The translations under genes were made by a program, and so were the position numbers. Below the pieces are notes generated by a model that made no database searches, was not told where the DNA came from, and worked only from the letters and a program-made list of their open reading frames with translations. A stretch of 46,497 bases of DNA, taken from contig CALFWJ010000160.1 of the NCBI GenBank assembly GCA_937928525.1, forward strand, positions 1 to 46,497, in the 5' to 3' direction. This DNA comes from an uncultured Alphaproteobacteria bacterium. Its GTDB lineage: Bacteria > Pseudomonadota > Alphaproteobacteria > UBA2136 > UBA6156. Below, one piece after another: positions 1 through 46,497 of this stretch (positions are counted from its first letter, which is position 1; each line of letters opens with the position of its first letter).

Positions 1-82
1 ATAAAAGTAAAAGGTAAGAAAGGGTGGCAAGGTGAATGTAATTAAATCAATGGCTTAGCTGAAAACACACGTTTTAAGGGGT

Positions 83-101
83 TTTATAGGCGTTTAACGC
101 C
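83..101 (-). promoter_or_regulatory. Palindrome GGCGT-TTA-ACGCC abutting TATAAA when read on the minus strand; fourth copy of the promoter-spacer palindrome family
   Basis: Minus-strand reading gives GGGCGTTAAACGCC-TATAAA, the same layout as ACGCC-TATATT at 4910-4919 and CGCC-TATATT at 10523-10532. No good -35 hexamer is present, so promoter status is uncertain. Confidence 0.3.
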
Positions 102-144
102 CTTTGGGCTTCACAAGGCCGCCCCGGTGTGGCAAGGTGAACGC

Positions 145-1491
145 ATGAGCAAAAAAAACACACCTGAGAAATTCCCCACTATTAACCCGAATCGCCTTAA
201 GCCATTTGAGCGGAACAGCCGCAACCATGGTGAGGCCAACCTTCGAAAAATTGAGGCCAGCATATTAGAGTTTGGCTTTACGCGGCCGGTGGTTATTGAT
301 GAGGCCGATATGATACTGGCAGGCCACGGCGCAGTGCTTGCCGCTAACAGGCTCAATATGGAGGCCATACCGTACCGCCGCATTGAGGGTTTGAGCGAGG
401 CACAAAAGCGTGCGTATGTTATTGCGGATAATAAAATTGCTGAAACAAGCCAATGGGATATGCCGGTGCTGGCAGCTGAGTTTGCAGAGCTTGAGCAAGA
501 GGGCTTTGATTTAGCCGTTACGGGTTTTGACCTCAAAGAGATTGAGGGCATTATGGATGATGGCCAGGGCGGCTACGGCGCGGCCGGCGATGCAACGGGC
601 AGCATGGCCAAAAAATACCTAGCCCCGCCATTTAGCATTTTGGACACCAAGCAAAAATACTGGCAAGACCGTAAAAAGGCATGGAATGAGCGCATAAATG
701 ATAATGGCGAATCGCGCGAGGGTGCTTTGAGCAAAGGCGAAAACCTTGTTGCCGGCATTAACCAGGGCGTAAGCATTTTGGATGCCGTGCTTGCAGAGGT
801 GCTTTGCCATTGGTTTGCGCAGCCTGGCCACAACGCTTTTGACCCGTTCGCTGGTGACTCTGTGTTTGGTTATGTGGCCTGCAGCTCAGGCCTCACGTTT
901 ACTGGTATTGAGCTGCGTAAAGAGCAGGCCGATTTAAACCAGGCGCGCTTAGACGCTGCAGAGCTGAGCGGTACGTATATTTGCGACACAAGCGAAAATA
1001 TGAGCAAGCACATTAAGCCGGCCAGCATGGATTTTGTTTTTAGCTGCCCACCTTATGCCGATTTGGAAGTTTACAGTGACGACCCAAAGGATTTAAGCAC
1101 CCTGGCGCACGATGAGTTTTTCCCAATATACGAGCGAATCCTGGGCAACACGTATAAGGTGCTCAAAAGCAACCGCTTTGCCGTTATTGTTACCAGTGAA
1201 GTGCGGGGTAAAAATGGCGAATATCTAGGCTTAGTGCCAGCCACCATTAACGCCATGGTGCAGGCCGGCTACAAATATTATAACGAGATCGTCCTGGTAA
1301 ACAGCATTGGCAGCCTGCCCCTGCGCGCAGGCAAGTTCATGCAGCAAAGCCGCAAGGTAGGCAGGCAGCACCAAAACGTGCTGGTGTTTTACAAGGGCGA
1401 CCTCAAGAAAATTAAAGCAAATTTTGGCGAAATAGAGCTGCCGGATATGGAAGCGTTAGCGGAGGATGAAGATGGACAGGCAGTGGAATAA
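145..1491 (+). CDS. ParB-like N-terminal domain fused to an N6-adenine/N4-cytosine DNA methyltransferase
   Basis: Lies in ORF 127..1491; ATG 145 follows AAGGTG. The N-terminal part has a ParB-nuclease-domain pattern (RNSRNH, ILAGHGAVLAA, IPY). The C-terminal half has AdoMet-binding DPFAGDS and catalytic FSCPPY motifs. Confidence 0.85.
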   Translation: MSKKNTPEKFPTINPNRLKPFERNSRNHGEANLRKIEASILEFGFTRPVVIDEADMILAGHGAVLAANRLNMEAIPYRRIEGLSEAQKRAYVIADNKIAETSQWDMPVLAAEFAELEQEGFDLAVTGFDLKEIEGIMDDGQGGYGAAGDATGSMAKKYLAPPFSILDTKQKYWQDRKKAWNERINDNGESREGALSKGENLVAGINQGVSILDAVLAEVLCHWFAQPGHNAFDPFAGDSVFGYVACSSGLTFTGIELRKEQADLNQARLDAAELSGTYICDTSENMSKHIKPASMDFVFSCPPYADLEVYSDDPKDLSTLAHDEFFPIYERILGNTYKVLKSNRFAVIVTSEVRGKNGEYLGLVPATINAMVQAGYKYYNEIVLVNSIGSLPLRAGKFMQQSRKVGRQHQNVLVFYKGDLKKIKANFGEIELPDMEALAEDEDGQAVE

Positions 1492-1666
1492 GCCGGCGCA
1501 AGGCGTTGGCGATGGCAAAATGTTAAAAACTGTTTGTAATTTTGATGCAGAAACACATGCTGAAATAAAGGCGTTGGCTGTTAGGGAAAAAACCAGCTTT
1601 GCAGCACAGGTGCGCATACTGGTTGAGTGGGGTTTAATGGAAGTGGCGGCGCAGGAAAATGATTAA
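1472..1666 (+). CDS. Small ribbon-helix-helix-like DNA-binding protein
   Basis: Lies in ORF 1466..1666; ATG 1472 is 6 nt after GGAGG. CNFDAETHAEIKALAVREKTSFAAQVRILVEWGL fits a strand-helix-helix (CopG/Arc-like) layout. The start could be 1466, 1472 or 1520. Confidence 0.5.
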   Translation: MDRQWNKPAQGVGDGKMLKTVCNFDAETHAEIKALAVREKTSFAAQVRILVEWGLMEVAAQEND

Positions 1667-1670
1667 AGCA

Positions 1671-1765
1671 GGCAACAAAATGCACAAACCGGGCAATAAT
1701 ATGCGAATCCGGGCAATTTTATGCACAAAAGGGGCAATTTAATGCAAACCAGGGGGCAAATAGCC
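1671..1765. repeat. Four full and one partial tandem ~21-bp direct repeats (iteron-like), consensus GGCAAT-WWW-ATGCACAAAcc
   Basis: GGCAA anchors lie at 1671, 1692, 1712, 1733 and 1755, spaced 21, 20, 21 and 22 bp. ATGC is invariant at repeat positions 10-13. The array spans the RHH stop to the AdoMetDC start. Confidence 0.7.
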
Positions 1766-2077
1766 ACGGCCGATATATGGCTTAAAGGCAAATACGACCA
1801 GCTGCGCATATTGGTGGCCATCGAGCGCATGCTGGAAAAGTACACGGTTGTTAACCAGGTGGCGCACCAATTTGCGCCGCACGGGCTTACAAAGGTTTGG
1901 GTGCTAGCCGAGTCGCACTGCGCGCTGCACACATACCCGGAGCACAATTTTATTGCCGTTGACCTGTACACCTGCAGCGGCAGTTACGACCCCCGGCAGT
2001 GCCTTATTGATATGGCCACAGGCCTAGGCTATGTAGACGCGCAATTTAGGCGCAACACACGCGGCCGTAAATTATAA
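1721..2077 (+). CDS. speH-like: SpeH/SpeD-class pyruvoyl S-adenosylmethionine decarboxylase proenzyme homologue
   Basis: HQFAPHGLTKVWVLAESHCALHTYPEHNFIAVDLYTCS matches the hallmark of small prokaryotic AdoMetDC. It has the Glu-Ser self-cleavage site (E64-S65, nt 1910-1915), the downstream His, and the TC(G/S) Cys. An alternative in-frame start is at 1742. Confidence 0.8.
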   Translation: MHKRGNLMQTRGQIATADIWLKGKYDQLRILVAIERMLEKYTVVNQVAHQFAPHGLTKVWVLAESHCALHTYPEHNFIAVDLYTCSGSYDPRQCLIDMATGLGYVDAQFRRNTRGRKL

Positions 2078-2078
2078 C

Positions 2079-2107
2079 TTGCAAGGGGTGTTAATAATGT
2101 GCACAAT
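2079..2107 (+). promoter_or_regulatory. Candidate sigma70-type promoter TTGCAA-17-CACAAT overlapping an AATGTGCACAAT palindromic motif
   Basis: TTGCAA at 2079-2084, a 17-nt spacer, CACAAT at 2102-2107. The TGTGCACA core is at 2098-2105. It lies in the 36-nt gap before ATG 2114. Confidence 0.35.
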
Positions 2108-2113
2108 TAGAGC

Positions 2114-2368
2114 ATGGAAACCAAAAGCGCACAGATACGCATTTTACTTGAGGCTGGCAAAGACCGTGAGGCACTACGCATTGCGGCTAAGTTCTTTGAC
2201 CGCAGCGATGAAACAGGGCTATACAAAAAAGCGCATGAGGGCTTGCTTAACCCAGGATTTTACAAACAGCTGGGTGTTGATGTAGACTTAACCTACAAGC
2301 AAGCAGTACAAAACTTACGTGAGCGTTTCCTTAATGACCAAAAAGACCACCAAAAAGCAGCCGGCTAA
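2114..2368 (+). CDS. Hypothetical protein (84 aa)
   Basis: ORF in the track with a plausible helical sequence. It is co-oriented and tightly packed; no recognisable motif. Confidence 0.55.
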   Translation: METKSAQIRILLEAGKDREALRIAAKFFDRSDETGLYKKAHEGLLNPGFYKQLGVDVDLTYKQAVQNLRERFLNDQKDHQKAAG

Positions 2369-2753
2369 GAAGGTTACAAAGCCAAGCCACCGCGCCACCA
2401 AAGAGCGGCGCGAAACGGTTGGTGCTATGAGTGCGTACGGAATCCCGCAAAAGGAAATTGCAAACTGCCTTGAGATTGACGTTAAAACGCTGCGCAAGCA
2501 TTACCGTGAGGAGCTGGACACAGCCCAGGCAAAAGCCAATGCAGCCGTTGCCGGCAAGCTGTACAAAAAGGCCATGGGTGGCTGCACCAGGAGCATGATT
2601 TTTTGGCTTAAGACGCGCGGCCGTTGGAGCACCAAGCTTGAGGTAGAAAACACCGGGCTTATAGGCAATGTGCCGCTGCCGCCGCCGGATAAAGAGTTTA
2701 AAGACCCTATTGAGGCTGCAAAATATTACAAGGAAATGGTCAAAGAACTTTAG
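2334..2753 (+). CDS. HTH protein resembling terminase small subunits / phage HTH regulators
   Basis: Lies in ORF 2319..2753 (GTG 2319 or ATG 2334). YGIPQKEIANCLEIDVKTLRKHY is an HTH. The C-terminal IFWLKTRGRW motif is common in small terminase-like proteins. It lies 8.5 kb from TerL, so its role is uncertain. Confidence 0.55.
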   Translation: MTKKTTKKQPAKKVTKPSHRATKERRETVGAMSAYGIPQKEIANCLEIDVKTLRKHYREELDTAQAKANAAVAGKLYKKAMGGCTRSMIFWLKTRGRWSTKLEVENTGLIGNVPLPPPDKEFKDPIEAAKYYKEMVKEL

Positions 2754-2825
2754 CCGTGCTATATTGTTTTTACGGGCAGCAAGCAGGCCAGCTTAAACCC
2801 GTTTTGGTTGCCAAAACTGTGTACA

Positions 2826-2857
2826 ACACCCAGGTGCAATGCCTGGGTGTTTTTTTT
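2826..2857 (+). terminator. Rho-independent terminator
   Basis: Perfect 9-bp stem ACACCCAGG/CCTGGGTGT with a 7-nt loop, followed by T7 (2851-2857). Confidence 0.85.
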
Positions 2858-2871
2858 GTGGTTCTCAACCA

Positions 2872-2900
2872 TGCTGGCGCGTGTTAAAGTGTTCTATAAT
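2872..2900 (+). promoter_or_regulatory. Candidate promoter with perfect TATAAT -10
   Basis: TATAAT at 2895-2900. The -35 region (TGCTGG) is weak. It lies between the terminator and the GAGGTG RBS of the 2926 gene. Confidence 0.35.
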
Positions 2901-2925
2901 GACACAACAAAATTGAGGTGAATCC

Positions 2926-3285
2926 ATGACACAAGCAAGAATGCCAACCGATGCAGCCGGCGTAGCAATACCCGCCCTGCAGCTTAAGCCAGGTGGCGCA
3001 CACCAGCTTGCTATTGGCGCAGCCAGCGTGCGCAATACCCAGGCGTTTGATTGTAAGGTTGCGAGCCTTTACGCCACAGAAGCCTGCTACGTAGCTTTTG
3101 GCGATGAAACAGTAACCGCCACAGCTCAAGACCATTATTTCCCCGCCGGCATTTACTACGATGTAAGCCTGGCCGGCTTTGGCGGTGCGCAAGCCTACGA
3201 TGATGCAAACGAGGAGCAATATACCCACATGGCGGTATTGCGCGTAACAAACGATGGAACGGTTTATATCAGTGAAAAGTGTTAG
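2926..3285 (+). CDS. Hypothetical protein (119 aa)
   Basis: ORF with a GAGGTG RBS 6 nt upstream. First gene after the terminator/promoter pair. Confidence 0.65.
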   Translation: MTQARMPTDAAGVAIPALQLKPGGAHQLAIGAASVRNTQAFDCKVASLYATEACYVAFGDETVTATAQDHYFPAGIYYDVSLAGFGGAQAYDDANEEQYTHMAVLRVTNDGTVYISEKC

Positions 3286-3649
3286 CCAGCCATTTTATGT
3301 TGTGCCGCCAGTGCCTACCCCGGAAATGATTCGCGCCGGTGCTGATGCCCTCACAATTATTGTTTGCGACACCACCACGGAAATGGTGACAGTTTGGCAG
3401 GCCATGCTTGCTGCCTGGGAAGCCTCACAACACGAAGATATGCCGCAGGACGAGCTGGGCGAGGATTACACAGTGCAGATACCACACACAGGTGTATTTG
3501 CTGTGCCATATGAGCCTACAGCTGAGCAGGTGGCCGCCGGTATAGACTGCTACCCGATAGAAGAGGCCAGCGCAAAAGACCTTACGCCAGAGAATCACCG
3601 CATGCGGCTTGTAAGCTCATACAAAACCATGATACTGGCAGGTGCTTAA
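3254..3649 (+). CDS. Hypothetical protein (about 108-131 aa)
   Basis: ORF in the track. The start is ambiguous (ATG 3254, GTG 3272 or ATG 3326); no clear RBS. Confidence 0.5.
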   Translation: MERFISVKSVSQPFYVVPPVPTPEMIRAGADALTIIVCDTTTEMVTVWQAMLAAWEASQHEDMPQDELGEDYTVQIPHTGVFAVPYEPTAEQVAAGIDCYPIEEASAKDLTPENHRMRLVSSYKTMILAGA

Positions 3650-3988
3650 GTGCCAGAGCCTTGGGAACAAAAATACGATTGTGCAGAGCATGCTTTTTTT
3701 TGCATGGTGGACAGGCAGCGCGCCCAGGCAGATGGAGCGCGCCCAAAACGAGGCAGCTTTGAGCGTGCCGGTGGCGGCCTTGATGTGCAAATAGCTATTG
3801 AAAAATTGCACCGCGCCGGCGTTATAGGCATGGATCACATAAGAGTTATCAAGCACTACGGCAAGCGCGGCCTGCGCCCAGACGAGCACCACCCAAAGGA
3901 AAAGCGCGCTGCTATGCTTTGGGATGAGGTTATGGAGCAATTAGGCGCGCAGCTGCACAAAAAAGGGCTTGTAGACAAGCAATATTGA
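3650..3988 (+). CDS. Hypothetical protein (112 aa)
   Basis: GTG start immediately after the upstream TAA (TAAGTG), which suggests coupling. No recognisable domain. Confidence 0.55.
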   Translation: MPEPWEQKYDCAEHAFFCMVDRQRAQADGARPKRGSFERAGGGLDVQIAIEKLHRAGVIGMDHIRVIKHYGKRGLRPDEHHPKEKRAAMLWDEVMEQLGAQLHKKGLVDKQY

Positions 3989-4013
3989 CACAGGCGTTGC
4001 ACACCTGCACAAT
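3985..4013 (+). promoter_or_regulatory. Candidate promoter TTGACA-17-CACAAT predicted to give a leaderless mRNA for the MarR-like gene
   Basis: Consensus TTGACA at 3985-3990, a 17-nt spacer, CACAAT at 4008-4013. ATG 4020 lies 7 nt after the -10 and has no Shine-Dalgarno. Confidence 0.45.
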
Positions 4014-4019
4014 GAGCGC

Positions 4020-4865
4020 ATGGAACACTTCCGCACCATATACACAGCATTTTGCTTAGAGCACTACCCGGACAAAACCATTACTGATTTTGAGCGTGAC
4101 GTTGCCACGCTTGCGCCGTTGGTTGCCAACGCAGCCGCCAACCGCACTACGCAGGACACGCTTATAGACACACAGCTGCTTGGCCAGGCCGAGGGCAGCA
4201 CCCAGCATAAAACCCAGAGCGAAAAGGCAGAGCAGGAAGCTGAGCCGACCGAATCACCAAAGGGGCAGGAGGCAGAGGAGAAACCAACGCCCACCCCGGC
4301 AGGCGGCTTTGACCCGCTAGAAGGGATTAAGAGTAAACCAATGGCCACACGCACTGGTAAAAGCTACGAAAAAACGAGCAAAAAAAGCGGCTGGCGCAAA
4401 GACAACGCCGCCGGCCTGGCCGCCTACCGGGCGCGTAACGCAACACCAAAAGAGAACACGGCCGAAACCGAGGCAGAGCTGGCAAGGGCAAAAAACACGC
4501 CAGCTATTGAGCTGCCGCCGGCCAATGAGGACGACAGGCGCAAGGGCAGGGATTTAACCGCCTTGCAGGCCGCAACCCTTACGCATATTTGCCAGGAAAA
4601 AGACCGCCGCCCCACAGAGGAGGTGCGCCACAGCCATATTGCTGAGATTATGGGCTGCGTAACCCAAAACGTAAGCGGTAGCGTAAATGGCCTGGTTAAA
4701 AAAGGCTTTGTTGAGGTGCAACCGAGCACCGAGGATAAGCGAGCGCGCAGCATTGTACCGCTGCGCCGGGCATGCGGTAAACGCTACGAGCCGCCGCAAA
4801 AAATTGATGGCATAACCCGCTGCGAACCCGCGCGCGCCATAGGTTATGGCATAGACTGCCATTAA
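4020..4865 (+). CDS. Protein with low-complexity N-terminal half and C-terminal MarR-type winged HTH
   Basis: LTALQAATLTHICQE...IAEIMGCVTQNVSGSVNGLVKKGFVEVQPSTEDKRARSIVPL matches the MarR/wHTH recognition helix plus wing. Confidence 0.7.
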   Translation: MEHFRTIYTAFCLEHYPDKTITDFERDVATLAPLVANAAANRTTQDTLIDTQLLGQAEGSTQHKTQSEKAEQEAEPTESPKGQEAEEKPTPTPAGGFDPLEGIKSKPMATRTGKSYEKTSKKSGWRKDNAAGLAAYRARNATPKENTAETEAELARAKNTPAIELPPANEDDRRKGRDLTALQAATLTHICQEKDRRPTEEVRHSHIAEIMGCVTQNVSGSVNGLVKKGFVEVQPSTEDKRARSIVPLRRACGKRYEPPQKIDGITRCEPARAIGYGIDCH

Positions 4866-4890
4866 ATATAAAAAAATATTGTGTTAATGC

Positions 4891-4919
4891 TTTACACGGA
4901 GGCGTAAAACGCCTATATT
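4891..4919 (+). promoter_or_regulatory. Promoter TTTACA-17-TATATT with AGGCGT-AAA-ACGCCT palindrome in the spacer
   Basis: -35 at 4891-4896, -10 at 4914-4919, palindrome at 4900-4914. An A/T-rich UP-like tract lies at 4865-4885. The promoter precedes the AAGGAG RBS of the 4973 gene. Confidence 0.6.
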
Positions 4920-4972
4920 GGTGATGTGGTTGCAGGGGTGCAGCCAATTAACCAGCTAAAGGAGTAAAGCAC

Positions 4973-5248
4973 ATGAACAACACAGAGCTTGAAATTATCC
5001 GTACATTAACAAACGGCGTAAGCCACTTAAGCGAGACTGGCCTGCCTGGCTATATGCTTTTTGGGCGCGCTATTGGTGTGGCTAAAAAAATGCAAAGCAC
5101 TTGCCAGATGAAGGTTTTTAGAAACCCAAAAAAAGAGGGCGTTATGCAGTGCGAATATTTAGTGCAAGGCCGCCACGCAGAACATTTTGCAAAATGTGGC
5201 TGGGTTGAGGTTTGGATTAATGAAAACAACGAATTTGTGGAGGCGTAA
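4973..5248 (+). CDS. Hypothetical protein (91 aa)
   Basis: ORF with a strong AAGGAG RBS; no known motif. Confidence 0.65.
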   Translation: MNNTELEIIRTLTNGVSHLSETGLPGYMLFGRAIGVAKKMQSTCQMKVFRNPKKEGVMQCEYLVQGRHAEHFAKCGWVEVWINENNEFVEA

Positions 5249-5251
5249 ATA

Positions 5252-5617
5252 ATGGCTAAATTACTCACCAAAGCCCTGCGCGCTAAAATGGAAGCAAACT
5301 GGCAGCTAAACCAGGGTGATATGGCCGCAGGCATTGAGCCTGGCAGCCATGACCTTGTGCCGGTGGCCAAGTTTTTTACCCCGGATGGTAACTGCACCTG
5401 GCTTATTACAGAGTTTGACCCGCAAACGGGCAATATGTTTGGCCTGTGCGATTTAGGCCATGGCAGCCCAGAGCTGGGCTACATAAATTATTTTGAGCTG
5501 CAAAAGCTGCGTGGCAAAATGGGCTTGCCCGTTGAGCGCGAGCGTTACAGCACAATAACTACGCCGTTAAGCAAGCTGGCAGAGCACGCCATGCAGCACG
5601 GCCGTATCATTTTATAG
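5252..5617 (+). CDS. DUF2958-family protein
   Basis: KFFTPDGNCTWLITEFDPQTGNMFGLCDLGHGSPELGYINYFELQKLRGKMGLPVERE fits the DUF2958 signature as I recall it. Confidence 0.7.
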   Translation: MAKLLTKALRAKMEANWQLNQGDMAAGIEPGSHDLVPVAKFFTPDGNCTWLITEFDPQTGNMFGLCDLGHGSPELGYINYFELQKLRGKMGLPVERERYSTITTPLSKLAEHAMQHGRIIL

Positions 5618-5627
5618 GAGCATAGCC

Positions 5628-5807
5628 ATGGATATTAAAAAAGGCCAACGTGTGACTGTGCCCAGCGGTATGGGCGGTGTTTGGGATTGCTATGTTGAGG
5701 ATGTTAGGCCATGTGGCAAAGTGCGCCTGCGCATAAGCAACCCGGCGCACCCAGATTGGCACGGCAAAATATTAATCAGAGACATGAGCGAGGTGAGCCA
5801 TGGATAA
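5628..5807 (+). CDS. Hypothetical small protein (59 aa, below the ORF-track cutoff)
   Basis: ATG 5628 lies 7 nt after AGGAG. It translates to MDIKKGQRVTVPSGMGGVWDCYVEDVRPCGKVRLRISNPAHPDWHGKILIRDMSEVSHG. Its end overlaps ATG 5800 of the next gene. Confidence 0.55.
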   Translation: MDIKKGQRVTVPSGMGGVWDCYVEDVRPCGKVRLRISNPAHPDWHGKILIRDMSEVSHG

Positions 5808-6174
5808 TAACGGAATCCAGGCAGATGAGTGCCGCGCTATGCCAGAGTGGCTTACGCACACCAACCAAAAAACTGTGGAGAACAGGCGCGGCGTGCGCCC
5901 GGCCAACAACCGGGATTTTATAATTACTGGCCACCCGCGCGGTGATGAGCTGCTTAAGTTTATAGCTACGCACCTGCATTACACGCACCGGTGCTTAACC
6001 ATGCGCGGCACGGGCAAAGCAAACGCCCGGACACTTAGCCTTGCCGTTATAAAGCTCATGCCGTGGCAATACAGCTTGGTGTACCAGCACGGCGATGGCA
6101 GCGATGCGTGGCAGGCCAACATAACCTGCGTTGGTGAGTGGATTAGCCAGGGCAAATATAGAGAGTTTTTGTAA
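5800..6174 (+). CDS. Hypothetical protein (124 aa)
   Basis: ORF in the track, coupled to the preceding small ORF and followed by a terminator-like hairpin. Confidence 0.55.
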   Translation: MDNNGIQADECRAMPEWLTHTNQKTVENRRGVRPANNRDFIITGHPRGDELLKFIATHLHYTHRCLTMRGTGKANARTLSLAVIKLMPWQYSLVYQHGDGSDAWQANITCVGEWISQGKYREFL

Positions 6175-6190
6175 TACCCTTAGCTGGGTA

Positions 6191-6232
6191 GGCGGCCGGC
6201 GCACCCCACACACACAGGCTGGCCGCCATTTT
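6191..6232 (+). terminator. Probable rho-independent terminator
   Basis: 10-bp stem GGCGGCCGGC/GCTGGCCGCC (one G.U pair), a 17-nt loop, then ATTTTA. Confidence 0.5.
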
Positions 6233-6291
6233 AACTGATTATTAACGTAACAATGGTATTAAAAATGCACACAAATTGGAAAGGTAAAGCA

Positions 6292-6510
6292 ATGACACCA
6301 GGGCAAAGAGAAACCAAAATTAAAGAGCTTATGATTGGCAAAGACCACCTTGAGCGTGGCCTGGCCATTTTAAACAAAGCTGGCTACACTGAGCACAGCG
6401 ATGTGTACAAGCGCGCAAAGTGCGCCATAGACTTGCTGCGCATGGATATTACCGGCCTGCAGACAGGCACGCTGCCATATGTTACAGTGGTGCGAGAGGA
6501 GGCCGCATAA
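6292..6510 (+). CDS. Hypothetical protein (72 aa)
   Basis: Lies in ORF 6253..6510. ATG 6292 is preceded by GGAAAGG. Predicted helical. Confidence 0.55.
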   Translation: MTPGQRETKIKELMIGKDHLERGLAILNKAGYTEHSDVYKRAKCAIDLLRMDITGLQTGTLPYVTVVREEAA

Positions 6511-6773
6511 TGCAGGAAGCTAAACAAAAAGAGCGCGCTTTAATGAGCACGATGAACGCAGACGAAATGGACGAATACTTGGCCATGAAAACCCGAATTT
6601 TGCGTGTATTTGAGGGCGACAAAATAGAGCCAAGCGGCGTGCGCAAGCATGACCAGGCCATAATTTTTACCGTAACTCGCACCGGTATGTTTATAGTGCG
6701 GGGCACAATATTGGAGCTAAACAGTAAGGCTATTGGCTTTGAGAGAGGAGCTACAAACAATGTTACACATTAA
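6510..6773 (+). CDS. Hypothetical protein (87 aa)
   Basis: In-frame ATG 6510 overlaps the upstream stop (TAATG) and follows GAGGAGG. The upstream part of ORF 6420..6773 looks non-coding. Confidence 0.6.
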   Translation: MQEAKQKERALMSTMNADEMDEYLAMKTRILRVFEGDKIEPSGVRKHDQAIIFTVTRTGMFIVRGTILELNSKAIGFERGATNNVTH

Positions 6774-6978
6774 AAGATTATTTACCCTGGCATTTTGCGT
6801 GCTGTTTTTTGCCGCTATTTTAGGCGGTGTGGCTTACGTAATTGTGGCCGCCACGGCCGGCACGTTTACGCCAGGTGCAATAGGTATGGGTGCAGTGCGC
6901 TTGCTTGCTGCCGTTGGCGGTTTGTTTGGCCTTTTGCTTGGTATCATTGTTTGTGTGCAGGAGGGCAAAGCGTTATGA
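6760..6978 (+). CDS. Small membrane protein with two predicted TM helices
   Basis: ATG 6760 follows GAGGAG. Hydrophobic segments are LFTLAFCVLFFAAILGGVAYVIVAA and LLAAVGGLFGLLLGIIVCV. Confidence 0.6.
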   Translation: MLHIKRLFTLAFCVLFFAAILGGVAYVIVAATAGTFTPGAIGMGAVRLLAAVGGLFGLLLGIIVCVQEGKAL

Positions 6979-7121
6979 TTAAAAAAGACCCACCCAAAAT
7001 AGACCCGGACAAGGCCACAGTTTACGTAGGCGGCAAAATGGTGCACCGGGGCGATGGCGTAAAAGTGGACATTAAAAAAGAGCCGCGCAAAACCAAAAAG
7101 AACCAGGTACGCAACGGATAA
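6975..7121 (+). CDS. Small basic hypothetical protein (48 aa)
   Basis: ATG 6975 overlaps the upstream TGA (ATGA). The upstream part of ORF 6795..7121 is Cys/Arg-rich junk. A terminator follows. Confidence 0.45.
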   Translation: MIKKDPPKIDPDKATVYVGGKMVHRGDGVKVDIKKEPRKTKKNQVRNG

Positions 7122-7125
7122 AAAG

Positions 7126-7150
7126 AACCCGCCAATTAAGGCGGGTTTTT
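7126..7150 (+). terminator. Rho-independent terminator
   Basis: Stem AACCCGCC/GGCGGGTT (8 bp), loop AATTAA, then a T-run. Confidence 0.8.
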
Positions 7151-7224
7151 AGTTACGTGTGTGGGGATAGCCACTAAATATATTATAGCGCACGCCCGGT
7201 TAACAGGCCGTTAACGCAAGGTGG

Positions 7225-7252
7225 TTGTCACGCAGCCCATTTTTGTATTATG
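7225..7252 (+). promoter_or_regulatory. Candidate promoter for the detached fibre operon
   Basis: TTGTCA at 7225-7230, a 15-16 nt spacer, then TGTATTATG (TATTAT at 7246-7251). Confidence 0.35.
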
Positions 7253-7277
7253 ATTGTTGCAGAGCATAGGGGTAGCC

Positions 7278-7598
7278 ATGAGCAATAAGCACAATTTTAA
7301 AACCACGCCGGGCGGTAGCTTTAGCCGCAGAATCAGCCTAGAGAATGACGACTTAACGGCCGTAAACCTTACAGGCTACGTGGTGCGCTTTTTAATTACC
7401 TCAAACAAGGATTCGGTAACACCGCCAACGGTTGACTCCCAGGGCAATGGTATAACCGTTACGCCGGTTGAGGGGCACATGGATGTTGCTTTTGTCGCGC
7501 CGGCAGAGGGTGGGCTTTACCCGTACCAGTTAACAATACAGCTGGGCGCAGCCACACCAGAGAAAATTATTGAGGGCTTTTTGGTGGTGACTGCATGA
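7278..7598 (+). CDS. Beta-rich hypothetical protein, probably structural (Ig-like feel)
   Basis: Lies in ORF 7254..7598, ATG 7278. It is the first gene of the unit that continues into fibre-like genes and overlaps the next by ATGA. Confidence 0.5.
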   Translation: MSNKHNFKTTPGGSFSRRISLENDDLTAVNLTGYVVRFLITSNKDSVTPPTVDSQGNGITVTPVEGHMDVAFVAPAEGGLYPYQLTIQLGAATPEKIIEGFLVVTA

Positions 7599-7864
7599 GG
7601 GTGATTGTACAAGAAACAAAATACAACGTGTTGGTGCAGGAAACTGTAGAAGAGGTTGTCGTGCAGCGCAACGTGTATAACGCTGTTATTAGCAATGAGC
7701 GCGGCTTACAGGGCGCAAGTGGCGCAGCGATTGACGACAACAATATAAGCACCGGCACAGCATATAGCAGCCAAAAAATTGAGAATCGCCTGGACGAAAC
7801 GGTTGGCGATGAAACCACAAACCTAAGTTTATTTTTTAGAAACCAGCTAAGCCAAGGAGTATAG
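7595..7864 (+). CDS. Tail-fibre-like N-terminal segment protein
   Basis: GLQGASGAAIDDNNISTGTAYSSQKIENRLDE resembles motifs common near fibre shafts (TxYSSxKI). Confidence 0.5.
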   Translation: MRVIVQETKYNVLVQETVEEVVVQRNVYNAVISNERGLQGASGAAIDDNNISTGTAYSSQKIENRLDETVGDETTNLSLFFRNQLSQGV

Positions 7865-7866
7865 CA

Positions 7867-8367
7867 ATGTCATTGGATTTACAAATACGTGATGCACTTG
7901 TGGAGGTGGCCACAAGCATTAACGGTATAAACACGCTCATAGGCAACCTGCCGAGCCTCACCACCACAGAAAAAGCCAGCCTTGTTGGCGCAATTAACGA
8001 AGTTAAAGCCGCAGTCGATGCCGTAGCCGGCGCAGCTATAAACGATAGCACAACGGCCACCGATTCGGTTTGGTCGAGTACAAAAGTGGCCAGCGAGATT
8101 ACCACGGCTGTAAACGATGTAATAAATGGCGCACCAGGCGCGCTGGACACGCTCAATGAGTTGGCCGTGGCTCTGCAGGGTAACGACTCGGATATTGCCG
8201 GCGTGCTAACAGCCCTGGCAAGCCGTGTGCGCACCGATACTGCTACGCAAGGCCTTAACGCTACACAGCAAGGCAATGCACGCACCAACATTGGCGCAGC
8301 CAGCGCAGCGGATGTAGGCGACACGGCGCGCGATTTCTCAGCTGACTTTACGGGCGCGCTCGCATAA
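7867..8367 (+). CDS. Tail fibre shaft protein
   Basis: Classic fibre repeat motifs are present: INGAPGALDTLNELAVALQGND, QGLNATQQGNARTNIGAAS and DSVWSSTKV. AAGGAG RBS. Confidence 0.75.
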   Translation: MSLDLQIRDALVEVATSINGINTLIGNLPSLTTTEKASLVGAINEVKAAVDAVAGAAINDSTTATDSVWSSTKVASEITTAVNDVINGAPGALDTLNELAVALQGNDSDIAGVLTALASRVRTDTATQGLNATQQGNARTNIGAASAADVGDTARDFSADFTGALA

Positions 8368-8894
8368 TGACTATGGCGGCAGAAATAACAGCCGCATTGC
8401 AGGCTGTAGCTACGGAAATGGACGCAGTGCGTGCTATAGCTGAGGCTGCAGGTGGAGGCGGGGCGGCCGCAGAGGTGGCTAAAGTGTTTTTGCTTGGCCA
8501 AACAAACCTCAACAACGCCACCAGTAATAGCATTGTGCAGCTTACAACGGCCGGCCTGGTTGGTGGTATTGCTGGCATGACTGTAGACGCTGTAAACCAC
8601 GACATAGAACTGCCGGCCGGTAATTACAAATTCCAGCCGTTTATTAACCTTACTGGCAGCACCGCCCGGCAAAACTTGGGCTGGCAGCTTAATGTAAATG
8701 GCAGCCTTTACCAGACATACAATGGCGGTAACTACAACCGGGCAACCAGTGGCCATAATGAGGTTAATGATGCCTTTACAGATTATTTTGAGCTGAGCAG
8801 CCCAGGCAATATAGAGTTTTACGGCAAGCGCATGGCAGCCAGTGGGGTGGTAACCCTTGCTACCAATAGCTTTTTTATCATAGAAAAAATATAG
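8367..8894 (+). CDS. Fibre distal / receptor-binding-type protein
   Basis: Start overlaps the upstream stop (TAATG). It has an Ala/Gly coiled N-terminus followed by a beta-rich C-terminal domain ending FFIIEKI. Confidence 0.5.
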   Translation: MTMAAEITAALQAVATEMDAVRAIAEAAGGGGAAAEVAKVFLLGQTNLNNATSNSIVQLTTAGLVGGIAGMTVDAVNHDIELPAGNYKFQPFINLTGSTARQNLGWQLNVNGSLYQTYNGGNYNRATSGHNEVNDAFTDYFELSSPGNIEFYGKRMAASGVVTLATNSFFIIEKI

Positions 8895-8901
8895 TGTAAA
8901 C

Positions 8902-8913
8902 AATGTGCACATT
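8902..8913. promoter_or_regulatory. Perfect 12-bp palindrome AATGTGCACATT (TGTGCACA-core motif)
   Basis: Self-complementary 12-mer located 5 nt upstream of the -35 of the 8919 promoter. The same core occurs at 2098, 46375 and, in variant form, at 46288/46310. Confidence 0.5.
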
Positions 8914-8918
8914 TATGC

Positions 8919-8947
8919 TTGCACTATAGGCGTTTTACGCCTAAGCT
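8919..8947 (+). promoter_or_regulatory. Promoter TTGCAC-17-TAAGCT with TAGGCGT-TTT-ACGCCTA palindrome in the spacer
   Basis: -35 at 8919-8924, -10 at 8942-8947, a 17-bp perfect palindrome at 8927-8943. The minus-strand reading gives ACGCC-TATAGT, so orientation is ambiguous. Confidence 0.45.
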
Positions 8948-8984
8948 GATTCCTGTGTTTAACCAACAATGGAAGGGAATCATT

Positions 8985-9320
8985 ATGAACACAGCTACAA
9001 CAAAATTAAAACTATACGTATGGCGCAATGGCCTTGTTGAAATTGGCAATGCTGTACCAGAAAAAGCTTTTTACGTGGGCACTGGCACTGGCGAGCAGCT
9101 GCAAAGCTGCCTGCTTTTATGCCGTTTAATGAAGGATGGCAGCGGCCGCTTTTTGTGTAACGGCGTACCGGAGGCAGAAAACGACAAGCAGGCTGCCATG
9201 GCAGTTGAAAGGTTTAAGCATTGCGTGACCAATAAGCTTGCCGGCCGCAAGGCGTTTGATGGGCTTGAGGAGTTAATGGCAAAGCAAGAATTTGATGGGT
9301 ATAGCTATGCCACAGCTTAA
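8985..9320 (+). CDS. Hypothetical protein (111 aa)
   Basis: Lies in ORF 8919..9320. ATG 8985 follows GGAAGGGA. Confidence 0.6.
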   Translation: MNTATTKLKLYVWRNGLVEIGNAVPEKAFYVGTGTGEQLQSCLLLCRLMKDGSGRFLCNGVPEAENDKQAAMAVERFKHCVTNKLAGRKAFDGLEELMAKQEFDGYSYATA

Positions 9321-9762
9321 CGTAAAAAATAGCAGCCGGTGCTTTGTTTGTGGCCGGCCACTCACCAGCCCGGCTAGCATTGCACGCGGCACAGGCAGCG
9401 TGTGCGGCCGGGGCTTCAAAAACAGCTACCGCCAAAAGGCATGCGACAGTACGCGCGAAATGTTTGACGCAGAGTTTAGCTATAAAATGCGCGGCGAAAC
9501 GCTTGTTATTTACGATGCTGATATAGGGGGCAAAAGCGTTACCAACGACATGGAAAACGTGCTTATGCGGATCATAAAAGAGATTGGCAAGCCCGACCAT
9601 GACACGCCGGTTGTTTATATGGATTCGCAGGGCGACTTTGCCGGCGTGCTGTATTGGCCGGTTACCCGCCAGGTTAAATTTATTGGCCTGGGCGATACCA
9701 CCAACGAAAAAGAGGCCGTAGAGGCCATGCAACAACACATGGAAGGTTTAAAAAATGGTTAG
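9307..9762 (+). CDS. Protein with DUF6011-like zinc-ribbon motif
   Basis: CFVCGRPLTSPASIARGTGSVCGRG matches the CxxCGRxLTxPxSxxxGxGxxC motif of DUF6011-type phage proteins. The start is ATG 9307 or 9292. Confidence 0.6.
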   Translation: MPQLNVKNSSRCFVCGRPLTSPASIARGTGSVCGRGFKNSYRQKACDSTREMFDAEFSYKMRGETLVIYDADIGGKSVTNDMENVLMRIIKEIGKPDHDTPVVYMDSQGDFAGVLYWPVTRQVKFIGLGDTTNEKEAVEAMQQHMEGLKNG

Positions 9763-10024
9763 ATTTTACGCAACATTTATGCAGCAACAGGCGTTTAAAA
9801 GCAGGTATGTGCTTATTATTGCGCCTGATATGGACACGGCGCGCCAGGCAATGTTTGACCACTTCGGCGGCAAATTTATGACTGTTTACGATGCAGAGCA
9901 ATTTGCTGGCCAGGACACGCAATACGGCTTAAGCAGGCTGTGCATTATACATTGCGAGGTATGGGAGCACAGCGACCAACCAACGTACACACTGCTAAAT
10001 GAGGAGGCCGCGCCATGCCGTTAG
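9755..10024 (+). CDS. Hypothetical protein (89 aa)
   Basis: ORF with a GGAAGG RBS; overlaps both neighbours. Confidence 0.6.
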   Translation: MVRFYATFMQQQAFKSRYVLIIAPDMDTARQAMFDHFGGKFMTVYDAEQFAGQDTQYGLSRLCIIHCEVWEHSDQPTYTLLNEEAAPCR

Positions 10025-10377
10025 TTTTAAGCGATGAAAGCACCAAGCACATGAGCGATGAGCAGCTGCTTTTGCAGTGCGTAAAAGAGTACGCCGACCC
10101 TGGCAATTATGAGCTGTACGAAAAGGACTACGGCGTTGGCCGTTTTGTTGAGCGTATGCCGGCCATAGCAACGGGCAAAGGCTGCCACGCACGCCGCACG
10201 CTTGAGGTTTACAATGAGCGGAAAAATGGCATGGCGGTAACACCAATGCAGAGTGCCTACCTGGGCATGCACAAGCTGCTAGACCGTATGCAGCAATATG
10301 AGGAGTTTGAGCAGCTGCCAATGCACTTGCAAGACGAAATATTGAGAGTAAAAAAGGAGGCAGATAAATGGCTTTGA
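10015..10377 (+). CDS. Hypothetical protein (120 aa)
   Basis: ORF with a GAGGAGG RBS. Confidence 0.6.
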   Translation: MPLVLSDESTKHMSDEQLLLQCVKEYADPGNYELYEKDYGVGRFVERMPAIATGKGCHARRTLEVYNERKNGMAVTPMQSAYLGMHKLLDRMQQYEEFEQLPMHLQDEILRVKKEADKWL

Positions 10378-10514
10378 GGTACAAAATATTGGTAGGCGTT
10401 GTGGCGTGCTTTTTTGCCGCCCTGGGCTTTCATACAAGCGCAGCGGATATTGAGGCTTGCAAACAGGCTACCGGATGGACAGCCGAGCGGTGCGCTGTAG
10501 AGTTGACACGTTAG
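10368..10514 (+). CDS. Small secreted or lipoprotein-like peptide (48 aa, not in the ORF track)
   Basis: ATG 10368 lies 7 nt after AAGGAGG. It translates to MALRYKILVGVVACFFAALGFHTSAADIEACKQATGWTAERCAVELTR, with a signal-peptide-like N-terminus (possible VVAC lipobox). Confidence 0.55.
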   Translation: MALRYKILVGVVACFFAALGFHTSAADIEACKQATGWTAERCAVELTR

Positions 10515-10532
10515 GCGTATTGCGCCTATATT
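10503..10532 (+). promoter_or_regulatory. Strong promoter TTGACA-18-TATATT with TAGGCG-N5-CGCCTA palindrome in the spacer
   Basis: Consensus -35 at 10503-10508, -10 at 10527-10532. Palindrome arms at 10512-10517 and 10523-10528. Confidence 0.65.
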
Positions 10533-10538
10533 TAATTT

Positions 10539-10645
10539 AGGCACGGCGGTAATGCGCTATGGTTCACTGGCCTTTTAAGCTGCCACACATAGCTAGCAAC
10601 CGCACAGGGTTGCACCGCTGTGCAGGATAGCCGCCGTGCTTTTAA
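10539..10645 (+). ncRNA. About 100-nt structured leader or short RNA closed by a 9-bp helix and ending in a U-tract
   Basis: It starts at the predicted TSS. GCACGGCGG (10541-10549) pairs with CCGCCGTGC (10631-10639) and is followed by TTTT. Inner hairpins are GCTATG/CATAGC (10556-61/10588-93) and two mutually exclusive hairpins within 10596-10623. Confidence 0.4.
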
Positions 10646-10661
10646 CTTTAGGAGAAAATAT

Positions 10662-10805
10662 ATGTGGTTAAGTGACGAACAAGAGGCGGCCAAACACAAC
10701 GCGCCGAAGCCAAAAAAGCCAATGTGCTACCCTACGCTGCACGCAGCACTTATGTGCACAAGCAGCCTTACAAAAAGCTTTTGGATTGGGAGCGAAAATG
10801 AATAG
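10662..10805 (+). CDS. Small hypothetical protein (47 aa)
   Basis: ATG 10662 lies 7 nt after AGGAG. Codon usage is better than in the overlapping GTG 10672 frame. It ends in an ATGAATAG overlap with the next gene. Confidence 0.45.
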   Translation: MWLSDEQEAAKHNAPKPKKPMCYPTLHAALMCTSSLTKSFWIGSENE

Positions 10806-11043
10806 CGCATTAGAACGTATGGCGGGCATGCCACAACAAAGCAGTGTGCCAGAGGTGCGCTTTACCATGCAGTTTTTTGAGTATAGCCACCTGCCAGAGC
10901 ACCTGCAGCAAGTTAGTGCGCCTTTTGGCGATTTAGCCCAAGCATTACATGAGTCGCTGCCAAACAATGCCGAAAAACAAAAGGCCTTAAACAAGCTGCT
11001 TGAGGCCAAGGATGCCGCAGTGCGTGCTTTGGTGGCAAAATGA
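10798..11043 (+). CDS. Hypothetical protein (81 aa)
   Basis: In-frame ATG 10798 follows GGGAG. The helical protein ends in KLLEAKDAAVRALVAK. The N-terminal part of ORF 10672..11043 looks non-coding. Confidence 0.6.
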   Translation: MNSALERMAGMPQQSSVPEVRFTMQFFEYSHLPEHLQQVSAPFGDLAQALHESLPNNAEKQKALNKLLEAKDAAVRALVAK

Positions 11044-11246
11044 CACCAGCTCAATTTAAAGATGTGCGCCTAAGCAACAAAATGACGCAGCAAGCGTTTG
11101 GTGTGGCTTTAGGCATGCCAAGCAAGAGTGCCGGCCGCAGCGTGCGTGCTTATGAATCCGGCGAAAGAAAAATACCAGGAGTGCTGGCCACGGCTGTGCG
11201 TCTTGTGGAGCAATACGGGTTTGTAAATGGCGAATCCTTGGGATAA
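11040..11246 (+). CDS. XRE-family HTH protein (68 aa)
   Basis: SNKMTQQAFGVALGMPSKSAGRSVRAYESGERKIP is a typical HTH_3/Cro-C1 signature. ATGA overlap upstream; overlaps the TerL start by 20 nt. Confidence 0.75.
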   Translation: MTPAQFKDVRLSNKMTQQAFGVALGMPSKSAGRSVRAYESGERKIPGVLATAVRLVEQYGFVNGESLG

Positions 11247-12867
11247 TGGCACACCAGATTACATGGCCGAATTTACGCGCCGGCGCAAGCTGTACAAACG
11301 CATTGCCGGCGACCCGGAGGCCTGGGAAAGACTAAAGCCATTTTACAAGGCCAACCCGGCGCAATGGATTAACGATTTTTGCGTTACATACGACCCCCGC
11401 AACAAACCGCCCAAACCTAAAACACTGCCGTTTTTGCTGTTCCCCCGCCAGGAGGAGTTTATTGCATGCCTGCAAGAGTGTGTGGAGCTTGGCGAGTCGC
11501 TCATTGTGGAGAAAAGCCGCGACATGGGCGCAAGTTGGCTGTGCTGCGCATACAGCGTGCACCAATGGTATTTTAACTCAGGCGCAAGCATTGGCTGGGG
11601 TAGCCGTAAGCAAGAGCTGGTTGATAAGCTGGGCGACCCCGATTCCATATTTGAAAAAATGCGCATAATTATTGACCACTTGCCCAGCTTCCATATACCG
11701 GAAACCTTTGGCCTGGGCAGCCATGCTAACTTTATGAAGCTGGTAAACCCGGCCAACGGCTCAACGGTTACTGGTGAGGCTGGCGACAATATCGGCCGTG
11801 GTGGCCGCAGCATGATGTACTTTAAGGATGAATCCGCACACTACGAGCGCGCAGAGAAAATTGAGGCAGCCCTGGGCGACAACACAGACGTACAGGTTGA
11901 TATTTCAAGTGTAAATGGCACTAACAACGTGTTTTACCGGCGCGCGCAGGCGGCCGGCGTTTGGTATCCCAAAGGCAAGTTGCTGCCGCCGGGCACGACT
12001 CGCAAGTTTATTATGGATTGGCGCGACCACCCGCTAAAAGACCAGGCCTGGTATGACCGCCGCAAAGCCAAAGCAGAAAATGAGGGCTTGCTGGCAGCTT
12101 TTGCACAGGAGGTTGACAGGGATTATAGCAGCGCGGTTGAGGGCATAATAATACAGCCAGGCTGGGTTAAGGCTGCTATTGATGCGCACATAAAGCTAGG
12201 CATAGAAGACGATGGCGAAAAAATAGGCGCGCTGGACTTGGCCGATGAGGGCAGGGATAAGCACGCATTTGCCGGCCGGCATGGCGTGGTGCTTAAAAAG
12301 TGCTACGATTGGCCGCGCGGCGATGGAGGGCGAGCAGCCAGGCTTGCCGTTGATGAGTGCGTGCAGCTGAGCGCAACCGAATTGTACTATGATTCCATTG
12401 GTGTTGGCGCGGCCGCAAAAAGCGAAACAAACCGCATGCAAGAGCACGGCGAGCTGCCCAGGCATTTAACTGTGCGGGGCTGGAACGCCGGCGCAAGCCC
12501 TCAAGAGCCTGAAAAAAACATCATTAAGGGGGATGCAGAGTCGCCTAAAAACAAAGATTATTTTGAAAATTTGAGCATACAGGCCTACCATTTGCTTGCT
12601 CAAAGGTTTTACAAAACGTACCTGGCCGTAACAAAAGGCCGTGAATACCCGCACGATGAGCTAATAAGTATTAGCAGTGATATTGAGCAATTAGATGAAA
12701 TTGTGATAGAGTTAAGCCAGGCAACCCAAACCTTTAGCAAAAAAGGCAAAAAAATGCTGCAAAAAACGCCGGAAGGGGGCAAAAGCCCTAACTTAGCGGA
12801 CTGTATTAAAATGTGCTACTGCCCTGTGCGTAAGGGCGTGGACTATAGCAAATTGGTGACAATGTAA
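11227..12867 (+). CDS. terL: Terminase large subunit
   Basis: 546 aa immediately upstream of the portal. It has an ATPase-type VEKSRDMGASW segment and a C-terminal nuclease-sized half. Gene order is TerL-portal-MuF. Confidence 0.85.
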   Translation: MANPWDNGTPDYMAEFTRRRKLYKRIAGDPEAWERLKPFYKANPAQWINDFCVTYDPRNKPPKPKTLPFLLFPRQEEFIACLQECVELGESLIVEKSRDMGASWLCCAYSVHQWYFNSGASIGWGSRKQELVDKLGDPDSIFEKMRIIIDHLPSFHIPETFGLGSHANFMKLVNPANGSTVTGEAGDNIGRGGRSMMYFKDESAHYERAEKIEAALGDNTDVQVDISSVNGTNNVFYRRAQAAGVWYPKGKLLPPGTTRKFIMDWRDHPLKDQAWYDRRKAKAENEGLLAAFAQEVDRDYSSAVEGIIIQPGWVKAAIDAHIKLGIEDDGEKIGALDLADEGRDKHAFAGRHGVVLKKCYDWPRGDGGRAARLAVDECVQLSATELYYDSIGVGAAAKSETNRMQEHGELPRHLTVRGWNAGASPQEPEKNIIKGDAESPKNKDYFENLSIQAYHLLAQRFYKTYLAVTKGREYPHDELISISSDIEQLDEIVIELSQATQTFSKKGKKMLQKTPEGGKSPNLADCIKMCYCPVRKGVDYSKLVTM

Positions 12868-14231
12868 TGAGCAAAGCAAGCAACAAAACACACTTAAGCA
12901 ACCCAAACGCGCAGCATGTGGTGCACGATTCAAGCGGCCAGCGCATGGATGGTTGGTTTAATTTATTGGCCAGCATGGGTGGCGGCAATGACCGCCGGAG
13001 CAGCACAACATACAGTGCCGGCAGCATACTTGCAGAAAAAGATTTAGAGCAAATATACCGCTATAACGGCTTTGCCAAAAAGATTATTGATTTACCTGCG
13101 TACGAAATGACGCGCGAGTGGGTTGAGGTTGATAACGACCCAGACAACCACGGCCTTACTGAGCTTGAAAAGCTTAACGCTAAAAAGCACCTGCGTGACT
13201 CCTGTAAGTGGGGCAACCTTTATGGTGGCGCGCTTGTGGTTATGGGGGTGGATGATGGCGGCTTGCTTGAGCAGCCGGTTAACGAAAAGAACATACGCCG
13301 GGTTGATTGGCTGCGGGTTTATGACCGCTGGCAGGTGAGCTGGACAACGGCCGACATAAACCAAAACCCTGAGTCGCCGTATTTTGGTGTGCCTGAGTAT
13401 TACCGCATTAGCGCATACACCAGCGGCCAAAGCTTTATTGTACACGCCAGCCGTGTGCTTGTACACCCTGGCTGCGATGTGCCAGAGCGCGTGCGCGTGG
13501 CCAACCAGGGCTGGGGCGATTCCAAAATGCAAAGCATTTATGAGGAGCTGCGCGACTACGGAATCATAAAAAGCAGTAGCGTAAGCATTGTGCAGGATTT
13601 TGTGCAAACTTTGCTGCAAATTGAAAACCTGGCCGACCTTATAGCCAGCGGCAAAGAGGATATTGTAAAAAAACGCCTTGAGATTATTGACCTGAGCCGC
13701 AGCGTTAACAACACCATTTTGCTGGACAAAGGCGAAGATTTTAGCAAGCAAAGCAGCACGGTTACAGGCCTGGCCGACCTTATAGGGCAATTTGCCCTGG
13801 CATTGAGCGGTGTTACTGGCATACCCGTTACAAAGCTTTTTGGCCAAGCACCTGCCGGCCTTAATGCAACCGGCGAGTCAGACATACGCAATTTTTACGA
13901 TGAGATTAGCAGCCAGCAAGAGGAAGTTTTACTGCCTATGCTGCAAAAGCTGCACCGGTACATTATGCTGGGCAAGGACACTGGCTATAAAGGCAAAATT
14001 AACGAGGATGCCAAAATACAGTTTGTGCCGCTGTGGCAGCTAAGCGAAAAAGAGGACGCAGAATACAAGCACACCATTGCAAAAACAGACGACTTGTACC
14101 TTAAAGGCGGTGTTTTAAGCCCAGAAGAGGTTGCCGTAAACCGCTTTGAAAACGGCTTTAACCCGGACACAATGCTTGATTTAAAACAACGGCCTATAAA
14201 ACCAGATGAAGACGAACCTAAAGAACAGTAA
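12867..14231 (+). CDS. Portal protein (DUF1073-type)
   Basis: 454 aa. YRYNGFAKKIIDLPAYEMTREW and overall layout are typical of DUF1073 portals. The start overlaps the TerL stop (TAATG). Confidence 0.85.
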   Translation: MSKASNKTHLSNPNAQHVVHDSSGQRMDGWFNLLASMGGGNDRRSSTTYSAGSILAEKDLEQIYRYNGFAKKIIDLPAYEMTREWVEVDNDPDNHGLTELEKLNAKKHLRDSCKWGNLYGGALVVMGVDDGGLLEQPVNEKNIRRVDWLRVYDRWQVSWTTADINQNPESPYFGVPEYYRISAYTSGQSFIVHASRVLVHPGCDVPERVRVANQGWGDSKMQSIYEELRDYGIIKSSSVSIVQDFVQTLLQIENLADLIASGKEDIVKKRLEIIDLSRSVNNTILLDKGEDFSKQSSTVTGLADLIGQFALALSGVTGIPVTKLFGQAPAGLNATGESDIRNFYDEISSQQEEVLLPMLQKLHRYIMLGKDTGYKGKINEDAKIQFVPLWQLSEKEDAEYKHTIAKTDDLYLKGGVLSPEEVAVNRFENGFNPDTMLDLKQRPIKPDEDEPKEQ

Positions 14232-15117
14232 ATTCGCTGAGCGCGTAGCCGCCAGGCGTGCCCAAAATGGCCGCCGTGGTTTGCGCCGCCGGCCACCCCG
14301 CTGGCTGCACCCGGTTGGCTTAGAGCGCATGTACCTCAACAACCTTGTTGGCCGTGTTGAGCTGCTTGAGCAAGAGGTTATGGCCAGGCTTGTAAAAAGG
14401 CTGCCGCAGCTGGTAGCTCAAGCAGAGGTTAGCCTGGATGTGCGCCAGGATGATTTTGTAGACGACATAAAAGCAATTATGGCCGCGCTGAGCGTTGGCA
14501 TTACAGCCATATATGGCGACATTGAGGACTACGCTTATGGCGTAGGGCTGCAGGTGGCCAATTTTAATGCCGAGCAGTACAAGCGGGTTATTAAAAGCAC
14601 CCTGGGCGTAGACCCGTTTATTAACGATTCGTTTTTGCAGCAACGCCTCAAAGTCTTTGCCGCTCAAAACGCAACGCTTATACAAAGTATACCGCGCGAG
14701 CTGCTAAAGGATGTTGAGGGCGTGGTGCTGCGCGGCTTAACCAACGGCGAATCTGTAGCGACAATGCAGCGCGATATACAAGCCAGGTTTAAGGTGAGTA
14801 AAGCGCGCGCTAGGCTTATTGCGCGCGACCAAACCGGTAAGCTAAACGCGCAGCTTACTGAGGTGCGCCAGGAGCGTATAGGCGTTAATGAGTACATATG
14901 GAATAGCGCAGACGATGAGAGAGTGCGCGACAGCCACAAGGTTTTAGATGGTATGGTATGCCAATGGGATAACCCAGCAACGTACCGCCGGCCGGGTAGC
15001 AAAGAGCTGTTACAACGTAGTAGCATAGGCGGGTATGTTGGCGCGCCCGGCAGCGATTACCAGTGCCGGTGCTTTCCCGAACCAATTTTGGAGGATTTAA
15101 TTGATGGCAGCGCATGA
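14206..15117 (+). CDS. Head morphogenesis protein (Mu F / SPP1 gp7 family)
   Basis: EYIWNSADDERVRDSHKVLDGMVCQW is the hallmark MuF motif. The start could be later (for example ATG 14329). Confidence 0.85.
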   Translation: MKTNLKNSKFAERVAARRAQNGRRGLRRRPPRWLHPVGLERMYLNNLVGRVELLEQEVMARLVKRLPQLVAQAEVSLDVRQDDFVDDIKAIMAALSVGITAIYGDIEDYAYGVGLQVANFNAEQYKRVIKSTLGVDPFINDSFLQQRLKVFAAQNATLIQSIPRELLKDVEGVVLRGLTNGESVATMQRDIQARFKVSKARARLIARDQTGKLNAQLTEVRQERIGVNEYIWNSADDERVRDSHKVLDGMVCQWDNPATYRRPGSKELLQRSSIGGYVGAPGSDYQCRCFPEPILEDLIDGSA

Positions 15118-15292
15118 AAAACAGGCAGCTGATTTAGCCTGGGCAGGGCGTAAAATTGCAAAGGCGCAGCAAGATGGCGCATATTGCACCATTGTTGTGC
15201 ACGTAAAAGGCGGTGAAATTATAAAGGCAGAGCGCAACGAGTCGTTTGTGCCGCCAAGCCCCGGCGCGCGCGTGCGAGAAACGGGCAGTTGA
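15104..15292 (+). CDS. Small protein, DUF2292/YezD-like
   Basis: ATG 15104 follows GGAGG. YCTIVVHVKGGEIIKAERNESF resembles the YezD small beta-protein pattern. Confidence 0.5.
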   Translation: MAAHEKQAADLAWAGRKIAKAQQDGAYCTIVVHVKGGEIIKAERNESFVPPSPGARVRETGS

Positions 15293-15317
15293 CAGCCTTT
15301 TGTAATTAAGACATACT
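15289..15317 (+). promoter_or_regulatory. Candidate promoter TTGACA-17-CATACT
   Basis: Consensus -35 at 15289-15294, a 17-nt spacer, -10 at 15312-15317 (4/6 match). Confidence 0.45.
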
Positions 15318-15352
15318 TGTGTTTGTTTATTGCAGGCACTCAAAGAACGAGG

Positions 15353-15383
15353 CCGCACCTGGTTAACGGGTAGCGGTTTTTTT
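15353..15383 (+). terminator. Rho-independent terminator-like hairpin with U7, ending 1 nt before the protease start codon
   Basis: CCGC-A-CCTG pairs with C-GGGT-(A)-GCGG (9 bp, one bulge, one G.U), followed by T7 at 15377-15383. Confidence 0.55.
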
Positions 15384-15384
15384 A

Positions 15385-16542
15385 ATGGATAAAATTTGCA
15401 GATTTGATAGAGGCGCGTTTGATGGCCAGGTGCTAACCACAGAAGAGGGTTATTTGCGCGGTGATGCCGTTGTAACCCGCACCGGCATATTTGTTTACCA
15501 AAACCCAGATGGCACATTGCGCCGCGAGCTGCGCCACCCAGATGATGTGTTTGAGCGCGAGAGCCTGGACAGCCTTAAAATGATTCCTATTACCAACGAG
15601 CACCCGCCTGCCAAGTTGGTAACTGCAGAAAACGCTAAGGAGCTGAGCGTTGGACAGACTGGTGAAAATGTTTTCCCAAACGGCCAAAACCTGCTTACGT
15701 CATTAACAATTACTGCCAGTGATGGTGTAAAGGCCGTGCGAGAGCTTGGCAAAAAAGAGTTAAGCCTGGGGTACACCCTGGACTTAGAAAAGGAGGACGG
15801 AGAGTATAACGGCCAGCGGTACGACCACCGCCAGCGCAATATACGCTACAACCACCTTGCAATAGTTGACCGCGCCCGTGCTGGCGGCGCAGCCCGACTT
15901 AATTTAGATGCCGGCGATGCCCTGCAAGTTGATGCAGAACAAACCAAAACTGAACCTAAAAAGGAGCAAAGTAAAATGAGAAAAGTGACCCTTGATGGCA
16001 TTGAATACGATGCCGCGCCAGAGGTTGCCAACGCGCTTACTAAAGCTACCGCCCGTGCAGATAAAGCAGAGGCAACGCTTGAAGAAACGCAAACGGCACT
16101 CGATGAGCAAAAAGCCAACACCGCAAAGGTGGAAGCTGAGCGCGATGAGCTTAAAGAAAAAGCGGAAAACAACGACAGCGCGGAAACAATCCAAGCTGCG
16201 GTTGCTGAGCGTTTGGAGCTTGAGCGCGTTGCAGGCCAGGTGCTTAATGCCGATGAGGCAGAAAAGCTTAAGGATATGAATGGCGGCGAAATTAAAGCTG
16301 CGGTTGTAATGTCCAAACACCCGAATGCTAACCTAGATGGCAAGAGCGATGAGTACGTGCAAGCGCGCTTTGATAGTGTTGTTGAATCCCTTGAGGGCGG
16401 CAATACTACAGCTCAACAAAAAGCCCAAACAGGCGAGCGTAACGATGGCACAAAGGTTGAGAACGATTCCGCTAAGTCGGAAAAGGATGCCTTTGAATCC
16501 ATGAAAAACCAGTACAAAGGCAAAAAGAAGGAGCAAGCATAA
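15385..16542 (+). CDS. Prohead protease/scaffold protein (DUF2213-type N-terminus, coiled-coil C-terminus)
   Basis: EEGYLRGDAVVTRTGIFVYQNPDGTLRRELRHPDDVF...IPITNEHP fits DUF2213. The C-terminal 200 aa are charged coiled coil. No SD precedes the ATG. Confidence 0.75.
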   Translation: MDKICRFDRGAFDGQVLTTEEGYLRGDAVVTRTGIFVYQNPDGTLRRELRHPDDVFERESLDSLKMIPITNEHPPAKLVTAENAKELSVGQTGENVFPNGQNLLTSLTITASDGVKAVRELGKKELSLGYTLDLEKEDGEYNGQRYDHRQRNIRYNHLAIVDRARAGGAARLNLDAGDALQVDAEQTKTEPKKEQSKMRKVTLDGIEYDAAPEVANALTKATARADKAEATLEETQTALDEQKANTAKVEAERDELKEKAENNDSAETIQAAVAERLELERVAGQVLNADEAEKLKDMNGGEIKAAVVMSKHPNANLDGKSDEYVQARFDSVVESLEGGNTTAQQKAQTGERNDGTKVENDSAKSEKDAFESMKNQYKGKKKEQA

Positions 16543-16997
16543 TGTCACAGACTGATGCAGCAAGTTATGGCCATACTTTAACAAAGGCCGAGGCCGGAGC
16601 TAAATACGATATTAGCCCGGACGTTGTGAGCACAAAATCAGCAGAAGAGGCAGTTGCCTTTGGTTTGGCTGTGACTCACGGTACAGACGCAGAAAAGCAG
16701 TGCGAGGTTGTTGATAATGCAGCCGACACGTTTTTGGGCGTTGCTCTTAAACAACAAACCGTTGTGGTGGCTAATGGTGCTACACCAGGCTACGCGGTTA
16801 ACGATGCCGTTTCTATTTTGGAGCAAGGCAAAGTTTGGGTTGAGGTTACTAGCGATGTTACAGCTGGTGCAGCGGCCTATGTTGATGTAAGCAACGGTAA
16901 ATTTACCGATGTTTCCACCAGTAACCTAGCAGTGCCAGGCGGCAAGTTTGAAACCTCTGCGGTTTCCGGCGAGCTTGCAGCACTCACAATCCAGTAA
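16542..16997 (+). CDS. Head decoration/cement-like protein (DUF2190-like)
   Basis: Beta-rich 151-aa protein between scaffold and capsid. GVALKQ...GKVWVEV...AGAAAYVD pattern; AAGGAG RBS. Confidence 0.5.
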   Translation: MSQTDAASYGHTLTKAEAGAKYDISPDVVSTKSAEEAVAFGLAVTHGTDAEKQCEVVDNAADTFLGVALKQQTVVVANGATPGYAVNDAVSILEQGKVWVEVTSDVTAGAAAYVDVSNGKFTDVSTSNLAVPGGKFETSAVSGELAALTIQ

Positions 16998-17011
16998 GGA
17001 GAAAAAGACCG

Positions 17012-17962
17012 ATGAAAAACCGTAATTTCATTAACCTGGACGCTGGCGAAACGGTATTTTTTACCCGTGAGCTTGAGTCAATTAAGAGCCAAACGTATGA
17101 TGTGCTTAAAGCACCGCTACGTGCGTTTACGCTCATTCCTGTGGATTCTACAGTCGGCAACGGCGCAGAATCCATTGTTTACCAACAGTACGACATGGTG
17201 GGTATCGCCAAGGTTATTGCAAACTATGCAGACGACCTGCCGCGTGCCGATGTAGTTGGCAAAGAGTTTACCGCTAAGATTAAATCTGTCGGTGACTCCT
17301 ACGGCTACAGCCTGCAAGATATTCGCGCAGCACAATATGCCGGCAAGCCCCTTACACAGCGTAAGGCTAATGCCGCAGTACGTGCACAGCAAGAAGCATG
17401 GAATCGCATTGCCTTTTATGGTGACGCGGAAAACGGCTTGCCAGGTTGGTTAACCAACCCGAATATCCCTAGCACCTCTGCACCTGCCGATGGCGCAGGA
17501 AGCGCAACAACATTTGCCAGCAAAACGCCTGTGCAAATTTTGCGTGACCTTAACGCCCTGGTAAATGCGATTGTTACTTTGACAAAAGGCGCAGAAAAGC
17601 CAAACACTTTGGCTTTGCCTATTGACCAGTACACGCTTATTGCCACAACGGTATATGGCACAGCCAGCGACACAACAATTATGGAGATGTTCCTTAAGAA
17701 CAGCCCATACATTGATACTGTGGAGTGGGCAGATGAGTTGTCAGCTGAGAACTTGGCCGCCGCTGGTGTTACGGACTTTACAGGCGATATTGCTATTGCC
17801 TATGATCGTAACCCGGACAAACTCACATTTGAAATGCCACAGCCGTTTGAGCAGCTGCCGGTACAAGAGCGTGGGCTTGAGTATATCGTGCCTTGCCACA
17901 GCCGTGTGGCCGGGGTGTTGGTTTACTACCCATTGAGCATGAATATCCTAGAGGGTATTTAA
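17012..17962 (+). CDS. Major capsid protein (DUF2184-type, HK97-like fold)
   Basis: LDAGETVFFTRELESIKSQTYDVLKAPLRAFTLIPV and 316-aa size fit DUF2184 capsid proteins. Strong RBS; a terminator follows. Confidence 0.8.
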   Translation: MKNRNFINLDAGETVFFTRELESIKSQTYDVLKAPLRAFTLIPVDSTVGNGAESIVYQQYDMVGIAKVIANYADDLPRADVVGKEFTAKIKSVGDSYGYSLQDIRAAQYAGKPLTQRKANAAVRAQQEAWNRIAFYGDAENGLPGWLTNPNIPSTSAPADGAGSATTFASKTPVQILRDLNALVNAIVTLTKGAEKPNTLALPIDQYTLIATTVYGTASDTTIMEMFLKNSPYIDTVEWADELSAENLAAAGVTDFTGDIAIAYDRNPDKLTFEMPQPFEQLPVQERGLEYIVPCHSRVAGVLVYYPLSMNILEGI

Positions 17963-17977
17963 GCCTAACTGTTTAAG

Positions 17978-18000
17978 GGGTGGGCACTGCCCACCCTTTT
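17978..18000 (+). terminator. Rho-independent terminator after the capsid gene
   Basis: Stem GGGTGGGC/GCCCACCC (8 bp), loop ACT, then TTTT. Confidence 0.75.
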
Positions 18001-18027
18001 CACTCAACCATTAAGGAGCATTTTAAA

Positions 18028-18450
18028 ATGTCTAAGATTGTAACGATCAAAAACACAAAGCCGCGCATTTACACAATGAACGGCGTTACTTTGCAGCCTG
18101 GCCTCAACAAGTTTGATGAGGACAAAGCCGCAAAATTTTTGGAACACCCGCACGCGCAAATTAAAATTGAAGCTGGTATTTTTGAAGTTGGCAAAGGTAA
18201 AGCACCTGCCGCTAAAAAAGCAGCCGACAATGGCGATAAAGGCAATGGCGGCGATGCTGGCGGCAATGAGCCTACAGCTGCAGAGCTTATTGAAATTATC
18301 GAAAAAACAGAAGACCGTGAGCTGCTTGCTACTGCAAGCGGAGATTCGCGCGTAACTGTTAAGCGCGCTGCAGAAGCCCGTATTGAAGAGCTTGACGCAG
18401 CGGCCGCAGCCGCAGCCGGAAACGAAGGTACTGAGGGCGACAACGAGTAA
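18028..18450 (+). CDS. Hypothetical protein with acidic/Ala-rich C-terminus (140 aa)
   Basis: Lies in ORF 17980..18450. ATG 18028 follows AAGGAG. Confidence 0.6.
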   Translation: MSKIVTIKNTKPRIYTMNGVTLQPGLNKFDEDKAAKFLEHPHAQIKIEAGIFEVGKGKAPAAKKAADNGDKGNGGDAGGNEPTAAELIEIIEKTEDRELLATASGDSRVTVKRAAEARIEELDAAAAAAAGNEGTEGDNE

Positions 18451-18785
18451 TGTCCTTAGATGCCACGCTTTTAGTTTTAGCCCCGGAGCTTGCCGATATT
18501 ACAGAGGCAGACCGCGCCGCTGTGGCTCAATTAGCGGCTTTAAGCGTTGGCACAGCCTTTGGCGATAAACAAGAACTTGCAACCGCCTACCTCACAGCCC
18601 ACATGCTTACAATGCGTGGCCGGGCTGGGGTGGGCGGTTCAGTTAAAAGCTTAAAAGAGGGCGATTTGAGCCTTACATATAGCGGCAGCATGAGCGATGA
18701 TGCGCTAAGCAACACAAGTTACGGGCAGGAATACTGCCGCCTTAAAGCGGAGTGCGTTTTTAGCGCACGCACCAGGAGCGTTTAA
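18450..18785 (+). CDS. Head-tail connector protein (DUF4054-type)
   Basis: LAPELADITEADRAAVAQLAALSVGTAFGDKQELATAYLTAHMLT matches the DUF4054 pattern. Confidence 0.7.
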   Translation: MSLDATLLVLAPELADITEADRAAVAQLAALSVGTAFGDKQELATAYLTAHMLTMRGRAGVGGSVKSLKEGDLSLTYSGSMSDDALSNTSYGQEYCRLKAECVFSARTRSV

Positions 18786-19256
18786 ATGGGCATGAAAGTG
18801 CGAGATAAAGACCACGGCTGGAATCGCATTAAGCGCGAGGTAAAAGGCATGCGCAATTTAAAGGTGCGCATTGGCTTGCTTGCCGACTCTGGCACATACC
18901 CTGCAGACGAAAACGGCGACCAGGCCAATATTGCTGAGGTTGCTTATTATAACGAGTTTGGCACGCGCCGGGGCATACCTGAGCGGCCTTTTATCCGTAC
19001 GGCACACGATGAGAACAAGGATAAATACGCCAAGCAGCTGCGCAAAGAGCTGGAAGATGTATTTGCCGGCACAAAAACTGTGCGCATTGCTTTGGAGCGC
19101 GTAGGGGCTTTGGCGCAAGGCCATGTGCGTAAAAAAATACGCGACATTAAGCGGCCAGCCAACAAGCCCAGCACTATTGCCGCAAAAGGCAGCTCTAACC
19201 CTCTTATAGACACAGCCACCATGTTAAAGGCTGTAGATTATGAGGTAAAAACATGA
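18786..19256 (+). CDS. HK97 gp10-family neck protein
   Basis: IAEVAYYNEFGTRRGIPERPFIR is the gp10-family signature. Confidence 0.7.
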   Translation: MGMKVRDKDHGWNRIKREVKGMRNLKVRIGLLADSGTYPADENGDQANIAEVAYYNEFGTRRGIPERPFIRTAHDENKDKYAKQLRKELEDVFAGTKTVRIALERVGALAQGHVRKKIRDIKRPANKPSTIAAKGSSNPLIDTATMLKAVDYEVKT

Positions 19257-19603
19257 GTCCGTTTGATGCCTTACGCAAAAACTTAACTGTGCGCCGGCCA
19301 GCTGCCGGCAGCTACGTTAATGGCCGCTGGGTAGAAGCTGGGCAGCCTACAGAGCTTACAGTAAAAGCGAGCGTGCAGCCTGCCAGCACTGAGGAGCTTG
19401 AAACGCTGCCAGAGGCGCGCCGTACCCAGGGCGTTTACAAGCTTTATAGCAGCACGCGCTTCCAGAGCGTGCAGGAAAACGCCAATAACCCGGATATTGT
19501 TGTTATAGATAATGACGATTATGAGGTTATGAGCTGCCAGCCCTGGCAAAACAACCTCATTAACCATTACAAGGCTTTGGCCGCGAGGGTGCAGCCGGCA
19601 TGA
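19253..19603 (+). CDS. Hypothetical neck/head-closure protein
   Basis: ATGA-coupled ORF in the neck gene position. Confidence 0.55.
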   Translation: MSPFDALRKNLTVRRPAAGSYVNGRWVEAGQPTELTVKASVQPASTEELETLPEARRTQGVYKLYSSTRFQSVQENANNPDIVVIDNDDYEVMSCQPWQNNLINHYKALAARVQPA

Positions 19604-20139
19604 TTACACACGCAGATATATTTGATAAAGTGCGCACCTGGATTGTTGATAATGTTGCCGCAGAGGTTGGCGATAAAGTTATTGAGGCTAACCAAAACGC
19701 GCCCCGGCCGGCACGGCCGTACATTAGCGTGCTGGTGACAACCACAACGCAAAAAGAGCATAGCAATGAAAGCCACCCAGGCGATACAGGCATGGCAAGC
19801 ATTGAAAACGAATTAAGCTGCATGGTGAGTGTGCAGTGCATTGGCGAAAACGCCAAAACAATAATGGGCAACCTGCGGCAAACGCTGGAAAAACCAACGG
19901 TGCTGCAAAGCTTACGCGCTGCCGGGCTGCCTTTTATACGTGTGCTTAGCGGCGTAAACGATCTTACGGAGCAAACGGGCACACAATACGAGGAGCGCGC
20001 CGGGGTAGATATAGAATTTAGAGCAGCTGCCGTTGTCATTGACGAGGTAGGTGTGATAGAATCCGTTGAAGGCGCGGCCACACACGAACGCCCAGGCGGC
20101 GAGAGTACAACATTAAACTACAGCATAGGAGCAAGTTAA
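19600..20139 (+). CDS. Neck/tail terminator-like protein
   Basis: ATGA-coupled ORF directly upstream of the sheath gene. The NQNAPRPARPYISV motif resembles tail-completion proteins. Confidence 0.5.
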   Translation: MITHADIFDKVRTWIVDNVAAEVGDKVIEANQNAPRPARPYISVLVTTTTQKEHSNESHPGDTGMASIENELSCMVSVQCIGENAKTIMGNLRQTLEKPTVLQSLRAAGLPFIRVLSGVNDLTEQTGTQYEERAGVDIEFRAAAVVIDEVGVIESVEGAATHERPGGESTTLNYSIGAS

Positions 20140-20140
20140 A

Positions 20141-21184
20141 ATGCCTGATTTAGATGATATTATCAGCGTGCAAATTAGCCGCGAAACAGAATCCGTTGAC
20201 CGTGAAAACTTCGGCGTACCGTTATTTTTGGTAGCAGAGGCCACACTGGCAGCCGCTATTACAGACCGTGTAAAAGCCTACAGCAATATTGATGCTGTGG
20301 CAGATGATTATGCGGCTACCGACTCAGCATATAAAATGGCCTTGGCGGCATTTAGCCAAGAGATACGGCCAAACCGTATTAAAATTGGTAAAAAAGCCAG
20401 TGACGAAACTTTTGTTGAGGCTTTGCAAGAGTGCGTGGACACAGACAACGACTGGTACGGCCTTGCGGTTGATACGGTTGACGCGGCCACTATTGTGCTT
20501 ATTGCGGCATGGGTTGAGGCGCGCACCAAAATTTACATTGCACGCAGCGCAGATGCCGATATTTTAACCACAGCTACGGACGATGTAGCCAGCACGCTGG
20601 ACGCTGCAGAATATGACCGCACAGCGGTTATGTACCACAGCATTGCCGCAGCTGGTAACCAGTACATTGATGCAGCTTGGTTAGGCGATTGCTTGCCGCG
20701 CGACCCTGGCAGCCAAACTTGGATGTTTAAAACACTCAATGGCATTACTTTTGATGGCCTTACAGCTGCTCAAAAAGATAACGCTTTGGGCAAAAACGCC
20801 AACACATACCAGCGTATTGCTGGTGTTAATGTGACGCAGCAAGGCACAATGGCCGGCGGCGAGTACATTGATATTATCCGTGGCATTGATTGGTTGACTG
20901 CACGCATTAAAGAGCGGATTTTCACGCGCCTTATTAACGCGCCAAAAATCCCTTACACCAACAAAGGTATTGCCATTATTGAGGCGCAGGTGCGTGAGCA
21001 GCTGGACATTGCCGTTGATAGGCAGCTTATTGCGCCAGAGCCAGAATACACGGTTACTGTGCCTGATGTGCTGGACACGGACGAGCTGGACAGGCAAAAC
21101 CGCCAGCTTAAAGAGGTTGACTTCCGGGCGCGCTTGGCCGGGGCAATACATTATGTTGAAATTCGCGGCGCAGTTTTCGCCTAA
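20141..21184 (+). CDS. Tail sheath protein (DUF3383-type)
   Basis: 347 aa with an AGGAG RBS, followed by the tube gene. Sequence and position fit DUF3383 sheath proteins. Confidence 0.7.
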   Translation: MPDLDDIISVQISRETESVDRENFGVPLFLVAEATLAAAITDRVKAYSNIDAVADDYAATDSAYKMALAAFSQEIRPNRIKIGKKASDETFVEALQECVDTDNDWYGLAVDTVDAATIVLIAAWVEARTKIYIARSADADILTTATDDVASTLDAAEYDRTAVMYHSIAAAGNQYIDAAWLGDCLPRDPGSQTWMFKTLNGITFDGLTAAQKDNALGKNANTYQRIAGVNVTQQGTMAGGEYIDIIRGIDWLTARIKERIFTRLINAPKIPYTNKGIAIIEAQVREQLDIAVDRQLIAPEPEYTVTVPDVLDTDELDRQNRQLKEVDFRARLAGAIHYVEIRGAVFA

Positions 21185-21203
21185 AACCTAAAGGAGCAAA
21201 AAA

Positions 21204-21650
21204 ATGGATGGAGTAAGAACCTACGACCCAAACGATGTGCAAATTATTATGGGCGGCGTTGCGCTTAGCGGCTTTGCTGATGGCACATTTATTAACGTGG
21301 CGTACGATGAGGACTTGTACAACAAAACGGTTGGTGCTGATGGCGAAGTAAGCCGCAGCAAAACTAACAACCGCTGTGCAACCGTTGCCGTAACGCTTAA
21401 GCAAACCAGCTCAAGCAACGATGAGCTTAGCGCGTTTTATGCAGCCGATGAGCTTAACAATGGCGGTGTTGTGCCTCTTATGATTAAGGAGATTGGCAGC
21501 GGCCGCACGCTTGTTTTTGCGCAGGCAGCTTGGGTGCAAAAGTTACCAGATACCGGCTACAGCAAGGATGTTGAAGACCGAGCCTGGACAATCGCCACAG
21601 CACAGCTTAAAACCTTTATTGGTGGTAACGCTAGTAACGGAGGCAGCTAA
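21204..21650 (+). CDS. Tail tube protein (DUF3277-type)
   Basis: YDPNDVQIIMGGVALSGFADGTFINVAYDED...VGADGEVSRS...ATVAVTLKQTSSSNDELS fits DUF3277. Confidence 0.7.
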   Translation: MDGVRTYDPNDVQIIMGGVALSGFADGTFINVAYDEDLYNKTVGADGEVSRSKTNNRCATVAVTLKQTSSSNDELSAFYAADELNNGGVVPLMIKEIGSGRTLVFAQAAWVQKLPDTGYSKDVEDRAWTIATAQLKTFIGGNASNGGS

Positions 21651-22078
21651 TGCTTGAGAAGCACGAACGCGAAATAAACGATGTACCTTACACGGTTGAG
21701 CATTTCCCAGCCATGAAAGGCATGCGTATTGCCGTGAGGCTTGCCAAAACCTTTGGCGGCGGTATTGGTGAAGCGGCGGCCGGTGGGGTTGAGTCGGTTA
21801 TGGATATGGACATAGCGGCTGTAGTGCAGGGCATTACCTCAAACCTTGATGAAGAAGAAACGCCAAAGCTTATTTTGGAGCTTATGGCCAACACTGAGCG
21901 CAACGGCGTTAAAATTACCAAAGAGGTTTTTGACAAAGTATATGCGGCCAATTATGGCGAGCTTTTAAAAGCTCTGCAGTTTGTCCTTGAGGTAAATTTT
22001 GGGGGTTTTATCGGGGCGTTGGCTCAAGCCGGGAATATTGGCGGCGCACCACAAGCCAACGCCGAGGCAAAAGAGTAA
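21650..22078 (+). CDS. Tail assembly chaperone (G-like, zero-frame product)
   Basis: 142-aa ORF between tube and tape measure. Confidence 0.7.
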   Translation: MLEKHEREINDVPYTVEHFPAMKGMRIAVRLAKTFGGGIGEAAAGGVESVMDMDIAAVVQGITSNLDEEETPKLILELMANTERNGVKITKEVFDKVYAANYGELLKALQFVLEVNFGGFIGALAQAGNIGGAPQANAEAKE

Positions 22079-22266
22079 AAGTACCGGGCGAATTAAACCC
22101 GGTGCTGCAGTCAGAATTTCCTTTGTGGCGGCTTGTTGTAAAGCGAGTGGCCACGTTAACCGAATTAGAAACCAGCTGGAGTCTCGATGATGTAGCCAAG
22201 GCTAATGCGCTACTAGATATGGAGCACGATATACAGGAGGCAAATACACCAGATGCTAGTACGTGA
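21650..22266 (+). CDS. Tail assembly chaperone -1 frameshift product (GT-like)
   Basis: The -1 frame is open from 21991 to the TGA at 22264-22266. It encodes ...ATLTELETSWSLDDVAKANALLDMEHDIQEANTPDAST and fills the otherwise empty 22079-22252 gap. Confidence 0.6.
22003..22009 (+). other. Candidate -1 slippery heptamer G GGT TTT
   Basis: It fits the X XXY YYZ pattern in the zero frame (ggG GGT TTT) inside the -1 open window. An alternative A AAA G slip site lies at 22069-22073. Confidence 0.5.
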
Positions 22267-23848
22267 ATTGCTTTTTGAGCTTGGTTTTGATGATGCGAGA
22301 GCCACAAAAAACGCCAAGCGTTTTGACAAGGTTATTAAAGGCGTAAAGCGCAATGTTGTGCGCCTAGGTGCTGCCGCCGGTGCTGCCGCAGTTACCTTGG
22401 GCGCAAAAGCCCTGCAGGCCGGTAATGATTACCAGGAAATGAGCAACAAAATTAAGCTGGTTACAAACAACCTGCATGAGCTTAAAACCGCCCAGCAAGG
22501 TGTTTTTGACATTTCGCAACGCGCGCGTACAAGTCTTGAGGCCAGCACAGATTTATATTTTGGGTTTAGTAAGGCTGCAGAGCAGTACGGTATAAGCCAA
22601 GAGCGCATTTTAAGAATCACCGAAACAACCGCTAAGCTGGCTACGCTTGCTAGTAACAAAGACCCCGCCGGTACAAACGCCGCTTTATTCCAGCTGCGCC
22701 AGGGAATCATGTCTGGGCAGCTACGTGGCCAGGAATTAAACTCAGTGCTTGAGCAGGCGACTCCCGTTGCAGATGCTATTGCTGCCGGCATGGGCATACC
22801 TTTTAGCGAGATTCGCAAGCAGGCAGAGCAAGGTAAAATTACAGGTATTGCGGTGCTTAAGGCTCTTGAGAGCCAGGCGGCCATGACAGATGAGCAGTTT
22901 GCTAAAATGGATAGAACGGCGCGCCAGGCACGCACGCAGTTTAGAAACGCCTTTGGCTTTTACGCCGGCCGTGTGGCAGAGGATGGCGATGCTATACAGG
23001 CGCAAATTGAGTTTTGGGATGCGCTGCGCGATATTGTAAGTAGCGATTCGTTTCGCGGCAGCCTTATTTTTGGCTTAAAAACAATGACAGCCCTTATTAA
23101 AGCTGCCGGCGCGGCCATTGAGGCCATAAATGGCGTTATTGATAAAGTGGGCGGCCTGGGCGATGCTATGCGCCTTTTGGCCAGTGCCATGCTTGCCGTT
23201 GTTATTATGAGCACAGTAAAAGCTTTGCCAACCATAGCACTTTGGAGCTGGTATCTGGCTGGCTTAACAGCCAACGCTATTGCGGCCGCTGGTGGTTTTT
23301 GGGCTTTGGCTGGTGGTGTTCTTGCCGCCACCTGGCCTATACTGGCAATAGTAGCTGCTATGGGCATTTTAATACTCATTATAGATGATTTAATAACATG
23401 GCTGCAGGGCGGCGAATCACAAATAGCCAGGCTTTTTAATAAGCAAATATGGCTTGATTACCTTTGGGCGTTTAAGCAGGTTTTTGCCGGCATTAAGGGC
23501 TATTTTAAAGGCTGGGTTGATTGGTTTATGCAGGCTATAAGCCCTGTGCTAAATGCCATAGACAGCGTTAAAGGTGGCTTGAGCCGGCTTAAAAATAGCA
23601 ATTTTAACCCTGGTAATTGGTTTGATGGCAAAGATAACGCCAGCACGCAAGGCAGTGCGGCTGCGCTTTTAGGCAGCCGCAGCGTAAGCCAAAGCAATGT
23701 GTTTAGCCCACAGGTGGCAATTACAGTGCCGCCGGGCACAATGCGCGAGCAGGTTGATTATATGGACAACCGATTCCAAGGTATGATGGACGATCATTTT
23801 GCACGCCAGCTGCGTGAGGCGCGCAACAATTACCCGGAGGTTGAATAA
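22253..23848 (+). CDS. Tail tape measure protein
   Basis: 531 aa with a helical N-terminal half and hydrophobic Ala/Gly/Leu-rich central TM-like segments. It sits in the position after the chaperone. Confidence 0.8.
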   Translation: MLVRELLFELGFDDARATKNAKRFDKVIKGVKRNVVRLGAAAGAAAVTLGAKALQAGNDYQEMSNKIKLVTNNLHELKTAQQGVFDISQRARTSLEASTDLYFGFSKAAEQYGISQERILRITETTAKLATLASNKDPAGTNAALFQLRQGIMSGQLRGQELNSVLEQATPVADAIAAGMGIPFSEIRKQAEQGKITGIAVLKALESQAAMTDEQFAKMDRTARQARTQFRNAFGFYAGRVAEDGDAIQAQIEFWDALRDIVSSDSFRGSLIFGLKTMTALIKAAGAAIEAINGVIDKVGGLGDAMRLLASAMLAVVIMSTVKALPTIALWSWYLAGLTANAIAAAGGFWALAGGVLAATWPILAIVAAMGILILIIDDLITWLQGGESQIARLFNKQIWLDYLWAFKQVFAGIKGYFKGWVDWFMQAISPVLNAIDSVKGGLSRLKNSNFNPGNWFDGKDNASTQGSAAALLGSRSVSQSNVFSPQVAITVPPGTMREQVDYMDNRFQGMMDDHFARQLREARNNYPEVE

Positions 23849-24438
23849 TGGCCGACCCTTTAACAGTGCTATTTAAAACCAACCCAGATAGGCGCGTGCA
23901 AATAGGCGCGGTGCTGCTTGATGCAGCCATAGAAGAGCGGCACGAACACACCAGCCAAGTTACACAGCATCCCATTGAGGCCGGCGGGTTTGTAAGCGAC
24001 CATGTGTATGAAGACCCCAGGCACGTTAGCGTTACAGGCGAGATAACCGAGTCGCCGGTTGTTTTTTTTAGCGCATTTAACGGCCTTAGCGACAGGCGAG
24101 TCGAGGCTTTTGACCAGCTGCACGATTTATACAAAACGCGGGATGTGGTAACGCTGGTTACCGGCCTAAAAGTTTATGAGGATATGGTGCTAAAAAGCTT
24201 TACTGTGCCGCGCAACCAACGCACAGGCCGCCGTTTGCAGTTTACCGCTGAGTTTGAGGAGGTGCGCAAAGCAGCCAGCCAGGTTGTCGGTATTGCCGAG
24301 GAAACGGCTGCGCCAGAGGCCGCCGACAAAGTAGGAGAAACAAAAGATATTGGCCGGCAGGAAACAACGGACGCTAGCGCGGCTGAGCAAGATAGGGTAA
24401 ACACAAGCAGTAGCTTGCTTACAAAGGTTTTACAATGA
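23848..24438 (+). CDS. Tail/baseplate protein (Dit-like N-terminus)
   Basis: AVLLDAAIEERHEHTSQVTQHPIEAGGFVSDHVYEDPRHVSVTGEI resembles distal-tail-like proteins of myophages. TAATG coupling. Confidence 0.5.
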   Translation: MADPLTVLFKTNPDRRVQIGAVLLDAAIEERHEHTSQVTQHPIEAGGFVSDHVYEDPRHVSVTGEITESPVVFFSAFNGLSDRRVEAFDQLHDLYKTRDVVTLVTGLKVYEDMVLKSFTVPRNQRTGRRLQFTAEFEEVRKAASQVVGIAEETAAPEAADKVGETKDIGRQETTDASAAEQDRVNTSSSLLTKVLQ

Positions 24439-24755
24439 CAGCGCAAATTATACCCTGGCAAAGCTTTGCAGATTTTACACAAACCATACGGCTTAGCGGT
24501 GTGGTTTATAGCATGCGCGCGCGGTGGAACACTGTACGCGAATTTTGGACGCTTGATTTATACGACAACAACGGCACAGCATTGCTGCTTGGGCAAAAGC
24601 TTGTTTTCAACACAGATATTTTAGCGCGCTATGAAGACACACGACTGCCGCCTGGGCAAATTTTTTGCATTGACACGGGCAACGCCGCGCAACAATTAAG
24701 CACTATTGGCCGCAACGATATAGGCACTAATGCGCTGCTAGTTTATGAGGTGTAG
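24435..24755 (+). CDS. Hypothetical tail/baseplate protein
   Basis: ATGA-coupled 106-aa ORF in the baseplate module. Confidence 0.55.
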   Translation: MTAQIIPWQSFADFTQTIRLSGVVYSMRARWNTVREFWTLDLYDNNGTALLLGQKLVFNTDILARYEDTRLPPGQIFCIDTGNAAQQLSTIGRNDIGTNALLVYEV

Positions 24756-24757
24756 TT

Positions 24758-25594
24758 ATGACCTTTTACAACCGCAGTGTTGCCGCCGACATTGAGCTTA
24801 AAAACGGTGATGTACTACGCATTACCGGCCTGCGTGTAAAATTTCAAATTGAAAAAACGCGCGACAGCACGACCAATAAAGCCGAAATTGAAATAACAAA
24901 CCTTACGCAGCAAACGCGAAGCCGAATCCGTGAAAAAGATGCACTTATACGCTTGTTTGCTGGTTACGAGGGCGACCTTGGCGCGGTGCTGCTTTTTGTT
25001 GGTAACGCGCAACGCATTGTTAACGATTGGGAAACGCCGGATATTGTAACGAAAATTGAGGCACAAGATGGCATGCGCACTGTGCGCCAAACGCGCACCA
25101 GCTTTAGCTATGGCAACCGCACCAGTGTAAACACTATTGTAAACCGCCTTGCCAATGAGCTGGGCGTGCCGCTGCGCCAGGATTTCAATATACCGGGCTT
25201 TTATGACGGTTATTCATACAACGGCCGGGCAAAGGACGCGCTGGACGAAATAACGCGCCAGGCCGGCTATGATTGGAGCATACAAGACAATGAGCTGCTT
25301 ATTATACCGCAAAACGGCAGCACTGAGCGCATAGGCGTAAAGCTTACGCGCGATAGTGGTTTAGTTAATTTGCCGGAGCGGCTGGCCGACCAAGAAGGAG
25401 AGTTTGAGGAGGCACTAGATACAGAGCTAGAATGGCGCATAACAAGCCTGCTTAACCCACGCTTAACGCCTGGCGGCCTTGTAGAAATAGACTCGCAGCA
25501 AGTGGCTGGCGTTTTTAGCGTAGAAAAAGTACGCCATTATGGCGACAGCCGAGGCCAAGACTGGTATAGTGAGATTGAGGTAAAGCCGCGATGA
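24758..25594 (+). CDS. Baseplate hub-like protein
   Basis: 278 aa with a GAGGTG RBS, positioned before the spike gene. Its N-terminus resembles gpD/gp27/XkdQ-type hubs. Confidence 0.5.
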   Translation: MTFYNRSVAADIELKNGDVLRITGLRVKFQIEKTRDSTTNKAEIEITNLTQQTRSRIREKDALIRLFAGYEGDLGAVLLFVGNAQRIVNDWETPDIVTKIEAQDGMRTVRQTRTSFSYGNRTSVNTIVNRLANELGVPLRQDFNIPGFYDGYSYNGRAKDALDEITRQAGYDWSIQDNELLIIPQNGSTERIGVKLTRDSGLVNLPERLADQEGEFEEALDTELEWRITSLLNPRLTPGGLVEIDSQQVAGVFSVEKVRHYGDSRGQDWYSEIEVKPR

Positions 25595-26259
25595 GCAAAA
25601 AAGATAATTTAACCAACGTGCTAGAGCAGGCCATACGCAACCGTATGGCTGAGCTGCAAACGTGCGCGCCAGGGGAAATTATAAGTTACGATTACAAAAC
25701 GCAAAAAGCGAGCGTGCAGCCCACTATTAACCGCCGCTACAAAGATGGAGAGGTAAGCCCATACCCGGTTATAAACAATGTGCCTGTTATATTCCCCCGC
25801 AGCGGCGGCGCAAGCATGACTTTCCCTGTAAAACGTGGCGACACAGTTATGCTTTGCTTTGCCGCGCGCAGCCTTGATGAGTGGCTTAAGCGTGGTGGCA
25901 AGGTAGACCAAAGCGACACGCGCATGCACAGCTTAAATGATGCAATAGCAGTGCCAGGCTTGTTGCCGTTTGCAACGGGCAGTATGGCCAAAAATAACGA
26001 TGATGTGCTGCTTACATATGCCGGCAATGAGGTTACGCTTAAGAAAAACGGCCGCATGGATTTGAAAAGCGCATATGTAACTATTGATTCGCCAGAGGTT
26101 TACATGACAGGCGACTTGGTGGTGCGTGAGGATATTTTTGACCGCGACAGAGAGTTTGGAAGCAACAACGACCAGCGCGACAAATACAACAACCACCGCC
26201 ACGATGAGAACAACGACACTACCACCGACCCACCACAGAACCAATATTTGTGGGATTAG
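25591..26259 (+). CDS. Central spike / baseplate protein with Gp138-N-like domain
   Basis: CAPGEIISYDYKTQKASVQPTINRRYKDGEVSPYPVINNVPVIFPRSGGASMTFPVKRGDTVMLCF matches the Gp138 N-terminal (gpV/gp5 OB-fold) pattern. Confidence 0.7.
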   Translation: MSKKDNLTNVLEQAIRNRMAELQTCAPGEIISYDYKTQKASVQPTINRRYKDGEVSPYPVINNVPVIFPRSGGASMTFPVKRGDTVMLCFAARSLDEWLKRGGKVDQSDTRMHSLNDAIAVPGLLPFATGSMAKNNDDVLLTYAGNEVTLKKNGRMDLKSAYVTIDSPEVYMTGDLVVREDIFDRDREFGSNNDQRDKYNNHRHDENNDTTTDPPQNQYLWD

Positions 26260-26271
26260 GAGCATAGCAGC

Positions 26272-26625
26272 ATGGACTTAACGCTTAACACACAGACGCA
26301 CGATTTAGAGGTTAACAGTTATGATTTAAGCCTCAACACTGGCCTGCCGCTCATGCAGCAACGCTTGCGCCAAAGCCTTTGGTTTTTCCTTGGTGAGTGG
26401 TATTTGGATGTAACAGATGGCGTGCCTTATTACCAAGATGTGCTTATAAAAGCACCAGTACAGCTTACCCTTGAATCTACCTTTAAGCAGGCAATACTAG
26501 AAACACCGGGCGTTTTGAATTTAGAAAAATTTGAATTAGAATACACTAATGCAACGCGCGAGCTTGCACTGGATTTTGAGGCGCAAACATTTTACGGCAA
26601 CACAGCAATAAGCGAGGTTATTTAA
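26272..26625 (+). CDS. Baseplate wedge protein (gp25/W-like position)
   Basis: 117 aa with an AGGAG RBS, directly upstream of the Baseplate_J gene. Confidence 0.5.
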   Translation: MDLTLNTQTHDLEVNSYDLSLNTGLPLMQQRLRQSLWFFLGEWYLDVTDGVPYYQDVLIKAPVQLTLESTFKQAILETPGVLNLEKFELEYTNATRELALDFEAQTFYGNTAISEVI

Positions 26626-26626
26626 T

Positions 26627-28042
26627 ATGGCAGGTTTGACAGCACAGGGTTTTGAACGCAAAAGGCTACCTGAAATAAAAACAGAAATTGAGGACGCACT
26701 TAAAACGCAGTTTGGCGCAGATATTGATTTGCGCAGCGAGTCAGTTTTTGGGCAAATTGTTGGCGTTTTAAGCCTGCCAATAAGTGAGCTTTGGGAAGAG
26801 GCAGAAAACGTATATTTAAGTTTTGACCCAGATTATGCAGAGGGCGTAAGCCTTGATAGCTTGGCAGCACTTACAGGCGTTACACGCATTGCCGCCACGG
26901 CCACCACTGTGCAGGCAGCTTTGTTTGGCACAGTTGGCACGGTTGTGCCGGCAGCCTCAGAGGCGCGCAATAGCGAAACGCAAGACGTTTACGCATTGGA
27001 GTCGGCTGTAAGCATTTTGGCCACCAGCTTGGTGCGAGCACGCATAACAATAAATACTGTGGTTAATAGCACGGCCTACACCATAACAATCAACGGTACA
27101 GATTACACAGTTAACAGCGATGCAGACGCTACAGAGCAAGAAATATTGCTAGATTTTGCTTCTGCACTTAGTGCCGTTGCGCAGTTTGTGGAGGTTAATG
27201 CTGATAATGAAATAGTGCTTGAGTCGGTTGATTTAGATACGCCTTTTGCATTGGTGGCCACGGCCAACATGGACATTGGCAGCACGGCAAGCGCAGGTAA
27301 CTTTGTGGCCAAAGAAAAAGGCGCGCGCTTTGTGCCGGCAAACACGCTTAACGAAATACAAACCGCTGTAGCCGGCTGGGAATCAATTACAAACCCGGTT
27401 GATGGTGTAAGCGGCCGCAATGTAGAGACAGATGCAGAGCTGCGCTTGCGCCGCCGGCAATCTGTGAGTTTCCCCGCTATAGCCACTGTGGACTCAATAC
27501 TGGCAAAATTGCTTGAGGTTGAGGATGTGCAGGCCGCTGTAGTTTACGAGAACGACACAGACGCTACAGATGCAAACGGCGTGCCGGCGCACCATGTTTG
27601 GGTTATTGCCCAGGGCGGCGAGGATTCAGACATAGCCCAGATTATATACGAAACCAAAGCAGGTGGTGTAGGCACTTTTGGCGACACTACAGTGCAATAT
27701 GATTCGCAAAGCGGCCAAACCTATAATATTGATTTTGAGCGGCCGACAGAAACGCAGCTTTATGTGGATATGACTATTGAGCCGACAGAGGGCTACGCGG
27801 CAGATGCCGTTGAATCCATTAAAACTGCTATTGCTGAGTGGGTGGCAGCCAATATAACCATTGGTGAATCATTGCTTTACAGCCGGCTTTACACGCCGAT
27901 AAATAGCGTGCCTGGCTTTGAGGTTACGGATTTAAATATTGGCAAAACAAGCAGCCCTAACGGGGAGGCAACGCTGGACGCTGCTATTGATGAGATTATT
28001 TTGAGCGATACAAGCAATATAACAATTACGGTGGCCACATGA
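26627..28042 (+). CDS. Baseplate J-like protein
   Basis: 471 aa. Its N-terminal FERKRLPEIKTEIEDALKTQFGADIDL and domain length are typical of gpJ/gp6-like wedges. Confidence 0.75.
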   Translation: MAGLTAQGFERKRLPEIKTEIEDALKTQFGADIDLRSESVFGQIVGVLSLPISELWEEAENVYLSFDPDYAEGVSLDSLAALTGVTRIAATATTVQAALFGTVGTVVPAASEARNSETQDVYALESAVSILATSLVRARITINTVVNSTAYTITINGTDYTVNSDADATEQEILLDFASALSAVAQFVEVNADNEIVLESVDLDTPFALVATANMDIGSTASAGNFVAKEKGARFVPANTLNEIQTAVAGWESITNPVDGVSGRNVETDAELRLRRRQSVSFPAIATVDSILAKLLEVEDVQAAVVYENDTDATDANGVPAHHVWVIAQGGEDSDIAQIIYETKAGGVGTFGDTTVQYDSQSGQTYNIDFERPTETQLYVDMTIEPTEGYAADAVESIKTAIAEWVAANITIGESLLYSRLYTPINSVPGFEVTDLNIGKTSSPNGEATLDAAIDEIILSDTSNITITVAT

Positions 28043-28731
28043 CAACAGACCGGGTAGCGCAGGCCAAGGGGCTGCTAATACAGCAATACAAAGAATCACC
28101 AAACCTCAATGGCCTTATTGCCGCTTTTACTGAGGAGCTGCAGCAAATTGAGCAGGAAAACGACAACCTGCTTACAAAGCGTAGCTTGGATGCCGCGCAA
28201 GGCGTAAACTTAGACGTTATAGGCAAAATTGTTGTATTGGATAGGCCTTTTACAGACCCAGACGCAGAAGATATTTTTACGTTTGAAAACCCCACAAATA
28301 TTGGCGGGGGTTTTACGGATAAGGCGCAAAGCCAGGTTGGTGGTTATTATATTGGCTTAGACCCAATAGATAACCAACGCTACAGCGATGCCCTTTACAG
28401 GTTTATATTGCGCGCAAAAATTATTTTTAACACCACCAAAGCTACTTTGCAGGACATGCACGAATATGCAGCTTTTGTTTTTGCGGTGGAATCTGTGATT
28501 TTAGAGCGCGTAGGGGCTGTGGACGTTAATATTGCCAGGCCTATAGGCAAGCAAGAGCGGCAAATTATCGAAGCCACTTTCCCGGTAGCTGGCGGCGTGC
28601 GTTTGGGCACTCTTGCCTTTAGTATTGAGGAAGGGGCTTTTGGTTTTAGCGGCGATGATCGCAACGGCGGCTTTGGCGATGAGGTGGATTCTGATGTGGG
28701 CGGCGTGTTTAGCAGCCTGGTTATTGACTAA
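28039..28731 (+). CDS. Baseplate/fibre-attachment protein (DUF2612-type)
   Basis: QYKESPNLNGLIAAFTEELQQIEQENDNLLTKRSLDAAQGVNLDVIGKIV fits DUF2612. Confidence 0.65.
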   Translation: MTTDRVAQAKGLLIQQYKESPNLNGLIAAFTEELQQIEQENDNLLTKRSLDAAQGVNLDVIGKIVVLDRPFTDPDAEDIFTFENPTNIGGGFTDKAQSQVGGYYIGLDPIDNQRYSDALYRFILRAKIIFNTTKATLQDMHEYAAFVFAVESVILERVGAVDVNIARPIGKQERQIIEATFPVAGGVRLGTLAFSIEEGAFGFSGDDRNGGFGDEVDSDVGGVFSSLVID

Positions 28732-28791
28732 AAAAAGCTTTGCTGTCACAATGGCAGGCAAGCGCATAGCACTATTAAAGCGAGGTTTTAC

Positions 28792-29877
28792 GTGGTACAG
28801 GAAGTTGGCAACAGTAAAAAATTAAATACATGGGGTGCTAATGGCACTATTGTTGAGCCGAGCCTGGCCAAAAAGCAAAATGGCTGGGATTTAGGCGAAC
28901 AGCCGCCGCATGAGTATGCGAACTGGGTTTTAAACATACTTGGCCAAAAACTTAACCATATACTGCAAAATGGCGTGCCGGCTTGGGATAACGAAACAGA
29001 GTACGCCGTAGGTAATATGGCCAGCACTGGTGGCGTGATATATGCTGCTTTGCAAACCAATACTGATAGCGAGCCGCCAAACGCTGAATGGCAGCCCATC
29101 GCGCCGTACCCTTTTAAAAACAGCCTGCAGGTTAACGAGGGAGAAGCACAGCTTGTTGGCGATGTTGACGCGCCAGGTAATAATAAAATTTACGGCACAA
29201 ACGCAAGCGGTGAAAAAGGCTGGCAGCCTGCACCAGAGCAAGCCGATGGGTTTAAAACAGGCGATATTAAAATTAAGTATGCCAACGCAGAGGAGGCCGG
29301 CTTTGTAAGGCTAAACGGCCGCAGCATTGGCGGTGCAAACAGTGCGGCTACAGAGCGCGCCAATGCAGATACCGCCGCTCTTTTTGCATACCTTTGGGAT
29401 AACGATTCCAATATAAACGTAAGCGGTGGCCGTGGTGCAAGCGCGGCTGCAGATTTTGCCGCAGATAAGCGTATAACATTGCCGGACGCGCGCGGCCGTG
29501 CACTGGTTGGTTTAGATGGTATGGGCAGCGCAAACGCCGGGCGCATTACTAACGCGGAAAGCGGCATTACAGGCACGCAGCTTGGCGCGGCTGGTGGTGT
29601 TGAGGCTGTGCAGCTTACACCAGAAGAGTTGCCGGCACACGAACATTTAAGCCCATGGACAAACGGCGCAGCTGGTAATGCTGCACCTGATAGCTTTAGA
29701 GGCAACGCCAACGACTTTGGCGGCTCAAGCGTATTCTCTGACGTAACCGGCGCAGACGACAACACAGGCACATACAACAACGAAAGCGTATGTGCCACTA
29801 CTGAGGCCGGCGAGGATGAGGCGCACAATAACGTGCAACCAAGTATAATTATAGGAACGGTGTATATTAAGCTATGA
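28792..29877 (+). CDS. Tail fibre protein 1 with C-terminal phage tail-collar domain
   Basis: GTG 28792 follows GAGG. Its N-terminus is shared with fibre 2. Its C-terminus (ADTAALFAYLWDN...ITLPDARGRALVGLDGMGS...QLTPEELPAHEH) fits the tail-collar domain. Confidence 0.8.
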   Translation: MVQEVGNSKKLNTWGANGTIVEPSLAKKQNGWDLGEQPPHEYANWVLNILGQKLNHILQNGVPAWDNETEYAVGNMASTGGVIYAALQTNTDSEPPNAEWQPIAPYPFKNSLQVNEGEAQLVGDVDAPGNNKIYGTNASGEKGWQPAPEQADGFKTGDIKIKYANAEEAGFVRLNGRSIGGANSAATERANADTAALFAYLWDNDSNINVSGGRGASAAADFAADKRITLPDARGRALVGLDGMGSANAGRITNAESGITGTQLGAAGGVEAVQLTPEELPAHEHLSPWTNGAAGNAAPDSFRGNANDFGGSSVFSDVTGADDNTGTYNNESVCATTEAGEDEAHNNVQPSIIIGTVYIKL

Positions 29878-30842
29878 CACAACAAATTGGCGACAGCGAA
29901 CTTTTAGACACATGGGCAGCAAACGGCGGCGTAAGCGAGCCGGATTCAAGCAAAATTGACGTGGGCTGGCAAAGCGGGGAGCGGCCAAGCTTCCAAGTTA
30001 TGAACTGGCTGCAAAACCTGTACGCTCAAAAACTTAACCATATACTGCAAAATGGTATACCCGCATGGAACAGCACAACGCAGTATGAGGTGGGCAATGT
30101 TGCTATAAATAGCGGTTTGGCGTACCGCTGTATTACACAAAACACCAATAGCGCGCCGCCAAGTGCAAATTGGGCGCAGCTTGTGCCAGATGGGCTTAAA
30201 AACACAGCCACAAACCGCGACCCGCTAGCTACAGACGACAACACACAAGGTTATGAGGTTTTTAGCCGCTGGGTTAATACCAGCACAGGCGAAAGCTGGG
30301 TGTTGCTTAATGCCGCTACTGGCGCAGCTAATTGGGATAATACAACGCTTACCATTGATGATTTAGGCAGCGCAGCCCTGCAGGAATCAAGCGCATTTGC
30401 TACGGCCGCCCAGGGTGCTTTAGCGGATTCTGCTTTACAGCCTGGCAGCGTGCCGGTTGCCACTGAGGCGCAAGCAAAAGCAGCTACGGCCGGTAATTTG
30501 CTAGATGCAGATGTAGCGCGCTTTAGCCCTTTTGCTATAGCGGCGTACCTGCATTACAACCAGGTTACAGACACAGTGCTTGCCAGCAATAACATAAGCA
30601 GCGTTACCGATGTTGCCACGACTGAGTACCGCGCCAATTTTACCAACAACATGGCGACTGCAAACTTTGCGGCCGTGCCTGGTGTGGGGCAGCAAGGCGC
30701 GCAATCCGGCCAGGCCATTGATATACCAAACATTAAGAGCCGCAACACAAGCAGCGTTACCATTAAAGTTAAAGATACCAACGGCAATAGCCAAAACGAC
30801 CTAATAGACAACAACCTTATTGTTGCAGGAGTATTAGCATAA
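29874..30842 (+). CDS. Tail fibre protein 2 (paralogue with a different distal domain)
   Basis: The first ~100 aa align with fibre 1 (QKLNHILQNGIPAW...). A 29-nt identical stretch occurs at 28945-28973 and 30027-30055. The C-terminus is unrelated. Confidence 0.8.
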   Translation: MTQQIGDSELLDTWAANGGVSEPDSSKIDVGWQSGERPSFQVMNWLQNLYAQKLNHILQNGIPAWNSTTQYEVGNVAINSGLAYRCITQNTNSAPPSANWAQLVPDGLKNTATNRDPLATDDNTQGYEVFSRWVNTSTGESWVLLNAATGAANWDNTTLTIDDLGSAALQESSAFATAAQGALADSALQPGSVPVATEAQAKAATAGNLLDADVARFSPFAIAAYLHYNQVTDTVLASNNISSVTDVATTEYRANFTNNMATANFAAVPGVGQQGAQSGQAIDIPNIKSRNTSSVTIKVKDTNGNSQNDLIDNNLIVAGVLA

Positions 30843-31279
30843 TGAGCACACACGCAATTAAATTAAGCACTGGTGGCGTTGCCATTATTACTTTGCTGGA
30901 TAAGGAAACCACAGTTGAGCAGGAAATTGCAAAATGGCCTCAAGACCAACAAGATTTAGTGGTTAGCCACCGCAAAATAAAGCGCGCAGATATACCAAAA
31001 AGCCGCAAATACCGCGAAGCGTGGACAGATGCTTTGCCTGGTGAAAAAATCGACATTGACGAGGATAAAAAATTTGAAGTAGACACACGCATTGTACTTA
31101 CGCAGAGGCAGCAAGAATACAAAGATATAGGCGATCAGCTGGATGCCATTATGAAATGGATAGCAAGTATGCCAGCTGGCACAGTGCCAGAAGAGCTTGC
31201 CGGTATGGCTGCGCACTCTATGGATGTAAAACGCCGTTTTAAAAAGCCGGCAAAACCAACAAAAGGAGTTAAAAAATGA
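30842..31279 (+). CDS. Hypothetical protein (possible fibre chaperone by position)
   Basis: TAATG-coupled 145-aa ORF after the fibre genes. Confidence 0.5.
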   Translation: MSTHAIKLSTGGVAIITLLDKETTVEQEIAKWPQDQQDLVVSHRKIKRADIPKSRKYREAWTDALPGEKIDIDEDKKFEVDTRIVLTQRQQEYKDIGDQLDAIMKWIASMPAGTVPEELAGMAAHSMDVKRRFKKPAKPTKGVKK

Positions 31280-31917
31280 CTTATGTGTTTTTATTTATTG
31301 CAGCGTTGCTGTGGTTTGGTTTTTGGAGCGCGCAGGCTGGCCGCAGCATGCGCAGTTTATCCGTAAAGCTTGATAGCTGGCAGGATAAAAAGCCATGGTA
31401 CAGCGAAGTGCCGGAAGGGATTCTTGCCCTTACGTTTGGCACTACAGCACTGTGGGGCTGGGATAAAGTTTTTGACATGCCTGCGCTTTGGCTGCTTGTA
31501 CTTTGGCCAATTTTTTGCCTTGTGTCATACGCCGGCAAGCAATCTGCCACCTGGGCTTATTTGCGTTGGGAGGGGCATATAAAGGATGTAAACGGCGATG
31601 GGGTGCACAATGAGCTGGACGGCCGGGATAGCACAACGCGGCCTATAAATGATTGGATTGCAGCGCGCTTGGGTTACAAGCTTGGCGATGAGGGGTACAG
31701 TTGGGTGTGGGCTTTTACAAAAGGCTTTATGACGACTGCGCCGCTTGGTGGGCTTTTGGGTGCTATAGCGCAGCCTATTGGCCGGGAAATAGCCAGCCAT
31801 GCAAAAGGCAGGCTACCCTTTGACAGCAATTTTTGGATGGAGTCCTTTGGTGATGGCTTTGGCTATGCCGTTGCCTGGGTGGGCTTTGTTGCAGCTGTGG
31901 TAACTTTTGCGGTTTAG
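31276..31917 (+). CDS. Multi-pass membrane protein
   Basis: 213 aa with several hydrophobic helices. ATGA-coupled, upstream of the lysis genes. Confidence 0.6.
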   Translation: MTYVFLFIAALLWFGFWSAQAGRSMRSLSVKLDSWQDKKPWYSEVPEGILALTFGTTALWGWDKVFDMPALWLLVLWPIFCLVSYAGKQSATWAYLRWEGHIKDVNGDGVHNELDGRDSTTRPINDWIAARLGYKLGDEGYSWVWAFTKGFMTTAPLGGLLGAIAQPIGREIASHAKGRLPFDSNFWMESFGDGFGYAVAWVGFVAAVVTFAV

Positions 31918-31928
31918 AGGGCGAATAT

Positions 31929-32333
31929 ATGAATGAAGAAAACTATAAATGCACGCTATGTTTGTACGTTGTAATTTTGAGCATAGCGGCCATTGCCAGT
32001 ACGTACTGGTTACCTCTTTACGATAGAGAGCTTGTGAGAGAATATACGGGCACAATAACGGCGGCAGGCAGCACAGCTGGCGGCCTTTTGTGTGCGTATT
32101 TTGTCTACATAATGAGTCGCGGCAAGTCTGCGCTTAACCGCCGGCTGCAAGAGGTTTATTTCCTCATGCTTGTTATTTTCACCTGCACAGCCGCTTTTGG
32201 TGTTTTGGGCACGATGCACCCAGCCCCGGAGGATTGGGATATTGTTTATAATATACGCGCGGTGGCTATTGTTTTAGAGGTTGTGGCTTTGTTCAGGTTC
32301 TTTTTAATCTGGTGGAAAGTAGGACACAAATAA
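31929..32333 (+). CDS. Membrane protein with about 4 TM helices (holin candidate)
   Basis: 134 aa, GAGGG RBS, hydrophobic segments throughout. Its position is two genes upstream of the endolysin. Confidence 0.55.
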   Translation: MNEENYKCTLCLYVVILSIAAIASTYWLPLYDRELVREYTGTITAAGSTAGGLLCAYFVYIMSRGKSALNRRLQEVYFLMLVIFTCTAAFGVLGTMHPAPEDWDIVYNIRAVAIVLEVVALFRFFLIWWKVGHK

Positions 32334-32680
32334 TGTTTGTAAAAAGCGCATATGCGCAAGCTACACTAAACGCGACTCAGGTAGCCACCGATGGCGCGGC
32401 CGTTTTTTTTGAAAAGGGTATTTTAGGGGCTATGGTTGTGGCTCTTATGGCTTTTGTTGTTTACATGCACCGCAGCCACAAAGAAGAACGCCGAGAGGCT
32501 AGGGCAGATCGGGATAAGCGAGACGAGCAGCAAAGGCAGCATGATGAAAAAAGAGATAGCGAGTTTATGCGAGCGAGCGACAAACAGGCTGCTTCAAGCG
32601 AAAAACTGGCAGACGCTATTGCCGGGCTATCGCGCGATATTTACAAGAACAACAATAATATGCCTGGTGGTGGCTCTTAG
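32333..32680 (+). CDS. Single-pass membrane protein with highly charged C-terminal tail (holin/antiholin-like)
   Basis: Lies in ORF 32312..32680. ATG 32333 overlaps the upstream TAA. The TM segment GILGAMVVALMAFVVYM is followed by HRSHKEERREARADRDKRDE. Confidence 0.55.
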   Translation: MFVKSAYAQATLNATQVATDGAAVFFEKGILGAMVVALMAFVVYMHRSHKEERREARADRDKRDEQQRQHDEKRDSEFMRASDKQAASSEKLADAIAGLSRDIYKNNNNMPGGGS

Positions 32681-32811
32681 TGCGTGTGCTATTGCGCCTT
32701 ATTGCCGCCCTAGGGTTACGTGCGAAGCCGGCAGAGGTAAAAACAAGCCAGATTGCTGGTTTACAGCCGACTGTGGGTTTACAGCAACACCAAAAGAAGA
32801 GGAGCAAAACA

Positions 32812-33357
32812 ATGCAGCTAGAACCAGGCTTTAATTGGCTTTATAACGAAACATCGCCCCGCATATTGGTGGCTGCCTTGGCCGAGTATGGCACAAAGGA
32901 AGTGCCCGGAGCTGGTAACAACCCAAAAATATTAGCTTGGGCGCAAGAGGTTGGCAGCCAGGTTGGTATTGATTACAGCCAGGATTCTATACCGTGGTGC
33001 GGTTTGTTTATTGGTGTTGCTGCAAAGCGCGCCGGCTACACACCACCAGCAATTTGCGTGCGCGCAAGTGAGTGGGCAAAGTTTGGTAACCCCGCGCAGC
33101 GCAGCATGCTTGGTGATATTGTGGTGCTTAAGCGCGATGGTGGCGGCCATGTAGGCCTTTATGTTGGCGAGTCGCTTGATGGCAAATATGTTTACCTGCT
33201 TGGCGGCAATCAAGCTGACGCGGTTAATATACGCAAATTTCCTACTTTTCGCATAACAGATGTGCGCCGTTGCCCGTGGCGCGTTGGCCAGCCGCCAAAC
33301 GTGCGGCCTATCAATCTTGCAGATAATGGTGTACCATTGAGCCATACGGAGGCTTAA
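32812..33357 (+). CDS. Endolysin, NlpC/P60-like cysteine peptidase (TIGR02594-type)
   Basis: GNNPKILAWAQEVG...SIPWCGLFIG...GGGHVGLYVG...LLGGNQADAVNI carries the Cys/His motifs. ATG 32812 follows GAGGAG. An alternative GTG 32680 is coupled to the upstream stop. Confidence 0.8.
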   Translation: MQLEPGFNWLYNETSPRILVAALAEYGTKEVPGAGNNPKILAWAQEVGSQVGIDYSQDSIPWCGLFIGVAAKRAGYTPPAICVRASEWAKFGNPAQRSMLGDIVVLKRDGGGHVGLYVGESLDGKYVYLLGGNQADAVNIRKFPTFRITDVRRCPWRVGQPPNVRPINLADNGVPLSHTEA

Positions 33358-33358
33358 A

Positions 33359-33787
33359 ATGCCGAGCTTAAAAACCATTAAAATTATTGCGGCCGCAGCT
33401 ACGCTTATTGCTTGTGTGGTGTTTTTCGGCCTTTGGCGTTATACCGCGCTGCAGCTCAAAGACACCAAAGAAGATCTGGCCACGGCAAACACAACGATTG
33501 AGCAACACGTAAAAAATAAGCAAATTACCGAGGAGGTAGCCAATGAATACCAAGCCACTATTGCTGAGCTTAACGCTAATATTAGCCGCCTGCAGCGGCA
33601 ACCAGTACGATGCCACCCCATTACCGGCGCGGCCGGCGGGAATAATGCAGCCACCGCAGCCACAAAGCTACCTAGAGGAAATGGAGTCAGCTCTGCGTTC
33701 CTCTACGACTTTGCCGGCAGATGCGAACGAGAGCGACTAAAGGTTAAAGGGCTGCAAAGTTTTGTTAACCGGCTATATAATGATTAA
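33359..33787 (+). CDS. i-spanin (Rz-like)
   Basis: N-terminal TM (IIAAAATLIACVVFFGLW) and a coiled-coil periplasmic domain. It lies directly after the endolysin and contains an embedded lipoprotein ORF. Confidence 0.75.
   Translation: MPSLKTIKIIAAAATLIACVVFFGLWRYTALQLKDTKEDLATANTTIEQHVKNKQITEEVANEYQATIAELNANISRLQRQPVRCHPITGAAGGNNAATAATKLPRGNGVSSAFLYDFAGRCERERLKVKGLQSFVNRLYND
33543..33740 (+). CDS. o-spanin (Rz1-like lipoprotein) embedded in the +1 frame
   Basis: GAGGAGG RBS, lipobox LILAAC (Cys17), and a Pro-rich mature part (TPLPARPAGIMQPPQPQ). Confidence 0.75.
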   Translation: MNTKPLLLSLTLILAACSGNQYDATPLPARPAGIMQPPQPQSYLEEMESALRSSTTLPADANESD

Positions 33788-34199
33788 AGAATCCAAGCCG
33801 GCCTTTTAACGGCTCAAACGGCAGCGTGCATTGGTTGTCCAGCACAAAACCATATTCACCAAAAAACCATGGCTTATCTTTGTTGGCCAGCAGCCTCCTG
33901 TCGTTTTGGTGCACGGTATTTACCAGGTGTGCCATACCAACAATGCCGCCGCGCCGGCGTTCTATAAAATCTTTTTCGTGCTCCATAAGCTGCAGTAAAT
34001 CTGGCACACCGCTTTGGTTAACCGTATCCACAGCATCCTGCCAATCCTCTTTTGTCATTGTTTTGCCGGCATGTATTAAAAACAGCCCCCGGTGCTTGGT
34101 GTTCCATGTGCGGTTTTCTACACCTTTATAGCCGTTAACAATGAGCCACGCCCATGGCTGCCGTATGCTCAAAACCTTTACAGGGTGTAATTTTTTCAT
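33765..34199 (-). CDS. ASCH-domain protein
   Basis: Lies in ORF 33765..34271, ATG 34199. VKVLSIRQPWAWLIVNGYKGVENRTWNTKHRGLFLIHAG is a typical ASCH/PUA-like signature. Its 3' end overlaps the convergent i-spanin by 23 nt. Confidence 0.75.
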   Translation of the reverse strand: MKKLHPVKVLSIRQPWAWLIVNGYKGVENRTWNTKHRGLFLIHAGKTMTKEDWQDAVDTVNQSGVPDLLQLMEHEKDFIERRRGGIVGMAHLVNTVHQNDRRLLANKDKPWFFGEYGFVLDNQCTLPFEPLKGRLGFFNHYIAG

Positions 34200-34282
34200 G
34201 TTTTTTCCTTTGCGCGATTGCTTTTTGTTTGTTAGTGCGTTATGTTTTAACTGCACCAACATAATTAACACAGAGGTTTATA

Positions 34283-34492
34283 ATGAGCAAGGACAATGTA
34301 AAGTGGGTAAATACCCGTATTGGCGATGAGCTTAAAGAGCGTTACGACAACGCGCTAAGCACGGCCAAAAAAGAAGTGGGCAGGCATATTGCCAGCCCGG
34401 AAATTATTGTGCCGGCATTAACTGCGTTTTGCGAGGCCGTTGAGTCTGGCAATGCGCGCGAGTTTTTGAACGGGCAATACACAAAAAAATAA
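34283..34492 (+). CDS. Small RHH-like protein on the opposite strand to its neighbours
   Basis: VNTRIGDELKERYDNALSTAKKEVGRHIA fits a ribbon-helix-helix N-terminus. AGAGG RBS. Divergent from the ASCH gene. Confidence 0.5.
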   Translation: MSKDNVKWVNTRIGDELKERYDNALSTAKKEVGRHIASPEIIVPALTAFCEAVESGNAREFLNGQYTKK

Positions 34493-34510
34493 AGCCCCGC
34501 TAAGGGCTTT
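34491..34510. terminator. Bidirectional terminator-like hairpin
   Basis: AAAGCCC-CGCTAA-GGGCTTT (7-bp stem with A/T flanks), between the convergent ends of the 34283 ORF and recT. Confidence 0.5.
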
Positions 34511-34556
34511 ACCAAAACAACCGCCACGCCTCTGCTACAAGCGCACCAGGCGGTTT

Positions 34557-35708
34557 TTATATGGGCGGCTTTTCTGTGTCTGCCGATTCCGGCTCAGGCG
34601 TTGGTTCTGGCTCAGCTGCGGCCGCCTCTGCAGCCTGCGCAGCCTTACTAACCTTGCGCGCGGCCTCTTGCCACTCTTTATGCTTGTGGCGCACCAGGTC
34701 TTTTTGTGTGTCGTCCAGCGTGCCAACCCAGGCCTTGTAATCATGCCAGCCAGCCTTGGCTTTTTTCTCGCCCTCTGCCACCAGCTCTTTTTGCTTGCTG
34801 TCGTCTGCCGGCTGTTCTTCAACCACCTCAACATCAATAATGTTGCTGTCTGGCTCAGCTACGGCCGCAGCTGGCTGCTCTTCCTCAACAAGCTCGCCCT
34901 GGGCTGCTTGCGCCGGCTCTGTGTCGCCCTGGCTTACATTTTCGTTAATGTTGTCCAGTATAGTTTTTCGCACCGGTGTGGCCGCCTCTATAGCCTGGTT
35001 TGGGTCGTAATTATTGCGGTTGTCGTAATCCACAATATCCTGCAGCCCTTGTATGCTTGCAAAAAGCTGCTTACATGCGTTTTTAATGGCCGCTGCTTTA
35101 GCTTTTTCCACATAGTCGCTGCTCCATACGTACTTTTGCTTAGCAGCACCCTTGGCGCGGTCAATGCGCTCTTTAGCCACATCCGTAACCCGCTGTATTA
35201 AACGGCCGTTGTCTGTGTACGTCACGGCAAAAAGTATGCCTATAAAATCTTTTTCACCGCTGCGAAATGCGCCGGCTTTTTTATGCGTGTAGTTTTGCTG
35301 GCCGTTTTCATTCCATATTTTAACCTCATCGCCGCTATAAACAGGCTCAACAACAAAATCAGCGTCCGGGTAAAACTCTTTAATTTTAGCCAGGTAGCCA
35401 CGGTAGCCCATTTGAAAGGTGCAATTATTGCCGTATTTAACCAAGTGCGCGTGCTGCCGGCCATCAATATACACGCCACGGTTGGCCGCCTCTATCATTG
35501 TGGCTTTAATGCTTTGAGGGTTACAACCGCTCAAGTCCTGCTTTGTACCCACGCTGGCCTGTATGGTGCTAAAAACGCCATAAGCGTATTTGGCAACCTT
35601 ATTCATGGCCGATTCATCGCCTGGGTTAACGCCCATAGCAACGGCCATCTCCTTGCTGGTTTCAGTGCTGGTAAGCTCCTGCTTTATAACTGCTAATTGG
35701 TTGCTCAT
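34557..35708 (-). CDS. recT: RecT-family single-strand annealing protein
   Basis: CNPQSIKATMIEAANRGVYIDGRQHAHLVKYGNNCTFQMGYRGYLAKI is a RecT signature. AAGGAG RBS. It has an acidic, Ala-rich C-terminal extension. Confidence 0.85.
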   Translation of the reverse strand: MSNQLAVIKQELTSTETSKEMAVAMGVNPGDESAMNKVAKYAYGVFSTIQASVGTKQDLSGCNPQSIKATMIEAANRGVYIDGRQHAHLVKYGNNCTFQMGYRGYLAKIKEFYPDADFVVEPVYSGDEVKIWNENGQQNYTHKKAGAFRSGEKDFIGILFAVTYTDNGRLIQRVTDVAKERIDRAKGAAKQKYVWSSDYVEKAKAAAIKNACKQLFASIQGLQDIVDYDNRNNYDPNQAIEAATPVRKTILDNINENVSQGDTEPAQAAQGELVEEEQPAAAVAEPDSNIIDVEVVEEQPADDSKQKELVAEGEKKAKAGWHDYKAWVGTLDDTQKDLVRHKHKEWQEAARKVSKAAQAAEAAAAEPEPTPEPESADTEKPPI

Positions 35709-36226
35709 TGTACTGTTTCTCCTTCTGTGCTTTTGGCCAATAATTTGTAATACTCGCTAAGGTATATTTCGGTGCACCCCTCAATAATATCAGGCATGGG
35801 CAGCTGCGCCGGCAAGCCAATAACTATAACGTCATCAAATATATGAAGGCTAGGGAATACAACCACGCTGCCTATATGGGCTACACCGCCAAAGCGTTCT
35901 GCAAAAACCATAGAGTCCCACTTGCGCGGCAAAGCGGCCATTTCCTTACGGGCTTTTTTTGCCTCATCACTGCCGCCGTAAGGCGTGTACTCGCCAGGCT
36001 GCGCTTTTTTGCGCACTTGCCAGTGCTCAGGCACTTTTGCTGGCTCAGGGAAATAAAGCCCGGCCACTTTGTAGCCATCTTCCCAAAAATGCTTTGCGCC
36101 GTGTTTCGCCGCAAATTCTTTGGCGGCTGCCGTGAATCCCTCAACGCACTCTTGCCAAGCCTCTACAGCTTGCATGGCTTTTGTGCCGGGTTTTACAATA
36201 TATGGTATGCGTAAGTTCTGTGTCAT
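35705..36226 (-). CDS. Hypothetical protein (173 aa)
   Basis: ATGA-coupled on both sides within the recombination module. Confidence 0.6.
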   Translation of the reverse strand: MTQNLRIPYIVKPGTKAMQAVEAWQECVEGFTAAAKEFAAKHGAKHFWEDGYKVAGLYFPEPAKVPEHWQVRKKAQPGEYTPYGGSDEAKKARKEMAALPRKWDSMVFAERFGGVAHIGSVVVFPSLHIFDDVIVIGLPAQLPMPDIIEGCTEIYLSEYYKLLAKSTEGETVQ

Positions 36227-37185
36227 TGTTGCCTCTCATAGCTTATGTTTACGTTTGGTATTTCGCCTTTAATAATGGCGGTAGTAACGGCCTTTGCAGC
36301 CGATTCGCTTAGCATGCACTCATCCACGAGGGCATTAACAACGGCCTGGTTAACTGTGCGCCGGTGTTCTTTTTCTGTATCTGCGGCCGGGGCTGCAGGC
36401 GTTGTTGTTTTGGGTGCGTCCGCAGGCTCAGGTGTTGGCTCTGCCGGTGGCGTTTCGTTAACCTCCTCAAAGCTTGCTTGCTGCTCTGCCTCAAGCTCTG
36501 CCCTGGCCTCCTCTTTGGCTTGCTCTTTAATTTTGGCAATCCTGTCCTGTTCGTCACGCTCTGCCTTTTCCGCGCGCAGCCGCTCAAGCTCTGCGGCCTC
36601 CTGCTCTTGCTTTATGGATTCGGCCAGCATTTCGCCCAGGCGGCCGGTGCTGTTTTCAAGCACTGTATTGGCCTGGTCTGCAAACTCTTCAAAATCGCGC
36701 GCGCCAACCTCTTTAAGCTTGGCTAAACGCTCCTCAATGCCGGCAGAATCGGTTATATAATCAAAATTAACCGACTCACGCATCCACTGCACTGCTTGTA
36801 AGTGCTGGCTTTTGCGCGCCTCCTCTGCCTGCTCATAGTCTGTAAGGGGCTTGCGCACCTCATGCTGGTGCTCTTCTATAACATCCCACCAAGTGCGCTT
36901 TTGCTTATCAATGGCCTTTGTAACCTGCTTAAGCTCTGCCACATAATCTTTACCCATATTAAACACTGCGGTTTTGGTGCGCGCTATTTGAGCCGCTAAC
37001 GTGCGCCGCTCTTCCATGCCCTCCTCTGTGCTAGGGTCGAGCTTTGGCACTGTCTGCGCCTTAACCTTTGCAATAAGAGACTCAACGCCTTTTTCGGTTG
37101 TAAAAACCTCTTTGGCGTTTAAATCCTCAATTACAACCAGCTCTTTGGCCGGCTGCTCTGCTTCTTTTTTCTGTGCTTGTGCCAT
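36223..37185 (-). CDS. DUF1351-like protein
   Basis: Lies in ORF 36223..37290. ATG 37185 follows AGGAG. Its long helical region is similar to DUF1351 proteins that accompany RecT/exonuclease pairs. Confidence 0.6.
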   Translation of the reverse strand: MAQAQKKEAEQPAKELVVIEDLNAKEVFTTEKGVESLIAKVKAQTVPKLDPSTEEGMEERRTLAAQIARTKTAVFNMGKDYVAELKQVTKAIDKQKRTWWDVIEEHQHEVRKPLTDYEQAEEARKSQHLQAVQWMRESVNFDYITDSAGIEERLAKLKEVGARDFEEFADQANTVLENSTGRLGEMLAESIKQEQEAAELERLRAEKAERDEQDRIAKIKEQAKEEARAELEAEQQASFEEVNETPPAEPTPEPADAPKTTTPAAPAADTEKEHRRTVNQAVVNALVDECMLSESAAKAVTTAIIKGEIPNVNISYERQQ

Positions 37186-37187
37186 TA

Positions 37188-38156
37188 TTAAAATTCTCCT
37201 TTTTCTATAAAGCGGCGTAATGCCCACTGCGGTACGTTCATGCTGCCAATTTCGCGCTGGTAGCTTGGCCACACACCTGTGCGCTTGCACACTACGTATT
37301 GCTGTAGCAGCTCCATAAGGTGTAGGCGGCCAAAATCAAGGTAACTAAGGCCTGTTAGCTCGTCCATTGGCTTGGTGCTGCCGAAACACTCAACAATGTG
37401 CGGCCTGCCCGATTCTACGCAAGCAAAAGCGTATTCCTCAGGCGGCTTGCCGTGCAGTGCCTCATAACCGGCAAAGCTTATAGCCACACTGAGGTGGTAG
37501 CTGAGGTCAAAAGCATCCTTATAGAAAAAAGCCGGCTTAACGCTGCGCGCAATTTTTACGTCCGTTAACAGCCCATCATTGCCGGTTTTGTCCGGGCGCG
37601 TGCGCATAGGCACTTTTACAAGCTCGCCTGTTTCTGGGTCTTCAACCTCAATCTCAAAAAATATGCTGGCCTCAACATAACCTGGCGTTTTAAGTAGGCT
37701 TACAGCGTATGTGTCTTTTGCCAATGCTGCCGCCATGCTCTCAACCGTTGCGCGCTCATCCTGCGTAAGTATAACCTTGCTTTTGCCCGTTTCCGTGGCT
37801 TCCCATTTTTTTGTTTCTGGGTTTTTTGCCACCTCATAGCCAGCTTTTTGGTATTCGTCCTGCACAACCTGCATGCGTATGTCGTTTTTAAAGGCCGATT
37901 CTTTGCCTTTATCGTTGTAATATGTTTTTGGCAGCGTGTGGTAGCCCGATTCCCATAGCTCAGGCTCAAGCGCAAGCGTGTGTACAGCATTGCCCAGGCG
38001 CAGGCTTTTTGTTTTTTTCTTTTCGCCCCCATCAATGTGCAGGTATTTAAACCTGGCCGGGCAGTCGGCAAAATCTTTAAGCATACTCTTGCTTAAAAAA
38101 TCTTTTTGAGCATGGTACTCATCAATAGGCATTGTTTTGTGTAGCTGAGGTTTCAT
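37188..38156 (-). CDS. PD-(D/E)XK exonuclease (RecE/DUF3799-like)
   Basis: IDEYHAQKDFLSKSMLKDFADCPARFKY...GNAVHTLALEP...LLTDVKIARS fits PDDEXK exonucleases partnered with RecT. Confidence 0.75.
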   Translation of the reverse strand: MKPQLHKTMPIDEYHAQKDFLSKSMLKDFADCPARFKYLHIDGGEKKKTKSLRLGNAVHTLALEPELWESGYHTLPKTYYNDKGKESAFKNDIRMQVVQDEYQKAGYEVAKNPETKKWEATETGKSKVILTQDERATVESMAAALAKDTYAVSLLKTPGYVEASIFFEIEVEDPETGELVKVPMRTRPDKTGNDGLLTDVKIARSVKPAFFYKDAFDLSYHLSVAISFAGYEALHGKPPEEYAFACVESGRPHIVECFGSTKPMDELTGLSYLDFGRLHLMELLQQYVVCKRTGVWPSYQREIGSMNVPQWALRRFIEKGEF

Positions 38157-38190
38157 AGGATTCCCTTCCGTTAGTTAATTATTTACACAG

Positions 38191-38219
38191 ATTAAAACAT
38201 TATTTGCTAGGCGTGTAAA
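38191..38219 (-). promoter_or_regulatory. Candidate internal minus-strand promoter TTTACA-17-TTTAAT
   Basis: -35 at 38219..38214 and -10 at 38196..38191, in the 65-nt gap upstream of the exonuclease gene. Confidence 0.3.
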
Positions 38220-38221
38220 GC

Positions 38222-38656
38222 CTATTTAACAGGGTTGGCCAATAAATCGTGCATATCCTCTTCGCAGCGCACAATGCCGGCAATGCCGCCGGCCGCGTTC
38301 ACGTTTTCAATAAAGCGTTTCTGGTCTTTGGTGGCATATGAGCCTGGGCGTTTTACCTCTGGTGCTAAAAAAACAGCCACCTGCTTGCCTACCATATCTG
38401 GCGTTATAGTAACTGTGTGCCAGCCTATAAGGTCTGCGCTGCCGGGCACTTCCAAGCCAGCACGCACTTTGCGTAGCCGGCCGCTGCGCAGTAAGTCTAA
38501 AACACCGCGCACACCAAACTGCGTAGCAGCATCCTTTATAAGACTCAGTGCGTCTATGGTTAAAAATAAGCCTCTGTTATTGCGAAAAACGCGCGCGCCG
38601 GCTTTGCTGGCTGCAATTCTGCAGCGTTGTTGTATGTTACTCTCCTCTGTCGCCAT
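38222..38656 (-). CDS. VRR-NUC domain nuclease
   Basis: RVFRNNRG...GSADLIGW...FLAPEVKRPG carries the D..E.K core of VRR-NUC. Confidence 0.75.
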   Translation of the reverse strand: MATEESNIQQRCRIAASKAGARVFRNNRGLFLTIDALSLIKDAATQFGVRGVLDLLRSGRLRKVRAGLEVPGSADLIGWHTVTITPDMVGKQVAVFLAPEVKRPGSYATKDQKRFIENVNAAGGIAGIVRCEEDMHDLLANPVK

Positions 38657-38915
38657 TATGGGCTACCTCCAATAGTATGCCGCAATCCACAACGATTGGC
38701 CGGCGGGTTTCAACGTAAACACTGTGCGACTCAAACACTTTGCCTTTAAAAGCTGGGTCGTTGCCACTGTACGGCGTTTTATGCGTGTGCTTATATATGC
38801 GCACATCCTCTTTGGTGTAGCCGTTTTTAGTGGCGTATTCTTTTGCTTGCTCAATGTGCTCTGGGTGGCAGCCAGCGAATAAAACCATGCCGGCGGGGAA
38901 AACTTTGCGAGTCAT
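38637..38915 (-). CDS. Hypothetical protein (92 aa)
   Basis: ORF in the track, overlapping both neighbours. Confidence 0.55.
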   Translation of the reverse strand: MTRKVFPAGMVLFAGCHPEHIEQAKEYATKNGYTKEDVRIYKHTHKTPYSGNDPAFKGKVFESHSVYVETRRPIVVDCGILLEVAHNGDRGE

Positions 38916-40303
38916 GATTTAATATCCTTTGCTTTTGCCATCTTAAAAACCCACTCTGGTTTGTAGCCGCGCTCTTCGCGTATTTTGCGCAAGTCTGCCA
39001 ATGTTTTTGCCTGGCCAACCTCCATACGTTTTGCGCGCCGATTCCTTTTTTCCTCTATTTCTGCCAGCTCGCCCTCAACCTCAAAAAGCTCGCGGGATTC
39101 TACCGGGTAAACAAAGCCGCAGCTGGGGCAATCTAGCCTGGGCGGGTGGGCAAAATAACATTCCGGGCAAAGCTTAACCGGCACAGCGCGCGCCGTGTGC
39201 ATGCCGCCCCTGGTTTTAACTCTGTCCTGCAGCGTCCAGTGCCTATCATCGCAAGGGAGTCCGTGCTCTTCAAAATTGTTTGCGTGGTCAAAAATTAGTG
39301 CCGGCGTATCTTTTTTGCGTAGCACGCGCCCCCATTTTTGCATTTGCAGCGCAAGGCTTTTTGTTGGCCTTAAATCGCTCTCAACCTCAATGGTAACGTC
39401 AAAACCAACCTGGCTGGCCAAGTCAAAACCAAAGGTTAACAGCTCGCAGTTTGTTAAATAAAGCAGCTCGCGGCGCGCATAAGCCTTAATAATCTGGTTT
39501 TTTTCGTGTTCTGGCGTGTCGCCATCGAGGTGCGCAGCTGGTATGCCAGCATCATTAAACATGGCGGCTGTCATTTTGCTATGGTTTACGCTGGTGCAGT
39601 ACGCAATGCCCAGGCGGCCAAAAGCATGCTCTTTATAGTGCTGCGCAGCATCGCCAATAAGCACGGAGTCTTGCTCCATACGCTCTTTTAAATCTCGCTG
39701 CACGTAATCGCCGTTGCTTGTCCGGACGCGGCTTAAATCTACCCGGCTGGGCGCAAAAGGCCTGTAATCGCTTAGGCGTTTGTTGTCTATAAGCCAGCGT
39801 ATGCTTTTGCCGCACACCATTTTATCATACCAGCACCCTAAGCCCTGGCCGCTCAAAAGCCATGGCGTTGCGCTAAGGCCTATAATCCATGTGCCTTGCT
39901 CTTTAAGCCACTCAATAACTGTATCGCGGCCGCTGCCACCAAAATGCGTTTCATCAATAACAGCAAGGTGCGGGGCTTTTAATTGCTGTAGCCGGCGGCG
40001 CAGCGTTTCTGTGCTTGTAATATGCGCTGGGCTGTGAGGGTTAAGGCTGTGCCCGGCCGCAATATAGCTGTGCTCAAGCTCAAAATGGTTAAATGTGCCG
40101 TGCATTTGCTTAATAAGATTCCGGCGTGGCACATCAAACCAAACGCGCTTATTTTTTGCGCGCGCCCTGGCTAAAATTGCGCTGGCCATAACGCTTTTAC
40201 CTGCGCCGGTGGCGGCCTGCATCAATATGGCTTTATGGCCGTTGTGCATTTCCTCTGCTACTGCGTCCACAAGCTCTTGCTGGTCTGGGTATAATTGCAA
40301 CAT
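38912..40303 (-). CDS. SF2 DEAD/DEAH-type helicase with C-terminal zinc ribbon
   Basis: Walker A AATGAGKS, motif II VIDETH, and CPECYFAHPPRLDCPSCGF near the C-terminus. Confidence 0.85.
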   Translation of the reverse strand: MLQLYPDQQELVDAVAEEMHNGHKAILMQAATGAGKSVMASAILARARAKNKRVWFDVPRRNLIKQMHGTFNHFELEHSYIAAGHSLNPHSPAHITSTETLRRRLQQLKAPHLAVIDETHFGGSGRDTVIEWLKEQGTWIIGLSATPWLLSGQGLGCWYDKMVCGKSIRWLIDNKRLSDYRPFAPSRVDLSRVRTSNGDYVQRDLKERMEQDSVLIGDAAQHYKEHAFGRLGIAYCTSVNHSKMTAAMFNDAGIPAAHLDGDTPEHEKNQIIKAYARRELLYLTNCELLTFGFDLASQVGFDVTIEVESDLRPTKSLALQMQKWGRVLRKKDTPALIFDHANNFEEHGLPCDDRHWTLQDRVKTRGGMHTARAVPVKLCPECYFAHPPRLDCPSCGFVYPVESRELFEVEGELAEIEEKRNRRAKRMEVGQAKTLADLRKIREERGYKPEWVFKMAKAKDIKS

Positions 40304-40306
40304 ATT

Positions 40307-41509
40307 TTAATTCCCTGGATTCACCAAAACGCAGTTACGCTTTGCTCTTGTTATTGCTGTGTATGTCCACCTGCGGCGGTCTTCGCCCCGGCCTATTGGC
40401 TCGTTAATAACCACCACGTTGTTAAATTCGCTGCCCTGGCTTTTGTGGCATGTAATGGCGTAAGCGTAAGTAAAACGCTCAAGCTTGCTGTGCATGGGGT
40501 TTTCTCTATCGTATGTGGATTCATTGCCCCGGCAATCATCTGCCCACACCTTAAAACTGTCCATATCCTCAAAATCTAAAAAATAATATTGGCCGCAGTT
40601 TTTAGCATGCGCGCGTGCGTGGCCTATCATGCCGTTAAACAGCCCGGCAAAATGGTTGTTTTTTAAGCATATGAGCTTTTCGCCGGCCAGGGGCAGCTCG
40701 CTTAAAAAATCGCGCTGCTTTCTAAACCAAGCATTCATCTGGTGGCGCGTGTTATTGCGCCCCACAATAAGCTGGTCACAGTTTAAATACTTCTCTGCGC
40801 TTAGCTGGTTTTTGCGTAAAAACCAAAAGTCGTTGCCGGTGCGGCCGGGCTGTATGTATTGCCCCTCACGCACGGCCTTGCTCATCTGTATTATTCCGGA
40901 TTCCAACGCCTGCCTGTGTATCTCTTCTAAAAACGCCTCTGGTTGTAGTGGGCACTCGCCGCTTACGGGCGGCAGCTGGTATGGGTCGCCTAAAAACAAA
41001 ACCTTGCGGCACACGGTTAGCAAGTCGTCAACAATCCGCGCCGGCAGCATACTGTATTCATCCACAATAACCAGCTCGTAAAGCTTAAGCTCAGAGTCCT
41101 TGTTTAACGTAAATTTTGGCTTTTTAAACTCCTCTTGCTTTAGGCTTATATCTTTGCGTATTTCGCTGGCTCTGGCCTCATCCTGGTTAAGAATCGCGTC
41201 CTCAAGCTCTGCGGTTAGTGCCTCCATAACAGCTTTGTTGTGGCCTTTAATATCGTACAGCCAGCCGTGTATGGTGTTTACGTTTAAGCAGCCCTTTTCA
41301 CGCAGCACATTGGCCGCTTTTCCAGTGTAAGCACAATACGCCACATTTGCGTTGCCCAGCTCCTCTGCCACTTTGCTGGCCATGGTGCTTTTACCTGTGC
41401 CGGCATAACCAGCCAGCACAAATTGCGGCGAATCCGCGTCCGGGTCTTTAACCCAGGCCATAATGGAGTCATACGCGGCCACCTGGCCTGCGCTAAATTT
41501 AATTTCCAC
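40307..41509 (-). CDS. SF1 RecD/Dda-like helicase
   Basis: GYAGTGKST, IVDEYSM and AITCHKSQGSEFNNVVV motifs. GTG 41509 lies 7 nt after AGGAGG (in frame with listed ORF 40307..41548). Confidence 0.85.
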   Translation of the reverse strand: MEIKFSAGQVAAYDSIMAWVKDPDADSPQFVLAGYAGTGKSTMASKVAEELGNANVAYCAYTGKAANVLREKGCLNVNTIHGWLYDIKGHNKAVMEALTAELEDAILNQDEARASEIRKDISLKQEEFKKPKFTLNKDSELKLYELVIVDEYSMLPARIVDDLLTVCRKVLFLGDPYQLPPVSGECPLQPEAFLEEIHRQALESGIIQMSKAVREGQYIQPGRTGNDFWFLRKNQLSAEKYLNCDQLIVGRNNTRHQMNAWFRKQRDFLSELPLAGEKLICLKNNHFAGLFNGMIGHARAHAKNCGQYYFLDFEDMDSFKVWADDCRGNESTYDRENPMHSKLERFTYAYAITCHKSQGSEFNNVVVINEPIGRGEDRRRWTYTAITRAKRNCVLVNPGN

Positions 41510-41819
41510 GGCCGCGCCTCCTCTGCATGTTTTCGTTGTGCGTAACAACCTCTAAATTATCGCGCCGGCAATCAAGTGTTTGGTGGTTGCGGTGGTCAAC
41601 GTGCATATCCTCTGGCGCGTCCATAATGTACCGGTGCAGGTAAACCTTTTTGCCCTTAATGGTGGCGCGCGCATAGGGCTGCCCTGGCTTGCGTTTGCTG
41701 CCCCGGCTCTTGTGCGCATGCCATTTGTAGCGGTTAACTCTGCGGTAGTCCTGCGCGCTTATAATGGCCACATAGCCCTGCGTAAGCTCAAGCACTCGCC
41801 ATTTTTGCTTATGAGCCAT
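41499..41819 (-). CDS. HNH endonuclease
   Basis: YLHRYIM...HVDHRNHQTLDCRRDNLEVVTHNENM is an HNH motif. ATG 41819 follows GGAGG. It overlaps both neighbours by 11 nt. Confidence 0.8.
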   Translation of the reverse strand: MAHKQKWRVLELTQGYVAIISAQDYRRVNRYKWHAHKSRGSKRKPGQPYARATIKGKKVYLHRYIMDAPEDMHVDHRNHQTLDCRRDNLEVVTHNENMQRRRGRGN

Positions 41820-42369
41820 CGCCTTGCCTCCAAACAAATTTTGTGCCGCCCTGGTGGCCGCGCTTAAAGCAATACCAAGCGCAGTTATCCTTGCCGGTGT
41901 TTTTGCTGCCTGGAATCCACTTAACACGGCCAACGCTAACCACTTTTACGCAGTATTTTTTAAACTCATTGGCCTGCACAGTATGCAAATAATCAGCATC
42001 AAGCAGAACCCATATTTCGCCAGCAAAAATGCTAAGTAAATGGCGCATAATGTGGTTAAAAATCTCGCCTTTGTCCGGGCGTTTTTCCCATGGCGGGTTG
42101 GTTATAATGTGCGTGCAGCCCTGCAGCATTTTAGCCGTAAGCTTAAGCGCATCTATTTTGGTGACTCGCGGGTCTGTAGGTTTTATGTCGCTGGCATGCG
42201 CCACCTCAAGCCCGTTGTATATAAGGTGGTAGCACAGCAAAAAATTGCCGGCGCACACCTCTGCATATTTGCCTAAAGGGTCAAGGTGCTCAATAACCGG
42301 CACAGCGGCCGCATATGGCGTTTCGTAAAAATCGCGCGGGTTGCGCTCAAATTCGCTGCGTTTACCCAT
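41809..42369 (-). CDS. Orphan DNA N6-adenine-type methyltransferase (NPPW)
   Basis: DFYETP near the N-terminus, AEVCAGN (AdoMet site) and IITNPPW catalytic motif. No adjacent restriction gene. Confidence 0.75.
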   Translation of the reverse strand: MGKRSEFERNPRDFYETPYAAAVPVIEHLDPLGKYAEVCAGNFLLCYHLIYNGLEVAHASDIKPTDPRVTKIDALKLTAKMLQGCTHIITNPPWEKRPDKGEIFNHIMRHLLSIFAGEIWVLLDADYLHTVQANEFKKYCVKVVSVGRVKWIPGSKNTGKDNCAWYCFKRGHQGGTKFVWRQGDGS

Positions 42370-42532
42370 TGCTTGCCCCTATAATCTTAACCTTGGCCAC
42401 GTTTTCTGCCTCCTCAACCTTTTTTGCCCAGGCATTAGCGTCCTGCGCGCTCCAGTTTTCCAGCTGTATGCTGTGCGCTGTATTGTCGTGCATATCAACC
42501 ACAGCGTATAAAACATCCCTATTTTTTGGCAT
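42362..42532 (-). CDS. Hypothetical small protein (56 aa)
   Basis: Lies in ORF 42362..42556. ATG 42532 follows GGAGGG. It overlaps the upstream gene by 14 nt. Confidence 0.5.
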   Translation of the reverse strand: MPKNRDVLYAVVDMHDNTAHSIQLENWSAQDANAWAKKVEEAENVAKVKIIGASNG

Positions 42533-42692
42533 TTTTACGCCCTCCCTGGTAAACAATCGCGCGGTGCTCTGCGCACCAGCTTTGGCCAGGCAACACTTTG
42601 TTGCCGCAGTATTCTGGCTGGGCTTCTGTACCGCCTATATACCGGCAGCACCCCCGCTCAATAACCTCTATAAATGTTTTAGGCTTCGTCAT
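42519..42692 (-). CDS. 57-aa protein resembling the C-terminal (sigma70-interacting) part of GcrA; not in the ORF track
   Basis: It translates to MTKPKTFIEVIERGCCRYIGGTEAQPEYCGNKVLPGQSWCAEHRAIVYQGGRKNAKK. The C-x3-IG...YCG...WCxEH...VYQ pattern parallels the GcrA C-terminus as I recall it. AGGAG lies upstream. Confidence 0.55.
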   Translation of the reverse strand: MTKPKTFIEVIERGCCRYIGGTEAQPEYCGNKVLPGQSWCAEHRAIVYQGGRKNAKK

Positions 42693-42870
42693 TGTTTTTT
42701 TGCTCCTGTTTGGTTAAATGCCAGTGCCCACAAAAATGGCACTGGTAACTGTTTGTGGCGGGTTTCCCGCCTAGCTTGGCCGCTCTGGCGCGGTATTTGT
42801 TGGCCGCCTTGCGCGCTTTTTTGCGCGTGCGGTATATTATTTTTTGAGTGGTGGCGCATAATTTTTTCAC
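42679..42870 (-). CDS. Small basic zinc-ribbon-like protein
   Basis: 63 aa, Lys/Arg-rich, with YQCHFCGHWHLT near the C-terminus. It overlaps the primase stop. Confidence 0.55.
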   Translation of the reverse strand: MKKLCATTQKIIYRTRKKARKAANKYRARAAKLGGKPATNSYQCHFCGHWHLTKQEQKNNDEA

Positions 42871-45449
42871 CAGTCAATATCCTCTCCCGTATCTGCCGCC
42901 TCCTGCGCCTGCTCATGCTGTTCTAAAAAATCAATTTCGCTCTGGCCATCAACTTTGTGCCATGCTGTTTCCTTTTTGCCGGCCACTGTGCGCCGCTCGT
43001 ACTGGTAACCGAGTCCGGTCATTATTTTGCTTATGTCGTCCTGCGCCTGGCGCGTGCGGCGCGTGCGGTCTGTAATAACAAGCGCGTCCCATATCTCATG
43101 TGGGTAAATGTAGTGGCGGTTGGCGGCCAGCTTCTCAAGGTCTGCCTGCCATGGGTGTATATTCTCGCGCATACGCTGCGCGTAAATGGCTTTTTCGTAT
43201 AGCTCGCCCTCTAAAAATAGCTTTTCGCCAGCCTTCCAAACTGCGTAAGCCTCTGCCCACAGCTGTTCGCGGTTCTCTTTTATGCCGGCAATATCAATTT
43301 TGGTACAATCCACCGGCCAGTAACGGCGGTTTCCTGTGGGGTCGTCTAAATAACCATCCAGCGGGTTAATAGAGCCTGCCAGTACAAATTGGCGCGGCAT
43401 TATGGTTGGCTCGTTTTGGTATTTTTTAACAATACGGTCATATTGCGTACTAATAACCTGCTTGGCCTCATCGCTGCCCATTTTCTTAAATCCGCTCATC
43501 TCTGCCAGCTCCACAATAAGCACGCCCTGCAGCTTAGGCACTGTGCTGGGGTTTGGCAGGTCTTTTGCTTTAATGGTGTCGTCAAAGTATGCCCGGCCGT
43601 GTATGGTGGCCAGCTCGCGCAGCATTAAGCTTTTACCCAGGTTTTGCGCGCCCTCAAAAATTAAAATATGGTCAAACTTACACCCAGGCTGCATAACCCT
43701 GGCTACAGCTGCCGCCATCCACTTGCGCCCCACTGCGCTTAAATACTCTGGGTCGTCCTTTTTGCAGCCAGCATACGTGCGCAACCATGTATCGAGTCGC
43801 GGTACACCATCCCATTTTAGGCCTTTAAAGTATTCCTGCGCCGGGTTTTTTTGGTTGGCCATTATGCACGAGTCCAAAACTTTACGCAGGTTATTAAGGC
43901 CAGGAATCATGCCCTTTTTTTCCAGGTGCATGCCAAGCCAGGTTACATCTTCATCGCGCAGCGTACGTGGCATAAATTGCTTTGTGCGTTCCCATGGCGG
44001 CTTAAACGCAACAACCTTTTCCTGCGCAAACGCATCAAAAACAAACAAGCCCCTGTAATCCGGGTCGTATTCAATGTACACGCGCGTGTTGTCCAGGCTA
44101 TTGCTTTTTGGTTGCCCTTGGTCATTGTAAAAAATAAGGCTCTGCCAATCATCGCGCGCCGGCGGTAACCCGCTGCCAGCCATCGCCGTTGCCGTGCCAT
44201 CTGCATTAAGTGCAACCTCATTGCCAGGCTCTTGCTCTTCTGGCTCATGGTCTGCATATAGGTTTGTAAGCCGCTCTGCCTCTTCCGCGCTGTATTCAAC
44301 GGTGGGCACTTGAGCAAATAAAGCTTCCGCTTCCTCTTGTGTTAAAGGCGCACCAGCGGCGTAGAGGGAATCATCATAACCGCCGGTGCTATCTGGGGTG
44401 CGTTTTGCAGGCGCAGCCACCAGAATCCTGTTACGCACAGCCTCAATGCCGTGCATTTTGTGCATATCATTAAAATCAGTATTTTTGCCCGGGTCGTCTA
44501 TAGCAATATCCGGGTATATAACGTGCGCTGCAACCTTTACACCAACCTGTCGTGCTTTTTCCAGGCCTGGGTTTGTAAGGCGGTTGTGCTCGCGCCACTC
44601 AAGCCAGCGGGGGTCGTCCCCTGGTATCTCTTTTGGCTTAATATCTGCCGGCCGTGCGCGCCGGTTAAATGTCCACTGGTCGTTGTCGGCCGCTATAATA
44701 ATGCGCGAATCCGGGTATTTTTTGCGCACAAATTTTGCCACAGCCATGAGGTTGCCAGCATTAAACGCCACAAATACTGGCCACTCTGGCATGGCCTCAC
44801 GCAGCGTTTTACCGGTTGCCCAGCCCTCACATATTACAATGTTGTCCTTAGGGTTGTCCGGGCTGCCCAAAACAGCGTAGCCGCCGGCCACATCGCCGCC
44901 CTCCCAAAACGCTTTAAAGCCCTCTGGCCATATGCGCTGCAGGCTGCTTAGCGCGTTGCCCTTATATATTGGCACTAACAGTACATTTTTTTGCAGCTTG
45001 CCATCGTTGCCCGGTATATCGCCAACCCGGCTACCGGCTGCGCTTACGCCTTTGGTTTTTAAATATGGGTGCTGCTTCTCTTTGGCTTTGCGCCACACCT
45101 CAGTACAAACCTTAGCCACCTGCTCATACTGCGCCGCCTGCTCTTTTTCGTGCTGGGCTTTTTTGGCCGCTATTTTCTCTTTAAAGGCTTTGCGTTCCTC
45201 AGGTGTCCATTTTTTATTGCTCTTGCTGTGCCAGCTGTTCGCCTCTTCGCCGTGGGGGAAATACACAAAGCAACCAAAGCCAAAACCATCCTCAATAGCC
45301 AGCTTATAGCGCAAGTCTGGCTTTTTATCGCCCTGCACTTTAATCCTGTGCCATTGGTCGTCTGCCACAATATCAGCTGCGCTTTGTGGTGGGCAGCCTT
45401 TGGCCGCCATAGCGTCTATAAATTGTTGTATGAGGTCAAAATCGTCCAT
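42867..45449 (-). CDS. DNA primase (Toprim) fused to a VirE-type P-loop NTPase
   Basis: Toprim ICEGWATGKTL and IIIAADND. C-terminal VirE-like DGVPRLDTWL...FEGAQNLGKS Walker A. 860 aa. Confidence 0.85.
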   Translation of the reverse strand: MDDFDLIQQFIDAMAAKGCPPQSAADIVADDQWHRIKVQGDKKPDLRYKLAIEDGFGFGCFVYFPHGEEANSWHSKSNKKWTPEERKAFKEKIAAKKAQHEKEQAAQYEQVAKVCTEVWRKAKEKQHPYLKTKGVSAAGSRVGDIPGNDGKLQKNVLLVPIYKGNALSSLQRIWPEGFKAFWEGGDVAGGYAVLGSPDNPKDNIVICEGWATGKTLREAMPEWPVFVAFNAGNLMAVAKFVRKKYPDSRIIIAADNDQWTFNRRARPADIKPKEIPGDDPRWLEWREHNRLTNPGLEKARQVGVKVAAHVIYPDIAIDDPGKNTDFNDMHKMHGIEAVRNRILVAAPAKRTPDSTGGYDDSLYAAGAPLTQEEAEALFAQVPTVEYSAEEAERLTNLYADHEPEEQEPGNEVALNADGTATAMAGSGLPPARDDWQSLIFYNDQGQPKSNSLDNTRVYIEYDPDYRGLFVFDAFAQEKVVAFKPPWERTKQFMPRTLRDEDVTWLGMHLEKKGMIPGLNNLRKVLDSCIMANQKNPAQEYFKGLKWDGVPRLDTWLRTYAGCKKDDPEYLSAVGRKWMAAAVARVMQPGCKFDHILIFEGAQNLGKSLMLRELATIHGRAYFDDTIKAKDLPNPSTVPKLQGVLIVELAEMSGFKKMGSDEAKQVISTQYDRIVKKYQNEPTIMPRQFVLAGSINPLDGYLDDPTGNRRYWPVDCTKIDIAGIKENREQLWAEAYAVWKAGEKLFLEGELYEKAIYAQRMRENIHPWQADLEKLAANRHYIYPHEIWDALVITDRTRRTRQAQDDISKIMTGLGYQYERRTVAGKKETAWHKVDGQSEIDFLEQHEQAQEAADTGEDIDW

Positions 45450-45542
45450 GGATTCCCTGGCACAGCCTGCAACTATGCACTTGTTTTGTTTATGTTTTTT
45501 TGCTGCCAGCTGAGCGGTTGCCCCTCTGTAGGCTGCGTGTAA

Positions 45543-45571
45543 ATATTGCGTTAATTAAAAAGGTTTGGCAA
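45543..45571 (-). promoter_or_regulatory. Candidate minus-strand promoter TTGCCA-17-CAATAT upstream of the primase
   Basis: -35 at 45571..45566 and -10 at 45548..45543, within the 130-nt gap. Confidence 0.3.
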
Positions 45572-45579
45572 CCCCCTTG

Positions 45580-46251
45580 TTAAATATATTTTAATGTATG
45601 GGGGCACAAACGCTTGCCAGCCTTGCTGTCTGCCGGTTTTGGTGTGTCCATAACCTGCCCATTAGTTTGCTCTGCCGCCTCCTCATCCCACCGGCGCACT
45701 TCCTCTGCCTCACTATGGCGCGAATCACGCTCCCAAAGCTCAGGCGCGCGCCGCTCAGTAGGCCGTGTGCCCTTTTGCTTATACCAATGGTCGCTAAACC
45801 CAGCATCGCGCCGCCACTCATGCCACACCGGCTTAAGCTCGCGCTGTATGGTTTTGGGCAGTTTGGCGTGGTATTGCTCCAAAGCCTCAACCCCCTGCAA
45901 ACATATTTTGTCCAGCTCAGCTTTAATGTCGGGCATCATGGCCAGCTGCTTTTGCTCATCCACCAACGCCGCTGCCTGGCGCATGGGCTTAATTTTGTAT
46001 TTTACCGCCTGCTCTTCATGCACAGTAAGGTTAACCAGGTAGTCATTAAGCGCAGCTGTACCCTCATTTGCCGCGTTTTCCATGCCCTCAAGCAGCTTTT
46101 CAGCACTCATATTGCCTAATTGGTGGCCATTATCTATGCCTTTTTGCAGGTAATACCGTATAGCAACGCTGGCTGGCATGTGCATTTTCTGCCCTGCCTC
46201 CTCTGCCGCTTTGTATAAATCCTCTGGTATGCGTACATTTTTCATGGTCAT
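45580..46251 (-). CDS. RHH-domain protein, first gene of the leftward arm (putative early regulator)
   Basis: Lies in ORF 45580..46275. ATG 46251 lies 7 nt after GAGGAG. VRIPEDLYKAAEEAGQKMHMPASVAIRYYLQKGI is CopG/RHH-like. The C-terminal 170 aa are unassigned. Confidence 0.7.
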   Translation of the reverse strand: MTMKNVRIPEDLYKAAEEAGQKMHMPASVAIRYYLQKGIDNGHQLGNMSAEKLLEGMENAANEGTAALNDYLVNLTVHEEQAVKYKIKPMRQAAALVDEQKQLAMMPDIKAELDKICLQGVEALEQYHAKLPKTIQRELKPVWHEWRRDAGFSDHWYKQKGTRPTERRAPELWERDSRHSEAEEVRRWDEEAAEQTNGQVMDTPKPADSKAGKRLCPHTLKYI

Positions 46252-46287
46252 TTTTTTGCTCCTCATTGTGTGCAAAGTGTAAGCTTA

Positions 46288-46323
46288 TTGCGTGCACAAT
46301 GTTAGCAACTTGCGTGCACATTG
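46288..46323. repeat. Two direct copies of TTGCGTGCACA spaced 22 bp apart (operator-like)
   Basis: TTGCGTGCACAATG at 46288-46301 and TTGCGTGCACATTG at 46310-46323. They overlap the candidate leftward promoter. Confidence 0.55.
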
Positions 46324-46326
46324 CAA
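46299..46326 (-). promoter_or_regulatory. Candidate leftward early promoter TTGCAA-16-TAACAT
   Basis: -35 at 46326..46321 and -10 at 46304..46299, about 40 nt upstream of ATG 46251. Confidence 0.4.
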
Positions 46327-46374
46327 CATGAAATAGAGCATATTATGGCAAAATTAACAAAATTGTTAGTAATT

Positions 46375-46384
46375 AATGTGCACA
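46375..46384. promoter_or_regulatory. AATGTGCACA motif copy
   Basis: The same 10-mer as at 2096-2105 and 8902-8911, in the non-coding right end of the window. Confidence 0.4.
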
Positions 46385-46497
46385 AAAGCTAAAGCGGTGG
46401 CGCGCGTTTGCAATAAAAACAATGGCTTAGCCCAAAAGCCCCCAGCCAGGGCAAAACCTTAATGGTTTACACTTATTACCAGGGGGGGTTACCCCCT

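What the first reader, a model, noticed from the sequence alone, without database searches (positions are those of the whole stretch)
145..2077. ParB-methyltransferase / RHH / AdoMetDC operon: a SAM-centred module that may be an undescribed DNA-modification or anti-restriction system
Seen: three co-oriented, nearly abutting genes open the rightward arm. They are (i) a ParB-like N-terminal domain fused to an amino-methyltransferase fold (DPFAGDS ... FSCPPY), (ii) a ~64-aa RHH-like protein, and (iii) a SpeH-type AdoMetDC. A 21-bp repeat array lies between ii and iii. Established: AdoMetDC produces decarboxylated SAM. dcSAM is the aminopropyl donor used by spermidine-synthase-type enzymes, which share the class I methyltransferase fold. 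Phages are known to attack the SAM pool for anti-restriction (T3 SAM lyase). Inference: pairing a DNA-directed MTase-fold enzyme with a dcSAM generator suggests one of two things. One is aminopropyl-type hypermodification of phage DNA. The other is SAM depletion or dcSAM poisoning of SAM-dependent defences (type I/III R-M, BREX-like) while the phage methylase self-protects. I am not aware of a described system with this composition, but I could not search.
Basis: partly seen in the sequence, partly recalled or inferred. Interest (0 to 1): 0.7.

Follow-up and report, generated by a model that had tools for sequence, protein, structure and literature searches.

The report
Phage DNA modifier with dcSAM supplier
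A gene pair found in many phages and prophages joins a DNA-methylase-like enzyme to an enzyme that makes decarboxylated SAM, and the methylase's cofactor pocket changes whenever the partner gene is present or absent, which points to an undescribed way of chemically marking viral DNA.

Summary
Window 145-1491 encodes a ParB-like/amino-methyltransferase-fold fusion, 1472-1666 a small RHH protein, and 1742-2077 an intact class 1b AdoMetDC. A 21-bp repeat array lies at 1671-1755.

The conserved unit has two genes, not three. Among 228 distinct relatives of the transferase from viral and bacterial contigs, 110 have an AdoMetDC gene directly downstream. In 106 of those it starts within 30 nt of the transferase stop, just ahead of the terminase genes.

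Presence of AdoMetDC tracks the cofactor loop (motif I):
- FAGD(S/T)V(F/I/L/M)G: 109 with AdoMetDC, 1 without.
- GGSVRG, GDTQKG, GE..K or GG-xFG: 0 of 116 with AdoMetDC.

This switch occurred at least four times independently, and four out-of-sample predictions were all correct.

The gained Asp sits at the loop position of the spermidine-synthase Asp that rejects SAM's carboxylate, and a basic residue is lost. I infer that the enzyme uses dcSAM supplied by the neighbouring gene to modify phage DNA. The group transferred could be aminopropyl or methyl; this is not resolved.

The RHH gene is a lineage-specific insert. I found no published description of the module. Cultured phages P2559S and ZRG1 carry it, so it can be tested directly.

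The parts
145..1491 (+). Fusion protein of 448 aa: an N-terminal ParB/Srx-like domain joined to an amino-methyltransferase-fold domain. This is the transferase of the module.
   Evidence: PF01555 at 39.8 bits. PHROG 498 at 2.8e-125 and PHROG ParB-like families. AlphaFold2 model with mean pLDDT 82.6. Closest solved folds are exocyclic-amine class I methyltransferases such as Trm11, TrmN and Trm14.
172..618 (+). ParB/Srx-like N-terminal domain (residues about 10-158). The usual GHxR arginine is replaced, giving GHGA.
   Evidence: PHROG 620 at 3.7e-44 over residues 10-158. A family profile hits the Noc and ParB structures 7ol9 and 4umk. GHGA against GHGR in relatives.
604..1434 (+). Transferase domain (residues about 154-430). 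It begins with the conserved PPFSxLDT..YW..RK..W segment, followed by a class I Rossmann core.
   Evidence: Alignments A2 and A4. The secondary structure of the model has strand 230-233, a loop, then helix 240-247. The 2ZIE alignment shows a circular permutation relative to beta-class enzymes.
847..870 (+). Motif I, the cofactor loop FAGDSVFG (residues 235-242). D238 (nt 856-858) and F241 (nt 865-867) are the residues that co-vary with AdoMetDC.
   Evidence: Contingency table and specificity-determining positions. Independent transitions. Prospective test. D238 aligns with the T of FAGTG in 2ZIE.
1039..1056 (+). Motif IV, FSCPPY (residues 299-304). This is the pocket for the target amino group. 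It is the same in AdoMetDC-linked and unlinked relatives.
   Evidence: It aligns with TSPPY of 2ZIE.
1472..1666 (+). Small RHH-like protein (64 aa as called; the RHH core starts near nt 1520). It is a lineage-specific insert and not a conserved part of the module.
   Evidence: PF09274 ParG at E = 2e-4. No homologues other than itself. Replaced by other genes in L004 and L321.
1671..1755 (+). Array of four 20-21-bp repeats (GGCAAT-N3-ATGCA...). The last copy contains the AdoMetDC start codon. It is probably a cis-regulatory element for AdoMetDC and the genes downstream; its function is unknown.
   Evidence: Conserved upstream of AdoMetDC in L321. Absent in L004.
1742..2077 (+). Class 1b pyruvoyl AdoMetDC (SpeD/SpeH type), 111 aa. 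The pyruvoyl precursor S58 is at nt 1913-1915. This is the dcSAM supplier of the module.
   Evidence: PF02675 at 68.8 bits. TIGR03330 at 71.8 bits, just under its cut-off of 75.65. Catalytic residues are 99-100% conserved in 105 linked homologues. The P2559S orthologue restores spermidine in E. coli speD (PMC9992855).
2319..2753 (+). Small-terminase-like gene. This is context only: the module sits directly upstream of the packaging genes here and in related loci.
   Evidence: PHROG 309 at 1.3e-17. ZRG1 has the same order, with DUF1441 and TerL downstream. Downstream ORFs in L016, L083, L219 and L229 are shown.

Best explanation
The functional unit is a two-gene phage module.

Shown:
- The AdoMetDC (1742-2077) belongs to a family whose member in Croceibacter phage P2559S, which sits in the same module, decarboxylates SAM to dcSAM.
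- The upstream enzyme (145-1491) has a class I amino-methyltransferase fold and a (S/T)CPPY pocket for an exocyclic amino group. It is usually fused to a ParB-like DNA-handling domain.
- In relatives, the AdoMetDC gene normally overlaps or abuts the transferase gene, just ahead of the terminase genes.
- The transferase's motif I loop differs systematically according to whether AdoMetDC is present.

Inferred:
- In AdoMetDC-linked enzymes the glycine loop that holds the amino-acid end of the cofactor has gained an Asp (G238D) and lost a basic residue (R/K241F).
- Several neighbouring residues in motif X and motif I have changed as well.
- The enzyme therefore no longer binds the carboxylate of SAM and takes dcSAM instead.
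- The new Asp occupies the loop position of the GGGDG Asp of spermidine synthase, which anchors the dcSAM amine and rejects SAM.
- dcSAM is scarce in bacteria that make it and absent from those that do not, so the phage has to bring its own supplier. That would explain the near-obligate linkage.

Proposed action:
- The enzyme modifies adenine N6 or cytosine N4 in replicated phage DNA before packaging, which would protect it from restriction.
- I favour aminopropyl over methyl as the transferred group, at roughly 60:40. Every known dcSAM enzyme transfers aminopropyl, and the same loop position decides aminopropyl against methyl transfer in the spermidine synthase / putrescine N-methyltransferase pair.
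- Draining SAM may be a secondary benefit.

The RHH gene is an add-on specific to this phage; the repeat array recurs in one close relative and its role is unknown.

The confidence of 0.6 is for coupling through dcSAM. Aminopropyl transfer specifically I put at about 0.35-0.4.
For: Linkage:
- 57 of the 80 best viral relatives of the transferase have AdoMetDC directly downstream on the same strand. 30 of the 80 best viral relatives of the AdoMetDC have this transferase directly upstream.
- In the pooled set, AdoMetDC starts within 30 nt of the transferase stop in 106 of 110 loci.
- AdoMetDC is the only neighbouring gene family specific to these loci: 109 of 110 against 0 of 118.

Covariation:
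- Motif I with D238 plus F/I/L/M241: 109 with AdoMetDC, 1 without.
- All other motif I types (GGSVRG 101, GDTQKG/GDTLKG 9, GE..K 3, GG-xFG 3): 0 of 116 with AdoMetDC.
- The four most discriminating columns of the whole domain are 241, 212, 243 and 238, which lie in motif I and the segment just before it.

Independence of the events:
- Lineages 64-77% identical to linked enzymes but lacking AdoMetDC have changed motif I. These are L016, L083/L084 and the gut Bacteroidales GDTQKG group.
- On a neighbour-joining tree built without the motif I columns, AdoMetDC presence changes 5 times and motif type 4 times. The changes coincide except for L229.

Prospective test:
- Two GG-type proteins among the top 120 database hits (P0101, P0125) lack AdoMetDC downstream.
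- Two D/F-type controls (P0041, P0121) have it, overlapping the transferase gene.

Enzyme properties:
- The AdoMetDC catalytic residues are invariant in 105 linked homologues.
- The P2559S enzyme is an experimentally confirmed AdoMetDC (PMC9992855). P2559S_66/_67 form the same module.
- D238 aligns with the x of the FxGxG motif in 2ZIE.
- In spermidine synthase the motif I Asp is held to repel the SAM carboxylate. D103I plus Q79T turns the enzyme into a SAM-dependent putrescine N-methyltransferase (PMC3725402).
- Linkage follows the transferase domain and not ParB: L127, L129, L137 and L147 lack ParB but have the D/F motif and AdoMetDC.
Against: - There are no biochemical data for any member of the transferase family.
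- The D/F signature is largely a clade trait. Only about four independent transitions support the coupling.
- One D/F enzyme (L229, in a Cytophagales MAG) has no AdoMetDC within 4 kb.
- The GDTQKG group keeps the Asp without AdoMetDC, so the Asp alone does not force dcSAM use.
- Motif IV and the rest of the catalytic pocket are the same as in the SAM-type relatives, which fits unchanged methyl-transfer geometry.
- The equivalence of D238 to the spermidine-synthase Asp rests on motif logic and the predicted secondary structure. A profile alignment to E. coli SpeE failed, and the fold search does not discriminate between cofactors.
- No dcSAM-dependent nucleic-acid modification is known.
- The target (DNA rather than RNA or protein) is inferred from family membership and the ParB fusion only.
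Confidence: 0.6

Rival explanations
1. Orthogonal-cofactor methylation with SAM depletion. AdoMetDC drains SAM into dcSAM and so disables SAM-requiring host defences (type I and III restriction-modification, BREX). The phage methylase has adapted to take its methyl group from dcSAM, so phage DNA ends up with ordinary m6A or m4C. This shares the dcSAM coupling of the best explanation. It differs in the group transferred and in the main benefit.
For: - The same covariation evidence applies.
- Motif IV and the target pocket are unchanged relative to the SAM-type relatives. Keeping methyl-transfer geometry is therefore the smallest evolutionary step.
- SAM removal by the phage T3 SAM lyase is an established counter-defence against type I restriction and BREX (abstracts of PMC7877911 and bioRxiv 10.1101/2023.02.27.530186, seen).
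Against: - No natural methyltransferase specialised for dcSAM is known.
- The module sits with the late packaging genes, whereas a counter-defence that works by starving host enzymes of SAM would be expected early in infection.
- Many AdoMetDC genes in the module are minimal proteins of 85-95 aa. Nothing indicates they are expressed at the level needed to deplete the SAM pool.
Confidence: 0.25
2. The two genes are independent passengers. The transferase is an ordinary SAM-dependent DNA methylase. AdoMetDC is an auxiliary metabolic gene that raises spermidine for replication or DNA packaging, as proposed for cyanophage speD. They are neighbours only because both are late genes next to the terminase.
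For: - Most phage AdoMetDC genes are not next to this transferase: 50 of the 80 best viral relatives of the AdoMetDC lack it, and they are largely cyanophage or giant-virus types.
- Li et al. interpret phage AdoMetDC as polyamine metabolism (PMC9992855).
- SAM-type relatives of the transferase sit in the same place upstream of the terminase without AdoMetDC.
Against: - This does not explain why the cofactor loop changes each time AdoMetDC is gained or lost.
- It does not explain why the genes overlap in nearly all loci across several bacterial phyla.
- No SpeE-type gene accompanies the pair. No other family is specific to these loci, and sampled neighbours gave no relevant Pfam hit.
- From my own knowledge, not tested here: many of the Bacteroidota and gut Bacillota hosts make spermidine by the carboxyspermidine route and lack SpeE. 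dcSAM would then have no polyamine use in those hosts.
Confidence: 0.12
3. The decarboxylase acts after transfer, or acts as a protein partner. In the first version the transferase moves the 3-amino-3-carboxypropyl group of SAM onto DNA and the AdoMetDC homologue then decarboxylates it in place. In the second version the small protein is a structural or regulatory subunit of the transferase.
For: - Tight, often overlapping gene arrangement suggests co-translation and possibly a complex.
- Many linked decarboxylases lack the C-terminal 25 residues or so found in free-standing enzymes.
- From my own knowledge: class I fold enzymes that transfer the aminocarboxypropyl group exist in RNA modification.
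Against: - The P2559S protein works on free SAM in E. coli (PMC9992855).
- A gained Asp and a lost Arg/Lys in the cofactor loop argue against binding a carboxylate-bearing cofactor.
- All catalytic residues of a free-substrate AdoMetDC are retained.
Confidence: 0.05

Closest known systems
[quoted passage not shown]
   Same: - The architecture is the same (ParB/Srx N-domain plus amino-methyltransferase domain) and so is the sequence family: 36-38% identity to the window protein.
- The position just upstream of the terminase genes is the same.
- The ParB domain of BCE_0392 nicks DNA (cited in PMC5512222).
   Different: - Relatives without an adjacent AdoMetDC carry GGSVRG or another non-D/F motif I; this was read directly for Microcystis phage Mae-JY30 and for 116 unlinked relatives in the pooled set. 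Motif I of phiFL3A gp36 and B054 gp77 was not read.
- The window enzyme belongs to the subfamily with D238/F241 and an obligate AdoMetDC neighbour.
Phage-encoded class 1b AdoMetDC (SpeD) auxiliary metabolic genes (Li et al., PNAS 2023, PMC9992855)
   Same: - It belongs to the same enzyme family and has the same catalytic residues.
- The validated P2559S enzyme is a member of this very module.
   Different: - That work treats the gene as polyamine metabolism and mentions neither a methyltransferase nor ParB (0 occurrences of either term).
- Cyanophage and giant-virus speD genes are not linked to the transferase.
- Some phage homologues are ornithine or arginine decarboxylases. The window enzyme has not been assayed.
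Spermidine synthase / putrescine N-methyltransferase pair (class I fold, dcSAM against SAM)
   Same: - An Asp in the motif I glycine loop goes with dcSAM use.
- Replacing it (D103I, with Q79T) converts aminopropyl transfer from dcSAM into methyl transfer from SAM (PMC3725402).
- The window enzyme has an Asp at the corresponding loop position, and its SAM-type relatives have Gly.
   Different: - There is no detectable sequence relationship beyond the shared fold.
- The substrate pocket is (S/T)CPPY, which suits a nucleobase amino group, and not the acidic diamine site of spermidine synthase.
- The window protein is not a member of that family.
Phage T3 SAM lyase and other SAM-degrading counter-defence enzymes
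   Same: A phage enzyme that consumes SAM. SAM removal disables type I restriction and BREX (abstracts seen).
   Different: - The fold and the chemistry are unrelated.
- T3 SAMase is not paired with a cofactor-adapted transferase.
- The product here, dcSAM, is itself a usable sulfonium donor.
Phage DNA hypermodification systems, and ParB-activated phage thymine dioxygenases
   Same: - Both act after replication to modify phage DNA, and both use dedicated accessory enzymes.
- A ParB-like protein is needed for a phage 5-methylpyrimidine dioxygenase to act on double-stranded DNA (PMC13229309). This offers a role for the fused ParB domain.
- From my own knowledge: amine-bearing bases such as alpha-putrescinylthymine of phage phiW-14 are precedents for cationic DNA adducts.
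   Different: Known systems start from 5-hydroxymethyl- or 5-methylpyrimidines or from deazaguanine. None uses dcSAM or an AdoMetDC.

Membership tests
Class 1b AdoMetDC (SpeD/SpeH, PF02675) | Sequence match above the curated family threshold | tested here: met
   PF02675 at 68.8 bits against a cut-off of 25. PHROG 3125 at 4.4e-15.
Class 1b AdoMetDC (SpeD/SpeH, PF02675) | Internal Glu-Ser self-cleavage site giving the pyruvoyl group, plus the catalytic His and Cys (T. maritima S63, H68, C83) | tested here: met
   E57-S58-H59, H63 and C78 align with the T. maritima residues. They are invariant in 105 linked homologues.
Class 1b AdoMetDC (SpeD/SpeH, PF02675) | Decarboxylates SAM rather than ornithine or arginine, as some phage homologues do | tested here: inconclusive
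   The NCBIfam equivalog TIGR03330 scores 71.8 bits, just below its cut-off of 75.65. The module member from P2559S is a proven AdoMetDC but is only 30% identical to the window enzyme. No assay is possible with these tools.
N6-adenine / N4-cytosine DNA methyltransferases (PF01555) | Sequence match above the curated family threshold | tested here: met
   PF01555 at 39.8 bits against a cut-off of 26.7. A family profile hits the methylase 2ZIE at 2e-10.
N6-adenine / N4-cytosine DNA methyltransferases (PF01555) | Motif IV (D/N/S)PP(Y/F) | tested here: inconclusive
   The sequence is S-C-P-P-Y. Cys, not D/N/S, precedes PP. It aligns with TSPPY of 2ZIE. A few relatives have SPPY.
N6-adenine / N4-cytosine DNA methyltransferases (PF01555) | Canonical motif I FxGxG, which binds SAM | tested here: not met
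   The sequence is FAGDS. The last Gly is replaced and an Asp occupies the second x. Relatives without AdoMetDC have FAGGS.
N6-adenine / N4-cytosine DNA methyltransferases (PF01555) | Uses SAM as methyl donor on DNA | not testable with these tools
   Covariation with AdoMetDC suggests dcSAM instead. This needs an enzyme assay.
ParB/Srx N-terminal domain | Sequence match to the family and the conserved GxxR arginine of the nucleotide-binding / nuclease site | tested here: inconclusive
   PHROG ParB-like families hit at up to 3.7e-44, and a family profile hits Noc and ParB structures. Pfam PF02195 was not detected in the window protein. The arginine is replaced: GHGA against GHGR in relatives.
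Spermidine-synthase-type aminopropyltransferases | Asp in the motif I glycine loop (GGGDG) that anchors dcSAM and rejects SAM | tested here: inconclusive
   D238 lies at the second x of the G-x-G-x-G loop between strand 230-233 and helix 240-247. Direct alignment to SpeE failed. The role of the Asp in spermidine synthase is taken from PMC3725402.
Spermidine-synthase-type aminopropyltransferases | Membership of the spermidine/spermine synthase sequence family, with its acidic diamine site | tested here: not met
   No Pfam hit to that family. hhalign probability was 6%. The substrate motif is SCPPY.
Ribbon-helix-helix DNA-binding proteins (ParG/Arc/MetJ-like) | Match to an RHH family | tested here: inconclusive
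   PF09274 ParG at 21.8 bits against a cut-off of 21.4, E = 2e-4. FitA-like RHH is below its cut-off. No homologues were found, and no structure was predicted.

The most novel reading that the evidence does not exclude
The transferase is a DNA aminopropyltransferase. It would be the first enzyme known to use dcSAM on a nucleic acid, placing a cationic 3-aminopropyl group on adenine N6 or cytosine N4 of phage DNA. A dedicated phage AdoMetDC supplies the cofactor. This would be a new class of DNA hypermodification, widespread in marine and gut phages and prophages of several bacterial phyla.
Probability: 0.35. Interest if true: 0.95.

Novelty: new variant of a known kind. Interest (0 to 1): 0.8.

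Why it matters
- If the coupling runs through dcSAM, this would be the first nucleic-acid-modifying enzyme known to depend on decarboxylated SAM.
- It would give a function beyond polyamine supply to a subset of phage AdoMetDC genes; Li et al. (PMC9992855) report AdoMetDC as by far the commonest polyamine enzyme encoded by phages.
- An aminopropylated base would be a new natural DNA modification. It would matter for restriction evasion, DNA packaging, sequencing artefacts and enzyme tools.
- A dcSAM-specific methylase would be a natural example of cofactor orthogonality.
- The hypothesis is sharp and cheap to test. Two cultured phages (P2559S and ZRG1) and several cultured strains with prophages carry the module.
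- The P2559S decarboxylase is already validated.
- Two named residues (D238 and F241) are predicted to set the cofactor choice.

Tried and rejected
- A single-protein scan of viral contigs with the AdoMetDC found only one distant locus. Alignment-based scans were needed instead.
- The word-indexed homologue search found only 4 relatives of the AdoMetDC and none of the RHH protein.
- An exact look-up of the window's own AdoMetDC returned no record.
- The cluster look-up gave no accession or organism, and portal similarity is too distant and too scattered to name a host. The host remains unknown.
The equivalence of D238 to the spermidine-synthase Asp therefore rests on motif position.
- The fold search confirmed an exocyclic-amine class I methyltransferase fold but cannot tell SAM users from dcSAM users. 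The structure tool returns no coordinates, so the discriminating residues could not be mapped in three dimensions.
- No Rfam family (for example a SAM riboswitch) occurs in 1-3000.
- No convincing sigma-70-type promoter or terminator lies within the module.
- I considered the repeat array to be the operator of the RHH protein and rejected a strict link. The array is conserved in L321, where the upstream gene is not an RHH protein.
- I considered a plasmid-partition reading (ParB plus ParG plus repeats) and rejected it. There is no ParA/ParF, the ParB-like domain is fused to an enzyme, and the context is the terminase region of a tailed phage.
- I looked for a third conserved partner such as SpeE or a nucleosidase. 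None was found within 4 kb.
- The ZRG1 Nmad5 gene has no counterpart in the window.
- Nine literature searches found no description of the pairing. The library lacks most subscription-journal papers, so absence is not proof.


Full report
**1. What is in the window**

The three co-oriented genes and the repeat array are real.

ORF 145-1491 encodes a 448-aa protein.
- It passes the Pfam threshold for N6_N4_Mtase (39.8 bits against 26.7).
- It matches PHROG 498 'DNA methyltransferase' at 2.8e-125, and several PHROG ParB-like families over residues 10-158.

ORF 1466/1472-1666 is a marginal match to the RHH family ParG (E = 2e-4).

ORF 1742-2077 is a class 1b AdoMetDC.
- It matches PF02675 at 68.8 bits.
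- The Glu-Ser-His self-cleavage site and the catalytic His and Cys are intact.

A period-21 array lies at 1671-1755.
- It has four perfect copies of GGCAAYNNNATGCR, and the pattern occurs nowhere else in the window.
- The last copy contains the AdoMetDC start codon.

A small-terminase-like gene follows at 2319-2753.

The window as a whole is a tailed-phage contig. Large terminase, portal and head genes lie on the plus strand. A minus-strand replication and recombination arm runs from about 34.5 to 46.3 kb.

**2. The pairing is conserved; the trio is not**

Two cultured phages have the same order of transferase, AdoMetDC and terminase genes: Stutzerimonas phage ZRG1 and Croceibacter phage P2559S.

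Scans of viral contigs gave these results.
- 57 of the 80 best relatives of the transferase have an AdoMetDC ORF directly downstream on the same strand.
- 30 of the 80 best relatives of the AdoMetDC have this transferase directly upstream.
- The remaining AdoMetDC loci are of the cyanophage or giant-virus type.

I then pooled these loci with a scan seeded on the unlinked subfamily and a scan of bacterial and archaeal genomes.
- This gave 234 distinct transferase proteins.
- Where AdoMetDC is present, it starts within 30 nt of the transferase stop in 106 of 110 cases.
- The four exceptions, including the lineage of this window, have one small inserted gene.
- That slot holds an RHH gene here, and a DUF6527 gene (with or without a further 93-aa gene) in the closest relatives.
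- The RHH protein has no detectable homologues.
- AdoMetDC is the only neighbouring gene family specific to these loci: 109 of 110 against 0 of 118.
- No spermidine-synthase-like or other SAM-related gene accompanies the pair.

The module occurs in prophages or contigs assigned to several groups.
- Bacteroidota, including Phocaeicola coprocola DSM 17136, Anaerophaga thermohalophila DSM 12881 and Spirosoma spitsbergense DSM 19989.
- Bacillota, Akkermansia, Poribacteria, Gracilibacteria and Pseudomonadota.

**3. The cofactor loop of the transferase co-varies with AdoMetDC**

This is the central new result. I aligned all transferase domains and sorted them by whether AdoMetDC is adjacent.

| Motif I type (window residues 235-242, FAGDSVFG) | With AdoMetDC | Without AdoMetDC |
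|---|---|---|
| Asp at 238 and a hydrophobic residue (F, rarely I/L/M) at 241 | 109 | 1 |
| GGSVRG | 0 | 101 |
| GDTQKG / GDTLKG | 0 | 9 |
| GE..K | 0 | 3 |
| GG-xFG | 0 | 3 |

These counts are; a first view is.

The most discriminating columns of the whole domain are the following.
- 241: F against R/K.
- 212: L against F.
- 243: Y/F against I/V.
- 238: D against G.

These columns lie in motif I and in the conserved segment just upstream of it. In amino-methyltransferases that segment corresponds to motif X. From my own knowledge (Malone, Blumenthal and Cheng, 1995), motifs X and I line the pocket for the methionine end of SAM.

The pattern is not a single inherited event.
- Three lineages that are 64-77% identical to linked enzymes lack AdoMetDC and have altered motif I.
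- L016 and L083/L084 have Asp replaced by Gly together with a one-residue deletion.
- A group of gut Bacteroidales prophages has V-F replaced by Q-K.
- On a neighbour-joining tree built from the domain with the motif I columns removed, parsimony gives 5 changes of AdoMetDC state and 4 changes of motif type.
- The changes coincide except for one locus, L229.

I then made a prospective test. Of the top 120 database homologues of the window protein, 116 are D/F-type and four are not.
- The two ParB-fused non-D/F proteins (P0101 and P0125) have no AdoMetDC downstream.
- Two D/F controls (P0041 and P0121) have one, overlapping the transferase gene.
- The cultured Microcystis phage Mae-JY30 enzyme is GGSVRG and has no AdoMetDC nearby.

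Linkage follows the transferase domain and not ParB. Several linked enzymes have no ParB domain.

**4. What the residues suggest**

The AlphaFold2 model (mean pLDDT 82.6) places the residues as follows.
- A strand at 230-233, followed by the loop A-G-D-S.
- A helix at 240-247.

This is the glycine loop between the first strand and first helix of the class I methyltransferase fold.

The alignment to the solved methylase 2ZIE puts D238 opposite the Thr of FAGTG, which is the second x of G-x-G-x-G. In spermidine synthase the Asp of GGGDG occupies that same x.
- That Asp is held to fix the amine of dcSAM and repel the carboxylate of SAM.
- Replacing it (D103I, together with Q79T) turns Datura spermidine synthase into a SAM-dependent putrescine N-methyltransferase (PMC3725402).

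In the phage family, the enzymes without AdoMetDC have Gly at that position and Arg or Lys three residues later. Enzymes with AdoMetDC have Asp and Phe. Gaining an acid and losing a base in the pocket for the amino-acid end of the cofactor is what a change from SAM to dcSAM would require. This step is inference.
- I could not align the family to SpeE directly.
- I had no coordinates to measure distances.

**5. The decarboxylase**

- The linked decarboxylases keep F44, P46, G48, E57-S58-H59, H63, T64, P66, E67 and C78 at 92-100% across 105 distinct sequences, with E57-S58-H59, H63 and C78 invariant.
- The member from P2559S, which is encoded directly downstream of the P2559S transferase, restores spermidine synthesis in an E. 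coli speD mutant. It is therefore a true AdoMetDC that releases dcSAM (PMC9992855).
- Some phage homologues are ornithine or arginine decarboxylases (PMC9992855, PMC10407285).
- The window enzyme is only 30% identical to the P2559S enzyme. It scores just below the NCBIfam equivalog cut-off (71.8 against 75.65). Its activity is likely but not shown.

**6. Most likely mechanism**

AdoMetDC makes dcSAM. The adjacent transferase, remodelled to accept dcSAM, modifies an exocyclic amino group of a base in phage DNA before packaging.

The reasons for each part of this reading are as follows.
- Family membership (PF01555, and the hit to 2ZIE) and the ParB fusion point to DNA as the target.
- The nearest solved folds are exocyclic-amine methyltransferases such as Trm11, TrmN and Trm14.
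- The S/C-P-P-Y motif suggests cytosine N4 or adenine N6.
- The ParB-like domain may nick DNA, as reported for B. cereus BCE_0392 (PMC5512222).
- Alternatively it may help the enzyme act on double-stranded DNA, as a ParB-like activator does for a phage thymine dioxygenase (PMC13229309).

Near-obligate linkage makes sense if the cofactor is not reliably available. From my own knowledge, dcSAM pools are very small, and many Bacteroidota and gut Bacillota make spermidine by the carboxyspermidine route without SpeD.

Which group is transferred is open.
- Aminopropyl is favoured by precedent. It is the only known use of dcSAM, and the same loop position controls the choice in the spermidine synthase / putrescine N-methyltransferase pair.
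- Methyl is favoured by the unchanged motif IV pocket.

My estimates are as follows.
- About 0.6 that the two genes are coupled through dcSAM.
- About 0.35-0.4 that the product is an aminopropylated base.

**7. Rivals**

- Methyl transfer from dcSAM combined with SAM depletion as a counter-defence. This shares the coupling but predicts ordinary m6A or m4C.
- Independent functions, with an ordinary methylase and a polyamine gene. This cannot explain the repeated coincident changes in the cofactor loop, and no SpeE accompanies the pair.
- Decarboxylation after transfer of an aminocarboxypropyl group, or a purely structural role for the decarboxylase. The P2559S complementation result and the nature of the loop changes argue against this.

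**8. Weak points**

- No member of the transferase family has been assayed.
- The signature is mostly a clade trait, with about four independent transitions plus four correct predictions.
- L229 is a D/F enzyme with no AdoMetDC within 4 kb. It may rely on host dcSAM.
- The GDTQKG group keeps the Asp without AdoMetDC.
- The host of the window phage is unknown.

**9. The RHH gene and the repeats**

The RHH gene is an orphan insert. The repeat array reiterates the first codons of the AdoMetDC gene.
- It is conserved upstream of AdoMetDC in L321, where the preceding gene is not an RHH protein.
- It is absent in L004.

It is probably a cis-regulatory element for AdoMetDC and the downstream packaging genes. 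I have no test of that.

**10. Novelty**

Nine full-text searches found no paper linking a ParB-methyltransferase with AdoMetDC, and none describing dcSAM-dependent DNA modification. The paper that characterised the P2559S AdoMetDC does not mention a methyltransferase or ParB.

The components are known families. The module and the inferred cofactor switch are not described. I rate it a new variant of a known kind (a phage DNA-modification module), with a substantial chance of new chemistry.

Noticed in passing
window 1671-1755; L321 911-976: The 21-bp repeats reiterate the start-codon region of the AdoMetDC gene (ATGCA..GGGCAAT). They are conserved in a related contig whose upstream gene is not an RHH protein, and they are absent in L004. 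This is possibly an operator or promoter for the AdoMetDC/terminase transcription unit.
   Followed up: partly
window 1472-1666; L004 5248-5598; L321 331-921: In this lineage only, the slot between the transferase and AdoMetDC holds a variable small gene. It is an orphan RHH gene here, and a DUF6527 ('BubE') gene with or without a 93-aa gene in relatives. This looks like an insertion hotspot inside an otherwise overlapping gene pair.
   Followed up: partly
window about 322-336 (residues 60-64 of the fusion protein): The ParB-like domain has GHGA where relatives have GHGR or GHTR. The conserved arginine of the ParB/Srx nucleotide-binding or nuclease site is therefore missing in this phage and in L004. 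Pfam ParB_N is not detected in this protein.
   Followed up: no
window 24-36 and 129-141: A 13-nt exact direct repeat, GTGGCAAGGTGAA, occurs twice 105 nt apart, just upstream of and overlapping the alternative GTG start of the transferase. This is the region where the plus-strand arm begins.
   Followed up: no
window 41809-42369 (-): A second methyltransferase-like ORF (PHROG 799 'DNA methyltransferase', 3.1e-31) lies in the replication arm. It has no Pfam or NCBIfam hit.
   Followed up: no
window 33765-34271 (-); L002 3476-4255: This ORF is weakly similar (E = 4e-5) to the ASCH-domain protein P2559S_65. In phage P2559S that gene lies directly upstream of the transferase.
   Followed up: no
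L197, L219, L214, L190, L210, L206, L226, L230, L228 (gut Bacteroidales and related MAG prophages): This is a third transferase subtype with motif I GDTQKG and no AdoMetDC. It is nested among AdoMetDC-linked enzymes at 64-74% identity and looks like a reversion in which Lys replaces Phe while the Asp is kept.
   Followed up: partly
L229 3914-5371: This is the single exception to the rule. It is a D/F-type transferase in a Cytophagales MAG prophage with no AdoMetDC within 4 kb, followed by terminase genes.
   Followed up: partly
P0113, P0116 (database proteins, 716-719 aa): These are tandem fusions of two GGSVRG-type transferase domains with no ParB domain.
   Followed up: no
L103 3507-4231; L114 990-1669; L135 3875-4652: Some unlinked viral AdoMetDC genes occur as adjacent pairs of speD paralogues.
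   Followed up: no
window 2825-2851: A strong terminator-like hairpin (12-bp stem followed by a T run) lies just after the small-terminase-like gene. About 8 kb of mostly unknown small genes separates it from the large terminase at 11227. These include a MarR-like gene at 4020-4865, a DUF2958 gene at 5252-5617 and a gene similar to a host-nuclease inhibitor at 8919-9320.
   Followed up: no
L001 10041-10640 (phage ZRG1): ZRG1 also encodes an 'Nmad5 family putative nucleotide modification protein' downstream of its large terminase. The window has no counterpart.
   Followed up: partly

What the first reader, a model, noticed from the sequence alone, without database searches (positions are those of the whole stretch)
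1721..2077. Minimal SpeH-class pyruvoyl S-adenosylmethionine decarboxylase homologue in a non-cyanophage-looking genome
Seen: the 118-aa ORF contains HQFAPHGLTKVWVLAESHCALHTYPEHNFIAVDLYTCS. It has the Glu-Ser autoprocessing dipeptide (E64-S65, nt 1910-1915), a His five residues on, and the Cys of the TC(G/S) motif. These are the residues the small prokaryotic AdoMetDC proenzymes use to form the pyruvoyl group and catalyse decarboxylation. Established: speD/speH homologues are known as auxiliary metabolic genes in marine cyanomyoviruses. Members of this fold have also been reported as neofunctionalised to arginine/ornithine decarboxylases. Inference: the substrate is therefore open (SAM, Arg or Orn). 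Its placement next to a DNA methylase, rather than in a metabolic cluster, is unusual.
Basis: partly seen in the sequence, partly recalled or inferred. Interest (0 to 1): 0.6.

Follow-up and report, generated by a model that had tools for sequence, protein, structure and literature searches.

The report
Phage SAM decarboxylase paired with DNA methylase
The small gene is a genuine, intact S-adenosylmethionine decarboxylase. Its place beside a DNA methylase is the rule for its clade: 73 of 74 relatives of that methylase with one altered cofactor-loop residue have this gene directly behind them, so it probably supplies decarboxylated SAM for phage DNA modification, a use I found in no paper I could search.

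Summary
**Observation:** confirmed. Pfam AdoMet_dc scores 68.8 bits. The AlphaFold model (pLDDT 95.6) matches Thermotoga maritima AdoMetDC at TM 0.82. D11, F44, E57-S58, H63, P66-E67 and C78 are all present.

**Substrate:** SAM is favoured. The Pro-Glu that marks bona fide AdoMetDC is kept. The nearest tested relative, Croceibacter phage P2559S gp67, is a proven AdoMetDC in the same gene arrangement.

**Context:** the window is a 46.5-kb contractile-tailed phage genome. The placement next to the methylase is not odd. Among 172 distinct ParB-methyltransferases from viral and prokaryote contigs:
- 73 of 74 with Asp at loop position 244 have an AdoMetDC gene directly downstream.
- 0 of 98 with Gly at that position do.

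Asp244 sits where a solved relative binds the cofactor's carboxylate. Most genomes searched lack spermidine synthase.

**Best reading (about 50%):** the enzyme supplies decarboxylated SAM to its methylase neighbour.

**Caveats:**
- The correlation is largely one clade, with only two independent contrasts.
- No chemistry was tested.
- The host assignment is uncertain.

Earlier notes of this scan reported the same pair on other DNA. I re-tested their claim here.

The parts
127..1491 (+). ParB-like N-terminal domain fused to an amino-(N6/N4)-type DNA methyltransferase domain. It is the conserved upstream partner of the AdoMetDC gene.
   Evidence: phrog_498 'DNA methyltransferase' E=1e-125 and ParB-like PHROGs. 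Pfam N6_N4_Mtase E=6e-10. A profile of the family hits solved beta-class N6A/N4C DNA methyltransferases and ParB/Noc/Spo0J. It is 41% identical (E=3e-98) to P2559S gp66.
847..870 (+). Motif I cofactor loop F241-A-G-D244-S-V-F247-G248 of the methyltransferase. The Asp244 codon is GAC at 856-858.
   Evidence: Codons read. Position 244 is Asp in 74 and Gly in 98 distinct relatives. Asp goes with an AdoMetDC gene downstream in 73 of 74, and Gly in 0 of 98. The register F241...E262 is the same as in M.BceJIV, where Ser244 and Thr246 hydrogen-bond the cofactor's carboxyl end (PMC11380664).
1045..1056 (+). Catalytic motif IV, C-P-P-Y (S-C-P-P-Y), of the methyltransferase.
   Evidence: Invariant C307 P308 P309 Y310 in alignment A2. 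It is the same in enzymes with and without the partner.
1466..1666 (+). Small ribbon-helix-helix (ParG-like) gene inserted between the methyltransferase and the AdoMetDC gene. It overlaps the methyltransferase's 3' end by 26 nt.
   Evidence: Pfam ParG 21.8 bits (cut-off 21.4) and FitA-like RHH. In the closest relatives this slot holds other small genes, BubE or unknown. In most other pairs the two genes overlap directly.
1671..1765 (.). Array of about 4.5 direct repeats of 21 nt (GGGCAAT-N3-ATGCAVAM) that spans the AdoMetDC start. It supplies the extra in-frame ATG at 1721.
   Evidence: Tandem Repeats Finder, period 21. Four adjacent pattern matches. Absent at the same place in L005 and L006.
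1742..2077 (+). AdoMetDC (SpeD/SpeH class 1b) proenzyme, 111 aa. The alternative upstream ATG at 1721 gives the 118-aa ORF of the finding. The predicted beta chain is residues 1-57 and the alpha chain is residues 58-111, with an N-terminal pyruvoyl group.
1910..1915 (+). Glu57-Ser58 (GAG TCG), the predicted self-cleavage site. Ser58 becomes the pyruvoyl group.
   Evidence: E57, S58, H59, H63, P66, E67 and C78 are invariant in 52 of 52 methyltransferase-linked homologues. They align with S63, H68 and C83 of T. maritima AdoMetDC.
2114..2368 (+). Conserved 84-aa gene of unknown function that follows the AdoMetDC gene in the close relatives.
   Evidence: phrog_18237 E=6.5e-9. Present at the same position in L005, L006 and L007.
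2319..2753 (+). Terminase-small-subunit-like gene, the usual downstream neighbour of the pair.
   Evidence: phrog_309 'terminase small subunit' E=1.3e-17. Homologues follow the pair in L005-L009, L013, L014, L016 and L035. Terminase genes follow it in ZRG1, L012, L032 and L052, and the large terminase stands at the other end of the linear P2559S record.

Best explanation
The gene encodes a bona fide class 1b S-adenosylmethionine decarboxylase.

Proposed mechanism:
- The 111-aa proenzyme cleaves itself between Glu57 and Ser58, and Ser58 becomes an N-terminal pyruvoyl group.
- With His63 and Cys78, and with Glu57 and Glu67 holding the adenosine, the enzyme converts SAM to decarboxylated SAM (dcSAM).
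- In this phage lineage the enzyme is not mainly a polyamine gene. It is the fixed partner of the ParB-domain DNA methyltransferase encoded just upstream.
- That methyltransferase has an Asp in place of Gly at the loop position that normally contacts the cofactor's carboxylate, and a Phe in place of an Arg three residues on.
- I infer that this enzyme uses dcSAM rather than SAM to modify phage DNA around the time of packaging.

Because the changed residue lies in the pocket that holds the cofactor's tail in the ordinary methyl-transfer pose, methyl transfer from dcSAM is somewhat more likely than aminopropyl transfer. Methyl transfer from dcSAM would let the phage drain the SAM that host restriction and BREX systems need while still marking its own DNA.

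Shown here: family, fold and catalytic residues; gene linkage; the loop correlation.
Inferred: self-cleavage, SAM as the substrate, dcSAM use by the neighbour, and which group is transferred.
For: Identity:
- PF02675 68.8 bits. TIGR03330 71.8 bits.
- AlphaFold2 pLDDT 95.6, and best fold matches T. maritima and Aquifex AdoMetDC at TM 0.76-0.82.
- All processing, catalytic and SAM-binding residues are kept (PMC10407285; PMC1282579).
- P2559S gp67 is 51% identical over the core and sits in the same pair; its neighbour gp66 is 41% identical to the window's methyltransferase. gp67 is an experimentally confirmed AdoMetDC.

Linkage:
- The order methyltransferase, then AdoMetDC, then terminase-region genes is seen in L005-L007 (45-73% identity) and in Pseudomonas phage ZRG1 (37%).
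- 25 of 80 viral loci found with the AdoMetDC have the methyltransferase directly upstream. They are the most similar ones.

Loop:
- Asp244 goes with the partner in 73 of 74 distinct methyltransferases, and Gly244 in 0 of 98. The contigs come from at least 8 phyla.
- Column 244 is the only alignment column that follows the partner in both off-clade cases, L128 and L052.
- Asp244 is in the register of M.BceJIV Ser244, which binds the cofactor's carboxyl end.

Against a polyamine role:
- No SpeE in the window or in the MAG.
- SpeE found in 0 of 16 genomes of the MAG's family.
- A full SpeE hit in only 2 of 10 genomes that carry the pair.
Against: - No biochemistry on this protein or on any partnered methyltransferase.
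- TIGR03330 scores 71.8 bits, just under its equivalog cut-off of 75.65.
- The loop-partner correlation is mostly one clade. On a tree built without the loop columns, Asp244 changes only twice, which gives 2 independent contrasts and no significance.
- One Asp244 enzyme (L198) has no AdoMetDC within 2.4 kb.
- The mapping of Asp244 onto a carboxylate contact rests on motif register, not on a superposed structure.
- In this window the pair is separated by an RHH gene and a repeat array, so it is not translationally coupled as in most relatives.
- Host assignment is weak. The contig is the MAG's compositional outlier: GC 50.3% against 46.3 +/- 2.3%, and tetranucleotide r 0.83, the lowest of 20 contigs. 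The MAG is 55% complete.
- gp67 makes dcSAM that E. coli SpeE can use, so a polyamine role is possible wherever a host has SpeE.
- The phage has a second methyltransferase-like gene (41812-42369) that presumably needs SAM.
Confidence: 0.5

Rival explanations
1. Ordinary auxiliary metabolic gene. The enzyme makes dcSAM so that a host spermidine synthase raises spermidine for phage translation or for charge neutralisation of DNA during packaging. The linkage to the methyltransferase is only shared late-operon position.
For: This is the published role of phage AdoMetDC genes, and gp67 of P2559S restores spermidine in E. coli with SpeE. The gene sits just upstream of packaging genes. Two of ten genomes that carry the pair have a clear SpeE.
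Against: SpeE was not found in the window, in the MAG, in 16 of 16 genomes of its family, or at full strength in 8 of 10 genomes that carry the pair. This reading does not explain why 73 of 74 Asp244 methyltransferases keep the gene while 0 of 98 Gly244 ones have it, although both kinds sit before terminase genes.
Confidence: 0.2
2. SAM-pool sabotage only. The decarboxylase lowers SAM (as T3 SAM lyase does) to disable SAM-dependent restriction or BREX. The methyltransferase's loop change merely lets it keep working at low SAM or resist dcSAM inhibition. dcSAM is not its cofactor.
For: SAM is a required cofactor of BREX methyltransferase PglX (PMC11842806 abstract). SAM depletion as a phage counter-defence is established knowledge (T3 SAM lyase; my own knowledge, not tested here). 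The gene linkage is compatible with this reading.
Against: The direction of the changes suggests adaptation to a cofactor without a carboxylate, not tighter SAM binding: an anionic Asp gained at the carboxylate-contact position and a cationic Arg lost. The phage carries a second methyltransferase-like gene.
Confidence: 0.15
3. Neofunctionalised pyruvoyl arginine or ornithine decarboxylase (SpeDA/SpeDC type) that makes agmatine or putrescine.
For: Such phage enzymes exist and are hard to tell from AdoMetDC by sequence, above all the arginine decarboxylases. TIGR03330 is missed by 4 bits, and the first 31 profile positions are not aligned by HMMER.
Against: The Pro that separates AdoMetDC from the arginine decarboxylases, and the ribose-binding Glu, are kept here and in 52 of 52 linked homologues. 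The tested member of the linked group is an AdoMetDC. At E<=1e-3 the tblastn hits among phages are 133 cyanophages and a few others, with no pelagiphage, the host group of the tested arginine decarboxylase.
Confidence: 0.06
4. The order is reversed. The methyltransferase homologue puts the 3-amino-3-carboxypropyl group of SAM on a DNA base, and the pyruvoyl enzyme then decarboxylates that adduct on DNA.
For: Phage decarboxylases that trim amino-acid adducts on DNA are cited in earlier scan notes. I did not check this. Linkage alone cannot tell the order.
Against: gp67 acts on free SAM. The adenosine-binding Glu residues are invariant in the linked clade. An Asp at the carboxylate contact of the transferase argues against a carboxylated cofactor tail.
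Confidence: 0.04

Closest known systems
Croceibacter phage P2559S gp67 (YP_006560687), a phage AdoMetDC shown to restore spermidine in E. coli delta-speD (Li et al., PNAS 2023, PMC9992855)
   Same: Class 1b AdoMetDC of about 106-111 aa and 51% identical over the catalytic core. It has the same gene context: directly behind a ParB-methyltransferase with the F-A-G-D-T-V-F-G loop and next to packaging genes.
   Different: In P2559S the two genes overlap by 38 nt. In the window an RHH gene and a 21-nt repeat array lie between them. The N-terminal third is not alignable by BLASTP. The phages differ: P2559S is a siphovirus of a flavobacterium, and the window has a contractile tail module.
Thermotoga maritima AdoMetDC (SpeH/TM0655; PDB 1tlu, 1tmi, 1vr7, 3iwb-d)
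   Same: Same fold (TM 0.82, rmsd 2.3-2.8 A). The window's Ser58, His63 and Cys78 correspond to S63, H68 and C83, and the ES and HT(W/Y)PE motifs are shared.
   Different: 28% identity. It is a cellular enzyme that works with spermidine synthase. The window protein has Ile in place of the His of the N-terminal G-x-H motif and Cys after ESH.
Cyanophage SpeD auxiliary metabolic genes (for example S-PM2; tested in PMC9992855)
   Same: Same family and about 45-50% identity over the core.
   Different: They are not linked to a ParB-methyltransferase. None of the 55 unlinked viral loci in my sample, on large myovirus or giant-virus contigs, has one within 5 kb.
Phage SpeD-derived arginine and ornithine decarboxylases (HTVC201P and Lake Baikal phage; PMC9992855, PMC10407285)
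   Same: Same fold and the same Ser/His/Cys processing triad.
   Different: They lack AdoMetDC activity. The arginine type loses the conserved Pro, and the ornithine type has four diagnostic residues (Gln, Thr, Phe, Tyr). The window protein keeps the Pro.
Aminopropyltransferases (spermidine synthase, PF01564), the known dcSAM-using class I methyltransferase-fold enzymes
   Same: As proposed here, a Rossmann-type SAM-fold enzyme that takes dcSAM, and whose genes are often adjacent or fused to AdoMetDC (fusion P0215). From my own knowledge, an acidic residue in their glycine-rich loop is held to exclude SAM's carboxylate. I did not check this here.
   Different: The window's enzyme is by sequence a DNA amino-methyltransferase with S-C-P-P-Y and a ParB domain, not a PF01564 member. 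Its acceptor would be DNA, and the group transferred is unknown.
Partner-less ParB-methyltransferases of phages and prophages (phrog_498, loop F-A-G-G-S-V-R-G)
   Same: Same architecture, the same motif IV, the same position before terminase genes, and 35-45% identity.
   Different: Gly244 and Arg247 in place of Asp244 and Phe247, and no AdoMetDC gene behind them (0 of 98).

Membership tests
Class 1b pyruvoyl AdoMetDC (SpeD/SpeH; PF02675, TIGR03330) | Significant match to the family profile | tested here: met
   PF02675 68.8 bits against a cut-off of 25. The stricter equivalog model TIGR03330 gives 71.8 bits against a cut-off of 75.65, narrowly missed; relatives P0005 and P0008 pass it.
Class 1b pyruvoyl AdoMetDC (SpeD/SpeH; PF02675, TIGR03330) | AdoMetDC alpha/beta-sandwich fold | tested here: met
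   AlphaFold2 pLDDT 95.6, pTM 0.88. Top Foldseek hits are 1vr7, 2iii, 1tlu and 1tmi, at TM 0.76-0.82 and E down to 2e-9.
Class 1b pyruvoyl AdoMetDC (SpeD/SpeH; PF02675, TIGR03330) | Glu-Ser self-cleavage site, His five residues on, and the catalytic Cys (T. maritima S63, H68, C83) | tested here: met
   E57-S58, H63 and C78 are present. They are invariant in 73-row alignment A3 and in 52 of 52 methyltransferase-linked homologues.
Class 1b pyruvoyl AdoMetDC (SpeD/SpeH; PF02675, TIGR03330) | Residues specific for SAM: the Pro of HT(W/Y)PE, conserved in all bona fide enzymes, and the two Glu that contact base and ribose | tested here: met
   H63-T-Y-P66-E67 and E57 are present. The criteria come from PMC10407285 and PMC1282579.
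Class 1b pyruvoyl AdoMetDC (SpeD/SpeH; PF02675, TIGR03330) | Autocatalytic processing and decarboxylation of SAM | not testable with these tools
   Needs expression with an S58A control and an assay. The linked homologue gp67 of P2559S is active in vivo.
SpeD-derived arginine decarboxylase (SpeDA) | Loss of conservation of the Pro that is invariant in AdoMetDC | tested here: not met
   Pro66 is present here and in 52 of 52 linked homologues.
SpeD-derived ornithine decarboxylase (SpeDC) | Four diagnostic residues, Gln, Thr, Phe and Tyr, in the central region | tested here: inconclusive
   Their positions are given only in a figure that is not held. The central region reads as the AdoMetDC consensus (LAESHCALHTYPEH...DLYTC). 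At E<=1e-3 the phage hits include no pelagiphage, the group of the tested arginine decarboxylase.
Polyamine auxiliary module (AdoMetDC working with spermidine synthase) | An aminopropyltransferase (PF01564) in the phage or its host to use dcSAM | tested here: not met
   None in the window or in the 55%-complete MAG. Found in 0 of 16 family relatives. A full-length hit in 2 of 10 genomes that carry the pair. Caveat: the host assignment by binning is uncertain.
Methyltransferase-linked AdoMetDC pair (ParB-methyltransferase with Asp244 loop plus AdoMetDC; seen in P2559S and ZRG1) | AdoMetDC gene directly downstream, on the same strand, of a ParB-domain amino-methyltransferase | tested here: met
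   Methyltransferase 127-1491, AdoMetDC 1742-2077, with a 250-nt gap that holds an RHH gene. In 66 of the 73 other pairs the two genes overlap or lie within 5 nt.
Methyltransferase-linked AdoMetDC pair (ParB-methyltransferase with Asp244 loop plus AdoMetDC; seen in P2559S and ZRG1) | Motif I loop F-x-G-D-(S/T)-x-F-G in place of F-x-G-G-S-V-R-G | tested here: met
   The window reads F241-A-G-D-S-V-F-G248. Asp244 with partner 73 of 74; Gly244 with partner 0 of 98.
Methyltransferase-linked AdoMetDC pair (ParB-methyltransferase with Asp244 loop plus AdoMetDC; seen in P2559S and ZRG1) | The methyltransferase uses dcSAM | not testable with these tools
   Inference only, from the loop change and its register with M.BceJIV Ser244/Thr246.

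The most novel reading that the evidence does not exclude
The Asp244 ParB-'methyltransferase' does not methylate. It takes dcSAM from its partner and transfers the 3-aminopropyl group to the exocyclic amine of adenine or cytosine in phage DNA at packaging. The product would be a cationic hypermodified base, N6-(3-aminopropyl)adenine or N4-(3-aminopropyl)cytosine, that I found in no paper I could search. This would be a DNA counterpart of spermidine synthase and would be spread over phages of at least eight phyla.
Probability: 0.2. Interest if true: 0.9.

Novelty: new variant of a known kind. Interest (0 to 1): 0.66.

Why it matters
Phage AdoMetDC genes are currently read as polyamine auxiliary genes. 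Here the gene belongs to a widespread two-gene cassette whose second member is a DNA methyltransferase with a changed cofactor pocket, and most genomes searched that carry the cassette lack spermidine synthase.

If the methyltransferase uses dcSAM, this would be the first DNA-modifying enzyme known to do so. It would either methylate DNA independently of the SAM pool, which gives a route to starve SAM-dependent restriction and BREX while still self-marking, or it would make a new aminopropyl base.

Two cultured phages carry the cassette: Croceibacter phage P2559S and Stutzerimonas phage ZRG1. The question can therefore be tested directly by nucleoside mass spectrometry and by a two-protein in vitro assay.

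In practice, 'adenosylmethionine decarboxylase' next to 'ParB/methylase' in phage annotations should not be filed under polyamine metabolism by default.

Tried and rejected
- Megablast of the first 8 kb against phage records found nothing. A single-protein pattern scan of viral contigs also found nothing. An alignment was needed.
- My first table of genome contigs used a loose regular expression. It picked wrong loops and gave a misleading table. I replaced it with hmmalign columns.
- One apparent exception (L236) was an ORF-calling miss. tblastn finds the AdoMetDC at 58% identity.
- I looked for longer AdoMetDC fusions that might name the partner function. They are fusions to spermidine synthase, an ion channel or a multi-pass membrane domain, never to a DNA methyltransferase.
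- I tried to read the T. maritima complex paper (Bale 2010) and Iyer et al. 2013 (NAR 41:7635). Neither is held. What the earlier notes say Iyer 2013 states about this gene pair is therefore unverified by me.
- I could not fetch tested arginine or ornithine decarboxylase sequences, so there is no tree with labelled activities. The supplements hold no sequences.
- Paper searches for the pair or for dcSAM-dependent DNA modification found nothing relevant. The search for P2559S or ZRG1 returned only yeast ZRG genes in the ten papers listed.
- Terminal repeats that would prove a complete genome were not found. Completeness is inferred from gene order matching L005 and L006.
- An independent-contrast test gave only 2 pairs. 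I do not claim statistical significance for co-evolution.
- I did not use the second structure job on the methyltransferase, because the tool returns no coordinates with which to measure cofactor contacts.
Full report
**1. The observation**

The ORF at 1721-2077 (+) is real and encodes the quoted peptide.
- It matches Pfam AdoMet_dc (PF02675) at E=5.9e-19, 68.8 bits against a cut-off of 25.
- It matches PHROGs 3125 and 27309, 'S-adenosylmethionine decarboxylase'.
- It matches the solved T. maritima and Aquifex enzymes at E about 1e-11 to 5e-12.
- NCBIfam's equivalog model TIGR03330 gives 71.8 bits, just under its cut-off of 75.65. Two relatives pass it.

Gene callers and every close homologue begin at the second in-frame ATG (nt 1742; M-[QED]-T-[RG]-G...), which is preceded by AAAGGGG. 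I therefore take the protein as 111 aa. The His is H63 and the Cys is C78.

An AlphaFold2 model built on a 73-row alignment has mean pLDDT 95.6. Its best Foldseek matches are T. maritima AdoMetDC (1vr7, 1tlu, 1tmi; TM 0.80-0.82) and Aquifex 2iii.

**2. The genome**

The window is the whole of contig C160 of a 925-kb, 55%-complete MAG.
- The plus strand carries a large terminase (11227-12867), portal, Mu-F-like head protein, protease, major capsid protein, tail sheath, tape measure, baseplate and fibre genes.
- The minus strand from 33.7 kb carries a RecT-like protein, two helicases, a second methyltransferase-like gene and a primase-helicase.
- The gene order at the two contig ends matches the continuous order in relatives L005 and L006: primase (-), 230-aa gene (-), methyltransferase (+). 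The contig is therefore a complete or nearly complete contractile-tailed phage genome.
- It has no close relative among deposited phages.
- It is the MAG's largest contig and its compositional outlier: GC 50.3% against 46.3 +/- 2.3%, and the lowest tetranucleotide correlation of 20 contigs. The host assignment is tentative.

**3. Which substrate**

Li et al. showed that class 1b homologues in phages may be true AdoMetDCs or arginine or ornithine decarboxylases (PMC9992855).
[quoted passage not shown] The ornithine decarboxylases carry four diagnostic residues (PMC10407285).
- Two Glu residues bind the base and the ribose of SAM: one just before the processed Ser, the other four residues after the His (PMC1282579).
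- The window protein reads L-A-E57-S58-H-C-A-L-H63-T-Y-P66-E67, so it has all of these.
- In my sample, E57, S58, H59, H63, P66, E67 and C78 are invariant in all 52 methyltransferase-linked homologues.
- The nearest characterised protein is gp67 of Croceibacter phage P2559S, 51% identical over the core. It restored spermidine in E. coli delta-speD.

I could not place the protein on a tree with labelled arginine or ornithine enzymes, because their sequences could not be fetched. I leave about 6% for those substrates.

**4. The neighbourhood is a conserved cassette**

- The closest relatives (45-73% identical) show the same order: ParB-methyltransferase, a small variable gene, AdoMetDC, an 84-aa gene, a terminase-small-subunit-like gene.
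- The 37%-identical homologue in Pseudomonas (Stutzerimonas) phage ZRG1 overlaps the 3' end of a 'ParB N-terminal domain' gene and is followed by terminase genes.
- In P2559S, gp66 ('containing methyltransferase domain') is 41% identical to the window's methyltransferase (E=3e-98) and overlaps gp67.
- Of 80 viral loci retrieved with an AdoMetDC alignment, the 25 most similar have the methyltransferase ending at or overlapping the AdoMetDC start. The other 55, on giant-virus and large cyanophage-size contigs, have none.
- Starting instead from the methyltransferase, 14 of 19 close relatives have the AdoMetDC gene right behind it.

**5. A cofactor-loop residue tracks the partner**

Earlier notes of this scan, made on other DNA, claimed that the methyltransferase's cofactor loop changes with the partner. 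I tested this claim myself.
- In alignment A2 the partnered enzymes read F-A-G-D-(S/T)-V-F-G in motif I, and the partner-less ones read F-A-G-G-S-(V/T)-R-G.
- I then retrieved 80 more viral and 80 prokaryote-genome loci with the methyltransferase alignment. I aligned every enzyme to one profile and kept distinct proteins with at least 450 nt of downstream sequence.
- The result: Asp244 with an AdoMetDC gene downstream in 73 of 74, and Gly244 in 0 of 98 (L236 corrected by tblastn). Residue 247 (Phe or Arg) follows almost as well.
- The Asp244 loci come from contigs labelled Bacteroidota, Pseudomonadota, Bacillota, Verrucomicrobiota, Campylobacterota, Lentisphaerota, Poribacteria and one Methanolobus bin.
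- Motif IV (S/T-C-P-P-Y) is the same in both groups.

**6. How independent is the correlation**

Not very.
- On a tree of 160 methyltransferase domains built without the loop columns, Asp244 changes only twice and the partner three times.
- There are 2 independent contrasts, both concordant, which cannot reach significance.
- L128 lies inside the Asp clade, has Gly244 and goes straight from the methyltransferase to the terminase genes.
- L052 lies inside the Gly clade, has Asp244 (and Lys247) and has the partner.
- Of about 28 columns that separate the two clades, only column 244 follows the partner in both exceptions.
- One Asp244 enzyme (L198, with an atypical loop C-G-D-T-M-F-A) has no partner within 2.4 kb.

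The fair statement is this. One old clade of methyltransferases has kept the decarboxylase gene through divergence down to about 35-40% identity and across many host phyla. The few switches seen go the predicted way.

**7. What Asp244 probably does**

The methyltransferase domain is a permuted relative of beta-class N6A/N4C DNA methyltransferases such as TTHA0409, a cytosine-N4 methyltransferase, CcrM, MboIIA and PvuII. Its motif I aligns without gaps to their D-P-F-x-G-(S/T)-G-T-T.

In the M.BceJIV-DNA-sinefungin structure:
- the adenine stacks on Phe241 of F-x-G-x-G;
- the ribose binds Glu262;
- 'the carboxyl end' of the cofactor hydrogen-bonds Ser244 and Thr246 (PMC11380664).

The window enzyme has F241, G243 and E262 in the same register, so Asp244 and Val246 fall on the carboxylate contacts. 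An Asp there, together with the loss of Arg247, is what one would expect if the cofactor had lost its carboxylate. This is an inference from motif register, not from a structure.

**8. The polyamine reading**

dcSAM is useful for polyamines only with an aminopropyltransferase.
- PF01564 is not found in the window or in the MAG.
- It is not found in 16 of 16 genomes of the MAG's family, which also have no AdoMetDC of their own.
- Of 10 genomes that carry the pair, only 2 have a full-strength hit, 3 have weak partial hits and 5 have none. The five include Dysgonomonas, Wocania, Paludibacter and Gemella.
- The PNAS paper that tested gp67 does not mention methyltransferases at all.
- I found no paper on dcSAM-dependent DNA modification in the held library. 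Iyer et al. 2013, which earlier notes say mentions the pair, is not held.

**9. Verdict**

| Claim | My estimate |
|---|---|
| The enzyme is an ordinary, intact AdoMetDC | about 85-90% |
| It supplies dcSAM to the adjoining Asp244 ParB-methyltransferase for phage DNA modification near packaging | about 50% |
| If so, the group transferred is methyl / aminopropyl | about 60 / 40 |

The altered residue lies in the pocket used in the methyl-transfer pose, which is why I favour methyl transfer.

Rivals:
- polyamine supply, about 20%;
- SAM depletion alone, about 15%;
- arginine or ornithine decarboxylase, about 6%;
- decarboxylation of a DNA adduct, about 4%.

The window's own peculiarity is that an RHH gene and a 21-nt repeat array have been inserted between the two partners. 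They are co-oriented but no longer translationally coupled.

Noticed in passing
window 1671-1765: About 4.5 tandem copies of a 21-nt unit (GGGCAAT-N3-ATGCAVAM) lie between the RHH gene and the AdoMetDC start. Each copy carries an ATG. The array is absent at the same place in relatives L005 and L006. It may be an operator for the adjacent ribbon-helix-helix protein.
   Followed up: partly
window 331-333 (methyltransferase residue 69): The ParB domain of the window's methyltransferase reads G-H-G-A where nine of the ten relatives in alignment A2 that have this domain hold an Arg (G-H-G-R or similar). The conserved Arg of the ParB box is therefore lost here.
   Followed up: no
window 41812-42369 (-): A second methyltransferase-like ORF (phrog_799, E=3e-31) has no Pfam hit. 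If it is active it presumably needs SAM, which bears on any SAM-depletion model.
   Followed up: no
proteins P0141, P0144, P0155, P0157, P0160, P0260, P0125 and P0139 (not in the window): AdoMetDC domains occur fused to a polytopic membrane domain of about 250 aa without a Pfam hit, and in one case to the C-terminus of an ion-transport channel. One classic SpeD-SpeE fusion (P0215) also turned up.
   Followed up: partly
window 1-46497 (contig C160 of the MAG): The phage contig is by far the largest contig of the bin (46.5 kb against 17.7 kb for the next). It is also the bin's compositional outlier, so the bin may not be its host.
   Followed up: partly
window 7867-8367 (+): A fibre-like gene (phrog_4757, with tail-fibre PHROGs) sits among small early-region genes, about 20 kb from the baseplate and fibre block.
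   Followed up: no
L231 (contig JAVEPM010000103.1): An Asp244 methyltransferase, with an AdoMetDC gene 810 nt downstream, lies on a contig binned with a Methanolobus (archaeal) MAG. This is either mis-binning or an archaeal virus with the cassette.
   Followed up: no
window 4020-4865 and 5252-5617 (+): A 281-aa protein has a C-terminal MarR-type winged helix and a long acidic, low-complexity N-terminal half. A DUF2958 protein (E=1e-30) lies in the early region.
   Followed up: no

What the first reader, a model, noticed from the sequence alone, without database searches (positions are those of the whole stretch)
1671..1765. Iteron-like array of 21-bp direct repeats straddling the AdoMetDC start codon
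Seen: GGCAACAAAATGCACAAACC, GGCAATAATATGCGAATCCG, GGCAATTTTATGCACAAAAGG and GGCAATTTAATGCAAACCAGGG, plus a partial GGCAAATAGCC. The anchors lie at 1671, 1692, 1712, 1733 and 1755, a period of two helical turns, with invariant GGCAA and ATGC blocks. Each unit carries an ATG; two of these (1721, 1742) are in frame with the AdoMetDC ORF. Inference: the array is a phased binding site for an oligomerising DNA-binding protein. One candidate role is an operator for the RHH protein encoded immediately upstream, since RHH proteins typically bind tandem repeats. A second is a replication-origin iteron set. A third is a pac/recognition site for the small-terminase-like HTH protein at 2334-2753 or for the ParB-like domain.
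Basis: partly seen in the sequence, partly recalled or inferred. Interest (0 to 1): 0.6.

Follow-up and report, generated by a model that had tools for sequence, protein, structure and literature searches.

The report
Conserved curved repeat array before AdoMetDC
A real array of four 21-bp repeats, built from copies of the AdoMetDC gene's own ribosome-binding site and start codon, sits at the edge of a slot where related phages carry different small genes; it is kept by selection and is probably a protein-binding platform, but it is not a replication origin or a packaging site.

Summary
There are four GGCAA-N4-ATGC units at 1671, 1692, 1712 and 1733, plus a partial fifth; this motif is expected about 0.2 times in the whole window. 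The true AdoMetDC start is ATG 1742, inside unit 4.

New here: each unit is a copy of the AdoMetDC ribosome-binding site plus its first 7 codons. In about 30 distant relatives the methylase and AdoMetDC genes abut, with no RHH gene and no array. Closer relatives show a variable cargo slot at this junction. One lineage (L073-L077) carries a homologous array behind a different gene and has no RHH on its short contigs. Its sister L072 (88-92% protein identity, same TerS and primase) has no array.

Units 2 and 3 are 38/41 identical between lineages, against 54% at synonymous sites (P about 1e-7), so the array is under selection. It is also the most curved DNA predicted in the window.

Origin and pac roles are disfavoured, and a partition role fails because there is no ParA. 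My best guess (0.4) is a one-face binding platform for the adjacent RHH that modulates AdoMetDC-TerS expression. Another ligand, a translational relay, or a cargo-exchange boundary remain open.

The parts
1671..1691 (+). Repeat unit 1, GGCAACAAAATGCACAAACCG. It holds ATG 1680.
1692..1711 (+). Repeat unit 2, GGCAATAATATGCGAATCCG (20 nt). It holds ATG 1701.
   Evidence: The 13-bp core is 13/13 identical to unit 914 of L073.
1712..1732 (+). Repeat unit 3, GGCAATTTTATGCACAAAAGG. It holds ATG 1721. Its 3' end supplies the Shine-Dalgarno AAGGGG (1729-1734) for AdoMetDC.
   Evidence: It is 21/21 identical to unit 934 of L073. The Shine-Dalgarno pairing energy is -7.0 kcal/mol.
1733..1754 (+). Repeat unit 4, GGCAATTTAATGCAAACCAGGG. 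It holds the true AdoMetDC start, ATG 1742.
1755..1765 (+). Partial unit 5, GGCAAATAGCC, lying inside AdoMetDC codons 5-8. The array was copied from this part of the gene.
   Evidence: Relatives read GGCAAAATAGCC or GGGTAAATTAGCT at the same codons.
1629..1670 (+). Two possible degenerate units inside the 3' end of the RHH gene, with ATGs at 1637 and 1659 that keep the 21-22 nt spacing. This is weak evidence.
   Evidence: (family D1: the 41-nt copy 1650-1690, which includes this candidate unit, is 63% identical to the reference 1671-1711; by eye 1650-1670 matches unit 1 at 12/21).
1680..1742 (+). Short open frame of 20 codons (MHKPGNNMRIRAILCTKGAI). Its TAA stop (1740-1742) overlaps ATG 1742 as TAATG. 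It may relay translation from the RHH gene to AdoMetDC.
   Evidence: Read from the sequence. L073 has a homologous frame, MQIRAILCTKGAIYGHTG, but its end point differs (sequence).
1472..1666 (+). Ribbon-helix-helix protein gene (64 aa from ATG 1472; Shine-Dalgarno GGAGG). It is the cargo gene specific to this lineage in the slot.
   Evidence: Pfam ParG 21.8 bits (cut-off 21.4). PDB ParG E = 0.007. 120 homologue clusters. AlphaFold pLDDT 92.8, and the top fold matches are almost all RHH proteins. Shine-Dalgarno -9.5 kcal/mol.
1742..2077 (+). AdoMetDC (SpeH-type) gene, 111 aa.
   Evidence: Pfam PF02675, E = 6e-19. Homologues at 70-74% identity.
145..1491 (+). ParB-N / N6_N4 DNA methyltransferase gene. 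It forms the left edge of the cargo slot.
2114..2368 (+). Conserved 84-aa gene of unknown function (PHROG 18237).
2334..2753 (+). Small terminase subunit-like gene.
   Evidence: PHROG 309, E = 1e-17. 73-74% identical to the L072 and L073 proteins.
2825..2861 (+). Strong intrinsic-terminator-like hairpin (12-bp stem plus a T run) that closes the methylase-to-TerS operon.

Best explanation
SHOWN. The array is a tandem amplification (21 nt = 7 codons) of the AdoMetDC translation-initiation region: G-rich Shine-Dalgarno, an A/T spacer, ATG and the first codons. Its last copy is the working start, ATG 1742. It lies at the right edge of a variable cargo slot between the ParB-methylase and AdoMetDC genes. 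In this phage the slot holds an RHH gene. The array is kept by purifying selection, and the DNA is predicted to be strongly curved.

INFERRED. It works at the DNA level as a one-face binding platform. The invariant blocks GGCAA and ATGC contain a GCA-N6-TGC dyad. Their centres are alternately about 8.5 and 12.5 bp apart, averaging one helical turn, so eight major-groove contacts line up on one face of a bent helix. That is the geometry used by RHH dimers that bind side by side, as in Arc, CopG and ParG.

The most likely ligand here is the RHH protein encoded immediately upstream in the same transcript. Bound over 1671-1745, inside the methylase-to-TerS operon and with no promoter there, it would act as a roadblock or occluding nucleoprotein. 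That would lower AdoMetDC, p84 and TerS output relative to the methylase and RHH, giving a feed-forward or negative loop.
For: - Origin from the start region. Unit 4/5 is the gene start itself. Array-less relatives carry one copy of the same motif (L072 GCAATAATG, L076 GGTTTAATG, L078 GGGTAATTTAAATG), followed by M-[ED]-T-[RG]-G.
- Selection. Units 2 and 3 are 38/41 identical between the window and L073, against 54% at 155 four-fold degenerate sites in the flanking genes (P about 9e-8). Leaving out the 8 nt next to the Shine-Dalgarno gives 30/33, P about 6e-6. Other intergenic stretches are only 30-45% identical.
- Invariant columns cluster in two blocks. The GGCAA-to-ATGC spacing is fixed at N4, while the linkers vary between 7 and 9 nt.
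- Curvature. The array is the window maximum in the full wedge model (95 degrees over 63 bp; mean 28, sd 15) and in the top 0.06% in an AA-only model. The array is also the locus maximum in L073 and L077, but the junction is not unusual in array-less L072, L076 and L078.
- It is not an RNA structure (z = +0.9), and the inner units are not strong start sites (-2.5 kcal/mol).
- The RHH is a real, conserved DNA-binding fold. Its homologues sit at regulatory positions in other phages, next to NusG-like, Mu transposase and GemA genes.
- All four units are intact in the RHH-bearing window, whereas 2 of 5 are broken in L073, which shows no RHH.
Against: - A homologous array stands behind an unrelated 93-aa gene (PHROG 8231) in L073-L075 and L077, and no RHH is on those 1.7-4.1 kb contigs. 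The array is therefore not tied to the RHH, unless that phage encodes one elsewhere or its array is a remnant.
- About 20 loci with RHH homologues show no comparable array.
- No sigma-70-like promoter overlaps the array, so the classic operator-over-promoter logic does not apply.
- RHH operators usually lie upstream of the RHH gene, not downstream.
- A 21-nt repeat that contains two A/T tracts is curved automatically, so the curvature could be a by-product.
- The wedge angles were recalled from memory (Bolshoy-type table), although the AA-only model agrees.
- No binding data exist.
- The high identity could come from a recent small recombination patch rather than from selection.
Confidence: 0.4

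Rival explanations
1. The array is a binding or bending platform for a different ligand, not the RHH. This could be a protein shared by both array-bearing lineages, or a host nucleoid protein that prefers curved A/T-tract DNA (H-NS, Fis or IHF type), or DnaA.
For: The array is conserved in a lineage that shows no RHH on its contigs. Curvature is conserved in both lineages. Unit 3 (TTATGCACA, 1719-1727) is the only exact match in the window to the relaxed DnaA box TTATNCACA, and it is identical in L073.
Against: The other units are 2-3 mismatches away from a DnaA box, and the invariant blocks (GGCAA, ATGC) are not the critical positions of that box (read from sequence). The proteins shared by all relatives (methylase, p84, TerS) are also present in L072, L076 and L078, which lack the array. 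No candidate ligand is identified.
Confidence: 0.2
2. The constraint acts at the RNA or translation level. The array is an unstructured, A-rich leader that contains a short relay frame. Ribosomes leaving the cargo gene reinitiate at 1680 or 1701 and terminate at TAATG (1740-1744). This restores the stop-start coupling that AdoMetDC has with its upstream gene in array-less relatives.
For: Array-less relatives couple AdoMetDC directly to the upstream gene: TAATG in L072 and L076, TAAATG in L078. In the window a 20-codon frame runs from 14 nt after the RHH stop to TAATG. L073 has TAAtATG after its cargo gene, followed by a homologous frame; the three differences in unit 2 give R to Q plus a synonymous Ile (sequence). 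The leader is less structured than shuffled sequence.
Against: The gap that needs bridging exists only because of the array, so a relay cannot explain why the array is there. The inner Shine-Dalgarno pairings are at background level (-2.5). The frame relations are not conserved: a 1-nt indel in unit 4 of L073 moves the end of the short frame 15 nt past the start, and in L077 the array is read in yet another frame as a fusion linker.
Confidence: 0.15
3. The array is a boundary element, or a scar, of cargo exchange. Repeated unequal or illegitimate recombination at the AdoMetDC start region during gene swapping created the tandem copies, and these now serve as the homology patch where new cargo is joined.
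For: At least six different gene contents occupy the slot in relatives: none, DUF6527/BubE of two sizes, DUF6527 plus p93, p76, p84' plus BubE, and the RHH. Two unrelated cargo genes (RHH and p93) both end in or at the array, and the last roughly 10 residues of p93 lie beyond its family profile. The array's distribution is patchy against phylogeny: present in the window and L073, absent in L073's sister L072.
Against: A neutral scar should have decayed. Identity in units 2 and 3 is 93% against 54% at neutral sites. Only one locus in the genome carries the motif, unlike the dispersed PeSL-type cassettes. No recombinase gene is nearby.
Confidence: 0.15
4. The array is a set of replication-origin iterons, or the pac recognition site of the small terminase.
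For: Four roughly 20-bp dyad-containing repeats on curved DNA resemble the lambda origin (from my own knowledge). The array lies about 590 bp upstream of terS.
Against: The array is absent from L072 and L078, which share the VapE-type primase. It is absent from L072, whose TerS is 89% identical to that of array-bearing L073. No initiator gene is adjacent, the array is 44% G+C, and there is no neighbouring AT-rich stretch. The divergent region at 46.3 kb, with conserved TTGCGTGCACAWTG boxes and one of the AT-richest spots in the window, is a better origin candidate.
Confidence: 0.03

Closest known systems
ParG with its parH / O_F arrays on plasmid TP228 (RHH protein on degenerate repeats with AT-rich spacers; PMC3130281)
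   Same: A small RHH protein with a flexible N-terminal tail, matching ParG weakly. It stands next to an array of short conserved boxes separated by AT-rich spacers on DNA suspected of curvature.
   Different: There is no ParF/ParA ATPase in the phage. The boxes differ: GGCAA / ATGC at a 21-bp period here, against ACTC tetramers at an 8-bp period (the ParG details are from the paper and my own knowledge). The array lies downstream of the RHH gene, and its binding is untested.
Arc, Mnt and CopG operators (RHH dimers bound side by side on one face of bent DNA)
   Same: The protein model matches Arc, CopG and AmrZ folds. The half-sites are about one helical turn apart and contain TGCA/GCA. This comparison rests on my own knowledge.
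   Different: Those operators overlap promoters, and none is found here. The array also occurs without an RHH in a related phage.
Lambda-type origin iterons (four roughly 19-bp repeats on intrinsically curved DNA; my own knowledge)
   Same: Four repeats of about 20 bp, each with a dyad, and strong predicted curvature.
   Different: The array is not inside or beside an initiator gene and has no AT-rich unwinding region. It is dispensable in close relatives that have the same replication genes.
PeSL promoter/stem-loop cassettes of T4-type phages (PMC2839356, PMC4122927)
   Same: A conserved non-coding motif at the edge of a hyperplastic gene slot where insertions and replacements occur.
   Different: PeSLs are dispersed promoter-plus-hairpin units. 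Here there is a single locus, with no promoter or hairpin, and a tandem array derived from a start region.
Start-associated sequences of Cluster K mycobacteriophages (PMC3203893)
   Same: A conserved motif that includes the ribosome-binding region directly upstream of start codons.
   Different: Those sequences are single copies spread over many genes. This is a tandem array at one gene.

Membership tests
Replication-origin iterons | At least three direct repeats of about 17-22 bp | tested here: met
   Four units, period 21.
Replication-origin iterons | The repeats lie in or beside the initiator gene, with an adjacent AT-rich unwinding element | tested here: not met
   The neighbouring genes are the RHH and AdoMetDC genes. 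The VapE-type primase is at 42867-45449. The array is 44% G+C and no AT-rich stretch abuts it.
Replication-origin iterons | Conserved in relatives that share the replication proteins | tested here: not met
   L072 and L078 carry the VapE-type primase but have no array in the 8.3-8.4 kb fetched.
pac site of a headful phage | Located in or next to terS, and conserved with the TerS specificity | tested here: not met
   The array is about 590 bp upstream of terS. The L072 TerS is 89% identical to the L073 TerS, but L072 lacks the array.
pac site of a headful phage | Virion DNA ends or a coverage step map to the site | not testable with these tools
RHH operator array (Arc / CopG / ParG type) | An RHH DNA-binding protein is encoded nearby | tested here: met
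   RHH gene at 1472-1666.
RHH operator array (Arc / CopG / ParG type) | Short conserved subsites phased on one helical face | tested here: met
   The GGCAA and ATGC blocks are alternately 8.5 and 12.5 bp apart, with a 21-bp period.
RHH operator array (Arc / CopG / ParG type) | The array overlaps the regulated promoter | tested here: not met
   No sigma-70-like site on either strand between 1400 and 2200.
RHH operator array (Arc / CopG / ParG type) | Protein and sites co-occur across relatives | tested here: not met
   The array occurs without an RHH in L073-L077. RHH homologues occur without a comparable array in about 20 loci. The contigs are short, so absence of an RHH from the whole L073 phage is not shown.
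RHH operator array (Arc / CopG / ParG type) | Specific binding of the protein to the repeats | not testable with these tools
   This needs EMSA or footprinting.
Type Ib partition cassette (ParF-ParG-parH type) | A ParA/ParF deviant Walker-A ATPase gene | tested here: not met
   The only G-x4-GK[ST] motifs in the six frames lie in the primase/helicase and SF1 helicase genes, and none has the KGG form.
DnaA-box cluster | Several boxes within one mismatch of TTATNCACA | tested here: not met
   Only unit 3 (1719-1727) qualifies.
PeSL-like shuffling cassette | Dispersed copies with a promoter and a stem-loop flanking variable genes | tested here: not met
   The motif occurs at a single locus, with no promoter and no stable hairpin. 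Only the position at the boundary of a variable slot is shared.

The most novel reading that the evidence does not exclude
The curved, selected repeat array is a cis-acting docking boundary for a phage cargo slot. New small genes are joined to the conserved AdoMetDC-TerS block by recombination within the duplicated start-region units. Slippage in the array can switch the cargo between a free protein and an in-frame fusion to AdoMetDC: a relative carries 7 or 8 A's in one unit, and this fuses its cargo gene to AdoMetDC.
Probability: 0.12. Interest if true: 0.65.

Novelty: new variant of a known kind. Interest (0 to 1): 0.4.

Why it matters
If the array binds the RHH, it would be an RHH operator built from duplicated start regions that acts inside an operon rather than at a promoter. 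It would control a phage SAM decarboxylase and the small terminase.

Independently of the ligand, the locus gives a clean small example of how a variable accessory-gene slot in marine-type phages is bounded by a selected, curved non-coding element. It shows that a structure looking like origin iterons can be excluded as an origin or pac site by comparative genomics alone.

It also corrects the AdoMetDC start to 1742 and the RHH start to 1472.

Tried and rejected
- Motif scan of IMG/VR. A three-unit pattern gave 7 hits, all unrelated: coding heptad repeats in a fibre-like gene, a 10-bp GGCAATTCAA satellite, and a coding repeat.
- RHH homologue loci. The 15 viral loci plus 3 bacterial-genome loci (two further loci are the same contigs again) were searched for neighbouring arrays. 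The only find was an unrelated coding 21-nt repeat in L030.
- Closer relatives. There are none in INPHARED, in JGI metagenomes above 55%, or in 61 plus 400 genomes of the host's family-to-class. Only exact-protein look-ups in Logan assemblies gave close relatives.
- Partition system: rejected, because there is no ParA.
- DnaA-box cluster: only one good box.
- Sigma-54-like reading of GGCA-N-TGC: the spacing is one base short of GG-N10-GC, judged by eye, so I rejected it.
- RNA element: the leader is less stable than shuffled sequence.
- Functional multiple start sites: the inner Shine-Dalgarno pairings are at background level.
- Duplication of the methylase 3' end at the RHH 3' end. The match is 19/27 nt, reached by 4 of 300 shuffles. 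I dropped it because the RHH tail (GLMEVxx) matches its own family's consensus.
- GGCGT-N3-ACGCC promoter palindromes as the RHH's real operators. They also occur in L072 and L077, whose fetched stretches show no RHH (L072 was fetched only in part), so they do not discriminate.

Full report
**1. The observation**

There are four full units, GGCAA-N4-ATGC plus a 7-9 nt linker, starting at 1671, 1692, 1712 and 1733, and a partial fifth at 1755. Tandem Repeats Finder calls a period-21 array with score 73. The exact 9-specified-base pattern occurs six times in the window, four of them within these 75 bp. Base composition predicts about 0.2 hits on the + strand of the whole window. With the spacer restricted to [TC]WWW the motif is unique to the array. 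The invariant columns fall into two blocks, GGCAA and ATGC; a post-hoc permutation test gives P about 0.013. The GGCAA-to-ATGC spacing is constant while the linker length varies. The two blocks contain a GCA-N6-TGC dyad.

**2. Gene context and start codons**

The window is a whole 46.5-kb contig of a 925-kb, 55%-complete assembly, and its gene content is that of a phage. Genes on the + strand run from 145 to about 33.8 kb. A replication and recombination block lies on the - strand: RecT, a PD-(D/E)XK nuclease, helicases and a Toprim/VapE primase.

Around the array the order is:
- ParB-N/N6_N4 methyltransferase (145-1491)
- a small RHH gene
- the array
- AdoMetDC
- an 84-aa gene
- a TerS-like gene
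- a strong terminator at 2825-2861

The RHH starts at ATG 1472, behind GGAGG (-9.5 kcal/mol). AdoMetDC starts at ATG 1742, behind AAGGGG (-7.0 kcal/mol). The ATGs of the inner units, 1701 and 1721, have background-level pairing of -2.5 kcal/mol. The 1742 product, MQTRGQIATADIW, aligns residue for residue with the N-termini of relatives.

**3. The RHH is real**

It matches Pfam ParG just above the cut-off (21.8 against 21.4 bits) and the ParG structure 1p94 at E = 0.007. An exhaustive search finds 120 homologue clusters of 55-90 aa with the motif VCxFDxETFxxIRxxAxxExTSFAEQVRLLVEWGLE. Other family members match FitA-like RHH as often as ParG. AlphaFold gives pLDDT 92.8 with a strand-helix-helix topology. 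The top PDB fold matches are almost all RHH DNA binders: AmrZ, MatP, antitoxins, Arc and CopG. The phage has no ParA-type ATPase, so this is not a partition cassette. In other phages the homologues sit beside NusG-like, Mu transposase, GemA, SNF2 and DUF968 genes, which are regulatory neighbourhoods. They have no comparable adjacent repeat arrays.

**4. Distant relatives**

In about 30 of 40 IMG/VR and JGI loci whose methylase is 35-64% identical, AdoMetDC follows the methylase directly, often overlapping its stop codon. None of them has an RHH or an array at the junction. The RHH plus the array are therefore an addition at this junction.

**5. Close relatives (the decisive data)**

Exact-protein look-ups in Logan assemblies gave phages with 70-81% identical proteins and the same gene order. 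The junction is a variable cargo slot:

| Locus | Content between methylase and AdoMetDC | Array |
|---|---|---|
| L076, L072 | a DUF6527/BubE gene whose stop overlaps the AdoMetDC start (TAATG) | no |
| L078 | a 76-aa gene | no |
| L079 | an 84-aa gene plus BubE (the contig ends before any AdoMetDC gene) | no |
| L073-L075, L077 | a DUF6527 gene plus a 93-aa gene (PHROG 8231) | yes |
| window | the RHH gene | yes |

In L073 the units start at 872, 893, 914, 934 and 955. Unit 934 is 21/21 identical to window unit 3. Unit 914 shares the whole 13-bp core with unit 2. Units 893 and 955 are broken: ACGT in place of ATGC, and N3 in place of N4. None of these loci encodes the RHH, and the window encodes none of their cargo genes. 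By protein identity L072 and L073 are sisters (88-92%), and the window is 73-81% identical to both. The array is therefore patchy and dispensable.

**6. Origin of the units**

Array-less relatives carry one copy of the same motif as their AdoMetDC ribosome-binding region (GCAATAATG, GGTTTAATG, GGGTAATTTAAATG), followed by M-[ED]-T-[RG]-G. The Gly-Lys/Gln codons there read GGCAAA, GGGCAA or GGTAAA. A unit is therefore Shine-Dalgarno + spacer + ATG + codons 2-7, which is 21 nt. The array is a tandem amplification of that segment, and its 3' copy is the working start.

**7. Selection**

Four-fold degenerate sites in the four flanking genes are 54% identical between the window and L073 (84/155). 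Units 2 and 3, which are non-coding in both, are 38/41 identical (P about 9e-8). Leaving out the 8 nt next to the Shine-Dalgarno gives 30/33 (P about 6e-6). Other intergenic DNA is 30-45% identical. A neutral scar is therefore unlikely, although a recent recombination patch of about 60 nt cannot be excluded.

Reading-frame relations are not conserved. A 1-nt indel changes where the short upstream frame ends. In L077 an extra A in a poly-A run (8 against 7 in three other runs) reads the array as a linker that fuses the 93-aa gene to AdoMetDC, giving a 219-aa product. This argues against a constraint at the peptide level.

**8. Physical properties**

As RNA the region is less structured than shuffled sequence (z = +0.9). 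As DNA, a wedge model places the curvature maximum of the whole window on the array: 95 degrees over 63 bp, against a mean of 28 and sd of 15. An AA/TT-only model ranks it in the top 0.06%. In L073 and L077 the array is the locus maximum, while the junctions of L072, L076 and L078 are unremarkable. Two caveats apply. The dinucleotide angles were recalled from memory. Any 21-nt repeat with two A/T tracts will be phased with the helix.

**9. What it is not**

- Origin: it is absent from L072 and L078, which share the primase. No initiator gene or AT-rich element adjoins it. The divergent region at 46.29-46.40 kb has conserved TTGCGTGCACAWTG boxes and one of the AT-richest spots, and is the better candidate.
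- pac site: it is absent from L072, whose TerS is 89% identical to the L073 TerS. Read ends could not be checked.
- Promoter: none was found.
- DnaA cluster: there is only one good box.

**10. Most likely mechanism**

A selected, phased, curved DNA element with two conserved blocks per helical-turn pair is best read as a one-face protein-binding platform. In this phage the only adjacent DNA-binding protein is the RHH, and the block spacing suits side-by-side RHH dimers. Because the array lies inside the operon and covers the AdoMetDC start region, bound protein would act as a roadblock or occluder that tunes AdoMetDC, p84 and TerS. I give this 0.4.

The rivals are:
- another ligand (0.2)
- a translational relay through the 1680-1742 frame that ends in TAATG (0.15)
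- a cargo-exchange boundary (0.15)
- an origin or pac site (0.03)

The origin of the units, the selection on them and the exclusion of an origin or pac role are shown. The ligand and its effect are inferred.

**11. Novelty**

Repeat arrays for RHH proteins are well known (parH: PMC3130281). Unusual features here are the derivation from a duplicated start region, the position inside an operon at the edge of a cargo slot, and persistence behind different cargo genes. PeSL cassettes (PMC2839356, PMC4122927) and start-associated sequences (PMC3203893) are the nearest concepts, but membership tests for both fail.

Noticed in passing
window 46470-46497 joined to 1-20; L072:2125-2200; L078:3345-3420: The two contig ends are adjacent in relatives. 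The G7...ACCCCC hairpin at the window's 3' end is followed in L072 and L078 by a poly-C/CT-rich tract of about 25 nt and then ATAAAAGTAAA, which is the window's first bases. The genome is therefore circular or circularly permuted and complete apart from a short low-complexity gap. This conserved hairpin plus poly-C element is unexplained.
   Followed up: partly
window 46288-46301 and 46310-46323; L072:1935-1985: Two TTGCGTGCACAWTG boxes lie 22 bp apart in the divergent early region. They are conserved in L072 and sit next to one of the AT-richest spots (about 46340). They are likely operators or an origin region for the neighbouring 231-aa gene on the - strand. The 7-mer TGCACAA occurs 18 times in the window, against about 6 expected.
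   Followed up: partly
L073:893-905 versus L077:2064-2077: A poly-A run of 7 in three sequencing runs, or 8 in one run, inside an array unit switches the 93-aa cargo gene between a free ORF and an in-frame 219-aa fusion with AdoMetDC. The 7-A form reads A_AAA_AAC in frame, a -1 slippery heptamer that would give the same fusion.
   Followed up: partly
junction between the methylase and AdoMetDC genes: window 1472-1741; L072:3651-4001; L076:1418-1726; L078:4906-5136; L079:1532-2153: This is a variable cargo slot. Several relatives carry DUF6527/BubE genes there (Pfam PF20137).
   Followed up: partly
window 24-36 and 129-141: A 13-nt direct repeat, GTGGCAAGGTGAA, occurs 105 bp apart on either side of the GGCGTTTAACGCC palindrome at 89-101. 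The second copy supplies the Shine-Dalgarno of the methylase start at ATG 145.
   Followed up: no
window 12746-12757 and 42237-42248: These are the only other GCA-W6-TGC sites in the window (about 0.2 expected). They coincide with the second and third highest predicted curvature peaks, at 12719 and 42302.
   Followed up: no
window 2334-2753 versus 11227-12867: The TerS-like gene lies 8.5 kb upstream of TerL and is closed off by its own strong terminator (2825-2861). The same methylase-AdoMetDC-p84-TerS module is conserved in relatives.
   Followed up: no
L022:11554-12098: An unrelated viral contig carries a long satellite of about 40 tandem 10-bp GGCAATTCAA-type units in an intergenic region.
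   Followed up: no

What the first reader, a model, noticed from the sequence alone, without database searches (positions are those of the whole stretch)
10503..10650. Near-consensus promoter followed by a ~100-nt multi-helix RNA ending in a U-tract, directly upstream of the packaging operon
Seen: the promoter TTGACA-18-TATATT lies at 10503-10532. The predicted start site coincides with the 5' arm of a 9-bp closing helix (10541-10549 pairing with 10631-10639), which is followed by TTTT. That helix encloses a GCTATG/CATAGC hairpin and two mutually exclusive hairpins: 10596-10601/10608-10613 versus 10602-10607/10618-10623. The AGGAG RBS of the first downstream ORF begins 7 nt after the U-tract. 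Downstream lie three small genes, then TerL, portal and MuF. Established: lambdoid late operons are controlled by a constitutive promoter plus a nearby terminator (PR'-6S RNA-tR') that is read through only after Q modification. HK022 uses cis-acting put RNA structures for the same purpose. Inference: this is either an antitermination-controlled late leader or a discrete small RNA. No Q or N homologue is recognisable here, so the factor or mechanism would be new for this phage type.
Basis: partly seen in the sequence, partly recalled or inferred. Interest (0 to 1): 0.6.

Follow-up and report, generated by a model that had tools for sequence, protein, structure and literature searches.

The report
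Phage small RNA in tRNA slot
A strong, conserved promoter at the head of a phage's packaging genes starts transcription exactly at the base of a roughly 100-nt folded RNA; sister phages carry a tRNA gene at that same spot, so this is most likely a new small stable RNA gene and not a lambda-style antitermination switch.

Summary
TTGACA-18-TATATT (10503-10532) is the best sigma-70 match in the window. The predicted start site (A10539) is the first base of a 12-bp terminal helix (10539-10550/10630-10641). That helix encloses two hairpins and is followed by U4 and the RBS.

Ten related uncultured phages keep the same promoter in front of the same packaging module. Downstream of it they carry different cargo:
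- a tRNA-Met(CAT) in four (starting at +1 in three);
- nothing in four;
- an AT-rich insert in one;
- a homologue of this RNA in one (L008, TerL 86% identical).

Between the window and L008:
- the terminal helix shows three double compensatory changes and no broken pair;
- the first inner hairpin is replaced, with a 25-nt indel;
- the second hairpin plus the junction is 35/36 identical, against 65-81% in flanking genes.

There is no match to Rfam, tRNA or c4 RNA, and no Q homologue.

Best reading: a cargo small-RNA gene co-transcribed at the 5' end of the packaging operon. The antitermination reading is not supported. Cargo-free relatives run the same operon, the U-tract is short, and the alternative fold seen in the window is not conserved in L008.

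Function is unknown.

The parts
10368..10514 (+). 48-aa ORF with an N-terminal hydrophobic segment and the C-terminal motif C-x10-C..ELTR*. Its last codons (TTG ACA = Leu-Thr) are the -35 hexamer.
   Evidence: Homologous ORF ends are seen in L008, L009, L010, L011, L012, L014 and L045. There is no PHROG or Pfam hit.
10503..10532 (+). Sigma-70-type promoter TTGACA-18-TATATT, with predicted +1 at A10539.
   Evidence: Best hit in the window, 11/12. Conserved in 10 relatives with a 17-18 nt spacer. In L011 the Leu-Thr codons changed and a new TTGACG was created over the stop codon with the same 18-nt spacing.
10512..10528 (.). Dyad or hairpin TAGG-N9-CCTA inside the promoter spacer, overlapping the stop codon and the first two bases of the -10. 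Possibly an operator or a weak terminator of the upstream genes. It is not part of the RNA.
   Evidence: One search lists it as terminator-like (7 pairs). One search shows the dyad at the same place in 9 of 10 relatives, with differing inner sequence.
10539..10550 (+). P1 5' strand. It starts at the predicted transcription start.
   Evidence: Pair probabilities are 0.94-1.0 in the isolated RNA.
10550..10553 (+). Junction J1/2, UAAU, invariant between the window and L008.
10554..10597 (+). P2, a variable peripheral hairpin (GCTATG/CATAGC plus UGGC/GCCA). In L008 it is replaced by a short GGGGG-UACG-CUUCC hairpin, with a 25-nt indel.
10596..10626 (+). P3, the sequence-conserved hairpin. The MFE form is GCACAGGGU-UGC-ACC(G)CUGUGC. 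The alternative hairpin is GCAACC/GGUUGC.
   Evidence: 35/36 identical with L008 across 10596-10631, against 65-81% in flanking genes. Energies are -13.4, -10.6 and -9.1 kcal/mol for the three local forms.
10624..10630 (+). Junction J3/1, AGGAUAG (AGAAUAG in L008).
10630..10641 (+). P1 3' strand. Its last two pairs use the first two U of the U-tract.
10640..10649 (+). UUUU followed by the AACUUU linker. A weak terminator tail and/or an AU-rich single-stranded processing site.
   Evidence: UUUUAAC is conserved in L008. AACTTTAG(G/A)AGGA is also found after the tRNA in L041.
10650..10805 (+). AGGAG RBS (10650-10654) and the first ORF of the packaging operon (ATG 10662, 47 aa). It is followed by an 81-aa ORF, a 68-aa HTH protein, TerL (11227-12867), portal and MuF.

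Best explanation
The roughly 103-nt segment 10539-10641 is a cargo gene for a small, stable, three-way-junction RNA. It sits at the +1 position of a conserved sigma-70 promoter that heads the packaging and head operon of an uncultured 46-kb phage.

Host RNA polymerase is predicted to start at A10539. The first transcribed base would then already be part of the terminal helix P1, which pairs the 5' and 3' ends of the RNA.

P1 (covarying) and P2 (replaceable) act as scaffold. P3 and the two junction strands (UAAU, AGRAUAG) form the sequence-specific functional core.

The RNA is made as the 5'-terminal part of the operon transcript. It is set free either by partial termination at the short U-tract or by endonucleolytic cleavage in the AU-rich linker UUUUAACUUU. 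The tRNA-Met that occupies the same slot in sister phages must be released from the same transcript in the same way.

Shown here: the promoter and its conservation, the coincidence of +1 with the helix base, the covariation in P1, the conservation of P3, the non-coding nature of the segment, and the tRNA in the homologous slot.

Inferred: that a discrete RNA accumulates, how its 3' end is made, and that it acts in trans. Its target or partner is unknown.
For: Promoter: it is the best in the window and is conserved in 10 relatives. It was re-created in L011 after the codons that contained it changed.

Slot equivalence: tRNA-Met(CAT) follows the same promoter in L009, L012, L013 and L041. In L009, L012 and L013 tRNA position 1 lies 6-7 nt after the -10. 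The P1 base in the window and in L008 lies at the same distance (corrected by +1).

Structure:
- Independent MFE folds of the window and L008 give the same P1/P2/P3 architecture, z = -2.9 and -3.8.
- P1 has 12 pairs: 9 invariant, 3 changed on both sides, none broken.
- A 25-nt indel in P2 excludes a conserved reading frame.
- P3 plus J3/1 is 35/36 identical, against 79-81% in the HTH and TerL genes and 65% in the upstream ORF. The binomial p is about 0.002.

Cargo character: the element is absent from nine of ten relatives that share the promoter and the operon.
Against: - Only two members are known, so the covariation rests on one sequence pair.
- The RNA has no canonical terminator of its own, and the RBS follows 7 nt after the U-tract. 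It could therefore function purely as a 5' UTR.
- No target, partner or known family was identified.
- In the window, though not in L008, a competing fold exists.
Confidence: 0.5

Rival explanations
1. Regulated leader or attenuator. P1 plus UUUU is an intrinsic terminator in front of the packaging genes. Read-through would be controlled by a phage factor, a put-like RNAP modification, or a ligand or protein bound by the conserved three-way-junction core.
For: - A GC-rich 12-bp helix is followed directly by UUUU and then the RBS.
- No other promoter lies between 10643 and TerL, so all packaging transcription must pass the element.
- The conserved junctions and P3, with covarying P1 and variable P2, match the usual pattern of aptamers.
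- In the window the nascent RNA up to 10633 folds into an alternative in which the P1 5' strand pairs with 10615-10623. That would delay terminator formation.
Against: - Relatives with the same promoter and operon have no terminator there: four have none at all and four have a tRNA.
- The tract is only U4, with two U paired. Real terminators in the window carry 7-8 U, and the consensus scan does not call it.
- The alternative fold is not conserved: L008 gives -20.5 against -36.4 kcal/mol.
- No Q homologue was found.
- No -10-like pause signal lies downstream of +1.
- No sequence in the element can mask the RBS.
- No convincing + strand terminator follows until about 32 kb.
Confidence: 0.17
2. 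Purely cis-acting 5'-terminal stabiliser. A structured 5' end whose first nucleotide is base-paired protects the long packaging-operon mRNA from 5'-end-dependent decay (RppH/RNase E). No separate RNA species or trans function is involved.
For: The +1 position coincides with the first pair of P1 in both the window and L008. P1 is maintained by compensatory change. The RNA stays attached to the operon unless it is processed.
Against: This does not explain the near-perfect sequence conservation of P3 and the junctions, since any stable hairpin would do. Four relatives do without any 5' structure. The tRNA in the same slot would be cut off, not kept.
Confidence: 0.15
3. DNA-level site. The conserved 10596-10623 palindromes (CAACC-N6-GGTTG, GCACAG-N10-CTGTGC) would be an operator for the adjacent HTH protein, or a packaging recognition site next to the terminase genes.
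For: The palindromes are perfect, they lie about 600 nt upstream of TerL, and their sequence is fully conserved. A small HTH gene overlaps TerL.
Against: Compensatory changes in P1 between strands 80 nt apart are not explained by a protein-binding DNA site. Relatives with the same HTH-TerL pair lack the sequence. The conserved dyad in the promoter spacer is a better operator candidate.
Confidence: 0.06
4. Degenerate remnant with no function, for example a decayed tRNA or other insert that happens to fold.
For: Only two carriers are known. The slot accepts unrelated inserts, such as the AT-rich one in L010.
Against: P1 covaries, P3 is conserved at 97%, and both copies have fold z-scores of -2.9 and -3.8. 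There is no tRNA signal even at lowered ARAGORN thresholds or at Rfam E<=10.
Confidence: 0.05

Closest known systems
Phage-encoded tRNA genes, here the tRNA-Met(CAT) of sister phages L009, L012, L013 and L041
   Same: Same genomic slot and same promoter. The 5' end of the terminal helix lies at the predicted +1 in L009, L012 and L013. The 5' and 3' ends are paired. The gene is co-transcribed with the packaging operon and the RBS follows within 10-25 nt.
   Different: No cloverleaf, T-loop, anticodon loop or CCA. There is no ARAGORN or Rfam tRNA signal. It is a three-way rather than a four-way junction, has a 12-bp terminal helix, and ends in UUUU.
Lambda PR'-6S RNA-tR' with Q antitermination
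   Same: A strong constitutive-looking promoter heading late genes, followed within about 100 nt by a helix plus U-tract. A short RNA could result.
   Different: No Q homologue and no -10-like pause element after +1. The terminator-like helix is a long-range closing stem with U4. Relatives express the same operon without it.
HK022 putL/putR cis-acting antitermination RNAs
   Same: Two stem-loops transcribed immediately downstream of a promoter, acting without a recognisable protein factor.
   Different: In put RNAs both stems are sequence-constrained and there is no enclosing helix. Here one stem (P2) is freely replaced. No downstream terminators that would need suppression are evident. Homology cannot be tested with these tools.
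P1/P7 c4 and P4 CI RNAs (Rfam C4, RF01695), small RNAs processed out of an operon leader
   Same: A small structured RNA encoded at the 5' end of a phage operon transcript and released by processing.
   Different: No Rfam C4 hit. No conserved complementary target sites downstream: the single 11-nt match at 10802-10812 is at chance level and is absent from L008.
Candidate structured RNAs catalogued in phage genomes (PMC10690425; Weinberg-type motif surveys)
   Same: An intergenic, covarying, promoter- or gene-proximal motif of unknown function in an uncultured phage.
   Different: Not matched by any Rfam 15 model. The family currently has two members, too few for such surveys.

Membership tests
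tRNA / tRNA-like | Cloverleaf with a T-loop and a 7-nt anticodon loop, detectable by ARAGORN or the Rfam tRNA models | tested here: not met
   ARAGORN found 0 genes in the window and only nonsense hits at an 80% threshold. There is no Rfam tRNA-clan hit at E<=10.
Any Rfam 15 family (riboswitches, ribozymes, c4, 6S, Y RNA and others) | Covariance-model score at or above the gathering threshold | tested here: not met
   No hits over the whole window. At E<=10 only freshwater-2 appears (17.8 bits against a gathering score of 49.9), and it matches mainly the RBS.
Lambda-type Q antitermination unit | Q protein encoded by the phage | tested here: not met
   PF06530, PF03589 and PF06323 give no match at E<=1 in the contig or genome.
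Lambda-type Q antitermination unit | Sigma-70-dependent promoter-proximal pause element (-10-like hexamer in the first 10-25 transcribed bases) | tested here: not met
   The sequence from +1 is AGGCACGGCGGTAATGCG. The only candidate, TAATGC (TAATTA in L008), lacks the conserved final T (by inspection).
Lambda-type Q antitermination unit | Efficient intrinsic terminator shortly downstream of the promoter | tested here: inconclusive
   The 12-bp helix is followed by only U4, two of which are paired. The scan does not call it. Genuine terminators in the window have 7-8 U. Efficiency needs in vitro transcription.
HK022 put RNA | Two conserved stem-loops that make RNAP terminator-resistant in cis, with downstream terminators to be overridden | not testable with these tools
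   No put model is available. P2 is not conserved. No convincing + strand terminator follows until about 32 kb.
c4/CI-type processed antisense RNA | Loop sequences complementary to conserved sites in the downstream mRNA | tested here: not met
   The complementarity scan gives only chance-level 10-11-mers. The 10802-10812 match involves bases not conserved in L008.
Canonical intrinsic terminator | Short-loop GC-rich hairpin immediately followed by at least 5 U in 8 | tested here: not met
   Not listed by the scan. The helix encloses 79 nt and the tail is UUUUAACU.
Repeated or mobile element (MITE/REP) | Multiple copies in the genome | tested here: not met
   Single copy in the 925-kb assembly, which is 55% complete.

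The most novel reading that the evidence does not exclude
The RNA is the founding member of a new class of phage-encoded, trans-acting stable RNAs. It would be a three-way junction with a conserved P3/junction core that binds a host or phage protein or RNA, for example as a decoy for a defence or translation factor. It would have displaced a leaderless tRNA-Met gene at the +1 of the late promoter, which would mark that position as a dedicated 'RNA cargo slot' in this phage clade.
Probability: 0.25. Interest if true: 0.65.

Novelty: new variant of a known kind. Interest (0 to 1): 0.42.

Why it matters
If the reading is right, this uncultured phage clade has a promoter whose +1 position serves as a docking site for stable-RNA cargo: a tRNA-Met in four sister phages and this unclassified RNA in two. 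That gives three things:
- a clean natural comparison (same promoter and operon, with or without cargo) for testing what the RNA does;
- a candidate new RNA family with a defined conserved core (UAAU, P3, AGRAUAG);
- a predicted example of tRNAs transcribed without a 5' leader in a bacterial virus.

It also removes the suggestion of a new Q/N-independent antitermination system, which the comparative data do not support. With two members and no expression data, the significance is moderate.

Tried and rejected
Searches for more members, all negative:
- Phage GenBank records, blastn of 10350-10820.
- IMG/VR, exact P3 22-mer.
- IMG/VR, degenerate GCAACC-N6-GGTTGCACCG: 20 hits, all unrelated.
- Promoter-junction pattern in IMG/VR and in GTDB genomes: only L012's contig again, plus two chance hits.
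- Covariance model R1 on all held loci: only the two known copies.
- Own genome: single copy.
- Host family, order and a 400-genome sample of the class: the phage was not found.

Other searches:
- TerL-based locus searches in IMG/VR, GTDB and JGI metagenomes gave only distant relatives. The useful relatives came from the protein database plus contig look-ups.
- Searches with the 48-aa and 120-aa upstream proteins found only themselves.

Readings considered and rejected:
- tRNA or tRNA-derived.
- Leader peptide: an 8-codon ATG ORF at 10552 is absent from L008.
- N-terminal extension of the 47-aa ORF from GTG10620: a stop codon interrupts it in L008.
- Conserved antisense target.
- RBS masking: no CUCCU in the element.
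- Minus-strand terminator.
- attP: there is no integrase on the contig.

The 70-nt leader before the tRNA in L041 contains CUGG-GGUUGCCG-CCAG, which is reminiscent of the P3 apex. It does not fold significantly (z = -1.3) and does not score with R1.

Full report
**1. What is in the sequence**

The window is one whole contig (C160, 46,497 bp) of a 55%-complete, small-genome MAG. It has the layout of a complete tailed-phage genome:
- a minus-strand replication and recombination block at 34.5-46.5 kb, with primase/VapE, two helicases, RecT and a PD-(D/E)XK nuclease;
- a long plus-strand block holding small genes, then TerL (11227-12867), portal, MuF, head and tail genes.

There is no tyrosine integrase on the contig. 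The closest cultured phages share only about 50% TerL identity.

The finding lies in the 147-nt gap between a 48-aa ORF (10368-10514) and a 47-aa ORF (ATG 10662).
- TTGACA-18-TATATT (10503-10532) scores 11/12. It is the only 11/12 hit in 1-40000 on either strand.
- Seven bases after the -10 lies A10539. This is the first base of a helix that folding extends to 12 pairs (10539-10550 with 10630-10641), using the first two U of the UUUU at 10640-10643.
- Inside are a long hairpin P2 (10554-10597) and a hairpin P3 (10600-10626).
- The RNA folds at -47.3 kcal/mol, z = -2.9 against dinucleotide shuffles.

**2. Relatives**

Nucleotide and pattern searches in phage GenBank records, IMG/VR, GTDB genomes and JGI metagenomes found almost nothing. 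The large protein database gave TerL relatives of 60-86% identity, and I fetched their contigs.

Ten of them (L008-L014, L039, L041, L045) carry the same promoter in front of the same HTH-TerL-portal-MuF module.
- In most, the -35 TTGACA is the Leu-Thr codon pair of a conserved C-terminal ...ELTR* motif of the small upstream ORF.
- In L011 those codons have become CTT ACC. A new TTGACG now overlaps the stop codon and keeps the 18-nt spacer to TATAAT.

This is good evidence that the promoter itself is under selection.

**3. The slot after the promoter**

What follows the -10 differs between relatives:

| Loci | What follows the promoter |
|---|---|
| L011, L014, L039, L045 | nothing; the RBS follows directly |
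| L010 | an AT-rich 150-nt insert |
| L009, L012, L013 | a tRNA-Met(CAT) gene |
| L041 | a tRNA-Met(CAT) gene after a 70-nt leader |
| L008 (TerL 86%) | a homologue of the window's RNA |

In L009, L012 and L013 the first base of the tRNA acceptor stem lies 6-7 nt after the -10. In the window and in L008 the first base of P1 lies 7 nt after it (the script's printed '-10 ends' values are one too low). The predicted start site therefore coincides with the base of the terminal helix of whatever stable RNA occupies the slot.

**4. Window versus L008**

Independent folding of L008:741-820 gives the same three-way junction, at -36.8 kcal/mol and z = -3.8.
- P1 has 12 pairs: 9 invariant and 3 changed on both sides (A-U to G-C, and G-C to U-A twice). 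None is broken.
- P2 is replaced by a short GGGGG-UACG-CUUCC hairpin, with a 25-nt length difference. This also excludes a conserved ORF on either strand.
- UAAU after P1, and the 36 nt from 10596 to 10631 (P3 plus AGRAUAG), are conserved at 35/36. The comparison values are 79-81% in the HTH, TerL and portal genes and 65% in the upstream ORF. The binomial p is about 0.002.
- The one substitution breaks only the outermost predicted P3 pair.

The overall pattern is a covarying closing stem, a dispensable peripheral stem, and sequence-fixed junctions and inner hairpin. This is what one expects of an RNA with a specific partner.

**5. What it is not**

- No Rfam 15 family matches, over the whole window at gathering thresholds or over 10300-10900 at E<=10.
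- It is not a tRNA or tmRNA.
- It is not repeated in the genome.
- It has no conserved antisense target. An 11-nt match to 10802-10812, at the start of the 81-aa ORF, is at the chance expectation and involves bases that differ in L008.
- A covariance model built from the two copies finds no further member in any held locus.

**6. Terminator and antiterminator question**

Facts that could support a terminator role:
- The helix plus UUUU sits in front of the RBS.
- No other promoter precedes TerL.

Facts against it:
- The consensus scan does not call it a terminator.
- The tail is only U4 (two of them paired) followed by AAC. The clear terminators of this genome have 11-12-bp stems and 7-8 U (2825-2851 on the + strand, 34513-34488 on the - strand).

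The two 'mutually exclusive hairpins' belong to two global folds in the window. The P1 5' strand GCACGGCGG can also pair with CCGCUGUGC (10615-10623; 8 Watson-Crick pairs plus 1 G-U), enclosing the GCAACC/GGUUGC hairpin.
- This fold scores -39.0 against -46.9 kcal/mol for the main fold.
- It is the MFE of the nascent RNA up to 10633.
- It can dominate when 160 nt are folded.

In L008 the compensatory changes that preserve P1 destroy this alternative (-20.5 against -36.4 kcal/mol), and P1 stays at probability 0.98 or higher in all contexts. The switch is therefore not a conserved property.

Several further points argue against a lambda-Q-like or put-like antitermination device:
- Eight relatives drive the same operon with no terminator-like element in the slot: nothing in four and a terminator-less tRNA in four.
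- Three Q-protein families are absent.
- There is no pause-inducing -10-like element after +1.
- No convincing downstream + strand terminator occurs before about 32 kb.

**7. Best explanation and rivals**

I favour a cargo small-RNA gene (confidence about 0.5). It would be transcribed from +1 as the 5' end of the packaging-operon RNA. It would be released by partial termination or by cleavage in the AU-rich UUUUAACUUU linker, as the tRNA in sister phages must be. P3 and the junctions would form its functional surface.

Rivals:
- a regulated attenuator or riboswitch-like leader (0.17);
- a purely cis 5' stabiliser (0.15);
- a DNA-level operator or packaging site (0.06);
- a functionless remnant (0.05).

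**8. Novelty**

Thousands of unexplained structured-RNA candidates are already catalogued in phages (PMC10690425), so one more is not surprising in itself.

The less ordinary points are the cargo slot at +1 of a conserved promoter, the exchange between a tRNA and an unclassified RNA there, and the predicted leaderless tRNA transcripts.

A small ORF in that position directly upstream of TerL, alignable with the window's HTH protein, recurs in most relatives whether or not the small ORFs are present. It therefore looks like a fixed part of the packaging module.

Noticed in passing
L009:3723-3797, L012:764-840, L013:3708-3782 (and L041:2083-2159 after a 70-nt leader): tRNA-Met(CAT) genes sit directly behind the conserved promoter, with tRNA position 1 lying 6-7 nt after the -10, at the predicted start site. 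This implies leaderless tRNA transcripts that need no RNase P cut. Read by eye in L009 and L012, positions 1-72 are paired and there are not three consecutive G-C pairs in the anticodon stem, so these look like elongator Met or Ile2 types, not initiators.
   Followed up: partly
window 10503-10514 and the homologous ORF ends in L008-L014 and L045; L011:2975-3017: The -35 hexamer TTGACA doubles as the Leu-Thr codons of a conserved ...ELTR* C-terminus of a 48-aa hydrophobic/Cys-x10-Cys ORF. In L011 the codons changed, and a new TTGACG overlapping the stop codon restores the promoter at the same spacing.
   Followed up: yes
window 10512-10528 (same position in 9 of 10 relatives): A dyad TAGG-N9-CCTA fills the promoter spacer. 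It is also a 6-7-bp hairpin, -9.4 kcal/mol in the window. It could be an operator for the conserved small HTH protein or the MarR-domain protein, or a weak terminator of the upstream genes. The spacer is a conserved, slightly long 17-18 nt.
   Followed up: partly
window 10550-10560 versus 10802-10812: An 11-nt perfect complementarity exists between UAAUGCGCUAU (J1/2 and the start of P2) and codons 2-5 of the 81-aa ORF. It is at the chance expectation for the window and is not conserved in L008, which lacks that ORF.
   Followed up: yes
window 10541-10549 / 10615-10623 / 10631-10639: P3's 3' strand CCGCUGUGC differs by one base from P1's 3' strand CCGCCGUGC, as if one arose by duplication of the other. 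This creates a competing fold in the window only.
   Followed up: yes
L041:2016-2084: The 70-nt leader between the promoter and the tRNA contains the hairpin CUGG-GGUUGCCG-CCAG, which resembles the P3 apex ACAG-GGUUGCACCG-CUGU, and ends in UGUUUUAUAAC. It does not fold significantly and does not score with the covariance model. It may be a remnant or a coincidence.
   Followed up: partly
window 2319-2851: A 144-aa ORF with a weak small-terminase PHROG hit (phrog_309) is followed by the strongest canonical terminator of the contig (12-bp stem, 8 T, 2825-2851). It lies far from TerL, while a 68-aa HTH gene overlaps TerL by 20 nt.
   Followed up: no
window 4020-4865: A 281-aa protein with a C-terminal MarR-type winged helix is preceded by TTGACA-17-CACAAT (3985-4013). 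It is a candidate phage transcription regulator.
   Followed up: no
whole window: The contig looks like a complete, integrase-less phage genome of about 46 kb binned into a small-genome MAG of about 0.9 Mb. No relative of the phage was found in 16 family, 28 order or 400 sampled class genomes, so the host assignment by binning is unverified.
   Followed up: partly
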